A stretch of 64,000 nt of DNA. Source: Lytechinus pictus. Lineage: Eukaryota. Each line of letters starts with the position of its first letter. Within the stretch, counting starts at the first letter, position 1. A model generated the notes under the pieces. The model was not told the origin of the DNA. It was given only the letters and a program-made list of their open reading frames with translations, and did no database searches. The stretch spans positions 47,988,001 through 48,052,000 of the forward strand of contig NC_087246.1 in NCBI RefSeq assembly GCF_037042905.1, in the 5' to 3' direction. Below are positions 1 through 64,000 of the stretch, piece by piece. A program made the translations under genes and the position numbers.

Positions 1-1194
1 TTTTTATTATAATTGAATCATAGACCAGTAGTTAGTACAAATTGAAAAGTCCAAAATACATAACCTCATGAGAAAAGTAAATCGTTTACCCACATTTCCT
101 TAGACTGGTTCATACTCTACATATCAGGGAATCTCATATTTCCTATAATGAGGCCATTTTGTTCATATCCACTCAAAATTCCACTTTGTATGAAATTGGA
201 TTCCAAATGAAAATAGACTAGGTTACAAAACACAAAGTCGAAAAGATTAGATTTTTAGCCAAATTGCCCTTTGGCTTGGCCCCCTTGAGTTTTCCTTGAT
301 TGCACTTATAGTACAGCACTTGACTTCATCAGTTTGGTCAAAGTTCTATTTGCTTTCCAAGTCAAGACCACACTGTACAAGCTCTACTCAACTATGAGAA
401 ATGGGCATCAACATGCACAGTGCATAATGTATTGCCTGCATTAGAGTACACACTTGACTACAAGTCTCACCCAAGGGTCACTATTTCACCTCGGTTTTTG
501 TCCTGTCACCAAATCAAATAATAATGCTTCTTATTGCAACCTAGGTTTATTACGTTTTGCCTTGTCCCATGAACATATTAATCTTTCATTGCAATGCATT
601 GTTTAAATTGCTCTGTAAACAATACTTGTTCAAATAGAGCTAATTGTATTAAAGTTACACCAACAAAGTAAATATTCAAAGATGAGTTTCAAAAACAAAA
701 CCCCAAACAGTCCCCAAACCATCATACATATATAATGTACAACACATGTAATCACTGTATTTGATTTTGATGTATTTTAAATTTAAGTGTACCTTTTCCA
801 AACCTTGTCTGACAAAGGTAAATCATGATAGTATCAAATCAGATCAATGTATAGGAAGGGCCTTGATGGGCCATCTTTGTTTATTTGCAAGTTGCTACTA
901 CATGTAAAAGTCAAGTTATGCCAATTATTACTTTGAATAAAGCGTCATCCCATTCAAAAGCAACAGAAAGTTTAACTTGGACATTAGTGGACACAGTTGC
1001 ATGTAGAGTCTACTAGGCCTAGGGGACTTCAAAATTACTTAAACATTTTGAAAAAAATTGTATGATTCAGAGAGACATCACTGTTCAAAAGCAAAGACAA
1101 TTATAATTCAAAAGATTTTTTTCAGCTGCTTCACACAATCGACCTATATTCTAAAAACACCTGTTTATTAGTCAGGTTGTCGACAATTTATAGT

Positions 1195-1923
1195 TTATAA
1201 TTTGCTTCCATCAGCTGAAAGTGCCTCTTCTTTATTCTCCCTTGCCATGAGGTCTATAAATCCCTGAGCTAAATTTTCATGATCAAAGCCTGGTTCCATT
1301 TCAAAGTCTGGAGCTCTTTGGTATACAGTACAAGCAGCAGAAATACATAGATACGCTGTCAAACCCCAAGTAATAAATCTCTTGCCATTGATAACGTGTT
1401 CAAAGTAGTGAAGCCAAGCAAATCGTCCTTTACTCAAGGTTCTTTGAGACTTGTGGTTATCACACAAGAGGAAATCGACAAGGGGTACACGGAAGACATC
1501 CTCTACTTCATTGGGGTTGATGTCAGGTTCAAACGTCTCAGGAACTAATCCTGCAACTGGTGTGATAAAGTAGCCATGCCGAGATGTCATTGGTGGAAGC
1601 TGGGACACCACCTCGACGTCCGAAGGATGAAGACCGATCTCCTCCCAGGACTCGCGTAGCGCCGTTGCAGTGTCATCTGCATCCTCGTCATCCCGCTTTC
1701 CACCCGGAAATGCGACATCACCAGCATCAGCCCGAAGGTGGGCTGCCCTCTTTGTAAGAAGTACCTCAAGATCTCCATTTTGACACAGTATCAAAGGCAC
1801 AAGAACAGATGCTTTCTTCCTCTGACTTGCAAACAACATAATATCTGATTCTTGCGTTCGTTCACTGAAGTCTCTTTCCAGGAGTCTAGTTCTGATGGTG
1901 GACTTGCTTAGTGGCGGTTCCAT
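1195..1923 (-). CDS. NUDT7: Peroxisomal coenzyme A diphosphatase (Nudix hydrolase), single coding exon, 242 aa
   Basis: CoA-pyrophosphatase motif LLTKRAAHLRADAGDVAFPGG followed by the Nudix box GKRDDEDADDTATALRESWEEIGL; TWGLTA motif; C-terminal PTS1 SKL. First in-frame ATG is at 1923; the track start at 1956 is non-ATG. Confidence 0.93.
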   Translation of the reverse strand: MEPPLSKSTIRTRLLERDFSERTQESDIMLFASQRKKASVLVPLILCQNGDLEVLLTKRAAHLRADAGDVAFPGGKRDDEDADDTATALRESWEEIGLHPSDVEVVSQLPPMTSRHGYFITPVAGLVPETFEPDINPNEVEDVFRVPLVDFLLCDNHKSQRTLSKGRFAWLHYFEHVINGKRFITWGLTAYLCISAACTVYQRAPDFEMEPGFDHENLAQGFIDLMARENKEEALSADGSKL

Positions 1924-2724
1924 GTTACTAGTAAATTGATATCCCAGACCCAGCACACTGTGAGTTTTGTTTTTGTTCTGTGGCTTTTCATCAGTTCATA
2001 CCAGTCTTGTATTTAAATTGAAGCCCAGCATGCGGCCTAGCTATCTCTACAGGCACATATCAGATACACGTTAAATCTTCAATCAGATTATGAATCCGCA
2101 ATACAAGCAATCCCATCTGCCTTGCTAGCTCATCAACATTAGCTGCTTACAGTGGCTAGTAGTAAACACTGCCTATTTTCTAAGTCTTAACTGTTAGTTC
2201 ACTTATAAATATAATCATGAAGTTCAGTTTGGATTGGAAGCTGCAGCATATAACGAGTGGTTCCCGCAACACGCGACATTAGGCAGTATCAGGCTCTGTC
2301 TATTGTAAATACTCAGTCTATGAAATTGAAAAGAGACAATAAATTATTGTTATGCTTCAGATCACGTCGCGTCGTTGTCGTTGTTTCAAAAATCCATTCA
2401 TTACGAAATCCTTGGAAAAAGCTTGATGTCAGGTGACACACCTCCTAGCTCCTCATATTAACTCAAGTGTAAACTAAATAGCAACATATCGAACAACAAC
2501 GCAGCTGCATACATCGGCTACATCTATAGTTCCACACGAGATCTACACCAAATGGCGCAATATATTTTGTAACCCGTCAGATGGCGCTAGACATTGTTGC
2601 ACTGGCCAAGTATCTTTGGCTACATTAACCAAAATCAATTTTCGTTAACTATATACATGTATTAGGTTCTAATTCAACCATTTACACAGAAGGACAAACT
2701 TTACGGAGCAATTAATCTACTGAA
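1924..2724. promoter_or_regulatory. Putative bidirectional promoter and 5' UTRs of NUDT7 and SHCBP1
   Basis: Divergent start codons 801 bp apart; locally more CpG; E2F-like TTCCCGC near 2261; two ATGGCG (YY1-like) motifs at 2552 and 2581. Confidence 0.55.
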
Positions 2725-5700
2725 ATGGATACTACGTATGTAATACAAACAAAAAAACAGAAGTTAGTGTCTGATACACTCACCGATTTCGCCAAAGAAG
2801 ACTCCCATGGGCTCAGCTGTCAACCGACTGATCAGCTTCCATGCAATGTCAACGACGAAGAGAGGCGGGAAGATTTGAACGGGGATGCGAAACAGAACTC
2901 GCCCGATACTCCTCCGACTAATAACGATCCTCGCTCGCCTGCTGCTGCGGAGCAAAACAGCAGCGGATTTGGAGACGAGATTGGACCGGATGAAGAACAC
3001 AAGAGTACCAATGATTTCGAGTCAGACGAAGAAAATGGAAATCCATTTCCTTCCATTTTTCAGACAGATAATCTCACTCATGCTGAACGTTTGCAAGCAT
3101 ATGCAAGTATTTTCCTGGCAAAATCGGAATCATGGGACGACAGAAGTTTTGATATTCATCAGGAAATGTATCTTTTCTTGACTGAAGCAGTCGTGAACTT
3201 TTGGACAGGGATCTGGAAAGTAGAAAATAATTGTGACGTTGTTATTGAGGTGAAGCACTTGTTTCATGATTTTTTGTTATTACAAATTTGATATGAAGAT
3301 GGTGATTATCATGATTCATGATTAGGCAAAAGCTACAGACACAGTCTCTGAGTGGAGTCTGACTCTGTAAATGTAAATTGGTTGTTCTGCTGAACTACAT
3401 TGGCTTTACTCATCAGTAAAATAAATCTCCATAAGCGATGGTTATTCCTGTCTAGATGACATTAGACTTTATACTGTGGTTATGTTTTAATGATGATGAT
3501 GATGATGATGCTGATGCCTGGTAAAGATGATGATGATGATGATCTTGATTGTAATGAATGATTGTGCTTCATTGCTTATCAATGATAATGGAGAATGTTC
3601 CGACGATGCAGACAAAGCTTAAGAGCTTTAAGGCCATAAGAGTGATTAATATGCTTGAATCAAAAGAACTGTGTGCTGCTAAGCAAACTTCTTTCTGCCA
3701 TGGAGGAGGTCATCATTCTTCATGAAATATGTAGTAGACTGTACAATTTTTATTAAGCTTTGACTGATGTAGATTCTCTAACAACAATTTCAGGACTGCT
3801 ATTTCACAAGTTCAAAACTTGGTTGGCCTTGCAGAAGAAAATCTTTCTTTCATCAAGCCTATTATATGAATGCATCTACTTTTTGAATGTTTAATTGACT
3901 ACTTTTTTTAAACTAGACCGACCATGCTCCACATCCAGAAAGCCGACAACAGCACCTGAAGGCCAAAGTGCACATCAGTGAACCCTTCCTGTGCATGCTT
4001 GATGGAGCTCTCTGCACTGAGGAAAACTCTGAGGAGAGAGATGAAGTGGAAAGGAAGATAAGAGGAATTCTAGAGAAATCAGAGGGACTTGTTGACCTCA
4101 CAGACCTCTATCCTGTCTACAACAAAACTGGCCTGCTAGACAACACTGCCTTGGCTATTGAACATGCTAGGTGTGTAAATTTATTGGACCATTTTCCAGA
4201 AATCATCATAATCGTGTTAGAACATGTCATAGAAATAATAAGAGATTACCGAATAGACCTAATTTTACAGATTGAGAAATTGGACTTCAGGAATGTCATT
4301 AGTCATCAGAACTTGTTTAAAAGTTGAAATAAAGCTATAGGAATTTGCTGTTGTCTGGCAATCAAATGACAGTCTGACAGACAATTCAATTGTTCCATTT
4401 TGAATATCTATAATCATAAGAATCCCCCCCCCCCATAAAAAAAAATGAATAAATGAATAAGGTAAATTCCACGCACAAAAAAGAAAAGAATAGATCAGTT
4501 TAAAAAAGCTGGATTTTGTTTTGATTTGTGTTCAATGCCAGGTTCTTCTACCAAAATCTTTGGAGACCTATGGATGATGAGGATGAACTAAGTGGATCAA
4601 AATACATGGATAAATATCTCAAACCAAGACTAAAATTGTGAGTAGGCCTATTGTGCTGAGATCTGTCAATGAAAGGGCCTCAAGCCCTGAATGTTCAGCA
4701 TCAGATGTATAATTCATCCATATCGTTGAATGGAATGACCTATATCTCCCTCTCCTATCCTTGCCTATAGTAGGGATCATGTAGGCCCTACCTGAATACT
4801 TATACCCCTTACTTACTCAAATGAACTGAGGGAGGAGGTCAATCTCCCGTTCTTCACTATTTCTGTGCAACCCAATCCTACTTTTTCACAAAATCAGATA
4901 TTTTCTATATACAGGGGTGTGAGAGTTCAGATTTTTATCTGATTTCAGATTTTTTTGTTTTGATTTTCAGCTTAATTTCAGCTTATTTTTGGCCTTCCTC
5001 TGTACAAAAAGTATGGGAGCTCTTTCTATTTCAGACTTTTTCAACACTCTTCAGCTTTTTTCAGATCTTTATTTGTGACCACTCACACCCCTGTTTATAT
5101 AATTTAAATAAATATTGTGAAGCTTCTGATACCAAGATTATGATCAGGACAAGAAGTCAGTTGGCAGTTTGTAGTTGTATGTTGTCTCATAAAGTATTTT
5201 TTCAGGAATTTGTGAAAACTTATAGAATTGAAATTATCTATAAATTACTACAAAGCACTGCTAATTCACATGATCCCATGCCATTTGAATAATATTTCTT
5301 TATTCAAGATTGATCAAATATAAATCTTAGAACCCAATCAGTCCTAAAACCAATACAATACATAAAAATAAAAACAATAAAGTACATAAGAAATTGACAA
5401 AGCGATGCATAATGAAACAAAATGTTTGTCAACATATTGTTGAAAATGTTTTCATCCAGGTTTTTGTGAAAGAGGGAATTAAGAACAAAAACATTCATAC
5501 ATGCATCTCATTTTCATAATCAAATAGAAAATATAAAAAATAATTTTGCCAGCTAAAATGAACTACACACCGACACCCTCTAGGCTTAACGTATGTCTCA
5601 ATGTCTTTGCAAGGTTTGCATCGATCAGAGGGGACCAGGATTCACATTGACCCTTCCCCCCTCCAAGTAAAAACTTAATTGTTTCTGGCTTCCATTCCTA

Positions 5701-8700
5701 ACCAAGAATGCAACATTCAGACCTTGTTCTCTTGTGCTAACTAGATTGAGAAATCAATTCTACTTCTCTTTATAAAATTCCTTCTACAAATCATACTGCC
5801 AACCTGTTTCATAAATCAAATAATGCACAGGCGTTGTGTGATGTTAGGGGCAATGGAGGCATTCTTAGTTATTCAAACACCTTGTGCTTCTCACATTCTT
5901 ATGACTATTATACCTTCAGTGCACCGCATCATTCCTAACATTATTTTATATTATTGAATAACACACTTGTAGCGTATATGACGTCAAGGAGAAGCGAATT
6001 CCAGCCCACATTGTAAGAAAGCACCAGATGGCTCTTTCTGAATGTCTCGACAAATACGACCGCATCGCCTCTCTTCAGGCTCAGCTGGAAGATGGTGATG
6101 GTAGCGAAGGCGGTGTTGATGAACTGGACATGAATGAGAGCTGTATGGTGGTTGACATCATGGGGCTTAATGAAGAGATTGAAGTCCTTAAGATGAAGAT
6201 GGAGAAACTTGAGAACCCTGTCTTGAGGTGAGCTATGAAATGGGGTTATGCTTTTCTATTTTAGAACCCAACTTTTGTGTCTTTGAAAATGTTCAATTCC
6301 GTTCCAAAGGGACATGAACTGGAATTTCAGTTTTGTCTTAGAATCACTGAGCCCCAAATCTGTCAATATTTTCTTATTCTGCTCTTTTACTCTCTCATCT
6401 CCATCCTCCTTTCCTTTTTTTTCTTTCCTCCTCTCTCTTATCCTGCATCTTTTCTCCTTTATTCTTTTATTATCTTCCACTTTCTTTCCTCCTCATCCTC
6501 TTTCTTCCCATTCTGCATCTTTTTCTCCTATTTTTATCTTCTTCTTCCCTTTCCTCTTCTCTTCCTCTTCTTCCTTCTTCTTATTCTCCATCATGTACTT
6601 AACCTCTCCTTTACTTTTTTTTCCTGCTGTAGGTCTTTGATGGATATCCCAAATGCAATGCTATCAGAGAGGAGTTATTTGGGAAGCCAAAGTAGAGCGG
6701 ACAGCTTGCCAAAGACATTCCTAGTCACTGAGACATTAACTGCCGGTATGATACAGGTACGGAAAGCCATTATGTTGACATTAAGACCTTCCTCATAGAA
6801 ATTTGATCGGGGAAGTGGGGACGACAAGTTTATATACATGTATGTGTTTCAATATGACTTTTCCTTCTTTTTTGGTCAGAGCTTGATGGACAGATAATTT
6901 GTTCACCTTTTTTTTTCAAATTTTGAGGTGCATTCATTTCCTGCAAGACGTAATTCATCATTGTTTGAGGAATGTCCCTACTTTGTTATCTTCTCATAGT
7001 TGTCTATTTAGAATTTTTTAAGGATCCCGCACTCATACATCTATAGATCACACTCGTTATAAGATGGGACCCAGGTTGTATGTAAATGCCCATTAATGTA
7101 TTTCATTGTCACTGTAGAATCTCAACCTAGGTCCTGATGTGGTCTTAGAGCACTGCAGATCACCCGGAGAAGCGCTGTCAAGGTCTTACAACGGTGACAC
7201 CATCTTAATCTTCCCTGGTTCCTACACTGGTGAAAGATTCTATACCCTCCAGCACTCTGTCACTATCAAGGGTGAGTTTGGACAATTTTAGGAATCAATT
7301 TTATAGTTGTATTTGATTCAAATTAATTTCAACCTTGGAAAGCAAACAATGCATCAATACATCATCTAGAACGCTTATGTATCAGTATTTAATCCTATCT
7401 TTGAAAAAAAAACAGAAGCGAGCATGATTTGCATCATGTGTGTGGTTTTATTCTCTTTAAATTCAACCATGTGAAATCGAGACCTCAGCCCTTATGTTTG
7501 TGGAATGTTTAATTTTGTTTAAATAGTAAGTGCCAAAGACATTCCTGAAGTTCAAATAGTCATTATTCTTTGTTTATTTTCTTTAAAATTTAAAACATAG
7601 TTTTATGAATGCATTCCATATCAGGATTGAAACAATCTTTAATGAGTTAACAATATTTCATTCATGTCGTATTAATTGCTTTGCTTTGTAAAAATTTTAT
7701 TTGATATTATGAAACACTAAAATGAATTAAATCAATTGAACTCCATTTAACAATGTAATAATCTAAACTCTAAAGTAGATTTAAATCATTCAGTGCTGTG
7801 ATGACAGTAACCAATGTTTACACATACCAGGATGTCACATGTCACAACCAAAGTGAAAATCACTACGGGTTACACGGGCCTAACTACAACTAGCAGGCAA
7901 AAGATATTCATTCGAGCCAACCCATTCTCAATTTTTAAATTGATATTGCTGATTGACATAAATGAATGAATATGACTGACAATCTAACACTGATTCTAGG
8001 GAGGGTACCTACTGAACTTCCTTTTTCCACATTAGAAAGATATATCACTACTATGGAACTATTTTTTTACTGGCGGAAGAATTAGGGCCATTTTACTCTC
8101 TGAAGTGACGAATTTGATCCCGTCAGGTGTAGTCTTCATAAATGCCGATTAATTTTTAAAATGAGCTGGTCGAGGTATACTTTTCTGGTCAGATATGGAA
8201 TGTCAGACATGTATCCTATCCACTGATAGTAAACATTCAACCCTCAAATTTCCTCATTTTTAATGAATTTTTTTAATGTGCCACTTTAACACACGAGTCT
8301 ATTGGAAATGAATTAGGCCTGTGAAACCTACGTGTACAAGGGGAAGGCTGTTTGAATTGGTGTGTGATGTTTACATTGTACTTGTTTTTCTGTAGGAGTA
8401 GGAAAAAGGAAGGATATTATCATCCGATGTGAAGAGTTGGCTGACATCTTCTTGGACTGTGACACGTCTGGGGCTGTGATTTCTAACCTGACCTTAGAAG
8501 ATGATAACAGTGCCACCAGTGAGGGCCTCATTGCTGTGCGTGCAGGAGGTATTTAAACATTCATCTTAGTTCGTTCCTTATCTTCATACATGAACCTTGT
8601 AGTTTAACACAAATATTTAATTTCAGTTATTTTCTAAATCATACAGCATAATAATACAACAAAAATTTAGAAGTGATACTTGTTATTTAACAATATATGC

Positions 8701-11700
8701 AAAATGCCCATTCATAATGATAATGATAAAATCTAAAAATAAAGCTTACGGTGAGGGTGCCTTCTGAATTTTAAGTACTATATATGATATATTTTAAAGA
8801 AACCAAACTTAAAAAACGAAGAAGGAAGAAAAAAATAGCACTTGCAAGCATACACAAAACAGTAAGGATGATATTGTCTTGAACCACTGAGCTTGATCGG
8901 AGAGAATAGGGAAAAGAAAGTGAAATAGGGATTAAATAAACAGAAATATAAAGGTTAGTAGTCCTGAGATTGTGCATAAAATGGGACAGGTCTGTTGAAG
9001 ATGCAAGCCAGTTCATTATTGATTTTGTACATAAATTCACAATAAAGGGCCAATTTTTAACACAGCATTGTGTCATGAAGTGCTTTACTCTTTGCACGCT
9101 GAATCGATTTTGGGGGGGGGGGTGGATAATAATGACAACTGTTTCTATGTTATTTTCTTTGATTGAAGATTTCTAAATTGCACCATTGATACTTTATGAT
9201 TATTATATAGATGTTATCCAAGAACTATTTATAAGCTTCTCTAACATGTATGTTAAAAAGGAAACTAATTATTACAATTGTTAAAATTGTACGAATGTGC
9301 AAAATTGCCACATCAGCGCGCAAAGGGTTAAATGAATATAAGGTCAATGACTTGATGTTCTATTGACTGGCCTCATTGCCCCTTTCATTAGCAATTGATG
9401 TTTTGTTGCCCCTTTTTAATTTCCCCATTTGTGCTGTTATATTGAATTGTGTGCTAAAGAAAAGCGACCTGCCCTCAAAATATCGTTTTGGAGTTTGTGC
9501 ATTTTTAAAAAAAATGTCATAACTCTTAAGGGCCGTAAATTTCTAGGCTGAAAAGAAAAATAGTGCATTAGATGAAGCTCCCCTCTTTAAAAAAAACCTC
9601 AATGAATAAATAATATATTAAGATATGATATGATAATGTCGACTTTATATTTTGTGCGATCTTTCTTTCATAATAGGCAGTTTAATAATGAATGGCTGCT
9701 TGCTCCAGAGTGGAGGAACAGGTGTTAATGTCTTCAGAGGAGGTTCTCTAGAGATGACAGGATGCGAGATCAAAGACATCCAGGTAGGCAAGGTTCATAC
9801 AAACTTTATGCATATGAATTATAGCGCCCTCCCTCAGAGGATATAGGAATACGTGTAAACGGAGTTGTCAGAGATTCACCAGTTACAGATCACCAGTGCA
9901 AGGCAAAGGCTTCAAGCTCTAAGATGGTGGCTCAATGACGTAAATGCACAAGGTCAACCCTCTATAACTTTCAAACAGTCCAAATTATCAAAATTGTTCA
10001 AGGATACAGCTAATAGGGAGTGCGTATGAAATCATGTTCATGCTTTCATTCTACACAACCTAAATGCAAATAAGATTGAATGACCCAAAGTAAAGGTCAC
10101 TCAGTTTAACAAAGAGCTGCACTCATCGGGGCATTTCTTGAAAGTACTTGTCAGACGTTTTATCAGATACGTCCTGTTTTTATCAGACAGTTACTATAGG
10201 GACTGCTTCTCGGCCAATCCAAATTTTTAAAAAGTTCTCAGATCTGGGCCCGGTTGCATAAAAGTTACTGTTATGGTAACTTTGCCATCCAATGGTAACT
10301 ACCATGGTAACAATGCTCATCAGCCAATCAAAATCAAGGATTCCATGAAAGTTACCACTGGATGGCAAAATTACCATAATAGTAACTTTTATAAGACACC
10401 TAGATAGATCCTTGTCATTTGATTGGTTGTTCGATATCGATCATTCAGCCCATTTCACAATGACGTCATCAACTGCAATTTTCGATCCATTCATGCAATT
10501 TTGGATCCATACGATTTTGTCCATAGACACCTCAAGTAATCCCACTCGTGTTTGCAGCGCGCATGATGTATATACGCGATAATCAACAGACCGAGCTCAC
10601 ACTGCATGAGCATATTTTGCATCGAAATTCATTAATTTCAGATGAAAAAGAATCTATTTTTAGGTGTCATATAAACCAAATAATGAATATTCTTTTCATT
10701 CGTGCAATGGACAGAATACTTCATTCGGTGAAAGATGAAATGAATGATCCATTCAAGTGGGCTACGCCTCATGGAATGGATCATCTCATCTTTCACCTCG
10801 TGAAGTATTCTGTCCATTGCACTCATAAACATTCATTATTTGTATATTATGCAACGGGGCCCTGACCTTTTGTCAGACGATAATATTGATGAAACACTTC
10901 CCTGGTAAGCAATTTTTTTTTTTTAATACTTCCATTCATTTCACAGAGGAATGGAGTGAGGTGCAAGGCAGGTTCATCTGTTATCATCTCTGATACAAAC
11001 ATCCATCGTTGTGGGTTACACCAGTTTGCCGAGGAAGATGGCAGTGATGTTGCTGATATCACCAAGGACAGTCTAACAGCCGGTATAATGGTTGAGGTAG
11101 GTCTAACCTCAAACAAATCGTTCCCCTTCCTGTATTACTAGACAAAGTGATAAAGCTGACCCAACCAAAACAGCACGTGAAATGGGTTGATGGTAATCAA
11201 TGACCCTGTCCATTCTTGGGGGTTTTAACCCATATGAAACCAAATTCTATATTTTTTACCAACTCCAACTTTATTTCGAAAGTATTACTCATTCATCTTC
11301 CAATTGACTCTCGGACGCATAATCGCTTAATGGGTTTCTTACAACATTCTTCCTTCTCACTATATGGTTCAGTTCCCAAATTCAGAGTGAATTTATAACA
11401 TACAAGATCGTTTGGTATTGACCGACCATTGTAAAACAGGTTCACTTGATAACTCCAGTCAGATTAAATATTAAATAGTGTTTTTTTAGATTGCTTGCAG
11501 TTTTGAGATAGACTGTAGACCTCACAACTTTAAAAACAATTTTAATTATGTTTTGTTTCTTCATTATGAAATGCTTAGAGTATAGTCACCATTAGACTTA
11601 CTTGCACTATTTGTTATCAAGTTATTTGATATCTTCAACGCATATTATTAGCTTTATCATCCATTTTGGTATTGAGCTTTATCATCTACTGACAACCCTA

Positions 11701-11995
11701 CACTATACAACACAAAGTAAGATGCATAAACCTCTCTTATCTCCACTAACAGATCCAGGAGAGCGATGAAAAAGACGATAAGACGACTCTAACCCTGGTC
11801 GATACCAAGGTCTATGATAACCATGGTGCAGGAATGGCCCTCCTTGTAGGATCAAACAAAGAAGAGGAACCGGAACCCATCACCACCGATGTCATCGGGT
11901 TAATCTCTGGTGTCAATGTTCTTGACATGAAGAATAATGATTTCAAGGATAACTTACTTGGAGATGCAATGCTAGCACATTTTGTTGATGATTAG
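2725..11995 (+). CDS. SHCBP1: SHC SH2-domain-binding protein 1 homolog (SHCBP1/Nessun dorma family), 10 exons, 686 aa
   Basis: Exons 2725-3249, 3917-4170, 4542-4637, 5973-6227, 6633-6756, 7118-7271, 8396-8548, 9677-9783, 10947-11096, 11753-11995. All introns are GT-AG and the exons sum to 2061 nt in frame. Family signature ALAIEHARFFYQNLWRPMDDEDE...KPRLKFVYDV, coiled coil KMKMEKLENPVLR, and a C-terminal pectin-lyase-like beta-helix (GDTILIFPGSY...SVTIKGVGKRKDIII). Confidence 0.9.
3490..3545 (+). repeat. Interrupted (GAT)n microsatellite in SHCBP1 intron 1
   Basis: Two runs of GAT repeats seen directly. Confidence 0.85.
10246..10862. mobile_element. MITE with a probable nested second element, in SHCBP1 intron 8
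   Basis: Terminal inverted repeats GGGCCCGGTTGCATA ... TATGCAACGGGGCCC; internal inverted segments at about 10680-10840. Confidence 0.6.
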
Positions 11996-12882
11996 ATGTT
12001 CTTGATGTGAAGAAAATGATTTCAAGGATAACTTAATTGGAGATGCAATGCTGGCACGTTTTGTTGATGATTAGCTGTTCTTGATGTGAAGAATAATGAT
12101 ATCTAGGATAACTTACTTGGAGATGCAGTGATGGCACGCTTTGTTGATGATTAAAAGTTCTTGACGTGAAGACTAATGACATCAAGGATATCTTACTTGG
12201 AGATGCAATGATGGCATGCTTTGTTGATGATTAAAAGTTCTTGACGTGAAGAATAATGACATCAAGGACATCTTACTTGGAGATGAAATGCTGCCTGGCA
12301 CGCTTTGTTGATGATTAGATGTTCTTGATGTGAAGAATAATGATTTCAAGGATAACTTAATTGGAGATGCAATGCTGGCATGCTTTGCTGATGATTAAAA
12401 GTTTTTGACGTGAAGAATAATGACATCAAGGATATCTTACTTGGAGATGCAATGATGGCACGCTTTGTTGATGATTAGCTGTTCTTGATGTGAAGAATAA
12501 TGATATCTAGGATAACTTACTTGGAGATGCAATGATGGCACGCTTTGTTGATGATTAGATGTTCTTGATGTGAAGAATAATGATATCTAGGATAACTTAC
12601 TTGGAGATGCAATGATGGCATGCTTTGTTGATGATTAATAGTTCTTGACGTGAAGAATAATGACATCAAGGATATCTTACTTGGAGATGAAATGCTGCCT
12701 GGCGCACTTTGTTGATGATTAGATGTTCTTGACATGAAGAATAATGATTTAATGGATAACTTACTTGGAGATGCAATGCTGGCACGCTTTGTTGATGATT
12801 AGATGTTCTTGATGTGAAGAATAATGATATCTAGGATAACTTACTTGGAGATGCAATGCTGGCCTGCTTTGTTGATGATTAG
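11916..12882 (+). repeat. Tandem array of 12 x ~80 bp units; unit = last SHCBP1 codons plus stop
   Basis: Unit ATGTTCTTGAYRTGAAGAATAATGA...GGAGATGCAATGCTGGCACGCTTTGTTGATGATTAG/TAA; units start at 11916, 11996, 12075, 12155, 12235, 12319, 12399, 12479, 12559, 12639, 12723, 12803. Confidence 0.95.
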
Positions 12883-13364
12883 AAATTTATTTGTACCATG
12901 CATAGTAGAGTGTAGGAATGTTAACAGAGGGCTTCACTCCCTTGTCTGTTGAGAACCTTGATGGCCAGAATACACAAAGTTCGTTTTGAAACAGAGGTTG
13001 AAAACCATGGTTAATTACATATGCTCCTGTGACAGTTGCTCCAGGCCTTATCTTATCCAAGTTGTAGGGTTAGGGTTGCAATATGGGTTTACGTTGGGAT
13101 AAGGGTTACGATGAGGAGTAGGGTATAGTCATAAATCCAGGGTTGAAGTTAGTCATTCGATTAGTGAGTGGAATCTACAGCAGAGCAGTTGTCTCTAGAG
13201 CAAATGTCATGGAATTGGTTTATGCAAAAAAATTTCATGCATTGAATTATACGTGTATAATGACAAAGCGGCCGATCTTGAACGCACATGTTTATCACAG
13301 GGCGCTGATCTGGCCTATGATTTCATTCGCCTCTGCATTAATTACTGGATGCTTACTTCATGGG

Positions 13365-13612
13365 GGGGGGTGTCATGGTCTAGTGGTTATGACTCCTGTC
13401 TTTCAATCTGAGGAATGTTGGTTTGATTCCCAGCCATGCATGTTTTCCTTCATCAAGAAATTTACCCCCATTGTGCTGCACTCAACCCAGGTGAGGTAAA
13501 TGTGTACCGGCAGGAAGTAATTACTCAAAAACATGTGAGCACCATAACTGGTAGACTAGCTTAGCCAGGTGGATACATGCGCTTTTCAAATCCTGTATTA
13601 TTTATTTATTAT
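13365..13612 (+). mobile_element. tRNA-derived SINE, degenerate copy of the 45655-45929 family
   Basis: A-box-like TGGTCTAGTGG, B-box-like GGTTTGATTCC, shared core GTGCTGCACTCAACCCAGGTGAGGTAAATG and a TATT-rich tail. Confidence 0.8.
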
Positions 13613-13815
13613 TGCTTGATGCCAAACTAAACGCAGTCAAAGAATGAAATCTGCAAAAAGCATGTTGTGTATTTAAAACCAGCTTTGTGAATTCAGCCCA
13701 TTAGGCTTTTGTATTCTTCAACTCAGCTGCTTGCTTGTCAGTTAATTATTCTGATTCAAAATTTCTTTTGTCATCTCAAATTTTGAATTTGTGGCATAGC
13801 ATCAGTATGTTGTCA

Positions 13816-14638
13816 TTGTCTCGCCTGCATAGCAGAGCGAGACTATAGGCGCCGCTTTTCCGACGGCGGCGGCGTCAACATCAAATCTTAACCTAAGGTT
13901 AAGTTTTTGAAATGACATCATAACTTAGAAAGTATATGGACCTAGTTCATGAAACTTAAGCATAAGGTTAATCAAGTATTAGTGAACATCCTGCTTGAGT
14001 TTCAGGTCACATGACCAAGGTCAAAGGTCATTTAGGGTCAATGAACTTTGGTCAAGTTGGGGGTATTTGTTGAATTACTATCATAACTTTGACAATTTAT
14101 GGATCTTGTTCATGAAACTTGGACATTAGGTTAATCAAGTACCACTGAATATCCTGTGCGAGTTTCAGGTCACATGACCATGGTCAATGGTCATTTAAGG
14201 TCAATGAACTTTGGCCGTGTTGGGGGTATTTGTTAAATTACCATCCTAACTCTGAAAGTTTATGGATCTAGTTCATAAAACTTGGGATATAAGAGTAATC
14301 AAGTATCACTGAACATCCCCTGTGAGTTTCAGGTCACAAAACCAAGGTCAAAGGTCAGTTAAGGTCAATAAACTTAGGCCATGTTGGGGTAATTGTTGAA
14401 TTGCCATCATAACTTTGAAAGTTTATAGATAGAGTGAATGAAATGTGGACATGGGTGTAGTTGACAAGTCTTAAGTCACCGTTCAAATGTCATTTATGGT
14501 CAATGAACGTGGTATTATGTCATTATATGAATGGTGTTTTTGTGAATGATTATTTTATAGTAGTTTTCAAAGTTAGCACTGCTGCTATATTAAATCGCGT
14601 AATGCAGGCGAGACTGCCAGAGGCGTTCCACTTGCTTT
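13816..14638 (+). mobile_element. Non-autonomous Helentron/DINE-1-like (HINE) element, family A, with ~3 internal ~163-bp repeats
   Basis: 5' subTIR GTCTCGCCTGCAT (13818) with an adjacent inverted copy GCGAGAC; (GGC)n tract; internal repeats at 14001, 14164, 14328; 3' subTIR ATGCAGGCGAGAC (14602-14614). Confidence 0.7.
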
Positions 14639-14822
14639 AGGCCTAAAAGTGAGATTTTTTTTTCTTTTTGAGACTTTCAAATGGAATTGCCAGTACTACA
14701 AATACATGGTTGTGGTTGGTGTTGTTTCAGTTCCTTGAGCACATAATACATGTTGATTTCTTGCTATAAAAACATTTTTTTTTTTTTTTTTACTGATACA
14801 CAGAAGTAATAAATGATTATAC

Positions 14823-16601
14823 TTTTTGTCTCGCCCACCAGAGGTGAAGGCGAGACTTAGGGATCCAAATGTCGTCGTCCGTCCGTCACAAAGCTGTAAT
14901 GACACATAACTCCACAACCGTAAGTCGCTTTTCAACCAAACTTGGATGGTAGATGGACTTGGGGGACCTGCATGTTATGCTGCAGTCTGAGGTCACATGG
15001 TAAGGTCAAAGGTCATTTTCAGGTCAACGTTAAAGTTTACATGCAAGACTCTCTTATGACACCTAACTCCGCAACCGTATGTCGCTTTTCAACCAAACTT
15101 GGTTGGTAGATGGACTTGGGGGACCTGCATGTTATGCTGCAGTCGGAGGTCACATGGTAAGGTCAAAGGTCATTTTCAGGTCAACGTTAAAGTTTACATG
15201 CAAGACTCTCTTATGACACCTAACTCCGCAACCGTAAGTCGCTTTTCAACCAAACTTGGATGGTAGATGGACTTGGGGGACCTGCATGTTATGCTGCAGT
15301 CTGAGGTCACATGGTAAGGTCAAAGGTTATTTTCAGGTCAACGTTAAAGTTTACATGCAAGACTCTCTTATGACACCTAACTCCACAACCGTGAGTCGCT
15401 TTTCAATCAAACTTGGATGGTAGATGGACTTGGGGGACCTGCATGTTATGCTGCAGTCGGAGGTCACATGATAAGGTCAAAGGTCATTTTCAGGTCAACG
15501 TTAAAGTTTACATGCAAGACTCTCTTATGACACTTAACTCCGCAACCGTAAGTCGCTTTTCAACCAAACTTGGATGGTAGATGGACTTGGGGGACCTGCA
15601 TGTTATGCTGCAGTCTGAGGTCACATGGTAAGGTCAAAGGTTATTTCCAGGTCAACGTTAAAGTTTACATGCAAGACTCTCTTATGACACCTAACTCCGC
15701 AACCGTATGTCGCTTTTCAACCAAACTTGGTTGGTAGATGGACTTGGGGGACCTGCTTTTAATGCTGCAGTCGGAGGTCACATGATAAGGTCAAAGGTCA
15801 TTTTCAGGTCAACGTTAAAGTTTACATGCAAGACTCTCTTATGACACCTAACTCCGCAACCGTAAGTCACTTTTCAACAAAACTTGGATGGTAGATGGAC
15901 TTGGGGGACCTGCATGTTATGCTGCAGTCGGAGGTCACATGATTAGGTCAAAGGTCATTTTCAGGTCAACGTTAAAGTTTACATGCAAGACTCTCTTATG
16001 ACACTTAACTCCGCAACCGTAAGTCGCTATTCAACCAAACTTGGATGGTAGATGGACTTGGGGGACCTGCATGTTATGCTGCAGTCTGAGGTCACATGGT
16101 AAGGTCAAAGGTTATTTCCAGGTCAACGTTAAAGTTTACATGCAAGACTCTCTTATGACACCTAACTCCGCAATCGTATGTCGCTTTTCAACCAAACTTG
16201 GTTGGTAGATGGACTTGGGGGACCTGCATGTTATGCTGCAGTCGGAGGTCACATGATAAGGTCAAAGGTCATTTTCAGGTCAACGTTAAAGTTTACATGC
16301 AAGACTCTCTTATGACACCTAACTCCGCAACCGTAAGTCACTTTTCAACAAAACTTGGATGGTAGATGTACTTAGGGGACCTGCATGTTATGCTGCAGTC
16401 GGAGGTCACATGGTAAGGTCAAAGGTCATTTTCAGGTCAACATTAAAGTTTACGTCCAAGGCTCTGATGACAAGTGTTATTCCATCCCAGTCATTTCACA
16501 ATGAAGTTTCGATATAATTCTCTTGCGTGCCCTCACAAATCACAATATTTCTGGTTATTTTCATAAGTGGGCGAGACACAAAATTGCATTTGCCTTGTTT
16601 T
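14823..16601 (+). mobile_element. Non-autonomous Helentron/DINE-1-like element, family B, with 10 x 157-bp internal tandem repeats
   Basis: T-run then subTIR GTCTCGCCCAC (14828), local inverted GGCGAGAC, GTC/GTCC microsatellite, 157-bp period (14931, 15088 ... 16344), 3' subTIR GTGGGCGAGAC (16567-16577), ends in a T-run. Confidence 0.75.
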
Positions 16602-19600
16602 GAATTATGACTGTTCTTGGAAAAAAAATGTCTAAAATTTAAATTTGACTTCTAGCTCTCAGCCCTAAAGAAATCATTACTTTATATTGTCCTGTTTAAC
16701 TCAGCGTTTGTGTTTGTATGTTTCATAGCTGTGCAAGATTTATCATTCTGGAAAGGAACAAAAGAAAAGTACTGAAATATGCCAAAGATTCTGTTTTTTC
16801 TAATACATAGTTTTTGCTGTTGAACTAATGAAATATTTATTTTTATTCTGAGTCAATGTTGTTGTATAGAAAAATATATTGTTATTCTCCCTCCACTGTA
16901 AGTGATTGGCAGAAGCATTATGGGTTTTTTTTTTGCTGTCCATGTGCCATCCTGACTTTGTTCTTGTTGAATTAAGAACCATTTGACAGATCGAATTTAA
17001 ACTTTTTCCACTTCACATTTAAGAATGCCAATTATCTGTTTTTTAGGTATCAAGGTCAAAAGTCACAAAGGTCATGTGGATTGAAATAACTTGTACTTGC
17101 AATTGCTGAAAAACCATTTGAGAGAAAACTTCAAACTAGTTATATGAATGTAATAATCAAGGTACGGTATGTAATAAAAGTAATAAAATAAGGGACAATG
17201 ATCTGATTAGATTTGGGTGTCACACGGTCATTATTCAAAAAAATTTAGTTAGGTGTGTTATATATTCTGGATCTGCCATTGGTGGACTACGTGCAGTTGA
17301 GAATCCATATAATTTATTTCATAAAAAGCTTTTTGGCATTACCAATTAGTATATTTTGCTTGTAAAATGTAGATGTTTATATTTCTATGTGTAAAACACT
17401 AAGTCAGTAATAAGAATGTGTATTTTTGTATGTTACAGTCACAAATGTATTCAGCTGAAATCAATATAGTTTATACAAGTAATTTATGAATAAATTTAAT
17501 GTTGTAACATAATTGTGAATTCTGTTCACAACCTTATATGATGAACAGTGTTCAGTATATTCAATGATTCCATCACGGAACCAAAAAAAGCTTGTTTGTT
17601 GTGTCAATTGTTGGAAAAATTAGGAAAGTTTTCAACTCTTTTGATTGTTATTGATGTTGTATGTGGACCAAAAGAAAATGAGGTCATATGCAAATATAAT
17701 ACCAGGCTGTGGGAAAATATGGTGGGAATATATTAATCAGAGGTAGGTCTGGTGGTATCTTGATTTTCCAAGCCCCAAAGAAACGATAGTCAATTGCCTG
17801 TCAATCTGGGCATGAATAAATCCGTCCATACCTATCAAAGAAATGCCTAATATAATATTTAACTTAGCTTGCAACTTTGATAAAAACAATTGATCTCTTT
17901 GTTTTTGATAATTTCTGTTTGTATCAGTAGGAAATGTTTATATCTATATATATATTTATATATAAGACATCAGAAATGCGAAACAAATTCACGAGTAATG
18001 CAGTTTTTGAAGTGCCAACAATTAAGTTCTTTTATTGACTCTCCAAATTGCATTATGTCTGTATTATGTCTCCAAATTGCATTCACTCTCAACCAAGATG
18101 CTTATATATATATATATATATATAGGAATAGTAGGTATGGATCATGGATGCACATTTACTTCAATTCAGTTCCAATTGAATTCAAGTAAATCATTTTCTC
18201 AATCATGGAATCAATATAATATTTTGTTCTATCTTGGATGTATATTTTGAGAAAATTTATAGTATAAAGAATTTTTGTTTTGATGGAGAGAGACAACTCA
18301 ATTTGGAAAGTCATTTATATATCATGTGTCTGTCTTTGTAAATATTAAATTCTGAAGCAGAAGTCATTCTTTTATTTGCTTTGTTCAAGGTTTCATTGTA
18401 GTTAATGAATCTGCATTTTAAGGGGTACTCAAGACTAAAAATAATATCTGAATGAATAAAGTAAAATTCAACGAGCAAAGCGGTGAAAAGCCTACTGAGC
18501 TTGTTGTACGTACGCAAGCAAATAGGAGGCAGAATGTCAAACATTTGTAACATTGCACATGTACCGTCCAAAATGTACCATCCATAATGTACCATTGCAT
18601 GGTAAGAAACAAGGTGACATCACTATAATAATTAGAATTCAATGCATTGCACTTAGTTAATGGAGGTGCAATGTGCATCAGGCTTATTGGCTAAATGCGC
18701 ATTGCTGCTGCAGATCACATGCCAACAAGGGATTTTGCTAATTTGCTTTCAATAACTTTCTTTTTTTTATATATTATCATAGGGAAAAAATATATATATT
18801 TTTGCTAACTTTCAAGGCATTGTACAACACGAATAGAGAATATCTTATTTGTGCAATCGTGCAAGATTTCACATTCAGTGAACGAAAGAGACTATTCAAC
18901 GAGGCGCAGCCGGGTCGAATAGAGCATCTTTCATTCGCCTCGTGCAAAATCTTGCACCGTCACACACGTACCTATTCGCTATTTTTATATCAGCGTTTGG
19001 TAATATATTGTGAAAACAGTTCTATGCCTGCTACCATGAATACATACATGTAATAGGTAGGCTGAATATGTCATGTCCCCACTTTTCTTTTTCTTACTTT
19101 ATTAAATGAAATAGATTTCATATTTTCATACATGTGTGTAAAAACAGGTCTCCCTTGCAAAAAAATAAATTTCAACAATTATTATCTAGAGTTAATCACT
19201 AGTCAATCCTATTTTCACATTCTTAGAATATAGGTACTCCATATAACCATATTTTTGTGTAATCACATGCAAGATAATACAATGTAAGAGGGGATATGAC
19301 ATCATCAGCTTGTCCATTGTATTCATGAGGACATGCAAAGAACTTTCACAGACATAATACAAAACTTGAATTGGCATAACTTTATTCCTTGTCCGTTTCT
19401 GATTAAATTGTCATAAATCACATATTTTTCAGCCTAGAGTAACCCTTAAATGAGCTATGAACCTCCGAGGTCCAAGACACACTCACATGTTAGCAAAAAT
19501 AGGAGATTACAAAGCTGTCAATCAGTAAGATTTTACTCTGTTTATTTTAATATTTTTAAAAGGGGGAAATGTCACTGAATAGAATTTTCCCATTGAAAAA

Positions 19601-20800
19601 GAATTTTATAACTTCTAAGAATGATTCTTTAATATGCAATATTATGCATGTTTCAAGGGTTTTTTGTGATTTTCAAAATTTGAAACAAAAATAGGATTTT
19701 AGGCTTAAAAATAGCATAAGAAAAGAAATAATGAATAAGATTTTTTTTTCAAACTGTTTTTGGCAGATATGGGGTTTTATTTACATTCCATTAATTATTG
19801 GCCAAGAAAGATACATGATGTCCTTGAAACCTCTACATTAACTTGCTTGAATGCAATAATAATAATTATAATTCTGTATTTCATCCAAAAGACAGGTCAA
19901 TTAATTCAATCATTTGACTAACCGCCCTTTCATACGGTAAAAAAAAATCGTAATTTGAATTATGATTCCAGTGAAAAATAAGGCTAATGACGAATTTTTA
20001 GCATGTATGAAACCAAACTAGAATCACGAACGCTAATCAGAAACACAAATTCAAATTCTACTCCGGAGGTGAATTCCAGTTCAGTTTCACTCAAATTACG
20101 GTATGAATTTTCCGTGTGAAAGGTCCGATGATTCTAAAGACAAATTGCAATCTTTATTACAATGGTGATTCAAGATTTACGCGTGAAAAGGCCCTAAGTA
20201 TTCACTTATCTGACAATTTGTATTCAACTCCTCAAATTTTAATTCATGTTAGGTGTGAAGAAGAAATGAAATAAAGCAAAGATGCAATTGTTTTCCAAAT
20301 AGCAAGAATGAGGAAAATTGTGATATTTGTATGCGTGTTGCTTTACAATTATGGTTGTTCAATTTATCATCATTCTCATCGTCATCATCATTTTCTTCAG
20401 CATTTCAAAACAGAGAATACAGAGAGGTACATAACAAATGAATGAGAAGACCAATACATGTACCGGTAATTAGGCTTGTGTCATAACATCGAGTTGCCAC
20501 GCCACGTCGAGCAATAGCGGAAACCGACCAATCAAGAAGAGGACCCCCTCAATTCCCCAAACGTTGAGCCCATTTACCCGACCTTTCGAGAAACGGGCAC
20601 CCTAAATTCCCAAAAGCGTGGTTCCAGTTTACCTGATGCCTCATGAAAATTATGGCATAATTATTGAATGGTCAGGTAAACTAGGCTCAACGTTTCGGAA
20701 ATTTAGAGGGCCCTTCTCGAATGTTCGACCCGACGCGAAATGTTGATGTGATGACACATGCCCAATTACAATAATATATGCGACATAAGCAATATTAGCT

Positions 20801-21140
20801 CCGGGGGGGGGGGGGGGGGGTTCGATTTTATTCGGACTGGGGTGTGCGGCTGAAGGTTCAAAACCCATACCCATATTTAAGGGTCATTTTGGCTAAAGAA
20901 GTACCCATTATTTAGGATTTATTAAAATTTTACAAGCAAAAAAAAAACAAAAGGTGATCACCCAAAATTGGAGAATATGGACCCATGTTTAAGGCCAGTA
21001 TCTAAAAATTGGAGCTACGTTTAGGGATTTTCCAGCATAAAACCATACCCCATGTTTAGGGATTTCTTCCAAAAAAGCGAACCCATTCCGGCGGCACATC
21101 CCCGTATGCCTTATTTCGCGAGTACCCCCCCCCCCCCTGG
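20801..21140. mobile_element. MITE-like element with poly-G / poly-C termini
   Basis: Begins CCGGGGGG..., ends ...CCCCCCTGG; same style as 50517-51082. Confidence 0.5.
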
Positions 21141-23454
21141 TATTAGCTGGATGAGAGTTACAGAGGCTGCCTGGGTATAGAAAAGGTTCACTTCATAACC
21201 ATAAACAACAGGTTTTCCTCCCAAACTCCATCCAGTGGCCAGTTGACAAAGAGATGCAAACACAACTCATATGCAACTCTATCCAGTACCGAAGTATGAC
21301 GTCATCAATTTTCACTATTTGCATATCACCGTTCTTGAAAACACTGAAATGCTAAAAAAAAGTTTTTTGTGACGTCATCGCTTCGGCAGGGTACTCTATA
21401 TGCAACTTGATCATTGCAAGAGGCGACACAATAAAATTAAGTTTCTGAACAATATATCAATTAAATAAGTGAAACTTTTATTAACTGTAAAATGTGAAAA
21501 TAAGACATATTCCGGTTACAATAAAGTTGATTAGTTACTTCTTACCTAAAACAATCATTTACTGAACAGGAAGATAAAAGCTTGATACTATTTACAGCCA
21601 CCATATACCACACACTGAGTTACATCAAAATAGTGTTTCCCCATGTTAGCACATGCTCTACAAAATTCTGAAGTGGCAAATGAAGTTTGTATACCCTATA
21701 TACCATATTTTTCTATGAAGTATCAGTCAAGTTCTTAACAAACATAATTGATAATATAACACTAAGGAATGAACAAGGTACATATATTATAATACAATCC
21801 ACAATATTTACAAGTAATAAATCTATGATTTGTAAAGTGATATACCACTAAATGACTACGATACATTGTGGATTTAATATTTTATTATCAATATGGAAAT
21901 AAAACTTGGTCCATTTGTAATATTTTATAAATGCACATGTTGCAAATAGTATTCTGGACGATATTGAAAGAATGGATAAGATATTATCAACTTTTCAAAT
22001 GAAGTTCAAAGGAATCAATGGCAATCCACAAGTAAAATAATGATAATGAAAAATTTAACAGCCTGAAGGAAGTTTCATCAGCCATAAAATCACAAACATC
22101 ATTCTTGTGATCTATACCATATCAGGGGGCCGTTTCATAAAGCTCTTCGTATTAAAGTTAAGAGTGACTATAAGAACAACTGGTGAACCTTTCTTACGCG
22201 TTACATAATCACCAATGAACATTTAATGGTGAATATCATTTACCACAAGAAAGGATCACCAGTCGTTCTTAAGTCGGTCTTAACTTATGAACAGCTTAGC
22301 GAAACACCCATCAGTATCCCATATCTGGCTGATAGGGCCACTTGTAGTGGTCTTGTGGTTTCCTCAAAATCAAAGAGGTACTCCTGCTTGTTTAGCTAAT
22401 ATTATCTTCCCCTATATTTGTTTACCATAATATTTAATACAGGTAGATCTTATTCTACATGAATTTTGTGTGTTCTAATTCTTTTCATGTTTTTTTTTTA
22501 TATCAAAGAAAGATCCTTACTCCGTGCCTGAATGTTATCTTATTGCACATCTTGTACATGTAGCTCAGCTGTTGATAAATTGCTTCATTCTTACATGTAT
22601 TTTGTTATCATTATGTTTATGTAACTCATTTATACTGCTAGTTTGTTTTGTATCTCTTTTTTATTAAGCAAAGACTAGTATCAGACCTTGATTATATATT
22701 TATCAGAATATCAGAATATTTATCAGAATGAATGTTCTCAAGACAATTCTTTATTTCATAGTCAGCATGCCTTGTAGAAATGCTCATTAGATAGCCTAGG
22801 ATAAGGTCTTTTTTACCAGAGGCATCAGACTTAGTGACCCTTTCAATGACTAGCCTCCAGTTTCCAAAGAAAGCTAGCTTTTTTTTTCTGAATCGGGATT
22901 TGGGGCGACTTGCAGTTAGGTATGAAAGTTGAAAGAGCCACCCAATTCTTGAATCTGCAGTTGGCTCGTTTTGGGGCTAATAACACAAAATGTCAAAGAA
23001 ACATTAGATTAGAAATATAGTACGACTAGTAGATCATGTGTTTCCTTGACATTTAGGGTCATATTCTTACTCCAGAATCGACAAGAATTTTAGTCCACAT
23101 TTCTATGAATTGTCAGTCGAGTTTCATCATTCTTATCCTTCATTCAACATTCATGACAAAGATTATGCATCAAAGGATTCATAGAAACACATGTGGTGAT
23201 CTTCTCATTTCATTACAATATTACTATTTTTTTTTAAGGTTTTCACTGCGGGGTCAAATGATTGTGTACTTTGTGTTTGAGTGGACGATTGGCACTCTAT
23301 AAAAATGTGGTTAAAGTTAACTAGGGATTCCTTTAATGGATGATATGATAATACCACTCTCAATGCACAATCATGCCACTGAAGAGGAATATTTCTCAAA
23401 CAACACATTTCATCATTCATCCTTTATCATCCAGCTGTGGTGCGTTTAAGCAGA

Positions 23455-26400
23455 TTACGATTCGGAAGGGTTCTGTATTACAAGTAATGAGCACTCTTTT
23501 CCTGCAAATAAAAAATAATGGAGAAAAGAGGGAAATATAAGATAATATCTAAAGTACATGTACTACCTGTTCTACAGAGTGTGAAGGGGTGCGAGCATCA
23601 CTGGCATAAATTCAAGCAGTACTCCTATTGTTCAGGGGTGAATAGTATGACGTCATGTATTTACGCCCATCATAGGAACTACGTTTTTCAGTTTTCACAG
23701 TATGAAGTTATGAACAAGACAAATAACACCGATTACTAATTACACTGAAACATGGATGAACATGCATGAAAATTGCCATTTTGTTTACTCTGAATTAAAG
23801 TTAAATAATGAAGATATCCATTTTAAATCAAGTTGGCACTGAAATGAAAGATTTGAAATAGGGATTTTGTGACTATTAGTGTGATGAAATATCATCCCAC
23901 AGCTGTGGGATGATATGAAGCTTATTATTTAATTCAAAGTTTGAACTCAAGAGAGCATTTTTGTAAACTAAGAATTATGGAAAATTCAGTTTTACAACTT
24001 TTGCAACAATATGTCTCCCATTACTACCAGACTACCACTAAAATGCAGCTATATTTACAGAGCACTGTGTAAAAGCTAAATGTATGAAAATAGACTAATG
24101 AATCATAATATTCATGGTACCATTCAACAAGGCTCATGATGTAATAATGAATACAAGACATTATATGTCATGAGTTTGTCTTTGTAACATTGACTTGGTG
24201 CATACAGTGCATGTTTATCATCGTAAGTTGGGTGATATGTCTCACTATATCTCAGCATTATGAAAAATGTTGTATTATATCCGAAGAGGGCTTTAAAGTA
24301 ATTAAAGACTAACCTGGAGCCACCATAACCTCATTCCGCTTGGTGCGAACACGGAGGAAGGCAAGGTTGTCCACTGGGTCAATATCCCGTACACAGCTCC
24401 TAGCCAGGCCAATCACAGGCTTGTATTGTTGGCAATACTGGACTGTGGTGGAATTATCTAGCGTCGTCTTGAGAGGGATTGCTGATAAAACAACAACAAA
24501 AAAATTAAATCAATGCGATTCAAAATATTGGTCCAATGTTTATTATAACATGGGCTATTTTGTCCTGTCGGTGCAAGAATGCCCTGAACACCACACTTTC
24601 GTGCATTGCATGCGCACGGGCAAAAACGCCCTTAGCAGCACGCATAACTGCATTGTGTAAGGGCGTTTCTTCACCGATTCAGTGCGAGAAAATGCTTTGC
24701 TAAGGACGTTCTTACACGGAAACGACAATTTGTTTTGATGTAATACAGGCTCCATTCTGAAAGCCCATCTCAGCTTTGGTAAAGGGCTATTGTGAATTCT
24801 ATTTGGGTATATTCTGTGTTAAAAACCAATCAGTCCATCGGTCCCCGAATGATGTCGCAACTGTTGGTGCAATATCCTGCAGACTGTTGGACTGATGTAA
24901 TAAAGAAATAGAAATTCGGTCTCATATGCATTTCTTCATTCCACTGGTCTCTGCTAAAGAATAACCGATGGGCATCGGGTCTTCTCGATTACATCTAATA
25001 TTCCCAGTGTATTGGCCATTCAAAGGGGTAGTTCACCCAGACGAAAAGTTTGTTGAAAAAATAGCAGAAAAAAATAATAAAAAATATTGGTAAAGTTTGA
25101 GGAAGATTAAAAAAGTTTTTTTTAAGTTTTGTGATGCCATCCATATACGAGCAGCTGCCCAAAATGTTATGTAATATAAAATACATAAATTTCATGTTTA
25201 ATGGTTCATGATGAGTAAATTTTTCTTCTTTCAGGAGCGGGTGTGAACTAATTTGTATGTTGATATATGGTCAGGGGTTCTAAAGCTGCGCGGGTCCTAA
25301 AACTACACACCACTCATTGCACATGCCATTTCAATGGCAAAATGAATGCGCACTTGAGCTCTGTGTGTGGAATTGTGACTGCAGAGTGACGAACGATCCC
25401 TATCTAATTTTTCTACAGAGGCTGCAATAAATCATTGAATACAGAGAAAACCAGCAAATGTTTGGAATTTTGGAGTTATATTCACTTTAATTTCATATTT
25501 TCCTATAATAATATGGACACATTTTAGAAATTGAGGCACAGGAAATACTATTTCTTTGCATGATAAATAGAGTACGTAGCTTTAGGACTCCTTTTACATC
25601 GGTTGGCAAAATCAAGAGCCATTCGGAAAACACAGCAGGATTTTTGTATTCGTGAGTTTTGTGATATTTTATTCATGGTTAAAGATCTTTAGAATATTTA
25701 TTACAAATTAGTGAAAGATAATTTGTTCAAATATTAAAATGGCATAGTTTTTATCGTATGAAAACAAAGTGCATAGCTTTTAGGTCCCCCATCATACTAA
25801 AGGTACAATAAAACTCATTTTCAATTTTTTGAGGAAATGACATTTCATTGTTTTTTCTACATTCATGATACATGAGAAGCTGATTGCATACACTAGTATA
25901 TGACAAAACAATCAAAAAATTAAAATTTTAATAACCTTTTAAATCTTTGACGGATTTCCCTCAAACCTTTCTGATTATTTTTGTTTGTTTGTTTTTCTCA
26001 CAAAAAAACTTTTAGTTGGGGAGTACTTCCACTATAATGTTTTAACCACTATTCTTTGTGCAAATTCAAATTTTGATACATTAGGTATATTATGAACTTT
26101 GTTATTTTGTTAATGACTTATCTCCCGAAAAAGTTAACAATTAGATATCAGAAAGCTACGATAGTATCCTGAAATTGTTAATCACTGACCGTACTATTAA
26201 AAAGATATTTTCTTTTAACCAGGCACCCAACTAAAAATAAATGTTCATTTAAAATTGAACAAGTTATCCAATAAAACATATTTTTTCATATCCTTCATAA
26301 TCATAACTGTTTCACATGATACAGATTCACAAAAATCTAGTAATTCATTTTTTTTTTTTTCACTTCTTGGGTGGTGTACCTTAGACTGTTGTTCAACAGT

Positions 26401-28608
26401 CTTTGAAACAATTACAGTATGTTTAAAACATTAAAATATCAAGTATTACATTTATAACATCAGCAAGACAGTGATAAGTAGATCATTTTTAAAATTACCG
26501 AGGTACCTCAAGGGAAGGTTTTACATTATCTTCAAAGATATAATGTAAATGTATTGGAAATTTGTAGAGCACCGGTAAATAATTGTTTCAGATAAATGAC
26601 TCCTCATATTTTATTTTGTTTGTTATCTAATAATTTCATTTTGGGCTTTATCAAAAAATGTATTTTTGTTATACTTGAAAAATATGTTTATATGTTCCAA
26701 ATAAATTTTATAAGATGCTTATAAAGGTTAGACTCACAATCATTGTCCATTACAATTGTTCCTACCACACCCTTGTGGGCGGTAATCCTTTTCATTGTTT
26801 CCTCAGCTTCAGACTGAAATTAAAAGAAAAGACAGTTGTTAATTTAAAAGAGATGGTTTTTCAAAATCATCATTTCATTAGAAATATCAAACATAGCTCA
26901 CAGAGATTAAGTCATGTCAAGGCAGCATTTCTAACACAAAATGTGACTTGATTCTATGTGAGACTAGATGGTTTCTCAACCGAGTGCAGTCTCGAATAGC
27001 CAGATGAGAATATAAAATACATAACTTTTGTTAAAAATTTCAAATGATATTACCTCTGATAACTTTGTGAATACAAAATGTAATGAGATTGTCATTCCTA
27101 TATGAGTGGTTAAACATGTGTGTTTAAGTTTAAACTTTGAAGCATTATGTAAAAAATATATATATATATATAAATTCTTTACCCTAGCTACTGGAAATAA
27201 TATCATGTTCCCCACTCAGAGCACAGGCCACAAGCCTATATTCACAATGTGGACAAACATTCGCTTTGTGAGCATGCATTCTATGTATGAATAACTTCAT
27301 ATCAACTAAACACCCTAAAACCAAAACAAATCTTAGTGTCATTTTCATCCGGGGGGCACATCATTAATGCAAAATCATCACTAGCCGCACACGCCTGCAG
27401 CAATTATATCCTGCTTGAGGAGTTTGACTGCAGTAGGACTACAAGGAAGAAGAAACTTTGTATGAATAGGCTTTAAAAAGTGGCATTTTGGAAAATAAAC
27501 TAGCCAGCAAAAATGTAAACAGACCATTTTCCACAAATAAAAGTAGGCACCTAGGGCCTGGTCTATTTGGTGGAAATTGAGAAATGAAACCCCTCAAGAG
27601 AAATTAAGTATAGAAATGTCAAAAGTATTTATTAGATTTACTATGATATAAATATGATAATCCAACGTTACGCGACGCACGCGTCCGTAACATTGGGGAA
27701 AACCAATAGGAAACAAGATGGCAGCATAACCATCGGGCAAGTCTCTTCCATCCTTTCATAATATTTTTCTCATTTTTTTGATGAATTCTTGTTTAAAAAT
27801 AAAATCGATAGCGTAGAAATGTCAGAAATGAAGTTGTTTCCCATTCATGCCATGTAATAAAAATAGACCAAAAGCTTCGGTCTATGTTATGTTGGTTGTT
27901 CAGCTGAACTCTGTTGGCTTCACTCGCCAAATACAGAGACCGAAGTTCTAGCGCGATCTGTACAGGGGACTAATGGCGATATGTTTACATGTACCGGTAT
28001 GTGTATTAAGTTCGGATAAAACAGGGCAGTGAAGTTGCGCGACAGCTGAGGTAAGTCACTGTTTTTGTTCCTTTTAACTTGATTTTCACCGTGTTTTGGC
28101 AATTAATGCCAAGCCCAAGCCAGGCCTAGATCTTTTTTAGTTACTTTTACTTTTAGTTTTACTTTTAGAAGTAGAAATCTCGGGGGCGAAAGTTTTGGGT
28201 GGTGCGTGCAGATGTATGGGAAGCAATTCCAGGCTTCGTTGAGAGTAAGCATACGTTAGTAAGTGATTTATACTCTCTAGGAGCCTCCAGCTAGGCCTAG
28301 GCTACGTATGACACACGCACAGTCTCACAGACATGACTCGACGGTCCTCCAGCAGGCGGGCTCCCCCGCCTGGGCACGGGCCGACCGGCTTGGGCGTAAA
28401 GGGCAGCGCAGCTGCGATGCCCCCTCAAATCAGACTCGGAGAGGGGATCAGGCCTAATGAAATTGTAATGGATGATTATAAGACTTTTTACGAATAAAAA
28501 CTAACCATTCGCTGATATGAAATAATCTACACAATTTAAGCTGATTATTACATTTAAAAAATCACTGGTATATGCAAAAGAACAAGAAATTTGTTTGTTT
28601 ATTACCAT
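23455..28608 (-). CDS. DYNLRB: Dynein light chain roadblock-type (LC7) paralog 1, 4 exons, 97 aa
   Basis: Exons 28606-28608 (ATG only, the least certain), 26738-26813, 24314-24481, 23455-23501. Translation: MSEAEETMKRITAHKGVVGTIVMDNDSIPLKTTLDNSTTVQYCQQYKPVIGLARSCVRDIDPVDNLAFLRVRTKRNEVMVAPGKECSLLVIQNPSES. GT-AG boundaries; the 3/76/168-nt exons give a consistent frame. Confidence 0.88.
27864..28112. repeat. Non-coding block homologous to 52033-52275
   Basis: Shared strings TAGACCAAAAGCTTCGGTCT, GCTGAACTC, GTATTAAGTTCGGATAAAACAGGG and GTAAGTCACTGTTTTT in the same order. Confidence 0.85.
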
Positions 28609-28645
28609 GTTTAGATTATCCGTTTCCCTGGCCTTGTTGAACTTG

Positions 28646-28662
28646 GTTGCTATACGATAAAC
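28646..28662. promoter_or_regulatory. Candidate RFX X-box (one good half-site) upstream of roadblock paralog 1
   Basis: GTTGCTATACGATAAAC about 40 bp upstream of the ATG exon. Confidence 0.35.
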
Positions 28663-28706
28663 GACAAACGTATCGTAGAGGGCGTCGGCGTCAAGACATT
28701 TCTTAA

Positions 28707-30464
28707 AGGGGAATCCAGCCTTGGCCATAAAATGTTGTGTTGGGTAGGAGAAAAATCAATTTAACAGAATGGTGAAAGTTTGAAAGAAATCGGACCAGCA
28801 AAGAAAGTTATAGCTGCTTTAAAATTGAGATCATTAATAGACTGCTGGCTAGCGACCGACGGGTTTCCATTCTCAGCCGTTCTCTGATTGGTCAGTTAAG
28901 ACAGTGCGGACGTGTCTGTGTGTTCCGTTCCGTGTGTGTGTGTGTGATGCGAAGCGTGCTGTACATGTGTTCATTGGACGTGTGGGCATAGAGTAGATAC
29001 CCAGTCGTTTTATTGATTTTAACCTTACAATAACAACGATCAGAGATGGGTTTATTTTGTTGCTGTGTGCATGTGAAGGATAGAAGTTTCTTACAGCTTA
29101 TTATTATAATTAACTGACTCTCTTTCCAAGCTTAAAATTATAACGATAATTTCTACATTCCAATTGTGTGATTTGTTTGTTTTAGAAAAGGTCTTTTATT
29201 TAAAATGGAAACATGCCAGTCAATGGACCATATGTTCTAGTGTTTAATGAAAATGGAAAACATGCTGGTCAATTGGCTATGTGTTTCAGTGTATAATGAA
29301 AATGGAAACATGCTGGTCAATTGACCAGTATAATATGAAAATTGAAACATGCCGGTCAGTTGACCATATGTTTCAGTGTATAATGAAAAAGGAAACATGC
29401 CGGTCAATTGACCGGTATAATATGAAAATTGAAACATGCCGGTCAATTGACCGGCATGTTTCCATTTTCATATTATACCGGTCAATTGTATGACCGGCAT
29501 GTTTCCATTTTCATATTATACCGGTCAATTGACCAGCATGTTTCCATTTTCATTATACACTGAAACACATAGCCAATTTCCATTTTCATTAACCACTAGA
29601 ACATATGGTCCATTGACTGGCATGTTTCCATTTTAAATAAAAGACCTTTTCTAAAACAAACAAATCACACAATTGGAATGTAGCAATTATCGTTATAATT
29701 TTAAGCTTGGAAAGAGAGTCAGTTAATTATAATAATAAGCTGTAAGAAACTTCTATCCTTCACATGCACACAGCAACAAAATAAACCCATCCCTGATCGT
29801 TGTTATTGTAAGGTTAATATCAATAAAACGACTGGGTATCTATTCTATGCCCACACGTCCAGTGAACACATGTACAGCACGCTTCGCATCACATACACAC
29901 ACGGAACACACAGACACTGCACTGTCTTAACTGACCAATCAGAGAACGGCTGAGAATGGAAATCCGTCGGTCGCTAGCCAGCAGTATTAATAGTATGTAG
30001 ATTTCAAATTGGCAACTGGGTAAGTAAATTATGACAAGAGGCAAGGACAACTTTCCCATAGGCCATGTACTCTTTTATCAGGGATTTGTGGTTTTCTCCT
30101 ACTTGTAAGTTACAGTACCCATTCCCCTGGGGCAGTAATCTAAATATAACCCAGGTAGTATATTGTTTTATGTCCTCATGAAAGAAAAATGTAATTTGAA
30201 ATAAAACTTCTGGGAAAAATGAAATTTTAGCCATAATATGTATTGGAGTACATGGAAGAGTAGTCCTTGCCTTACATCACTATGACATCCCATATGCGGC
30301 CAATTTGAAGTCTCCATGGGTATAGTGATTACCAATATTTACAACTTTTAAGGATTTATAACTTTCTTGTTGTTTGTCCAATATTGTTCAAACTTTCACC
30401 TATCAACTTGTCTGATTTTTCTTTTTCTTATAAAAACAAGTTTTTATTTGGGTTGGATTCCCCT
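28707..30464. mobile_element. Non-autonomous Kolobok-like element hosting a foldback insertion
   Basis: TTAA|AGGGGAATCCA ... TGGATTCCCCT|TTAA: TTAA target duplication and AG...CT termini. Confidence 0.75.
28841..29985. mobile_element. Foldback DNA element, almost fully palindromic, 8-bp TSD
   Basis: TIR ACTGCTGGCTAGCGACCGACGG; inverted arms longer than 400 bp; central ~40-bp subrepeats; ATTAATAG at 28833-28840 and 29986-29993. Confidence 0.9.
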
Positions 30465-30759
30465 TTAACAATAACAGCTACAGACAGACTCCTCTTTCCT
30501 CGTCCAATACTCAGCTAGCTCACTCATGTCATTGTTCATACTTTATTTTTGTTGTTGTTGTTGTTGCATTGTAAATTTTAGGGATTGTACATGCATGCAT
30601 TGTTTCTTTTTTATTTCGGGAAGAATGATTGGATGTAGGAAAGAGGAAATGAAAGAAAGGAAGGATTTAAAAGCACCTAAAACTGGAAGCTACTCGAGAG
30701 CAGTATTACCAGTAAAAATCACACACTTTGTACAGTTGGTTTCTAGTATTGTAGATATA

Positions 30760-31065
30760 ATGTAGGGTAAGTTAAAATATAATCTTGTTTCATATATTAG
30801 GAAGATTGTTGTTTGCTTCAGATATTTGCATATTATTTGACTCATGGATATGTATGTATTTTATTATTTTTTCTCCATATTCCAGTACTTGTCGTAGTTT
30901 ATACTTTTGTTACAATATGTTAATGTTTTATACTAACTATAGGACCCCATTGGAAATAAGCCTTTCGGCTTTCATGGGCTATCCTGTCAAGGTATTCTTC
31001 AAATTTCATTGTAATCTCCTGTGATATTCTTGACGAATAAAATCAATCAATCAATCAATCAATCA
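30760..31065 (+). mobile_element. 3' end of a CR1/L2-type LINE with an (ATCA)n tail
   Basis: AATAAA followed by (ATCA)n at about 31037-31065, preceded by a stem-loop-like segment; the 5' limit is approximate. Confidence 0.5.
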
Positions 31066-32112
31066 TAAAAGTCAGATTGGTTAATCGACCTTATAGCCCG
31101 CTTTTGCAATTCAATAACATATCTTATAACGTCTTGTTTGTATTGCCCCAAGCCAATAAATACCATAAATTAGTCGTGATGGAATGAGAGTCATATATAA
31201 TTTTAATAGTATATAATCAGGAATAAAGAATTTCAGCTTGTTTAAAATACCTATACTTCTAGAAGTCAATTTACACTAGTAATTGATATGACAAAATATT
31301 GGAAGAATTTTTAAAATCATTAAAGAATGAAAAAGTAGGGAACCAAGGAGTGATCCTTGGGGTACTCCGCAAGATATTGATTTCAAACTAGAATTTATAC
31401 CTGCATAAAAAACAAATTGATTACGAGAATTGAGGTAGTTCCTGAACCAATCCAAGGCCTTACCACGAACACCATAATGTGATAATTTATATAACAATAT
31501 ATCATGGTAGATCGTGTCGAAGGCCTTGGAAAGGTCCAGGAATATACCAACAGTATGTAATGACTTATCGACGGCACATACCACCTTATCAATAAAAAAA
31601 AGTAAAGCATGAACATGAATCACGTAATATTTGACAGTCTTTTTAAAAATTTGATTAAGCGTGAGAACATTAACTTTTCTAGAAACTTTGAAAGCGAAGT
31701 GAGAAGTGAAATTGGACGATAGTTGCAAACTTCCCGTATATCATCTTTAAAAAAAAACGGGTATAACTTTAGCTACTTTCATAATTTATTACAAGGAACA
31801 ACGCCATTTGATAATGAGAGATTAAAAATATATGTCAATGGTGAGAGTATTTCATTAATTACCTTTTTCAAAAGGAAATTTGTTATTCCATCACTACCAG
31901 GACTCTTATCACATTTTAAATTATTTACAATATCTTTAACTTCGTATTCAAATATAGGGGTAAGGAAAATAGATTGCGGATAAGGATTCTTTAAAAAAAA
32001 AGATGTAAATTCTCTATCAGGTTCAGGGATATTCATTGAGAGGTTACCAATTTGAACAAAGTAATCGTTATACAACTCAGCTATTTCAGCAGGATCTTCG
32101 ACAATTTTCCCG

Positions 32113-32522
32113 TAGGTGAAACATACCCTTCGGGATAAGTTCCTGAAGTAGTTCCTGAAGTTACGAGCATGCGCAGTATGGTCTGATAAGCAAGCAAGGC
32201 GCGAGATTCAAAATCACTAGCCCAGCAGCCACCCACGGCGCCGCACCCAACGACACGCTGGGCTTAAAGTTCCCGTAATTTGCTTTCAGACCGCCAAAAT
32301 ACCCACGACCTTGGAAAAATCCCCGCGAAAGTTCTCGTAATTTCGCCAAGTACCTACTATTTATCGGGTATTTTCTTTCGGGGATATTACGCGTAGTTTG
32401 CTTTCAGACCGCCAAAATACCTGGTATTTTCTGATCGGGGTAAATTTCCCGATCAGAGAATACCTGGAACTGGCGAACTTCGATGCGGTCTGAAACCACC
32501 TATTGTGTGAGATTTATTTTGT
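32113..32522. mobile_element. MITE copy 1 (internally deleted) inserted in the LINE
   Basis: Near-identical to 32748-33120; ends TAGGTG ... GAAACCACCTA. Confidence 0.75.
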
Positions 32523-32636
32523 TGGTTCGGATTTTTTGTTTGATCGTAGGACCTTGTTTATCACTCTCCACGTACTCGAAATATCATTCTTGTACTTGAT
32601 AAATTGTTCAGAAAAATACATTTTGGGGGCAAGACG

Positions 32637-33125
32637 TAAGTTGGTTTCAAACCGCCTCGATCACAAGAATCCCCGTTAAATTACGAGAACTTTTTTAGGC
32701 TGAAAAATACCCATTAATTATTCCTGCATTCACACCGCCCTGGGCCTGAAACATACCCTTCGGGATAAGTTCCTGAAGTTACGAGCATGCGCAGTATGGT
32801 CTGATAAGCAGCAAGGCGCGAAATTCAAAATCACGAGCCCAGCAGCAACCCATGCACGGCGCCGCACCCAACGACACGCTGGGCTAAAAGTTCCCGTAAT
32901 TTGCTTTCAGACCGCCAAAATACCCACGACCTTGGAAAAATCCCCGCGAAAGTTCTCGTAATTTCGCCAAGTACCTACTATTTATCGGGTATTTTCTTTC
33001 GGGGATATTACGCGTAGTTTGCTTTCAGACCGCCAAAATACCTGGTATTTTCTGATCGGGGTAAATTTCCCGATCAGAGAATACCTGGAACTGGCGAACT
33101 TCGAGGCGGTCTGAAACCACATGTA
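32637..33125. mobile_element. MITE copy 2 (fuller) inserted in the LINE
   Basis: TIR GGTTTCAAACCGCCTCGA ... TCGAGGCGGTCTGAAACC. Confidence 0.8.
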
Positions 33126-34405
33126 GTGAAGTTGTCAGTACATTACGATATCGAATATATTTCCTATTAAGTTTATCATTACCGGACTGTTTCTTATATT
33201 TGCAAAATATAAGAAACTAAATATAAGAAACTTAACTATAAGAAAATAAATTGTTTTACGGTTGATAGACTTAAGGAGAGATTTACAGATCCAGGGGAGC
33301 GCTCTTTTTTATATGTGGAGCGGGAAAACTTCTTAAGAGGGATTGTAGCGGTGTGTAAGTAGACGTAAAAATATCAAAGAATTTGTCAAAACAAATATCC
33401 GAGTCTTGAATGTTATAAATAGCATTCCAGTCGATCTCAGTTAATCTCTCCCCAAGTCTATTTGAATTTTCTTCTGAAATGTCTCGAACATTAATTGATG
33501 CAGATTTATTATTATCTCTGCCGAAAAATAGCTCAACAAAATAAGGGAAATGGTCTGACAACAGAGGCGTCGATCCGGGGGGGGGGCTATCGCCCCACCA
33601 AGGAAAATATGGGGGCAAGCATAGCATTTTGCCCCCCCCCCCCAATAATTCCGTACGTGCAAAAAGAAAATAAAACTATAAAGTTACACAGATATTGGCA
33701 AATTAACCAGATACAGTATAAAATTGTTTTTACATCTATAGTACAATACAAAATTGTGATTTTCCGCGCGCTCCGCCCGGGAAATGATTCCATTTATCAT
33801 TTGAACTTTTGTTAAGGTACATTTACGCAGGATTTTCAATATATAGGCATTCTTTTTTTTGCCGATGAAACAAGAAAATGGCAAATGCTTTTTATATAGG
33901 CGGATCCAGGTGAGTTATGTATATAACTAAGTTGATTTTTTTTAAATACTTATTTCCCTTTTAATGACAGTTGTATAATAAATTTCGGCTCGCAATTTGT
34001 GCTCGCATCGTTAGAAAATACATGTACCTATGCATCCTATATTCATGATTTTAAAAAAGGTGTCATGGTCACAAGATCGAGGAGAGATAATTATGCAAAT
34101 AAACTTGGAAGAGGAAAAGAATGGGATAAAACCACAAAGTGATATTTAAAACATGAAACTTCACCAATAATGCAGCTGTTGCATAAAAATGAAAAATATC
34201 GCATTATATGGAGAGAAAAAAGATTCGTGATTACCAGATAATCAGAAAATACAAAAACTGAAGATTTACCTCACGACATAAATTTGAAATTATGTTGAGA
34301 AGTCACATTCTATAACAATTTTCTTCGGCAGAGAGTAGCATTCAAAATCTTACTTTTTGTATACAATGCTCTTATTGGTCAAGCTCCTGCATGGCTACAT
34401 TATTG

Positions 34406-35105
34406 TTAAAGGACAAGTCCATTTGAATTGAAAGAGAAAAATCCAACAAGCACAACACTGAAAATTTCATCAAAATCGGATGTTAAAATAATAAAGTTAT
34501 GACATCTTTAAATTTCGCTTAATTTCACAAAATAGTTGGCCAAAGTTCATTGACCTTACATGACCTTTGACCTTCATCATGTGACCTGAAACTCGCACAG
34601 AATGTTTAGTGATACCTGATCAACCTTATGTTCAAGTTTTAAATTTCGCTTAATTTCACAAAATAGTTGGCCAAAGTTCATTGACCTTACATGACCTTTG
34701 ACCTTCATCATGTGACCTGAAACTCGCATAGAATGTTTAGTGATACCTGATCAACCTTATGTTCAAGTTTCATGAACTAAGTTTATATATTTTCTAAGTT
34801 ATGATGACATTTCAAAAACTTAACCTTAGGTTAAGATTTTGATGTTGATTCCCCCAACTTGGTCTAGGTTCATTGACCCTAAATGACCTTTGGCCTTGGT
34901 CATGTGACCTGAAACTCAGGCAGGATGTTCAGTAATACTCGAGTAATCTTATGGCCAAGTTTCACGAACTAGGTCCATATACTTTCTGAGTTATGTTGTC
35001 ATTTCAAAAACGTAACCTTCGGTTAATATTTGGTGTTGGCGCCGCCGCCGTCGGAAAAGCGGCGCCTATAGTCTCACTCTGCTATGCAAGTGAGACAAAA
35101 AAAAA
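34406..35105 (-). mobile_element. Chimera: Kolobok-like left end fused to the 5' half of a family A HINE (reverse orientation)
   Basis: TTAAAGGACAAGTCCA at 34406; from about 34537 the reverse complement of 13816-14220, ending in CTATAGTCTCACTCTGCTATGCAAGTGAGACAAAAA. Confidence 0.75.
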
Positions 35106-35734
35106 CTCCCTCGTTAAAACAGGTCGGGAGAATGATACAAACATAGGTTATAAAGTAGACATAAATTCATAATGTGATAATTGAAGCAAAATAGTGAAAT
35201 AATGATAATAGTTGGTTATTTAATGTGTACATGATGTAGGAATATTGCGCTTACAGAGTACAAGTTACGTGATATAAAGGAACACGTTACAAAATGGGTT
35301 AACAAAATCTATAGAATATATGGTGTTGATAACATATAATATACAAGCATTGGAGTTCAATAAACAAATCTATAAGTTGTGGAGAAAGTTGAGACAAGAA
35401 TATAATTTTTTTAAATCACAAAGAGGAAGGCTCCCTATATTGAGAAATAGAGAAAGGGATCATGTCTAAAAAGCATTATGCAAGATAAATCATATTAGGT
35501 AAGAAGGCATCAAATTATATATGAAAACTGTCATTATCTGTTGAATCATTATTACTGCCATATTTGATGTTTTAAATATCGGTATTATCATTCTATTATT
35601 ACCATTATCAAATGTTGTGGTTTCATATGTTCGTAAACTCAAATTTCAAAATACGGATATTAAAAATGAACTAAACACTATATGTTTTAGAGTTTTGAAA
35701 ATAAATCGGAGCAAAGAAGATTAAGATTATCTCC

Positions 35735-35990
35735 GCACTGTAAGAAATATTGCGTAAAATTTTAACCAGCACGAGGGTAGTTATGTGTCCAACCAATTTT
35801 GGGCAGTATTTTACCCAATGCGGAAAGCATATTGTCCAGTAAGTTTAAAAACTAAGCAGCAATTTCTTTAGAATGGGCCAAAATTTTCATCACATTGGAT
35901 AAATAAAAATGCCTAAAATAAATGCCCAATGTTGGTTGGACACATAATTACCCTCATGGAGCATTTTTACCCAATATTTTTTTAGAGTGT
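35735..35990. mobile_element. Small MITE with CACT termini
   Basis: CACTGTAAGAAATATTGCGTAAAAT ... ATTTTTACCCAATATTTTTTTAGAGTG. Confidence 0.6.
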
Positions 35991-36088
35991 ATCCACTTTT
36001 TTTTTAATTGGGAGGCTGATATGCCTCCTCGATGAGCAAGAACGTTATTCATGATAGGCAGCCAATGTGATAATAATCATATTGAAGG

Positions 36089-36500
36089 AAACTTATATAA
36101 AATTACATGTACAAAACTTATATAAAACTTACATGAACTTATATAAAACTTATACAAAACTTATATAAAACTTATATAAAACTTACATGTACAAACTTCT
36201 GACAGTCCTTTCTCGTGTTAAGTACCGGTTTATATAAAACTTATATAAAACTTATATAAGTTTATATAAAACTTATATAAAACTTATATAAAACTTATAT
36301 AAAACTTAAGTACCGGTTTATATAAAACTTATATAAAACTTATATAAGTTTATATAAAACTTATATAAAACTTATATAAAACTTATATAAAACTTAAGTA
36401 CCGGTATATATAAAACTTATATAACACTTATATAAAACTTATATAAAACTTACATGTACAAACTTCTGACAGTCCTTTCTCGTGTTAAGTACCGGTATAT
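36089..36500. repeat. (AAACTTATAT)n minisatellite with duplicated unique spacer
   Basis: 10-bp period; block ACATGTACAAACTTCTGACAGTCCTTTCTCGTGTTAAGTACCGGT occurs at 36185 and 36452. Confidence 0.85.
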
Positions 36501-37289
36501 ATATTTTGTTTTAATACCATGGATACTGTACTACCACCAGAGGAGATACTACGATCGATTAACAGGCACTCAACTCAAGCCTACAGCATCGTGGACTTAA
36601 AGTAAAGTAAAGTAAGTAAAATGGATAGCATGGCTTGCATTTGTCATACAGAATACTGAGAATGCAAGTGATAATAATATAACTCATCAGACCCAACGCT
36701 CTAAATCGCGAAAAGGACATATTTATGAAAACCAGTGCACACCTTGATCATGAATATTAAAAAATAGCCAAAAACTCCAAATCGGAAAGCAGTTATCCTT
36801 GATAATATTAATAACTTAGGCCTACTCCAAGTCTCCACCCCCCCCCCCCCCCATCACCACCCCCAAAAAATACGTTTTCGAAATTTTGAAAAAGGGTTTT
36901 CGCTCCCAAATGATAGCGATGTTGGTTTTAAAAATTGACAAGCCCCCCCCCAAAAAAAAAAAAAAATCGGTCAGTCACAAATAAAAGGTGATTTGGGTCA
37001 AATCTCTATAAGTTTTAGCATGGCACCCACCGAATTACAAGGAGATGTGAGTGCACCCCCCCCCCCCCAGCACCTCCTCTTCTTAGGGCCATGATGTACT
37101 CTTCGATATAAATGATTTTTTTTTTTTTTAATAGACTACGCCAAAAATTGTCAGTACTCACCAAAAATCCGATGCTTTCGATAAAAAAGAATCAATTTAC
37201 ATATGATGGCACAAGTCATGTTGACCGCTTCCGTTGAAAGAAAAAAAATACAAACTTTGTCACAGCTCTGAGCTGTATTTTTATAATAA

Positions 37290-39835
37290 AGGTGGTTGAA
37301 TCCTGCAACCGATTTGGTACCGATCAGTTTCTATTTTCTATCCATCGACCAACTGATATCACTAAAGCAAAGGAAAGTGAAGAAGTTATGGATTATATAT
37401 CAGATCATGCCATAGAGTAACGAAACTTTGAAAGCAAATGACGTCATGTCCGCTAGTATATCTATATGAAAAAACGTAAAGGTAAAGAAATAAATCTTAG
37501 TTTATGCAACGTTCTACCAAACAGTCCGGACAATCGAGGCATGGATAGATAAGGAAATTACACCTACATAGCTGGTAGTCGAATGACGTTAATAGTCGGA
37601 AATCTATCAAGAAATGGAAATTAAAATCAATCAAAATTGGAAAAGTGACGCGGGAAAAGTAGCAAGAAAATCACCGATTTCTCAGATGAAACAAATAGCA
37701 GTAGCCACGAAAGAGCGCAAATAGATATCCCGATCGAAATTTTAAAATGAACAAAAGTGCAAGAACTAGAGGAATACGTGTAATATAAAATCGTTGGTCA
37801 TTAATTTTAGTCATGTATCCTTCTTTCCTCCCCCCCCCCCCCCGAAAAAAATTACACCCCTCCCCCTATTTGCCTTCAAATGTTTAAAAAAATCCCAAAT
37901 TGCCGCCACGGGTGGTATGAACCTTTCCTCCTTTACCATTTACCCTTTTTTTGGGGGGGTTCTCATTTAAATACCTTCTCTTAAATGTAATATTAATGTC
38001 TTTTCTTGTACATTGATTTGTATTACTTTGTGTTTCTTAATTGTATAAACGTGTAAAGTGATTTTTATAATATACTGTATATATACAGTGCGCATCAAAA
38101 AAAAAGTTTACACTTTGAAAAAGCCCTGGGAATTAAAAAATATACAACATGAGGGTAATTTTTTCACATATATAATCTTGGGTTTGGGTCTCATCTATCT
38201 AATGAAAGTAAAAGTTTTGACAGAATGTTACACTTGAGTGAGCACTGTCCATTTTTGTAAAGCTCGCAGAAATCTGTTTGCGCAGAAATGCTTGTTTTCA
38301 CGCTGTGTAAAGGAAAAAGGGCGAAATCAAACTTACCCTGCGAAACATTTCTCATCCATTTCCCTGCACTTTTAGTTAATTGAAACAAAACGGATACATT
38401 CAAGCATTTTGTAACAATTTTGCCCCCCAAAATTGAAATTTCAACACTTAGTAAGCACAACCTTTACTTTTTTTGTGCCAGCTGGATCTGAGGACCTAAC
38501 TGAATCTGAACAAAAGTTAATATCAGACATCTCCAGCATTTTTTCACTAAGTTTGTTTCATTTAAAGTGGGTTTACATTTCATTTTTCATTTAAAACTTG
38601 TTTCTCCACACTTTTCCCAAGCTTGACAATGATTAACAAAATGAAAATGAAGCCTAAGCCATTTCATGTAAATCACAGCTCAGTGTAAAGCAAATATCGT
38701 CACGATGGCCTCGGTGTGTGGGGGAGTGGGGTGGTGCGCAATGCACTGTTCGAAGTGTTTTGGGCAAGGAAACATTAAAACAGGTACAAGATATCATCAA
38801 ATCAATGTTACTAGTTAAATTCCACGTGTTCGTCATGATTAAGTTCTACTTTTATTCGCATAACTATTTCAAAGTCCTGCGCAAATCATTTTTCACTAAC
38901 TTTTCAAAAGTAAGTGGTGCTCACTCAAGCGGAAATATTTTTTGACAGTTATATCGTCATTTGCTTAAATGGATCTGTACCAATGTTAATATGTGGAAAA
39001 ATCTTCAGGATATTACAAATATATAATTTTACAGGATTTTTTCTAAGTGTAAACTTTTTTTTGATACGCACTGTATATATACATTGGCTGAAGTAAACTT
39101 ATACCGTGTTGAAATAAGATACAATATATGAAATGAAAATCTTGTGGATAAGGGACACGCGCATTACGTAATAATCTTCATGATTGACTTGACTTGACCT
39201 GTTTCATCACAATCATGATCAAACGGATCGATAAACGAGCAGATGATAAATCGTCAACATTAATCTCCAACGATTGTTTTATATTTTTTATAACAAACAC
39301 GTATTCATCTATTTATTACATTTTTTTCATTTTACATTTCGATCGGGATATCTATTTCCGCTCGTGGCTATTGTTTTTTTTTTCCTTTGAAACATTAATC
39401 GGTTATTTTCTTTCTACTTTTCTCGCGTCATTTTTCAAATTTTTATTGATTTAATTTTCCACTATTTGCCGCCTCATTGCTTCAACTTAATAGATTTCCG
39501 ACTATTAACGTTTTTCGACTCCAATTATGAAGGTGTAATTTCCTTATTTAGCCATACCTCCATTGTCATTATTGCAATGTACAAACTTTATGTTTAGAAC
39601 GTTGCATAGACTAAGATTTATTTCTATATATACCTTTTCGGTTTTTTGTAGATAGCGGACATGACGTCCTTTGTTTACAAAGTTTCGTTAATATATGGTA
39701 TGATCTGATATAATCCATATTTCTTCATGTTCCTTTGATTTAGTGATATCAGTTTGTCGAAAGATAGAAAATATGAACTGCATGATCGGTAGTAAATCGG
39801 TTGCAAACAATCACCTTGATGATTAAAATACAACT
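37290..39835. mobile_element. Old element with long, diverged inverted arms (about 37290-37760 and 39330-39835)
   Basis: CAACTGATATCACTAAAGCAAAGGAA (37350) versus TTCCTTTGATTTAGTGATATCAGTT (39730); TTAATAGTCGGAAATCTAT (37589) versus ATAGATTTCCGACTATTAA (39490). Confidence 0.7.
38086..39073. mobile_element. Non-autonomous Tc1/mariner-like element
   Basis: TA|CAGTGCGCATCAAAAAAAAAGTTTACACTT ... AAGTGTAAACTTTTTTTGATACGCACTG|TA; a degraded fragment of the same family lies at about 58100-58280. Confidence 0.85.
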
Positions 39836-40099
39836 CAACCGCTGAGTGTAAATCAACGATGTCCGGGGTTCGATTCCCGGCACTGCCCTTGACCAATGCA
39901 TTCTTATGTACATTGCTCTTTTATCTTGCATCAAGACAAGCAAATGGTAATGCTTTAAATGATACCAATTACGTGTGCACGTGTTTTTTTTTTTAGTGTG
40001 TTTTGTTTTGTCATTTACTATCACTTTTACTTTGAGTAGAAATTAGTCGCTGGTATAGAATGTAAAACAAATGAGACACTGAAAAAGGGTATTTAATTA

Positions 40100-40757
40100 A
40101 AAGGACAAGTCCACCCCTACAAAAAGTTTATTTGAATAAAAAGAGAAAAAACCAACAAACTCAACACTGGAAATTTCATCTACGTGGATGTAAAATATGA
40201 AAGTTATGACACTTTAAAGTTTCGCTTAATTTCACAAAACAGTTATAATTATGCACATCCTTATTGGTATGCAAATGAGGAGACTGATGACGTCATCCAC
40301 TCACTATTTATTTTGTGATTTATTATATGAAATATGAAATATTCTAATTTTCTCCTCATTGTAAAGTGAAACGATTAATTCCTCCCTGAACATAGTGGAA
40401 TGAACATTGTTTAATGCTTCAGTCAAGTTGGCCCTTATTGTCAAATATGTAAAAAATGAAATATTATATTATTCAAACAATAAAAAACAAAAGAAATAGT
40501 GAGTGATGTAGATCATCGACTGACTCATTTACATATCACTGAGTTGTGCATATCACTGTTTTATGAAAAATAAGCGAAACTTCAAAATGGCATAGTTTAT
40601 TTTCTAGTTTCTAGATTTCTAGATTTTCTAGTTATTAGTATTAATAGTTTCATATACTTTCTTATTTTACATCCGATTGTGATGGATTTTCAGCGTTATG
40701 CTAGTTTGATTTTCCTCTATTTATTCAAATCAATTTTTCTGGGGTGGACTTGACCTT
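40100..40757. mobile_element. Non-autonomous Kolobok-like element
   Basis: AAAGGACAAGTCCACCCC ... GGGGTGGACTTGACCTTT in a TTAA-like context. Confidence 0.7.
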
Positions 40758-42239
40758 TATTAATGTGCTCTCGCAGTGAAAGCTGAGTTGATATTAGTTT
40801 TTGCTCGTGTACGTGGAACAACGTTTGAATCATGTTTCGTATGTTATGACCGTCTGGTTAATACCAGAGCTATGCCCGGAGGGAGCTATGCCGTGAAAAA
40901 CGCCCTAAAACGGATAATTTTTACGTACGAACAGTGTTGAAAGGGTTGAAAAGGAGGGTGGCAACGCTTTCAAAATTATTTACTGAAGGCGTTGTTGGAG
41001 CGGTCGTTTTGATTGGCTGCTTAAAACCTATCTATGAAAAGAAAAATTACGCTAAACAATGTGAAGTATATAAACGTTGTGTTATGTGTTACTTTAAGAT
41101 TGATCAGAGTGAATGTTGGTTTATGCTTCTTACATGCCTAAAAAGTGTGTATGAGATCCTGAAAATAATTTTATGGCATCAAAATTATCATTAGATTTAA
41201 AAAATACTTTAAAATCTGAAAAATATTAACCGTTCTTTATCAAGCTATGTGTAGACTTGGTTAAAACGCAGAGTATATAACACAACGAATGTTTTACTAT
41301 GGTGAGGGTTTTGGGCTGAAATTATTCTACAAGTAACTTTTATCTCTGGAAGAGAGGGCTGGGTAGCCCTTATATGCATTATCAACCTTCATTTTGTTTA
41401 CATTATGCCCGAAATTTCATGGAATGGAAGGGGAATCGTCCCCGCCGTGCAAAATTGCAAAAATGAACGGCAATGTACACCCCACACGGCGCGCTGCGAT
41501 GACTGCACGGTATAAAAATTACCGTTTTTGAACAGGTTTTTGGGGTGATGTCTCAAGTAAAATCGGCTCTAACATAAAAACGGGCAGCTAAATTTGGTAT
41601 CGACTTAAAGCTTAGACATCGGGCGAAATGATGATGATAGAATTTAAACGGAAATCCACGGAAATCAAAACGTTTCTCATGTAAATGCAAAAAAAATGGA
41701 TTATATCAGCCCATTTCGATTCCAAATGAGCTCCTTATTCATTTCTCCCCGTATTTATAGCCAAATTCTGGTACCGCTCTGACACCTCCATGCCAACGCT
41801 AAACTAAGGTTCATCACCGCAATGGATCGCTACTTTAACGCCCAGCACCGTTCCAGCAATCCCGTGTCCGCTCGGAAAACGCTTACAACCGCTCCATCAA
41901 AGCAGTGGTTGTCCAGCGTTCAAGATTTCTGCGTTGGCCTAGCGGACCCAAGCGTTCACGAACTTTCGTCTAGCGGTGCCAAACTTTGACTGGACGTTGT
42001 AAGAGCGGTAGTCAAAATTTTGAGCAGCTCAAAACTTTCGGAGCGGTAGGAGGGACCATCAGCGGTGGCCGAGCGTATTCGGCGTTGCCTTAAAGGAGGC
42101 CAACTTTGGTTAAACGTTGGTGAACGGTAGCGAGCGGTGATTATTTTTTCTCTCCGCTCCACGATCGACCGCTCCAACAACGCTCGGGCGGTGTGACCAG
42201 GCCTTTACATGATATGTGATAAAAGAATGATGTGATGTG

Positions 42240-42395
42240 GAGCGGGTTTCAATGTACACCATATATCTTTCCGAGTCGTGGGCAATTATTGGTCCTGATC
42301 AACAAACGCAGAGGGCAGTTCGTTGGTCCCAAACTCGACGTTTCGACAAGTGTGTTCTTATCATCCGTCTTCAGGAGAATGTGGGTGGCGAAATA
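42240..42395 (-). mobile_element. Probable Penelope-like element repeat remnant with a degenerate hammerhead motif
   Basis: Minus strand reads CTC-CTGAAGA-(23 nt incl. GATAAG/CTTGTC hairpin)-GAAA-CGTC-GAG at 42377-42334; outer limits are approximate. Confidence 0.45.
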
Positions 42396-45364
42396 AGGAA
42401 AACCAAATTCTTAATCGATTTTCGGCAATTAGAAAGCTCAAAAACTAATGATGTGCATGCAAATCACATGACCGAATCTGAATAACTATTTAAACATTAT
42501 TTTGGCATGATTATTTAAAGGAGGGGTCCTATACTATGTTAAAGATACATGTTTGTAGGCCTATATTCTGAAAGTTTCAACAAAAACAAGCATACTCTCT
42601 CGGTTTCATGCTACGTGTAGAATGTGTAATAAAAAGGTGAAAAGGGTCAGTTTGCAGTTTGTTTGTCATTTCAGCAGATGCATTTTGAGGAATTTTGACC
42701 AGCAAGTCCAAATTCCATCAAACTAGGGTCATTTCCTTGTCCAGCGTCCGGTCGAGTTCTCTGGGCTGCCGGTCTAAGTCGATTTGCAGTGTTATTTCCC
42801 AATTAAGGAATATCATTTCCAAAGAAGTGAGGGGAAGTGATACTTACGTTCAGTTGAATAGGGACAACATAATATCTAGGAATTATGCGTCGCATCTTAT
42901 ATGATTTGAAGTCGGAAGTAGAGCTAGGGGTGGTTACTAAAGACAATAAACATCAATGTTCACCATGTTGGTTCAAGGAAATACAAGAGGTAACTGAGTT
43001 AAGTGGCACTGATTGGATCGTACGCAGGGGCGTCGGCTTCGTAAGCATGGGCGTATTAGGGGTTGGTGGCCAGGGGGGGGGGGGCAAGAGCCAAAAATTT
43101 CCCGGTCATATCATGCCAGTGGAACAAAAAATTGAGGGGGCGACATGGTGTATCGGGCAAAATATAAAAATGCAAGCGAGCGAAGCGAGCGAGCAAAAAT
43201 TTTGTGACATTTTTATTACAAAAATCCAATTTTTTGATAGATTTTGACATAATCTTAAAAAAAGATATCATATTTTACCCTTTTCTCTTTTTTTGTACGT
43301 CACGGTGAATAGGATTTTTGTTATGATTGTGCGCATCAGGGCGAAGCTCTGTATGCTAGAGGGGGCCCAGTATGGCAAGAAGTAGCTTAATATAAGTACT
43401 GAGCGAGCGAAGCGAGCAAGATAAAAAAAAATCACCTTTTCATGAGAATCTAACATGAAAATAGATTTTGACGTGATATTCAGAAAAACAGAATACACTA
43501 TTCCTTTGCTTTTCTGTCTTTCCTCCTTTTTTTCGGTTTGGTATGTAGAACTTTTGGGGGCCATGGTCCAAACTCATCCATACAACAGTGCTATGTTGGT
43601 GGGGTCCGAGCCCCGGAACCTCTTGATATTAAAGCCATTTTAAACCTTACAGATGGCCACTAATTTTAATCAAATTGCTTGTATATTTATATAGCTTTCA
43701 CACAACACGTAAATTCAATGCAGTTGTGTACCGAATCATCCAAATATTTTGATGGGGCACACCATAGCAAATATGGGGAAATTTGTAAAAAGTCGTCAGG
43801 GAGCGAAGCGAGCCAAAAAGAAAAATTTCCTTTTGAAAATGAAATTCTAATTATGTGATAGATTTTTACATCATAGCAAATTTCATGTCATATATATTTT
43901 TTATTCATCTCATTTCGCTGCCTCCTTTATTTTCTTTTATTTTCTTGGGACCACCCCCGGCCGGTACGCCAGTGCTTAAACGCAAAGTTTAATGCAGGAC
44001 GGGTCCATACAGGGGCCGTTATAGAACCCTTTAAAGGTTACAGATGAAGAGCCCCCACTGCACGGGGTCTTGGACAGAGCCCCCGGTAGCTTTGGAGATT
44101 TAGCAAGTTTATGATGATATCGTCAATCCTCGGCAGCCCGGTAGTTGTTTTTTTTGTCCCTTTTCTTTATTTTCCAATTTAGATTTTGGCTCATTCCATT
44201 CTACCTCAATTTCCCGCTTTTGTTTGCCTTATTGTCATCTTTAATTTATTTCACTGTCTTACTAATCATGCTCATGTATTTGTATATCGGGGAGAATTGA
44301 TCTTTCTCATTTGTTCTTCTTTCCTTCTTTTCCCCGTTTTCTTTCCGTTTCCCTTTTTATGTTTTTTCTTAAGTTTTCTTTTCCCTTTCCTTTTCGCCCG
44401 TTCCTCTTTTTCCCCTTCCATTCCCTTTCTTGCCTTTTTTTTCTCCTTTTCTCTGTTTTTTTATTTTCCCGGTGAACTCCGCCAGGGGAGGCAGCTTGCC
44501 CCCCCCCCCCCCCTCCCCCCTGCCTGTTACGCCACTGTTCGTACGTGATCTATAACGCAACAATTTTCCTGGCATTATCAAGGTTATTCCGTCGGAAGGA
44601 CTTAATTCTCTTCCCTTCTCCTTGTCCTTCAACCCCCCCCCCCTTCTCTCTCCCCCTCCTGCCCCCTTTCCCTCTCTCTCACTCTCTTCCTCTTCCCCTC
44701 TCTCCCTCTTTCTCTCATATGTCACTTGACTTGAACTGTACATACCAGCTTCAAGAATGTACAAAGTTTTATACAAAAGTTCATTTTCATTATTTATTTC
44801 TATGATAATGAACGATCGTAATAATATCAAACAAAACTGACTGAATCTTAAAATAATTTGAACCCAAACATTAATTGTTAACAGCAGGCAATGGTAATAT
44901 ACAGGGAATAAATACCTACATATATAGGTTGGAAGATAGCATAAACGAAAAAAAGCTTGATCAATTATATAATTGGCATTTGGCAGGAAATAAATTAAAA
45001 TGATTTCGTCATGTTTTTACAACATCATGAACAAATGGTGCAAATTGGTGAGAATTTCCTATTTCCTTTTTTTCCAAAAAGGAATCATAAATTGTCCGTG
45101 TATTTTTCGTACCATTGCTAATAAAATGGTACAAGCAACTGAAAGGAAAAAGAAACTTTGAGATTTGCTTTTTAGATTATGGTATACTGATTTGGTAAGG
45201 AAGATATTCTTTGGGTTATATCTTCATGAGATATTATTCATTGTACAGGGTCAAGTGAATACTGTCCCAAAACAACTGCACAGATTCACTGTCAAATCTT
45301 GTGTAAATCTTTCGTCATGCATCAAATTAAAATTCTGGTGGCTGATGATGTAAGGATACATACT

Positions 45365-45459
45365 ACACTGTAAAAAATGAAGTGCTAATTTAGTACTTAT
45401 AGTGCTTGTATAGTGACTGCACTTTAAGTGCTAAATTAGCTCTTCATTTTTACAGTGTA
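45365..45459. mobile_element. Tiny palindromic MITE
   Basis: TACACTGTAAAAAATGAAGTGCTAATTTAG ... CTAAATTAGCTCTTCATTTTTACAGTGTA. Confidence 0.7.
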
Positions 45460-45654
45460 ACTGGTATTTCATATGTATTTGTTTACAAATATTCACATAC
45501 ATGCGCCTTTAAATGTCCTACAATAATATAAAGACATGGCAATAGAATATCTTGAATGTTAAAGGTAGACCTGCAGAGTTCTTTCTCTGTAACAAACAAT
45601 GTGCAGTGAACTAGGATTTTATTAAATAATTTCAACTCTAATTTTCCTTTCCTT

Positions 45655-45929
45655 GATAAATAATACAGGATTTGTATAGCGCACATATTCACCTTGCTAG
45701 GTGCTCAAGGCGCTCCTATATTACACCGGCTAAGCTAGTCTACCGATTCTGGTGCGCACAGCTTTTTGAGGAATTACTTCCTGCCGGTACCCATTTACCT
45801 CACCCGGGTCGAGGGCAGCACAGTGTGGATAAATTTCTTGCTGAAGGAAAATACGCCATGGCTAGGATTCGAACCCACGACCCTCTGTTTAAAAGGCGAG
45901 AGTCAGAACCACTAGACCACGACGCACCC
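45655..45929 (-). mobile_element. tRNA-derived SINE, near full length, possibly Nin/Deu-domain type
   Basis: A box GTGGTCTAGTGG, B box GGTTCGAATCC, core GTGCTGCCCTCGACCCGGGTGAGGTAAATGGGTACCGGC, LINE-like 3' end GCGCCTTGAGCA...GCGCTATACAAAT and an AT-rich tail. Confidence 0.85.
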
Positions 45930-46484
45930 GACAAAAATATAAATTACACACCCAGAAGTAATTTGATGTCTATACATGAATATAAATCTGAAGTTTATAT
46001 GTGCATTTACACAAACAAAAGTGATTGAACTAGTGGAAAAAATATTACACATCATTCGATCATCAGGGACAGTAGTAAGCATTATACAAAAAAGGTATCT
46101 CTGGAACAATTCTGACATGCCTGAGGCAGAGCTGAGGGCATTTGGACCGATTCAAAGGCAACAAGTCAGTAATTATTCTAATGGGGTGTTGCAAGAAATC
46201 TACTGGAAATCTACTTTTCGTCCGTAAATCAATCATGTCTTGCAATTAATCACAAATTCAAGATTGATTGCTTATCTGCTCTTTGAAACAAGGAGTGTAA
46301 TCTGATTTGCTAAAACTAAAATCAATCGTTCAGTTGTAAAATTGCAACAGAATATTTGCAATTGATTGCCAATATTTTCTTGCAACACCCCTTAAGACTC
46401 AAGCAAAATGATATGAACCATATGTTTTAAAAGATATTGATGTGGATCCTTGTTATTTGATAAACCATCCTCATCTTGAAACCA

Positions 46485-46615
46485 GGGGCCCGTAACACAA
46501 AGCTTAGCAATGATCGTAGAACATTTTTCTATGATTGATTGCATCGACTACAATGTACAATCAATCGTCAAAATCAAGCGTACAATTAATAGCTAACCTT
46601 TGAGTTACGGGACCC
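46485..46615. mobile_element. Short MITE, same family as 49135-49295
   Basis: GGGCCCGTAACACAAAG ... CTTTGAGTTACGGGACCC. Confidence 0.65.
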
Positions 46616-47224
46616 ATGACTGATCAATGAAACTAGTCATTAGTACCAGTCATTCGCGAGTTTCCCTGTTATGACTTACTGGTCATGTGATCAATTTCAG
46701 CCAATTATTTGATTGGAATCCTCATCATCATTCTATAATATCAAATACTAAATAAGCTGTGCTGGAATCAGAAATTGATAATACAGGGATTTGGTTTTCT
46801 TGAGACACGTTTTATGCATGACTTGCTAGTGGATATCGGTGTCGTAAAAATAAACCTAGTCCGGAAGGGCAAAGATTTCCTTACAACCCAAACAAAGAAT
46901 AGATCTACAGTCATGGGCAATTCAAAACTATCATTAAAAAAAAATAATACTTTCCAATAAAAATGTTTTTACGGAGGACTGCTCATTTATTGCTCTTGAC
47001 AAAGGACTAAATTTCATGAAATAAATATTTTCTACTGTATATCATACAATGTACAAGTATATACAACCAATTTATTCTAGAGTAGAAAGTAATCAAAGAA
47101 ATTACAGAAAAAATTGATGCTTCATGGAGCACAGACAGACGTGTGACCTGAAGCAACTACTACAGACTTCCTAGTTTAATATCAAGATTCACAAAATGTT
47201 TCAGTTTCCAAAACTTACGATTCT

Positions 47225-47560
47225 TATAACCTGAATTTAAGGTACCAACAATGGGACATAATTCAGTGGTGTACGCCACCAAAAGCACAGGGATTGGAGG
47301 GGGGGTAGTCTTGAAATAATGCCTCTTGAAATGCCTGGTGTTGAGGAAAAAAGAAAGTGTATATAGATCTCAAATTTCTCCTGCCATAGGAACTCGGCAG
47401 GACAGCTTTTGCTGGTAAACGCCAGCTGGTATATAGCCAATTACATAGTAAACAGTTTCCGTTAAGTTACTGACCTTATAGACGACAGATATTACTCTCG
47501 GGTCTTTTATCTAAGTGGAGACTATGGCAGAGCGGGGATTCGAACTCACAACCTTGCGAT
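47225..47560 (-). mobile_element. Probable SINE remnant
   Basis: Minus-strand B-box-like GAGTTCGAATCCCCG at about 47533-47547; limits are approximate. Confidence 0.45.
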
Positions 47561-47995
47561 TATATGTATGTATTAAGCCTAACATAATAGACGGGGCAAT
47601 TGTGAATGCATCAAAGCTTCAGCATAATAAAAAAAAGGGGTAAAAACCAAAAAAGAGTTCCTATTGAAATTTTCAAGATTGACATTACAACAATGATGTA
47701 TGAAGTATCTTCAATGGGAATACAATAAACCTGTACATAACACGGAAAGCGACAATTTCTCATTGTTCAAAATCTACTTTGAACTCTCTCTCAAATAGTC
47801 TCCAAATGAATGTTGCAGACCATGGAATGGAGTACTTTTGAGATTTGACCGATTAATAAACCATCCCTTGCCGAAGATATCATACATGTCTGTTGCATGA
47901 ATCTCAATGGTAGGTATTAAGTGAGATTAAGATGAAAAAGAAGAAATGTCAACTCTACCCCTGGGCAAAATTGCTCCTCATTCTTTGAAGTATAA

Positions 47996-50900
47996 TCAGC
48001 ATGCCTCCGATGGCTTCTGAGTCACAATCAATATGAAATCTTTGTCTGTAATAATGAGAGAGAGAGAGAAAAAAAAAGGAAAGCAATAAGTAATATGCTT
48101 TTGCTACAAAAAAAAAACATTACAAAATCAACCGATTCCGAATAGAAATGTACTTTGAGGGCAAGCATCATGAACAGAAATCAGAAATTTCATTCAATCA
48201 AATGTGTGGGATAGTTCACTTAAAAACATATATTCAGAGATTATACTCTACCGTAGTATGAAATAAATTTTATTAAGTGTATTTAGACCTGTGATCTCAT
48301 GAGCCCTAAATATTATTGCAACGGTCAATGCAGTCATCACTATTCTAATGGGATCTACATGCTGTTGCACGAAGTTCTGTTTATCAGTTTTTTAGATATT
48401 GCACTAACAAGACATTTTGAAGGATGTCTTATATGAAGACAGCGAACTTGCTCTTTACGTTTTTTAACTGCTGATATTACACTGGCATCTTGCCATCACT
48501 CATTGAGGTACATTTATGTACAACAACATGCAGAATTATGCAGCCCCAGTGGTATATTTCTGCAAATTTCTACAATTATGAAGTGAAACTATATGTATGT
48601 GTAAATCAACCAAATTACATGTTATATTCAAGACAATATAGTAATAGCCTTTGCTTTTAATCAACATTTTGATTCATGTTCATTCATGCATGAACAGATA
48701 TGATTGAGCAAACTAATATCAAATCCAAAACTTTTTGTTATCACTAGCACATAAACACGTTGTAAACATGAACATGGTTCACAATGTTTTTTGTCTGCGA
48801 TTGAATATACAATTTAGTTGGTTTGTTCCATTTTGTAAAACTAAAAATTATATGGCATAGGGGGAGGGGGTGATTAATTTTGCATGCAACTGTACATGCA
48901 GTTGTCCCCCAAAAATCTACAAATATACTTTTCTAGCTAGCACACGTTGACCTAACATTTTTCGTTAGACCATAACCCAAAATGTAATCAGATCAAAAGT
49001 GTCATTTATTGGACCTATATCTAGCTTTAAATTACATGAAAATCATCTCTCCATTTCTTGAAATGCATGTATCACATTCAGTTTGGTACACATAGATGGA
49101 CAACACACACTATTCGCTTCATGAAGCATCCCCTGGGTCCTGTAACACAAAGGTTTTTAGCGATTGATCGCTAATTTCAACGAACAATTCTGATTGGTTC
49201 ATTGTCAGTCTACTAAGCTAAATGCGCATGCAACGAGGATCTTGATTGGTCTTTTCATTTAGCGATTAATCGCTAACCTTTGTGTTACGGCGCCTTGGTA
49301 TGCCAACAACACAAACTAAATCAATCAGTTACAAACCTGGTGCAACCATTATCTCGTGAGCTTTGGTACGGACTCTGACGAATGACAAATCATTTGTAGG
49401 GTCAGTATCTTGGACACATCTCCTGGCCTTGTTGATTAAATCAACATATCGGGCTGCATAGTGTGTCGCCTTTTCGTTGTTAAATGTCGTTCTGATAGGA
49501 ATTCCTAGAAATGACAAGCAAGACGGCATATCAATGAAAATTTTATATTTAGAATATTTAAAAATGTAACCTATGTTATGAGATACATACATGTATGTGA
49601 AAGGAGAAATACAGGATGTGAGGAACAGAATGCTGAAAGGTTGATAAATTTTGAAAAATAAAGTTATGAATGTTTGAAACACAAGATCACCAATATTATG
49701 TAAATTAAAAAATGGCAACTTCATGACTAGATAACAAGTGGCAGTGTCATGTAGGCCTAGTTAATAATCAGGAATTGTGGTTTTCTCTAACACAAGATCA
49801 CAAATTATTATATTCCATCAAACTCATCATTAATTTTAGTATGTTGGAATTTTGTGGAAATTTAAAAAATTCTGATTGAAAACTTATCACATCACATTCT
49901 GCCAAATTTCAAAGCACAATAAGGCTCTGATATATGTTTTGTCATGTGTTAAATATTCATGTTGTGATAAAATGAAATAGCAGTAAGAAATATTCAAAAT
50001 TATTTATTTTAAACACAAGTCACTTTTCAGTTTTCCAATAAAAATGGCAGCATCACCCATCACCATCAGAGGATATAATGCAACTGTGTATTATTTTGTA
50101 CTTCTTTAAAAGTAGAAAGCTTTAAGAATTAATTTGCTGTTTGTGGTGACTCTATTGGTCAAATCAGGGTTTGAATTAATCCATGGCCACAGAGGCCATG
50201 GCCAATTGTCTTTTCAATTGGTCTCATTTTCCTTAAATATTTGTGCCTTTTCAAACATTTCCTATGATCCAATATGTGTAAATTTTAGAATAGGCATGTG
50301 CCTTATAGAAGTTGCAAATTTTACATGCCCTTAATTAAAATACCAAAAAAAATAATAAATTGCCTGAATAATCGGAAGTCCTTGAACAGGACAAAACCAT
50401 ATGAATGTTGCTATATTTCAAAATTGAACTAGCAAGAGCATATTCTGAGAATAAAAAAAGGTGAATTGATTCATGACAATATTGACACTTTAACAATCTA
50501 CAAGAGTAAAAAAAACCCGGGGGGGGGGCCACTTCCATTGACGAGTGGATACCATGCGCGACCAAAAAAACACGTAAAAAGGATGTCATTTTCAAGATGG
50601 GGCACGTTACGTACGTAACGTGATAAGGGTGTCAAAAATACTAAAATAATGAAAAAATTGTATCTATTTCGCTAGGAAAGCTACTTGTTTAGGGTCAAAT
50701 TTGCGGGCATAATGAAACAAAATTAAAATGTTTCATAAAGGATATCCTTTTTGCCCCAACACTACGTGTTTAGAGTCCAATTTGCGCGAGGTGTGGAAGG
50801 TGGGGCCGTACTAAACCAAATGGTGGGTAATGGTAAAGCCGACGACAGACGGACCCGTGACATAACAATAAAATATTGCTGTACTTGTTTAGGGGTTCAT

Positions 50901-52799
50901 TTCAGGGAATAGAGTATCTTTTTGTTTCCAATACTTGTTAAGGGTAGGGTGTCAGACGCTAATACTTGTTAAGGGGTGCATTTTCAGAATATGGAAAATA
51001 CGTGTTTAGGGTGCTTTTCGAGACCCCATGGTCGCGCATGGTATCCACTCGTCAATGGAAGTGCCCCCCCCCCCCCCCCGGGAAAAAAAATCAACAAAAA
51101 ACACCTAACCTCAACCAAGAGAATCCTAGCATACTCAGAAATAATGTGGGGGGGTACAAATAGAAGCCGGTATAGTGGCAGGTTAACTCACCCTCACAAC
51201 TGGCAATTACAACTCCAGTCACACCAGGGTGCTGCATTAACCTCTTGACTATATCTTCAACTTCAGCCTGTAATCAAAATTGAACAATATATGAAGTTCA
51301 GTTTATATTGAACAAGTAGAATGCCTCTGGCGGTCTCACCTGCATCACGCGATTCAATATAGCAGCAGTGTTGACTTTGAAAACTACTATAAAATAATTA
51401 TTCACAAAAAAACACTATTCATATAATGATACAATACGTTCATTGATATTTGACCTTAGAGCCAACATGAAGTTCCTCACACATATAAATAATTCGCTGC
51501 CGTATCGCATGCGATATGCGCGAGGTACTGGGTCCGGTCCGAGCTCGGACCCTCGCATGCGATGTTTTGAAATCGGCAGCGAATTATTTATACGTGTGAG
51601 GAACTTCATGTTGGCTCTAAATCACCAATTTTGAGACTGATAGAAGCATGGAAAAGAAGTGAAACTTGGTGTAAAGTAAAAATATTAGTTTTAATTGTTT
51701 TTAAATATCGTGATGTTGCATGAATTTTATATTTCCCCCCCCCATAAAATCCCACCTTTGTCACTCGGAATATCAGATCGAGTTCACGGTCTCGAAGTTC
51801 GGGTAGGTGGAGCGTAGTGTAGCGGTAGTGAAGTGGAGTGCACGAACTTCGCTCGAGGTAGTAGTAGATCTAACGTTAAAACTAGATCTAAGATTAAAAA
51901 GTCGAAGTCTGCCGGTGCGATCTTCTAGGACTTTCCAGGCCCAGGCCCTTGACTAGCTAGCCGAGGTAGATTTTTATTTGACTGATCATATACAACAAAA
52001 TCAATCACCAAGCTCTACGGCAGAACGGGACCTAGACCAAAAGCTTCGGTCTCTGTTAATTGGTTGTTCCGCTGAACTCCGTTGGCTCCATATGGAGACC
52101 AAAGTTCTGGCTCGATCTATATTACAGCCAGGGCTGACAGGGGACTCAATAAATATGTTTATGTATTAAGTTCGGATAAAACAGGGAAGTGAATTTGCAT
52201 GACAGCCGAAAGTAAGTCACTGTTTTTTCCTCTTTTAAATTTATTTTTCCCCGTTTTGTTGCATTTCAGGCCAAAATGGAATAATAATCTTTATTTTGGT
52301 AGGCCCTAACTGTTACCTGCTAGTAACTAGTGTTAGGGCTTAGGCCTAGGACCTAGTTCTTAATTTTATATTTTTATGAAATGAAGACAAAAATCGATGA
52401 GCCCCGTCGGGGGGATTTCGCATTGTTAACCCCCTAATGGTGGCTGCACGATAGCGAGCCGTCTGTGTACGAGGAGAATTTAAAAAAATAAAAATATTAA
52501 CAAACTCCTCGAAATTACAGACGGCTGCCAGCCGTCTATACGGGACCAAGCCAGGGACGGGCCTTCGGAGAGGCTTCGGCGGCGGAGCTGAGCTCCCGGT
52601 TAGAGACTGGGGTTGCACAGCAAAACGAACCCACACACAACTGACATCTAAGTTATTCCTTTACTTTACTATCACACCTATCGTCATAATTGATTTGCCA
52701 GTGCTTTATGAATTATTGAACGAATATACATAATGACCTTCACTCTATAATACTATGAAAATACATGAAATATAGAATACAGACAACATTTCTCACCAT
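47996..52799 (-). CDS. DYNLRB: Dynein light chain roadblock-type (LC7) paralog 2, 4 exons, 98 aa
   Basis: Exons 52797-52799 (ATG|GTGAGA), 51192-51267, 49337-49504, 47996-48045. Translation: MAEVEDIVKRLMQHPGVTGVVIASCEGIPIRTTFNNEKATHYAARYVDLINKARRCVQDTDPTNDLSFVRVRTKAHEIMVAPDKDFILIVTQKPSEAC. Confidence 0.9.
50517..51082. mobile_element. MITE with poly-G / poly-C ends
   Basis: CCCGGGGG..CCACTTCCATTGACGAGTGGATACCATGCGCGACCA ... TGGTCGCGCATGGTATCCACTCGTCAATGGAAGTG..CCCCGGG. Confidence 0.85.
51310..51457 (-). mobile_element. 3' end fragment of a family A HINE
   Basis: Reverse complement of about 14495-14635. Confidence 0.75.
51456..51620. mobile_element. Palindromic MITE, about 165 bp
   Basis: TTAGAGCCAACATGAAGTTCCTCACAC ... 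GTGTGAGGAACTTCATGTTGGCTCTAA. Confidence 0.8.
52033..52275. repeat. Non-coding block homologous to 27864-28112
   Basis: Same conserved strings, same orientation. Confidence 0.85.
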
Positions 52800-52820
52800 A
52801 TTTCTTCTTCCTGTGTTGTT

Positions 52821-52834
52821 GTTGCTAGGTCAAT
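52821..52834. promoter_or_regulatory. Candidate RFX X-box upstream of roadblock paralog 2
   Basis: GTTGCTAGGTCAAT about 22 bp upstream of the ATG; resembles GTTGCTAGGCAAC. Confidence 0.45.
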
Positions 52835-55026
52835 TCGTGATCGTAGTGTATTTGCGCATGCGCGATATACCGCAGCCCCATATAGTACGTCATCGAAATG
52901 CTTTTTATTTGACGATCAAAATTAGGAAACCTTATATCAATTTTATGAATTCATATGAAATGGCTAAAATATTATGGAAATTGTGTAGCAATGTTATAAC
53001 TTTTCCCATTCTTAAAAACTTATAGTGGAAGAGTATCCATGTTGGATTAGAAAATAGAAAATAGACAACTACTACAGGGGCGGATTCCCTGGTGGATTTT
53101 GCAGGGGGCGGGGGGGGGGGGCATTTTTGTACACGAAAAAAATGACAAGCAAAAAAAATGTTTTTACCACGGAATGGAAGTCATATTTTGTTCCAGGAAA
53201 AATTTGACAAGCAAAAAATAGGTCCTCACTTGCGTATGCATGACATATTCCCCTCACAAAAAAACTGTGTCTCTAAAAAGGGGGGGGTACGAACCGGACG
53301 TGCCCCTACCTGCAAGCTAGGGAAACCATTAAGGCATATATAAGGTACCAACTGCTGAAGAGATAGGCCTACCACCAAAGCTTATTAAAAGTAAAGAGTG
53401 GGAGCACTCGACCCTTTCTATTTTTTACATTCAAACTTTTCATTCAGTTTCATTAATCATTGAGTATAACGATCTGATGATTTTCCGCATATAACATGCC
53501 TTGTTTAATTTCTATTTTTATGAATTATCCGCCTGAATATGAATTTTCAAAATGCTTTGGGTTTTGTACAATATTATGAATTATTATTTGACTTTATGAA
53601 CAGTGTTTTGTTGAAGTGAACATTTTGTATAATGTACCATTACTTGTATGATTTGAACTGAATGAATTTAATAGGTTTTCCCGGCCAATTCCGTCGAATT
53701 TCATCCGATTGGATGTAATCATTCAATTTAAAACAAATTTGAATGACGGTAGGCCTACCTATAAAATTAACATTTCAAAAGCCTTGTATTGCTTAATTTT
53801 TGTTTGACACTCAAGAGATTTCCTGGTTATCTCACTTAAACATGTAAAAAGAGCGATTAATTTGAAATAGTTCAAGAACTTAATTGTTTTAAATTCACAC
53901 CGGCACCCTCTTTGCGAACGTTTCGGAATTCAAATTCATGAATATGCAATCATTTACAGGATTTGGGCAGTGATTTTCGTTGTTGCCTGTGTTTTGTTGT
54001 TGTTGTTTTTTTTTTAATAATTATGATTATGGAAAGGTGAAATGCTATGAAATTGGATCTTTACCATTTACTGAAATATGTCTGACAAACCATCATTGGA
54101 GTAAGAGCTCTTTTTGTTCCACTCTGATAACAATATAGATTGTGGCCAATACCATAATATCTAACCCAATCCCCAAATCACAATTTTAAAAAGAGATAAA
54201 AGAAAAAAAAAACACCCGTAATCACCAACCCACTCACCAATTACTGAAAAAAATAACGGTTTATAAACATATCTTATATGTGTTACATCGATTACGCTAT
54301 ATTCTTCATTAATAGAATAAGATGAATTTAACTGAAAAACACAAAGATAAGTTTGACAAGGGCAAAACTCAGAAAACATGTTAAATGAATTTCGACGCTT
54401 AAAGTGCAAATGAGTGTGCCTATAAAATAAAATTGAAAATTGTATTTAGGGTATACGACCATTCCGTCGGCACGAAATTAAATGACAACTTTAGGTCGTT
54501 AATTTTAACGAAAAATTGAATTTCTATAAACTCTAAATGAATGATAGAAAATGGAATTGAATGTTGAGGAATGAAAATGAATCATGTGTACAGAATGACT
54601 GACAAAAGTATTTCGAACTTAATTGTACGGCCATTCATTAATTTAAATGCAAATCTGATGAAATTAGACGGGGAAACCTTTATTATAAAACAAAAAGTCA
54701 AGTTCAGACAAAAGAAAATGATGATGATGATGTTTTACACTAAAGGTGGAAGTGAAATACATGGGCCGCGGAACGGTTTTCAAAGTGGGGGGGGGGGGCT
54801 GAGCTAAAAGTGGGGGGCTGACCATGTAAAAAAAACAGTCATATGTTTTACGTGTTTGTACACGGTTTTTGAAAAAGTGGGGGGCTGAAGCCCCCAGTCC
54901 CGCGCTTTCGCGGCCCCTGAAATATACGATTCTATACCTGTATTATCAGGCGCGTTCTATAATACTAACAGTTTTTTGGAGGGGCTTCTGCGGGCTTGAG
55001 ATTTTTTTTTATATTGGTCATTAATT

Positions 55027-55250
55027 TAAGCTAGGGTTACACCAGAACCGAATTCTCCCGAATAAAGTCGGACCGATTCTGCCCGAATATATACGGCCTG
55101 ATTCGGTTTCGGTGGATTCGAATGTTCCCTAATCCCTCCCGAATTTTCTCGCATTCGCGGAGGGAGACTGACAGAATACTCCCGAAACCACCCGAATACG
55201 TGTATTCGGAAAAATTCGCAGCTGATTCGGTTCCGGTGTAACCCTAACTA
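55027..55250. mobile_element. MITE with internal CCGAAT subrepeats
   Basis: TAGGGTTACACCAGAACCGAAT ... ATTCGGTTCCGGTGTAACCCTA. Confidence 0.7.
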
Positions 55251-55489
55251 CAAGATAAATGGCCTGTTATGGCCATATACGGACCAAGCAGGAATTGGTA
55301 TTTACCCCCCCCCCCCCGCGAAAAATGATTTCCAATTGTAATGCGGAAGGGCGTAGCGACCGAGCAAAAAAAGGAAACAATAAAGTGTATTTAAAAATCA
55401 TTTCATTCACCCATTGGGGGATGGTATTTCGCTTCACGATAACTGGCAATCAGGATGGGGGTTTGTATTGTCAATTTCTCCAGGACTTT

Positions 55490-56460
55490 ATTATATGCGA
55501 TCGAGCGACAAAATTTTCGGAAGCTATTTCACGAAACCTCAGTTTTGAGCTTGATTTTTTTTTAAAGTACATGTAGCGTAGATTGGTAATCATGAACTGG
55601 ATGGGTATCTTACAAATCTTTTATGCGAGCGCAAAGCGCGAGCTTAAAACTTTTAATATTCCGACCCAAAGTTGGACATTCTAAGCACTTTATCTAACCA
55701 TGATAGGATCGTCATAATCTATCTCAACATTTTATGATAGCGCGAGCTGACAAATTTTGACATTCTAAGCATTATGTTTTAACCATGAACAATTTTATGT
55801 TTTATGTTTTAACCATGAATTTAAACAATTGTAAGAACGCGAAGCGCGAGCCAAAAAATTAAAATTCTGACCTAAAATTTGGACATTCTAAGCACTTTTG
55901 GAATTCATGTACAGGATGGTCATTTAACTTAACAATGGATGCGAGCGCGAAGCGCGAGCTAAAAAATTTTGAGACCCTGCCTTAAGATTTGGACATTCAA
56001 AGCACTTCCCGTAATCATGAACAGGATGGACATCTAATTAATCGATGCGAGCACGAAGCGCGAACTGAAAATTTTTGATATTCCGACGAAAACTTGTCAT
56101 TCTAAGCACATTTTGTGACCATGAACAGGATGAATATCTTTCTAAACAATTATTGATGCGAGTTCGAAGCGCGAGCTGAATTTTGTTATACTCTGATTTA
56201 AAATTTGGACATTCGAGTAAGCATTGTTGGTGAAGATGAACAGGATGAGTGTCTAACAAACATTTCATGCGAGCGCGATTTTGATCTTCCGATCAAAAAT
56301 TTGACATTCTAAGCACTTTATCTAACCGTGAACAGGATCGTCACCTTATTAAACAATTGATGCGAGCGCGATGAAAATATTTGATATTCTGATCTAAAAT
56401 TTGCACTTTTGGTATGAACAGGATGGGCATCTAACTATAGGAATTTTATGCGAGAAAGCA
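55490..56460 (+). repeat. Diverged ~105-120 bp tandem repeat (GATGCGAGCGCGAAGCGCGAGC core)
   Basis: Recurrent GCGAAGCGCGAGC...TTGGACATTCTAAGCAC...CATGAACAGGATG units; inverted copies at about 57140-57830. Confidence 0.75.
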
Positions 56461-56499
56461 TGAGTTTGGCGTCCCCCCCCCCCCATGTGAAACATAATT

Positions 56500-56950
56500 T
56501 GCCCCCCGGTCAAACATCAAATCGGTGATCCAAAGGTCGAATATGAATTTGGCGCCCCCTCCCTAGGTTGAACATGAATCTGGCGCCCCAGGACAAACAT
56601 CAAAATGGCGCCCCTATGTCGAACATCATTTCGGCGCCCCTCTAGGTTGAACATCAATTCGGCGCCCCAATGTCGAACATCAATTCGGTGCTCCTAGGTC
56701 AAACATCAATTAGGCGCCCCTATATAATTATGTCGAACATCATTTCGGCGCCCCCCTCCCCTAGGTCGGACATCAGTTCGGCGCCCCCCCCCCCCCCATG
56801 TCGAACATCAATTCGGCGCCCCCTATGTCGAACATCAATTCGGCGCCCCTAAGTCAAACATCAATTCGGCGCCCCCCCCCCCTCTTCTCTTCTTCTTTCC
56901 CTCCCCTTTTCTTTCCCTCTGTTTCTTCCTCTTTTCGGCGCCCCTTTTTC
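56500..56950 (+). repeat. ~26-30 bp minisatellite GTCGAACATCAATTCGGCGCCCC
   Basis: More than 10 imperfect copies seen directly. Confidence 0.85.
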
Positions 56951-58918
56951 GCCTACCCAGGGGTCCGGGCCCCGAAAGCCCCCCCCCCCGAATACGCACA
57001 TGATATGCACAAATTATTCCAGAACCAGTCCATGATCTAATCGCTGTTTGAATGAGTTACTTTATTTATTTTTGTTTAAGCGAGATATAATTACGCACCC
57101 AGCATGTTTATGATTACAAAAAGTGAAGACTATAGCAGAAATGTTCAGCTCGTGCTTCGATTAGCGAGATTCGTATCACCTTCCTATATTCCAACGAACA
57201 GTGTTTAAAATATCAATTTTTCAGGTCAGTAGGCCTATATCAATTATTTTCAGCGCTTTGCATTCACATTAAAGGGGTACTCCAGGCTGAAAATGATATG
57301 ATTTGAACATATATAGAAAAATCAGACAAACAAAACACTGAAAAAGTATGATTAAAATCGGAAAAGGAATAACGAAGTTCTGCCATTTAAAAATTTGCAC
57401 TTTCGGTTTATCAGTTCTAAATATCTTAATGAATATTCAATGAGATGATCATGTCATATTCTCACTTTTTCTTGCATAAAATGATCAGCTTTAAGATAGG
57501 AATATAAAAAATTGTCAGCTAGCGCTTCGCGCTCGCATTAACAAGACGCCCATCCTTTTTTATGATTACAAAGAGTGAATATAGAATGTCCTTTTTAGTT
57601 CTAAACTTCATAAATGCTTTCGCTTTGAATTTGCAATAATTGCTTATTATATATATATATATACATTTATTTATTTATGTATATCTTGTCTAAGCTGTCA
57701 TTTTTTCCGGATGGAAATGATCAACAGATAAAAACTGATAATTGGTACAGAAAATGGCTTAGAATGTCAAATTTTCAGGTGAGAATGTAAAAAAATGTTA
57801 GCTCGCACTTCCGGCGCTCGCATTATCTGGTTACTTGTTGAGATAATGTATCCTCCCCGTGATCGAGTCACAGCAACCAGTCCGAAACACGGTCCCATTT
57901 CATGTTTTCATATAGTGTCATATAGGCCTAGCTATTAAAAATTTTGGCGACAACCAAATGTCTGTGCCTGCAGACTATGGGGCCAGTCGCACCCGAGGGA
58001 GTGAACCGGCCGAATTGGCCTATTAAACAGAAATAAAAAGTTGTCTATACATCAATCTTCATGTGCTCTTCATGATTAACGTCTCTCCATGAGGTTTTCC
58101 AATTTTTGCGAAAAGTCATTTTCCACGAACTTAACGAAAAGACTGTCGACATGCAGTTATATATATCGTCATTCTATAAAGAGACCTGTACGACTATATA
58201 ATTCTTTTAAGCTTCAGGAGGATATTCCAGATATATCATTTTATCAGATTTTTTCAAAGTTTAAACTTTTTTGATACGCACAACTTAATTCCCGGACACA
58301 GAAAACGCTTGTGAGAAATATAATTCCTTCTCGATTTCTCGACAAAATTAAGGAATGTTTTCAATCCCAAAAAAAATTAACACTGAACAAGAGCAACGTA
58401 GGCCTATATATAATTCACATACCTCTCTCATATGATTTTGAGATAATAGTATATTATGATGTAGGCCTACTGGTTTTCTGGACTGGTTTGCTGGACTGAT
58501 TTACGGAAATGAATTCTTTTGAGGGGTAATTAGGGCAGGCCTAATCGGCTAATCGCTATACAACATATTTTTAAACATAAACTTTACTTTGTTTGTGCTA
58601 ATCAGACAGTCTGCGCCGAGATTAAGGTTTTGTCAGTCAGCAAGTGAGTGGAGGAAGGGAAACAGAGTGCCACGTTTTCAGGAGGAAGAACGGATGTTGA
58701 AGCACCAGGGAGGAATGATCACGGGTAGGAAGATATCGGTCCGCAGGTGTCTCGGTCGGCCACGTACACATATTTTGGGAACCCTCACGAAACTCAGACG
58801 TGCACTTCATTCAGTAAGCAGTTGGGCAGACAGGTAGACGTCTCTAGCATCACAGACAGAAGACTTGTTTGGAGGTTTTAAAATTTGAACTTATATCATA
58901 TTATTTTCACCATTCAAG

Positions 58919-60942
58919 ATGGAATTAAGTACTATTCTCACTCTTCTAGTTGGGTTTTTATCTTCATTTGTCAGGGTAAGTTGGTTTTATTTTGTCTCAT
59001 ATGTCATATTGTATGTTCTGGTGATCGAGATGGAGATGCGGAGTATAGCGCGAGAGTATTTTTGGAGTTTCTCAACATTGCCTTATAATTATTTCTAGTA
59101 CGATCTTTACCTTGTGACTGTGTTAAAACATTTGCATGATATTATGTTGAGGATCATTGTGTAATAAGTTATTCATTACGCTTACTCACTTGTTTGGCAC
59201 GTATCCTTATTAAGTTCAACTATTTTTAAGCTCCAATTTTGCGGTGGTGTACTGTTTGTTAAAGTTTTTGTGAAACTAAAAGTGTGTCTTAATTGAGGCG
59301 AATCTTCTGCGGTAGTTTCGGATACGTAGTCTATCTAAAAAAAAATTGAATACATCATCTCTTTTTCTTACTTATGTTTAAATTGATCCGAAGATAATTG
59401 GGGTGAATCTTGTCATTGCAAAGTTATTATGCACACTTTCTAAGTTTCTATGAAGTCAAAGAAAGTGCAGGGCCTTGCATACATACCGGCTATGAGCTAT
59501 GCCTGAGCCACTCGTACATTGGGATTACATTGCGGAACTGCATCGTTTTGGGGTCATATGTGATGCGTTGCCACGTTGCGGTGTGGGCCCTTCCTCCTTG
59601 ATAAGTGAAAGTGCACATAGATCAGGGACAGATGCGATACCGATTTTGTCAAGGGTCAATAATTCACTGCATAACTATATGGGGTATATATGTCATACAC
59701 CATACGTAGCATGCCCTGGAAATCAATTTGGTATGCTAACATGCAGAAAATTTACCAAATGTTGGGGGAAAACCTACTTCATTTATTTATTTGTTATTTT
59801 TTTATTATTTTTGCTTGTCAAGTTTTTTCTGAGCAACATCACCTTCATTTTGGAGTGAAACCGTTTCTTTTTCTTCTTTTTTATTACTTTGCTTGTCAAT
59901 TTCTTTTTCAAAACCATCACCCCCTCTCTTCAAAGATAGTTCAAATCCCCTGGTTTACTGATGTGAATCACTGGTGACTTAAATTGATCATCATAGCTCC
60001 TAAGGATCATTAATGTATCAAAATGTTTTATAGAATGTTGACACTCTCTATTACAGGGAAAATCAATTTATATGAACACAAATTCTAGATTGTTCAATTT
60101 TCATAGGTGCACTATATTCTTTGTATGTTTTTTATATTGTTATTCTAAGAAACTGTTATATTAATTTCCAAACCATAACATCACAAAATTTTACAACTGT
60201 ACAAAGCAATGGTCTGTTGAGGTGCCTTTAGATATATAAGCAAAGCTTTTGAGGGCAGACTTATACAGGGAACAAATACTTTTATGGTGGCACAATGGTC
60301 AATGATTGCCCCCCCCCCCCCAATAAAAAAATCAATATGATAACATTTTTTAACTTTCCATTAGATGATTATTAAAGTTTCATTCCCATATTTATTTCCA
60401 ATTCAAAACAAAATTCAAAATATTAAAGTTTGGTGAAATGAGGATGGGACCAGAATATTCCTAATTTAACTGTTTTAGTGCTTTAAACATGTAAAAAGCC
60501 CTACATTATAAAAAGGAAGTTCCTAATCAGGCGCGTATATCCAGCAGCAGATCCTACAAAGCATATCATGGGCCAGATTTGTCCGGGGACAATAGTGACT
60601 CGTATTATGCTTGTGCATGGGCCCATACATTTCTTTGTCATAGTTGATGGTGGATACGCTATTGCTAATAACACTATTTCACTGACTCATGTCCTAATTC
60701 AGTAATTTCCTTTTTTTTCTTTTCTTAGGCGGATGATCCAGATGTTGTTGCCATGGTAACCCACAGAGTCAAATTTGACATAAGCATTGGTGGAGAGCCA
60801 GCGGGCACAATTGAGCTTGGTCTCTTTGGAGATGTTGTTCCCAAGACAGTTGCCAATTTTGTGCAGTTTGCTGATCCTTTGAACAAGGAAAACTATGTTG
60901 ACACCAAATTCCACAGGGTGATCAAGAACTTCATGATCCAAG
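58919..60942 (+). CDS. PPIB: Cyclophilin-type peptidyl-prolyl isomerase with signal peptide (PPIB/cyclophilin B-like), first two coding exons; the gene continues beyond these
   Basis: Exon 58919-58975 MELSTILTLLVGFLSSFVR|GTAAGT; exon 60729-60942 ADDPDVVAMVTHRVKFDISIGGEPAGTIELGLFGDVVPKTVANF...KFHRVIKNFMIQG. No further exon recognised before the window ends. The symbol indicates subfamily, not proven orthology. Confidence 0.85.
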
Positions 60943-61635
60943 GTGTGTAAACCACTCACTATATACCCTTTGCAAGGCTCCACACTAACTTTTTTTCTTG
61001 GTTGCCCGATCAGCCCATCAATTTCATATTTTTGGTTGCCCGCAAAGCAAATTTGGTGGCCCTAAAACAATAGAAAACATTACAATTTATCTAAAATTTG
61101 GTAGCCCAACTGGGCCACTTAAGAGTGAGCTTTTACAGCATTTTGGTGGCCCCATTCTCATTTTTGGTTGCCCTGGGCCACTGCTAATGTCGAGCCCTGC
61201 CCTTTGGTATGTGGGGGTATGTGTTGAAGTGATTGCTGGTAAACTCCTTCAGAAAAATAAATGTGCATTGACATAATTTCAGTGGCCTCAGTTATAGCCT
61301 AAAATGAAATCACATTAAGTTATTTGAACTCTATTCTTTCTTGGGGAAATAGAACACATATTAACCAAAAGTGTCAAAGCAAATTGAAAACTAATGGCAA
61401 TTTTTTTTTTGTTCACCCAGTTATGAAAGTTTAAAACAATAACAGCTACAATTTCAGATTGCATATTTGCGTCAGTCGTTGTTTAACCCAATGTCTTAAG
61501 GAATATGACGTTTGATTTCATTTCAGCATTAATGAAGTTGTCAATGTTATTTTAATGTGGGCAGTGGTAACCTCATTTACCTACTATATATTGCCATTCA
61601 AAGAAAGGAAAGTATACATGGTCCTTCATTTGACC

Positions 61636-62459
61636 CTGGCTGCATTTATGCGACCTCAAGCCAGAATCATGATTTGAATCATGATTCGAATCATGATTCA
61701 AAACACAAACATGAATCACAATATCACAGAATCAGCGTTTAGACGACCTTCATTCCAATGCTGTTTCTCCTCAGATTCGGGCCAATCCAGTGCGCATCAC
61801 TAGTGCGCAGTTTGACAGGAAGTTTTTCGCACGTGTTTCGGCTCTCGAAAAATCTTTTGCTTCCAGAATTCAGTCTATACCTAATTTTGTTTACTTCTAT
61901 CATATAGGGTCCATATGCTTCTATTCATCTTGTTAGTTTATCCAAAATGGTGTTCGGAAGTGAATTTCAGCGTAGATCCAATTTAATATTGAAACTGTAT
62001 ACTCAACAACAACTGAGATCATTGTCTGTCCAGTTAATTCATTTACTAGAAGTTGAAGTTGAAGACATGACCAAAAAATGAACAGTAGTGTACGATGCGA
62101 TGACCAACACAGAACTTGAACATGACAAGAAATGCATGCATAGTACATAATCATGTACATACAATGAGCATATAGAGCGCCTTGAGCTTGGCAATAGTCA
62201 AACCGAAAGTAGCCCGACACAGTGAGGTCATATATAATCATGATTCAGATCACGATATCGTTTATTCGAACATTTTCGTACGTGATTCTGCAGAAACGTC
62301 TTTCCAAACGCCCCTTTTTTCGTGTTTCATGTTTGTGATTCTAATCATGATTATATTCAATTTCGACTAAACGCAATCGTGATTCTGCAGAATCATGATT
62401 TGAATCATGATTCAGATCATGATTCTAGGGTAAAAAAGTGGCGGATAAACGCACCCCCT
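61636..62459. mobile_element. MITE with AATCATGATT subterminal palindromes
   Basis: GGCTGCATTTATGCGAC ... GGCGGATAAACGCACCC; arms share ATCATGATTTGAATCATGATTC. Confidence 0.65.
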
Positions 62460-62769
62460 GACACTCAGACAGTCTGTCAATAATCCGTAGCAGGCAGGAA
62501 ATAACCTGGAAAAATCCAGAGTCTGTTCTTTATTCAGAATCGAACTTCCTCAACTTATGAATATTCATAAAGGCAGGATGTGAAGGTACATCCTCCATTT
62601 CCTTTAGACTAGTGGCAGCGTGGCAATATTTGATTAGTGTTGCATATATTTACTTATCCTACATCACAGTGATGTGTTGAAGATAAAGTGATCTACAAGG
62701 GTTGGTAAAATTCACGTCCTTCAAGTCTGCAATATCTGATCCAGTGATACCACTTGCATTCAGAAAATT

Positions 62770-63156
62770 TTTGGAGTATTGATATCGCTTACTTTCAGAA
62801 AATATTTATTGTTTTGAATTTTGATATCACTTACTTTCAGAAAGCATTTGTAGTTTTTATACTACTTACTTTCAGAATATTTGTAGTTTAGTTTACTTAC
62901 TTTCAGTAAATATTTGTAGTTTACTTACTTTCAGAATATATTTGTAGTTTTGATACCACTTATTTTCAGAAAATGTAGTTTAGTTAAATACTTACTTTCA
63001 GAAAATATTTGTAGTTTTGATACCACTTCCTTTCAGAAAATAATCGTAGTTTTGATACCACTTACTTTCAGAAAATAATAATAGTTTTGATACCACTTAC
63101 TTTCAGAAAATATTTGCAGTTTTGAAATCACTTAATTGCAGAAAATATTTGCAGTT
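62770..63156 (+). repeat. ~36-bp minisatellite CACTTACTTTCAGAAAATATTTGTAGTTTTGATAC
   Basis: About 11 imperfect copies in the cyclophilin intron. Confidence 0.85.
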
Positions 63157-64000
63157 CCAAATTGATAAATTAACTATGCACTGATACGTAACATTTACAA
63201 CAATCAACTACAACTTTGTGTCAGCTATCAATCAAGAATAGGCCTACAGCCTGATTTTGAACCTCATCATCCCACCGCTGCCACCAGTTAAACTAATCCA
63301 AAAAAAGTTAAAGGAATAGGGACATCTTTTTGCTGCTTCCAATTGAAACAAAGAAAACAAAATAGATTTTTGAGAAATCCGACTGTTACCATTAGTTTAA
63401 ATAAATATTATGGAAGCCGCAATCAGCAACATAACATGTTGCTGCCACACTTATTAATTGAGAACACATACGATGATTTAGATAAATGCATCTGTTGCCA
63501 CAAGTTGAAGAAAAAAGTTGAATTTTGGTAACGCCCCACTGCTGCTGCTAATTACCATAATTCATTACCATACTCAGCAAAAACATATGTCTACCATATG
63601 GCATCCTACTTCTGCAATCAATTTATTTTAGAGTATGTGCATACCCTATACAGCAATACCACATATTGCTACTACAACTTAAATCCAGAATACAAAATTG
63701 ATAAGATATCCCTCATCTTCTGCTGGTTGCTGCATAACACCCAATGATGTTGTCCATTGGTCAATTCAAGTTAAGGTACAAACATAAAAAACCCTGTTCT
63801 GCAATACCATGTTGCTGCCACAAATTGATTGAGATGATTCGAGAACAAAGATGAAGTTAGGCAACATCCATCTTTCTGCAACAAACCTATCAAGAACACA
63901 AAACTGTTTTGATAACATCTCACTGCTTTGTGTTATGATGATGCATGCCCTATATGAATTCAGCAAAACCAAATTGCTGCTTGTTGCCAGCAGTCGAATC

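What the first reader, a model, noticed from the sequence alone, without database searches (positions are those of the whole stretch)
11916..12882. SHCBP1 C-terminus plus stop codon amplified 12 times into the 3' UTR
Seen: unit 1 is the real coding end (VLDMKNNDFKDNLLGDAMLAHFVDD-stop). Eleven diverged copies follow, and each keeps TAG or TAA at the same place. The 80-bp unit is not a multiple of 3, so the protein is not extended. Copies 5 and 10 share a 4-nt insertion (GAAATGCTGCCTGGC), which points to block duplication. Inference: unequal crossover or gene conversion with unit 1 could swap the protein's C-terminal residues (e.g. AMLAHF to AMMARF or AMMACF), making the array a store of variant tails. 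It could also multiply UTR motifs or be a neutral VNTR.
Basis: partly seen in the sequence, partly recalled or inferred. Interest (0 to 1): 0.72.

Follow-up and report, generated by a model that had tools for sequence, protein, structure and literature searches.

The report
SHCBP1 coding-tail minisatellite in 3'UTR
The last 80 bases of a sea-urchin SHCBP1 gene, stop codon included, are repeated 12 times head to tail in the transcribed 3' untranslated region; this looks like an ordinary copy-number-variable minisatellite, not a store of alternative protein tails.

Summary
TRF finds an 80-bp array of 12.0 copies at 11916-12883. Unit 1 is the true coding end of an intact SHCBP1-like gene, and all 12 units keep TAG or TAA in register. 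The exons match the Lytechinus pictus protein almost exactly.

- **Where it occurs:** The unit is found nowhere else in the 812-Mb genome.
- **Transcription:** Spliced RNA contigs run from the coding exons past the stop codon, through a collapsed array, into unique downstream sequence. At least some transcripts therefore carry the array in their 3'UTR.
- **Age:** L. variegatus has the same array at the same boundaries, with 5 and 4 units in its two copies of the locus. S. purpuratus and a more distant relative have one copy only. The array arose in the Lytechinus lineage and expanded to 12 here, partly by a multi-unit block duplication.
- **Decay of later units:** Seven of the 11 downstream units carry frameshifts or in-frame stops. 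Variable sites fall evenly on the three codon positions. Unit 1 stays conserved.
- **His/Arg difference:** The only difference in unit 1 is a CpG transition from the ancestral Arg.

Best reading: a tolerated, neutral 3'UTR minisatellite. The "store of variant tails" idea has no positive support. Earlier notes of this scan report the same kind of stop-spanning repeat at several other genes in this genome.

The parts
2725..11995 (+). SHCBP1-like gene, start codon to stop codon. About 10 coding exons; tblastn pieces lie near 2725-3267, 3917-4171, 4528-4635, 6028-6231, 6631-6756, 7118-7273, 8395-8550, 9676-9783, 10944-11094 and 11753-11995.
   Evidence: tblastn of P0001 and P0007 against the window covers all 686-687 residues. 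P0001 carries Pfam SHCBP_N (E 5e-52) and Beta_helix.
11095..11752 (+). Last intron.
   Evidence: RNA contig X1 record 2 joins 10944-11094 directly to 11751-11973. The exact cut is ambiguous by 2 nt.
11753..11995 (+). Last coding exon up to the stop codon TAG at 11993-11995 (80 codons plus stop).
   Evidence: Translation is 98% identical to P0001 608-687 and aligns with the S. purpuratus and distant orthologue tails.
11916..11995 (+). Unit 1 of the array: the last 26 codons plus the stop. This is the ancestral, selected copy.
   Evidence: It differs from L. variegatus unit 1 at only 3 of 80 sites (2 synonymous, 1 His/Arg), while the non-coding DNA around the locus (introns and flanks) is about 87% identical.
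11996..12882 (+). Units 2-12, non-coding copies in the 3'UTR. Four unit types occur in the order A A B C D A C B B D A B, counting unit 1 as the first A.
   Evidence: Seven of the 11 have a frameshift or an in-frame TAG. Variable sites fall 8/7/9 on the three codon positions. 37 of 153 site pairs show all four gametes.
12150..12155 (+). ATTAAA hexamer created where a TAA-ending unit meets an AAG-starting unit. Two more lie at 12230-12235 and 12394-12399. These are candidate internal poly(A) signals; their use has not been tested.
   Evidence: Hexamer scan. The same junction type occurs in L. variegatus L006 between units 3 and 4.
12883..13166 (+). Unique 3'UTR sequence just behind the array. 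It is present in RNA contigs and is orthologous to the L. variegatus sequence behind its array.
   Evidence: X1 record 3 covers 12834-13166 with 0 differences, and X4 record 21 runs to 13164. blastn links it to L006 and L008.

Best explanation
This is a locus-specific minisatellite in the 3' untranslated region of an SHCBP1-like gene of a Lytechinus sea urchin (L. pictus, judging by exon identity). In a Lytechinus ancestor, the last 80 bp of the coding sequence were duplicated in tandem, ending exactly at the stop codon, with 1 nt of microhomology at the junction. Each copy carries the stop codon and 80 is not a multiple of 3, so translation still ends at the first stop and the protein is unchanged; selection therefore tolerates the duplication. 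The array has since grown and shrunk by unequal exchange or slippage between units. It now has 12 units here and 5 and 4 in the two L. variegatus copies. Growth here included a roughly 3-5-unit block duplication. The downstream units drift neutrally while unit 1 stays under purifying selection. The array is transcribed as part of the mRNA tail. Shown: the anatomy, the gene identity, transcription through the array, the lineage restriction, the copy-number differences and the decay of the copies. Inferred: the mutational mechanism and the neutrality.
For: The array and its units are real. The unit occurs only at this locus in the 812-Mb genome. The gene is SHCBP1-like: P0001 has SHCBP_N and Beta_helix, sources name it so, and the window's exons match the L. 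pictus protein P0007. The tail is ancestral coding sequence, conserved in S. purpuratus (73% identity) and a distant relative (45%). L. variegatus has the array with the same boundaries, 5 units in L006 and 4 in L008. There is no array behind the stop codon in S. purpuratus L009 or in L007. Characters shared across species are the CTGC-insertion unit and the TAA|AAG junction followed by GACATC. Nine of the 11 downstream window units sit closer to another window unit (2-4 differences) than to any L. variegatus unit (6-9); W2 ties at 4 and W11 is nearer L. variegatus unit 1. This indicates recent lineage-specific growth. The downstream units show no coding constraint. Units are mosaic, with 37 of 153 four-gamete site pairs. 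The spliced contig X4 record 21 runs from the coding sequence past the stop into 12735-13164, and X1 record 3 covers 12834-13166. There is no RNA structure signal (z -0.84) and no Rfam family.
Against: Neutrality is inferred from the lack of any sign of constraint; it is not demonstrated. The 3' third of the unit varies little, but the units are too recently related to test this. The RNA evidence comes from assembled contigs, which cannot give copy number, 3' ends or abundance. X4 is of unrecorded library type, though its piece begins exactly at the splice acceptor. The count of 12 rests on the assembly alone, because raw long reads were not available. ATTAAA hexamers inside the array could give it an effect on 3'-end choice.
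Confidence: 0.8

Rival explanations
1. The array multiplies a cis-regulatory element in the 3'UTR. The element could be a protein or small-RNA binding site, or internal ATTAAA poly(A) signals. On this reading, copy number tunes SHCBP1 mRNA stability, translation or 3'-end choice.
For: The array is in the mRNA. Three ATTAAA hexamers arise at unit junctions, and one such junction is also present in L. variegatus L006. In run X1, contig depth falls from 15.8 on the coding exon to about 5-6 behind the array, though the tool warns that contig depth is a poor measure.
Against: Copy number is not conserved (12, 5, 4). L008 has no TAA|AAG junction. There is no structure signal and no known RNA family. 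S. purpuratus and the distant relative manage without the array. No motif was tested.
Confidence: 0.12
2. The array is a store of variant C-terminal tails. On this reading, gene conversion or unequal crossover moves downstream unit sequence into unit 1 and changes the last residues of the protein.
For: Units clearly exchange sequence with one another (mosaics). Four of the 11 downstream units (4, 6, 7, 11) still have an open 26-codon frame. Unit 1 is polymorphic at 11974, A/G giving His/Arg.
Against: The unit-1 peptide is the same in both Lytechinus species apart from His/Arg. Arg is ancestral, being shared with S. purpuratus. The His codon CAT is a CpG-to-CpA change from CGT and does not match the only His-like donor, unit 10, which has CAC in a different context. 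Seven of the 11 donors are broken. Variation in the donors shows no codon-position bias. No AMMARF or AMMACF tail appears in any unit 1. The tail is conserved over long evolutionary distance, which argues for purifying rather than diversifying selection.
Confidence: 0.04
3. The array, or its length, is an assembly artefact.
For: The count of 12 was not checked against raw reads. A transcript contig (X4 record 21) holds only about 3 units.
Against: All 12 units differ from one another, unlike an assembler's reiteration. The same array is present in two independently assembled L. variegatus loci. Contigs of run X1 lie on every array bin. A 967-bp array is far shorter than long reads. Short-read k-mer contigs are expected to collapse such repeats.
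Confidence: 0.03

Closest known systems
3'UTR minisatellites / VNTRs (for example the 40-bp VNTR in the 3'UTR of human SLC6A3/DAT1; recalled from general knowledge, not tested here)
   Same: Head-to-tail units of tens of bases in a transcribed 3'UTR. Copy number differs between haplotypes and species. Units are heterogeneous and mosaic, and evolve by unequal exchange or slippage.
   Different: Here the unit is visibly derived from the gene's own last 26 codons plus the stop, and unit 1 is still the working coding end.
Other stop-spanning coding-tail repeats noted by this scan in the same genome (CEP162, UFSP2, ELMO, SLC35B4, RGP1; AI notes, not re-tested here)
   Same: The last codons plus the stop codon are copied head to tail into the gene's own 3'UTR. 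The repeats are reported as transcribed and copy-variable, and were judged tolerated and neutral.
   Different: The genes, unit lengths and copy numbers differ. The SHCBP1 array has four unit types and partial 5-unit higher-order periodicity.
Silent-cassette gene-conversion systems (Neisseria pilE/pilS, trypanosome VSG, chicken immunoglobulin pseudo-V genes; general knowledge)
   Same: One expressed copy lies next to an array of non-expressed sequence-related copies that can recombine.
   Different: There is no evidence of donor tracts in the expressed copy, no diversifying selection and no dedicated conversion machinery. Most donors are frameshifted or stopped. This is a formal resemblance only.
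SHCBP1 / SHCBP1L / Drosophila Nessun Dorma family
   Same: The orthologue has the Pfam SHCBP_N plus right-handed beta-helix architecture, and the window's exons align over its full length.
   Different: The C-terminal 26-residue tail used as the repeat unit found no non-echinoderm match in a library-wide phmmer search: two SHCBP1-like hits, the L. variegatus protein and one more distant, unnamed relative, plus three weak partial matches to much longer proteins that were not examined.

Membership tests
Minisatellite / VNTR | Head-to-tail tandem units of about 10-100 bp | tested here: met
   TRF reports period 80, 12.0 copies, score 1428.
Minisatellite / VNTR | Copy number varies between alleles or close species | tested here: met
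   There are 12 units in the window, and 5 and 4 in L. variegatus L006 and L008, which are 94% identical and collinear. Variation within the window species is only hinted at by a roughly 3-unit RNA contig.
Minisatellite / VNTR | Variant units interspersed, with mosaic units from unequal exchange | tested here: met
   Four unit types are interspersed. Units 6 and 9 are chimeric. 37 of 153 site pairs show all four gametes, and 17 remain after dropping the CpG columns.
Minisatellite / VNTR | Locus-specific rather than a dispersed satellite or transposon | tested here: met
   DNA and protein searches of the whole genome hit only this locus.
SHCBP1 family gene | SHCBP_N domain followed by a right-handed beta-helix | tested here: met
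   P0001 matches PF23762 (E 5e-52) and PF13229 (E 2e-8). The window's exons cover residues 1-687. Single exons alone gave no Pfam hit.
Higher-order repeat array | Multi-unit period clearly better conserved than the basic unit | tested here: inconclusive
   Period 404 scores 91% against 88% for period 80. Only u3-u5 versus u8-u10 are clearly paired.
Silent-cassette conversion store | Donor-derived sequence tracts present in the expressed copy | tested here: not met
   Unit 1 differs between species at 3 isolated sites. The amino-acid change is a CpG transition that matches no donor.
Silent-cassette conversion store | Diversifying rather than purifying selection on the expressed segment | tested here: not met
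   The tail is conserved from Lytechinus to S. purpuratus and to a distant relative. Unit 1 shows 3 of 80 changes, against about 13% divergence in the non-coding DNA around the locus.
Recoding (readthrough or frameshift) extension | An open frame continues beyond the stop | tested here: not met
   Readthrough gives 4 codons and then TGA. Every frame has 32-33 stops.
3'UTR regulatory repeat | Measurable effect of the repeat on mRNA fate | not testable with these tools
   Only contigs were available. There is no structure signal and no Rfam match.

The most novel reading that the evidence does not exclude
The array is a functional, copy-number-tunable 3'UTR module for a cytokinesis gene. Two mechanisms are conceivable. 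Internal ATTAAA signals made at unit junctions could shift polyadenylation. Alternatively, the coding-derived copies could act in cis as decoys for a factor (small RNA or RNA-binding protein) that recognises the end of the coding sequence. More broadly, the recurrence of stop-spanning coding-tail repeats at several genes of this genome could reflect a specific mutational or selective process at gene ends rather than mere tolerance.
Probability: 0.08. Interest if true: 0.55.

Novelty: new member of a known kind. Interest (0 to 1): 0.25.

Why it matters
The array is a clean, datable example of how a tandem duplication that spans a stop codon is tolerated. The first stop keeps the protein intact, so the copies can expand and decay in the 3'UTR. 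It gives a convenient length marker (12, 5 or 4 units) for Lytechinus haplotypes and species. With the similar cases noted elsewhere in this genome, it warns annotators that C-terminal "extra copies" in sea-urchin 3'UTRs are usually relics. It does not change what is known about SHCBP1 function.

Tried and rejected
- Pfam on single exon translations found nothing. Gene identity had to come from the fetched full-length orthologues.
- I searched exon by exon by reference and did not build or search a joined spliced model of the window's gene.
- A maximum-likelihood tree of all 22 units was almost unresolved, with 12 of 18 inner branches open. I relied on rare shared characters and nearest-neighbour distances instead.
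- RNA folding of three units gave z -0.84. Rfam gave only one sub-threshold snoRNA-like match in the last intron, at 32 bits against a gathering score of 70. Neither supports a structured RNA.
- ARAGORN found no tRNA in 12800-14600, despite a tRNA-like stretch near 13376.
- Three literature searches found no paper on sea-urchin SHCBP1 or on stop-spanning tandem duplications of this kind.
- The exact S. purpuratus protein P0006 and the L. pictus protein P0007 had no contig on record. S. purpuratus was reached through isoform P0011.
- The jump 12007 to 12735 in X4 record 21 was considered as a 3'UTR intron and rejected. It is in register with the repeat and has no GT..AG ends, so it is either collapse or a shorter allele.

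Full report
**Observation**

The sequence at 11916-12882 is a head-to-tail array. TRF gives period 80, 12.0 copies, 88% matches and score 1428. I cut it at the in-register stop codons and obtained 12 units, no two identical.
- Ten units are 80 nt, unit 2 is 79 nt, and units 5 and 10 are 84 nt because of a CTGC insertion.
- Every unit ends in TAG or TAA.
- The units fall into four types in the order A A B C D / A C B B D / A B.
- TRF also scores a 404-bp (5-unit) period at 91%. Units 3/8, 4/9 and 5/10 differ by only 2, 6 and 4 positions.

**The gene**

The last exon (11753-11995) translates to 80 residues. A library-wide phmmer search placed them at the extreme C-terminus of a 687-residue protein, P0001, at 98% identity.
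- P0001 is named by its sources as SHC SH2 domain-binding protein 1-like of Lytechinus variegatus.
- It carries Pfam SHCBP_N (E 5e-52) and Beta_helix.
- tblastn of P0001 against the window finds about ten exons between 2725 and 11995 that cover all 687 residues.
- The Lytechinus pictus protein P0007 matches most exons at 100% and ends in the same AMLAHFVDD. Its own record is withheld by the contig look-up. The window is therefore L. pictus or something very near it.
- I searched exon by exon and used fetched orthologues. I built no joined model of the window's gene.

**Unit 1 is the ancestral coding end**

The tail is conserved in S. purpuratus (73% over the last exon, ending ...GDAMLARFVDN). 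It is still recognisable at 45% in a more distant relative from assembly GCA_964275005.2. The array was therefore made from the coding end; the gene did not run into a pre-existing repeat. The unit occurs nowhere else in the 812-Mb genome by DNA or protein search, so it is not a dispersed satellite or transposon.

**Transcription**

All four runs laid were assembled contigs.
- Run X1 record 2 joins 10944-11094 directly to 11751-11973. This shows that X1 is RNA and fixes the last splice acceptor.
- X4 record 21 (2410 nt) begins its last-exon piece exactly at that acceptor. It runs through the stop codon to 12007, then continues in register at 12735 and on to 13164.
- X1 record 3 covers 12834-13166 without a difference.
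- At least some transcripts therefore read through the array into unique downstream sequence.
- The roughly 3-unit form in X4 may be a shorter allele or ordinary k-mer collapse. Its ends are not GT..AG, so it is not an intron.
- Contigs cannot give 3' ends or copy number, and I had no raw long reads.

**Evolution**

- *L. variegatus.* Its assembly holds the NUDIX-SHCBP1 locus twice, 7 Mb apart, collinear and about 94% identical. These are either retained haplotypes or a young segmental duplication. Both copies have the array with the same start and the same end at the stop. L006 has five units, the last shortened to 72 nt. L008 has four units, the second with the same CTGC insertion and the last 68 nt.
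- *More distant species.* S. purpuratus (L009) and the distant relative (L007) have a single tail followed by unrelated sequence and no 80-bp repeat.
- *Shared characters.* Both Lytechinus species have the CTGC-insertion unit, and the junction of a TAA-ending unit with an AAG...GACATC unit. These indicate an array of several units before the two species split.
- *Recent growth.* Nine of the 11 downstream units have their nearest relative inside the same array (2-4 differences) rather than in L. variegatus (6-9). Unit 2 ties at 4 differences, and unit 11 is nearest L. variegatus unit 1. The non-coding DNA around the locus is about 87% identical between the species. Most of the growth to 12 units is therefore recent and lineage-specific.
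- *The tree.* A maximum-likelihood tree of the units was too poorly resolved to add more.

**Constraint**

- Unit 1 differs between the two Lytechinus species at 3 of 80 sites, two of them synonymous. About 10 differences would be expected at the neutral rate.
- Seven of the 11 downstream units are broken in the tail's frame. Four have an in-frame TAG (units 3, 8, 9, 12), one has a 1-nt deletion (unit 2) and two have the 4-nt insertion (units 5, 10).
- Variable columns fall 8/7/9 on codon positions 1/2/3.
- All + frames behind the stop are closed, and readthrough would add only MFLM.
- Units are mosaic: 37 of 153 informative site pairs show all four gametes, and 17 remain after removing the CpG columns. 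Exchange between units does happen.

**The variant-tail idea**

The single amino-acid difference in unit 1 is at 11974. It is A (His) in the window, in X1 and in both L. pictus proteins. It is G (Arg) in X4, in both runs of organism B (X9, X16) and in the L. variegatus and S. purpuratus proteins.
- Arg is ancestral.
- CGT to CAT is a CpG transition.
- The only downstream unit with a His-like codon (unit 10) has CAC in a different context.
- No unit 1 carries the AMMARF or AMMACF tails.

Exchange with unit 1 is mechanistically possible, but nothing shows that it has happened or been kept. The long-range conservation of the tail argues for purifying selection.

**Possible function as RNA**

- Folding three units gives z -0.84.
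- Rfam has no match in the array.
- Where a TAA-ending unit meets an AAG-starting unit, an ATTAAA hexamer is formed, at 12150, 12230 and 12394. One such junction exists in L006 but none in L008.
- Internal polyadenylation is therefore conceivable and untested.
- The drop in contig depth behind the array in X1 (15.8 to about 5-6) is too weak a measure to count.

**Context and verdict**

Earlier notes of this scan, which I did not re-test, describe the same kind of stop-spanning coding-tail repeat in the 3'UTRs of CEP162, UFSP2, ELMO, SLC35B4 and RGP1 in this genome. All were judged tolerated minisatellites, so this scan has met the phenomenon before on other DNA. Three literature searches found no paper on this locus or on the phenomenon under the terms tried.

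The best explanation is an ordinary, transcribed, copy-variable 3'UTR minisatellite born from the coding end (confidence 0.8). The array is a new member of a known kind, and interest is low to moderate.

Noticed in passing
window 1195-1956 (- strand): A 253-aa ORF lies head to head with SHCBP1. The neighbour in the same position carries Pfam NUDIX in L. variegatus (both copies), S. purpuratus and the distant relative, so the NUDIX-SHCBP1 pairing is conserved synteny.
   Followed up: partly
L006 and L008 (GCA_018143015.1, CM031016.1 at 33.22 Mb and 26.16 Mb): The L. variegatus assembly holds the whole NUDIX-SHCBP1 locus twice, 7 Mb apart, collinear and about 94% identical. This is either a retained haplotig or a young segmental duplication. 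The two copies have 5 and 4 array units.
   Followed up: partly
window 11974: An A/G difference gives His or Arg six residues from the SHCBP1 C-terminus. His appears in the window, in X1 and in both L. pictus proteins. Arg appears in X4 (same organism label), L. variegatus and S. purpuratus. It looks like a CpG transition that may still be segregating.
   Followed up: partly
window 12735-13164: The X4 transcript contig differs from the window by 31 letters and 12 gaps in 430 nt behind the array, but by only 4 letters in 257 nt of the last exon. This suggests a very divergent 3'UTR haplotype within the same labelled organism.
   Followed up: no
window 13916-14452: A 163-bp tandem repeat (3.3 copies) has enormous summed contig depth in all four runs.
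   Followed up: no
window 13408-13574: A very high-copy element has summed depth of about 7e4 in the RNA runs. A tRNA-like stretch begins near 13376, but ARAGORN calls no tRNA. It is probably a SINE-like repeat sitting in or just behind the 3'UTR.
   Followed up: partly
window 10068-10902: A high-copy repeat (summed depth in the thousands to tens of thousands) fills much of the penultimate intron of SHCBP1.
   Followed up: no
window 11520-11596 (- strand): A sub-threshold Rfam match to a C/D-box snoRNA model (snoR53, 32 bits against a gathering score of 70, E 0.098) lies in the last intron. It is most likely chance.
   Followed up: no

Follow-up and report, generated by a model that had tools for sequence, protein, structure and literature searches.

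Does a dense cluster of AGGTCA half-sites mark DNA that controls the genes around it, or DNA that arrived with a mobile element and carries these sites as part of its family sequence? This question is raised by a short tandem array in the 64-kb stretch of DNA analyzed here (hereafter the window, which contains no N), where nuclear-receptor half-sites are packed into every unit of a 157-bp repeat. We considered the array together with the element in which it lies, the related repeats of the same window, and relatives recovered from another genome (Table 1). Taken as a whole, the best explanation is, quite probably, a copy of a non-autonomous Helentron (HINE) with a box of half-sites that is inherited from its family, kept across HINE families, and held by selection among transposon lineages.

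Table 1 Features delineated in the window, in order of position (position 1 is the first letter of the window).
Feature	Position	Strand	Basis or remark
ORF of 253 aa with a NUDIX domain	1195-1956	-	13 kb from the array
Element A, HINE copy of a sister family: hairpin left flank, 3.3 units of 163 bp, box spacers 8/1/4	13815-14634	+	
Element B, whole non-autonomous Helentron (HINE) copy: left flank, 10-unit array, right flank	14823-16597	+	
5′ subterminal inverted repeat GTCTCGCC (14828-14835) and internal repeat GGCGAGAC (14849-14856) of element B, forming a hairpin	14828-14856	+	
GTCG/GTCC microsatellite closing the left flank of element B	14871-14887	+	Direct sequence reading
Central tandem array, 10 units of 157 bp	14899-16465	+	Tandem Repeats Finder and unit comparison
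AGGTCA box of unit 1, four half-sites with spacers 7/1/5	14990-15026	+	
Right flank of element B, with 3′ subterminal repeat GGCGAGAC at 16570-16577	16466-16597	+	
Fragment of a fourth repeat family (degenerate D), with AACCATTTGA boxes 135 bp apart	16977-17125	+	
Element C, third HINE copy, same superfamily as A: units of 131 and 192 bp, same box	34440-35105	-	

The array and the element that carries it

Tandem Repeats Finder resolved the array into 10.0 copies of a 157-bp period (94% matches, 0% indels), in which we counted 37 exact AGGTCA and 3 AGGTTA, every one of them on the + strand. In unit 1, AGGTCA starts at 14990, 15003, 15010, and 15021, i.e., with spacers of 7, 1, and 5 bp (DR7, DR1, and DR5). 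When the array is cut in register into ten units, the four half-sites occupy unit positions 92, 105, 112, and 123, and the box that they form (unit positions 92–128) repeats every 157 bp down to 16403–16439. The RGKTCA half-site is present in direct-repeat layout, with four exact AGGTCA per 157-bp unit, and the middle pair forms a DR1 with an A spacer, i.e., two tandem AAGGTCA heptamers. These observations agree in full with the first-pass annotation of this DNA, which had described a 157-bp repeat of ten units holding about 40 half-sites, a DR7, DR1, and DR5 spacing, and AGGTTA at the third site of three units, identified here as units 3, 5, and 8. Across the window, exact AGGTCA occurred 81 times on both strands, compared to 28 ± 4.9 expected from shuffles; once the HINE-borne sites (those of the array and of three similar repeat blocks) were set aside, the AGGTCA count was at chance level.

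Pairwise comparison of the units revealed a single differing position between units 5 and 8, two between units 2 and 9, and four between units 6 and 9, and the units fall into three types that succeed one another as a b a c a b c a b c. This order and the few differences indicate that the last six units represent a recently duplicated 471-bp block of three units. As in other HINEs, the length of the array grows by unequal exchange or slippage. Classical satellite DNA, which forms long heterochromatic arrays, was ruled out, the present array being 1.6 kb long and located between transposon flanks in gene-bearing DNA.

Published HINEs follow a modular plan: a left flank with a subterminal repeat, an internal repeat, and a GTCY microsatellite, followed by central satellite-like repeats, and a right flank with an inverted subterminal repeat (PMC7492417, PMC4067079). 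The segment 14823–16597, here designated element B, is one copy of a very abundant HINE, a class to which DINE-1, pearl/DTC84, Cg_HINE, and Tsp of sea urchins also belong, and the 157-bp array is its central tandem-repeat module. We assigned it to this class because its subterminal repeats, hairpin, microsatellite, central array, and T runs match the published description, and the Helentron-like context proposed at first pass was thus recovered in the hairpin of the left flank, the GTCG/GTCC microsatellite, the array, and the inverted 3′ subterminal repeat. The arms of the 5′ hairpin are 8 nt long, 100% complementary, and 13 nt apart, within the 1–22 nt range of the class; folded as DNA, the hairpin reached −11.4 kcal/mol (z = −4.8), a value equaled by none of 200 shuffles. 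T runs were found at both ends of the element (14823–14827 and 16598–16601), and other copies are bordered by A/T-rich sequence. A 3′ palindrome is also typical of HINEs; here, no more than a 4-bp stem could form after the 3′ subterminal repeat, and in elements A and B the fold was no better than that of shuffles (z = 0.7). No Rep-helicase ORF was found within the 64-kb window, and no Rfam RNA family in 13500–17500. Among sea urchins, the Tsp elements have been classed as DINE-1-like (PMC4067079), and Helentron proteins have been reported in Strongylocentrotus (S. purpuratus) and Lytechinus (Lytechinus variegatus) (PMC4067079 supplement).

We examined the boundaries of element B by placing on 14460–15060 the raw reads of two RNA runs together with the contigs of two sets. 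Depth was 0 on the unique spacer 14649–14711 and rose from 0 to hundreds of thousands at 14817–14837, and the loose ends before 14823 had an A/T-rich consensus and were mutually unrelated. The abrupt rise in depth and the unrelated outer loose ends fix the 5′ end of element B at ~14823. By the same reasoning, the 3′ end of the neighboring element A is fixed at 14634, behind which the loose ends were A/T-rich and unrelated, with depth falling to 0 after 14648. For the 3′ end of element B we relied on analogy with element A, in which family similarity ends 20 nt past the 3′ subterminal repeat (14607–14614); the presumed end is ...GCCTTG (16597), followed by TTTT. In 4/4 runs, the start of the right flank of element B was also the consensus of the loose ends found behind unit ends.

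Copies of this family are found in very many places, with 23,976 contigs of a single DNA run matching at ≥85% identity, in keeping with the earlier proposal of a mobile element that spreads half-site clusters, canonical DR1 included. In both RNA and DNA runs, the commonest read joint was one that goes back 157, i.e., a unit junction; joints of 126, 146, and 154 point to unit-length variants elsewhere in the genome, and the GTCG/GTCC microsatellite displayed 1–4 nt indels among copies. Per direction, RNA depth reached ~1,900 over the unit, compared to ~400 over the left flank. Because it was equal on both strands and roughly tracked DNA abundance, this RNA is indistinguishable from pervasive read-through or DNA carry-over. 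In the two RNA runs, no RNA was detected from the unique flank of element B itself.

The related blocks of the window document the decay of the same sites (Table 1). Old units lose them, as seen from TGGTCA twice in one unit, from AGGCCA, GGGTCA, and AAGTCA, and from a terminal unit that retains none of the four intact. Element C appears truncated at its right end, and the fragment of the fourth family holds a degenerate cluster of AAGGTCA, AAAGTCA, and AAGGTCA at 17052–17074. In element A, unit A2 carries an identical A to T change in both heptamers (14180–14193), a parallel change that suggests conversion between neighboring heptamers. The second site of family A also fits the extended monomer site YCAAGGYCA.

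Conservation of the box between families and genomes

In a comparison that covers few independent lineages (A/C, B, the degenerate D, and the metagenome families described below), the A/C consensus and the consensus of the 157-bp family could be aligned over a ~40-bp block only. To the left of the box, identity between the two was 49%, against a shuffled null of 46 ± 3%. Within the box, all half-site bases matched (24/24), compared to 9/14 for the intra-box spacers (Fisher p = 0.004). Spacers of 8/1/4 (A/C) and 7/1/5 (B) give both families an equal span, 31 bp, between the first and fourth half-site. Mismatch to the consensus among the five A/C units was likewise lower in half-sites (4.2%) than outside the box (12.4%, p = 0.005). 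Within the B array, where the units are not independent, 26/157 columns vary and half-sites contribute 1/24 (Fisher one-sided p = 0.06), the sole variable half-site column being column 116, with C to T in units 3, 5, and 8. The exact DR7/DR1/DR5 grammar varies, with 8/1/4 in the sister family, another layout in the third family, and 22-bp subrepeats in relatives from the other genome; all that recurs across families is the multiplicity of AAGGTCA and the DR1 pair.

Part of this stability is mutational. By far the commonest changes in reads of the B family were C>T and G>A, and the best-supported variants lie at CpGs (unit positions 22, 29, 90, and 131), while the box contains no CpG. Given such CpG decay, tests of half-sites against spacers need CpG sites to be removed. 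Among the best-supported read variants, none fell in 14989–15028, and since two other stretches of the unit were equally clean, this leads to no conclusion on the box.

Relatives of the box were recovered from a metagenome collection. A family-B 24-mer from outside the box had 0 matches there. A core pattern of 24 specified bases (the first half-site, CATG, 2–4 free bases, and the DR1), for which ~0.02 chance matches would be expected, was found on at least 120 metagenome contigs. The box-bearing contigs are eukaryotic host DNA, and the window had no blastn match to the 120 metagenome loci at E < 1e-5, so that their host is not a close relative of the genome from which the window was taken. 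One of these contigs, from assembly GCA_013332895.1, encodes a large protein for which a search returned the protein itself, one 62% relative, and one weak match; in three long ORFs of the metagenome contigs, no Pfam family was found.

The metagenome elements share the HINE build. Their subterminal repeat is a different one, again accompanied by its complement; next come a CGCTTTCCG stretch and a TCTG/TCCG microsatellite, closely resembling the left flank of element A, then a short body, and then two or three 22-bp subrepeats rich in AAGGTCA. In the right flank, the subterminal repeat returns in inverted form, the palindrome is clear, and the insertion site is A/T-rich; the box lies directly upstream of this flank. 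The contigs also carry ~150-bp tandem units with 5–9 GGTCA each, and when such a unit was compared to the families of the window, only the box aligned (z = 6–7). Across 104 metagenome copies, mismatch was 16% in the two GGTCA hexamers outside the search pattern, 14% in the subterminal repeat, 10% in the 3′ palindrome, and 19.8% at other non-CpG positions, the difference between the GGTCA hexamers and the latter being significant (p = 0.003). Overall, better conservation of half-sites than of spacers was seen between family consensus sequences, failed to reach significance within the array, and came down to a small difference in the other genome, with CpG content confounding the comparison.

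Judged from these alignments, the box is a ~40-bp block inherited from the transposon family and not a local invention. It is probably under constraint at the level of transposon lineages, since conservation seen in family consensus sequences points to selection among such lineages rather than to host selection on single insertions; some copies may nevertheless be under selection by the host. Three points are new here: among HINE repeats that do not align elsewhere, the box alone appears constrained; it recurs in another genome; and CpG content acts as a confounder.

Possible functions of the box

As expected for the class, copies would spread in trans through a Helentron Rep-helicase-endonuclease that recognizes the hairpin and the subterminal-repeat ends, and would insert into T-rich DNA without target duplication. 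The array itself changes length through unequal exchange or slippage, either once a copy has inserted or between insertion events. The box would be held by selection among transposon lineages as a protein-docking platform that aids the persistence or propagation of the element, and may represent the local version of a “reduced-variability segment” near the end of core repeats. Regarding the protein, a host DR1-type orphan nuclear receptor (COUP-TF, HNF4, RXR, or TR2/4 class) is a tentative candidate for binding in vivo; an element-encoded or other protein is a doubtful one, and it is unlikely that the box has no binder at all.

The AGGTCA DR1 is a textbook high-affinity nuclear-receptor site, and for this reason the box would likely be bound in vitro by COUP-TF, HNF4, RXR, or related receptors. 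The sea-urchin repertoire includes maternal COUP-TF and related orphan receptors able to bind repeats of this kind. This adds to the case for regarding the array as a set of working response elements, i.e., for receptors of the RXR, HNF4, COUP-TF, PPAR, or RAR class occupying DR1 and DR5 in vivo and making it an enhancer, silencer, or sink; the genes concerned would here be SHCBP1 or NUDT7. The four exact consensus sites, the textbook DR1 with its A spacer, and the better conservation of half-sites than spacers between families are all consistent with such a role. Precedents also exist in Alu repeats, which contain functional DR2 retinoic-acid elements and HNF4 DR1 sites (PMC1785376, PMC3252374), and in B1 repeats, where NR5A2 binds embedded motifs in 2- to 8-cell mouse embryos (PMC10709309). 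However, spacing changes from family to family (7/1/5, 8/1/4, or other arrangements), so that neither DR5 nor DR7 is conserved, old copies lose sites, conservation is seen in family consensus sequences and not per locus, and the unique flank of element B was without RNA in both runs. Copy number is also so high that most copies cannot be specific regulators, although a sink effect is conceivable. Altogether, working response elements seem an unlikely account of the array.

The same holds for the locus itself. At the distance of 13 kb where the first-pass annotation had placed NUDT7, there is an ORF with a NUDIX domain on the minus strand (Table 1). Pfam gave no support for SHCBP1, no family passing the threshold in ten + strand ORFs between 7.1 and 12.0 kb. 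Based on sequence, a regulatory role at the element B locus is unlikely, and it is extremely improbable that this copy would regulate SHCBP1 or NUDT7.

In rolling-circle replicons, short direct repeats near origins are commonly Rep-binding sites, and the box could by analogy be an iteron-like site for the Helentron’s own proteins, or a signal on a single-stranded transposition intermediate, its likeness to receptor sites then being coincidental. This would fit the joint presence of the box and of HINE ends in two unrelated genomes despite different subterminal repeats, as well as the metagenome elements, in which the box is directly upstream of the right flank and kept about as well as the subterminal repeat. 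In element B, however, the box is repeated ten times mid-element, far from both ends, and array length varies freely between copies. The 157-bp unit has no special single-strand fold (z = 0.5), the oyster HINE arrays are without the box in the available part of their description, and we know of no Helentron protein–DNA contacts at central repeats. We consider a site for Helentron proteins to be rather improbable.

The box might also be functionless, i.e., a decayed (AAGGTCA)n heptamer microsatellite that arose by slippage, hitch-hikes in young, rapidly amplified families, and is seemingly conserved for want of CpG. HINEs are known microsatellite carriers (PMC7492417, PMC4067079), the DR1 consists of two tandem AAGGTCA heptamers, the metagenome relatives have 22-bp subrepeats, and in unit A2 the two heptamers share an identical A to T change, suggestive of conversion between them. 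The dominance of C>T and G>A at CpGs in family variation, outside a box that has none, points in the same direction, as does the non-significant deficit of variable half-site columns in the B array (p = 0.06). Yet, while the rest of A/C and B is at random-level identity, 24/24 half-site bases and the 31-bp span persist, and the box recurs in another genome. Unless it was repeatedly re-created or exchanged between families, such persistence would be unexpected, and we judge a functionless box to be distinctly unlikely. The reading that we favor is that of a family-inherited box maintained by selection among transposon lineages.

A broader version of this reading would cast the GGTCA box as a handle that recruits a maternal orphan nuclear receptor (COUP-TF, TR2/4, HNF4, or FTZ-F1 class) for a Helentron-derived lineage spanning sea urchins and one or more other animal genomes. 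The success of the element would then depend on the box, and hundreds of thousands of perfect DR1 sites would shape receptor availability and early-embryo chromatin, as for B1 and NR5A2 in mouse. This scenario is very unlikely. Should a nuclear receptor bind the box in vivo, a transposon-made reservoir of high-affinity DR1 sites would be available in a developmental model in which embryo reporters are easy to use, offering a direct test of the long-standing proposal that regulatory protein-binding sites are carried by dispersed repeats, and a test of the unexplained “reduced-variability” segments in satellite-like transposon repeats. If the box were indeed a receptor handle, it would provide the first molecular identity for the “conserved box” of pearl/DTC84-type repeats. 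As it stands, this is mainly an ordinary HINE copy, and such motif clusters are family baggage, not evidence of local regulation.

Comparison with known systems

Like Alu and B1, element B belongs to a very high-copy mobile element that scatters consensus or near-consensus half-sites as family sequence. Alu and B1, for which receptor binding has been demonstrated, are SINE retroposons whose copies hold one or two sites each, whereas element B is of the rolling-circle DNA type, with four candidate sites in each unit and as many as 40 in a copy.

In build, element B resembles Cg_HINE of the Pacific oyster and the DINE-1/HINE elements: their left flank combines a subterminal repeat and its complementary internal repeat with a GTCY-type microsatellite (PMC7492417), and it is followed by a short central array of 140–180-bp satellite-like units and a right flank with an inverted subterminal repeat. 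T-rich DNA around the ends, high copy number, and short conserved boxes common to monomers of different families are further points of likeness, while the 3′ stem-loop is weak in element B. The sequences of Cg_HINE and element B are unrelated, and the oyster arrays are without the GGTCAAAGGTCA/DR1 motif in the available part of the source (PMC7492417), suggesting, to that extent, that the box marks a lineage of HINEs and not the whole class. No AAGGTCA strings were found in the HINE supplements of PMC4067079, and our search of the literature returned no pairing of an AAGGTCA-type motif with bivalve repeats.

The modular plan is likewise shared with the pearl (CvA, CvG), DTC84, and MgE tandem-repeat MITEs of bivalves and with Tsp of Strongylocentrotus purpuratus (PMC3879986). 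Near the end of their core repeats, several such elements have a segment of reduced variability: DTC84 has a palindrome there, CvA a microsatellite-like motif, and BIV160-type satellites and Drosophila PERI a pair of boxes; these conserved segments have been attributed to an unknown protein binding that was never tested (PMC3879986). Element B resembles pearl (CvA) and DTC84 in having a low-variability segment near the end of each core repeat (PMC3879986), and differs from pearl, DTC84, and MgE in that its conserved segment is a cluster of four AGGTCA hexamers. By analogy, a lineage-level constraint on the box would fit the “reduced-variability segment” of pearl and DTC84.

Element A and the adjoining unique spacer

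Element A, a copy of a HINE (i.e., a non-autonomous Helentron) from the sister family of element B, combines a short array of 163-bp units with an 80-bp right flank. In reads, this flank was more abundant than the 157-bp unit of element B, and in most copies it was preceded by another, very uniform sequence (loose-end consensus agreement 0.96). Taken together, these two observations show that the right flank of element A is that of a much larger family. Within unit 2 of the same element (window 14180-14193), both neighbouring heptamers of the DR1, i.e., the middle pair of half-sites, read ATGGTCA in place of AAGGTCA. Since the change is identical in the two heptamers, conversion or slippage between them is suggested.

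Separately, a contig from run X15, labelled "organism B", a different organism, matched window 14610-14762 with 0 differences over 153 nt. The match covers the unique spacer between elements A and B, and the X15 sample therefore comes from this species or one very close to it, is a hybrid, or is mislabelled.

An open frame on a metagenome contig

One metagenome contig from the set with box-bearing HINE-like elements (L027) carries a 625-aa open frame, which belongs to eukaryotic host DNA within the metagenome assembly. The frame matched no Pfam family and had 0 named relatives among 5.8 billion proteins.

Other repeats and reading frames in the window

Further repeats and open reading frames were detected across the window. 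The 80-bp array sits directly upstream of the HINE pair. The tandem and palindromic repeats share no sequence kinship with the HINEs and are possibly another foldback-type element. The reverse-transcriptase frame is probably a retroelement fragment.

Features of the window and of metagenome contig L027
Feature	Position	Strand	Details
80-bp × 12 tandem array	window 11916-12883		higher-order periods 324 and 404
Right flank of element A	window 14555-14634		80 bp
Tandem and palindromic units, 39-87 bp	window 29247-29553		core CCGGTCAATTGACCGG, an inverted GGTCA pair
Several overlapping arrays, 26-27-bp unit	window 56503-56936		unit CCCCTATGTCGAACATCAATTCGGCG; linkers C-rich
253-aa ORF, uninterrupted	window 1195-1956	(-)	NUDIX domain, E = 5e-13
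150-aa ORF	window 31276-31728	(-)	reverse-transcriptase domain, E = 1e-12
625-aa open frame	L027:1753-3630		contig JAAUXW010185303.1, assembly GCA_013332895.1 (metagenome)
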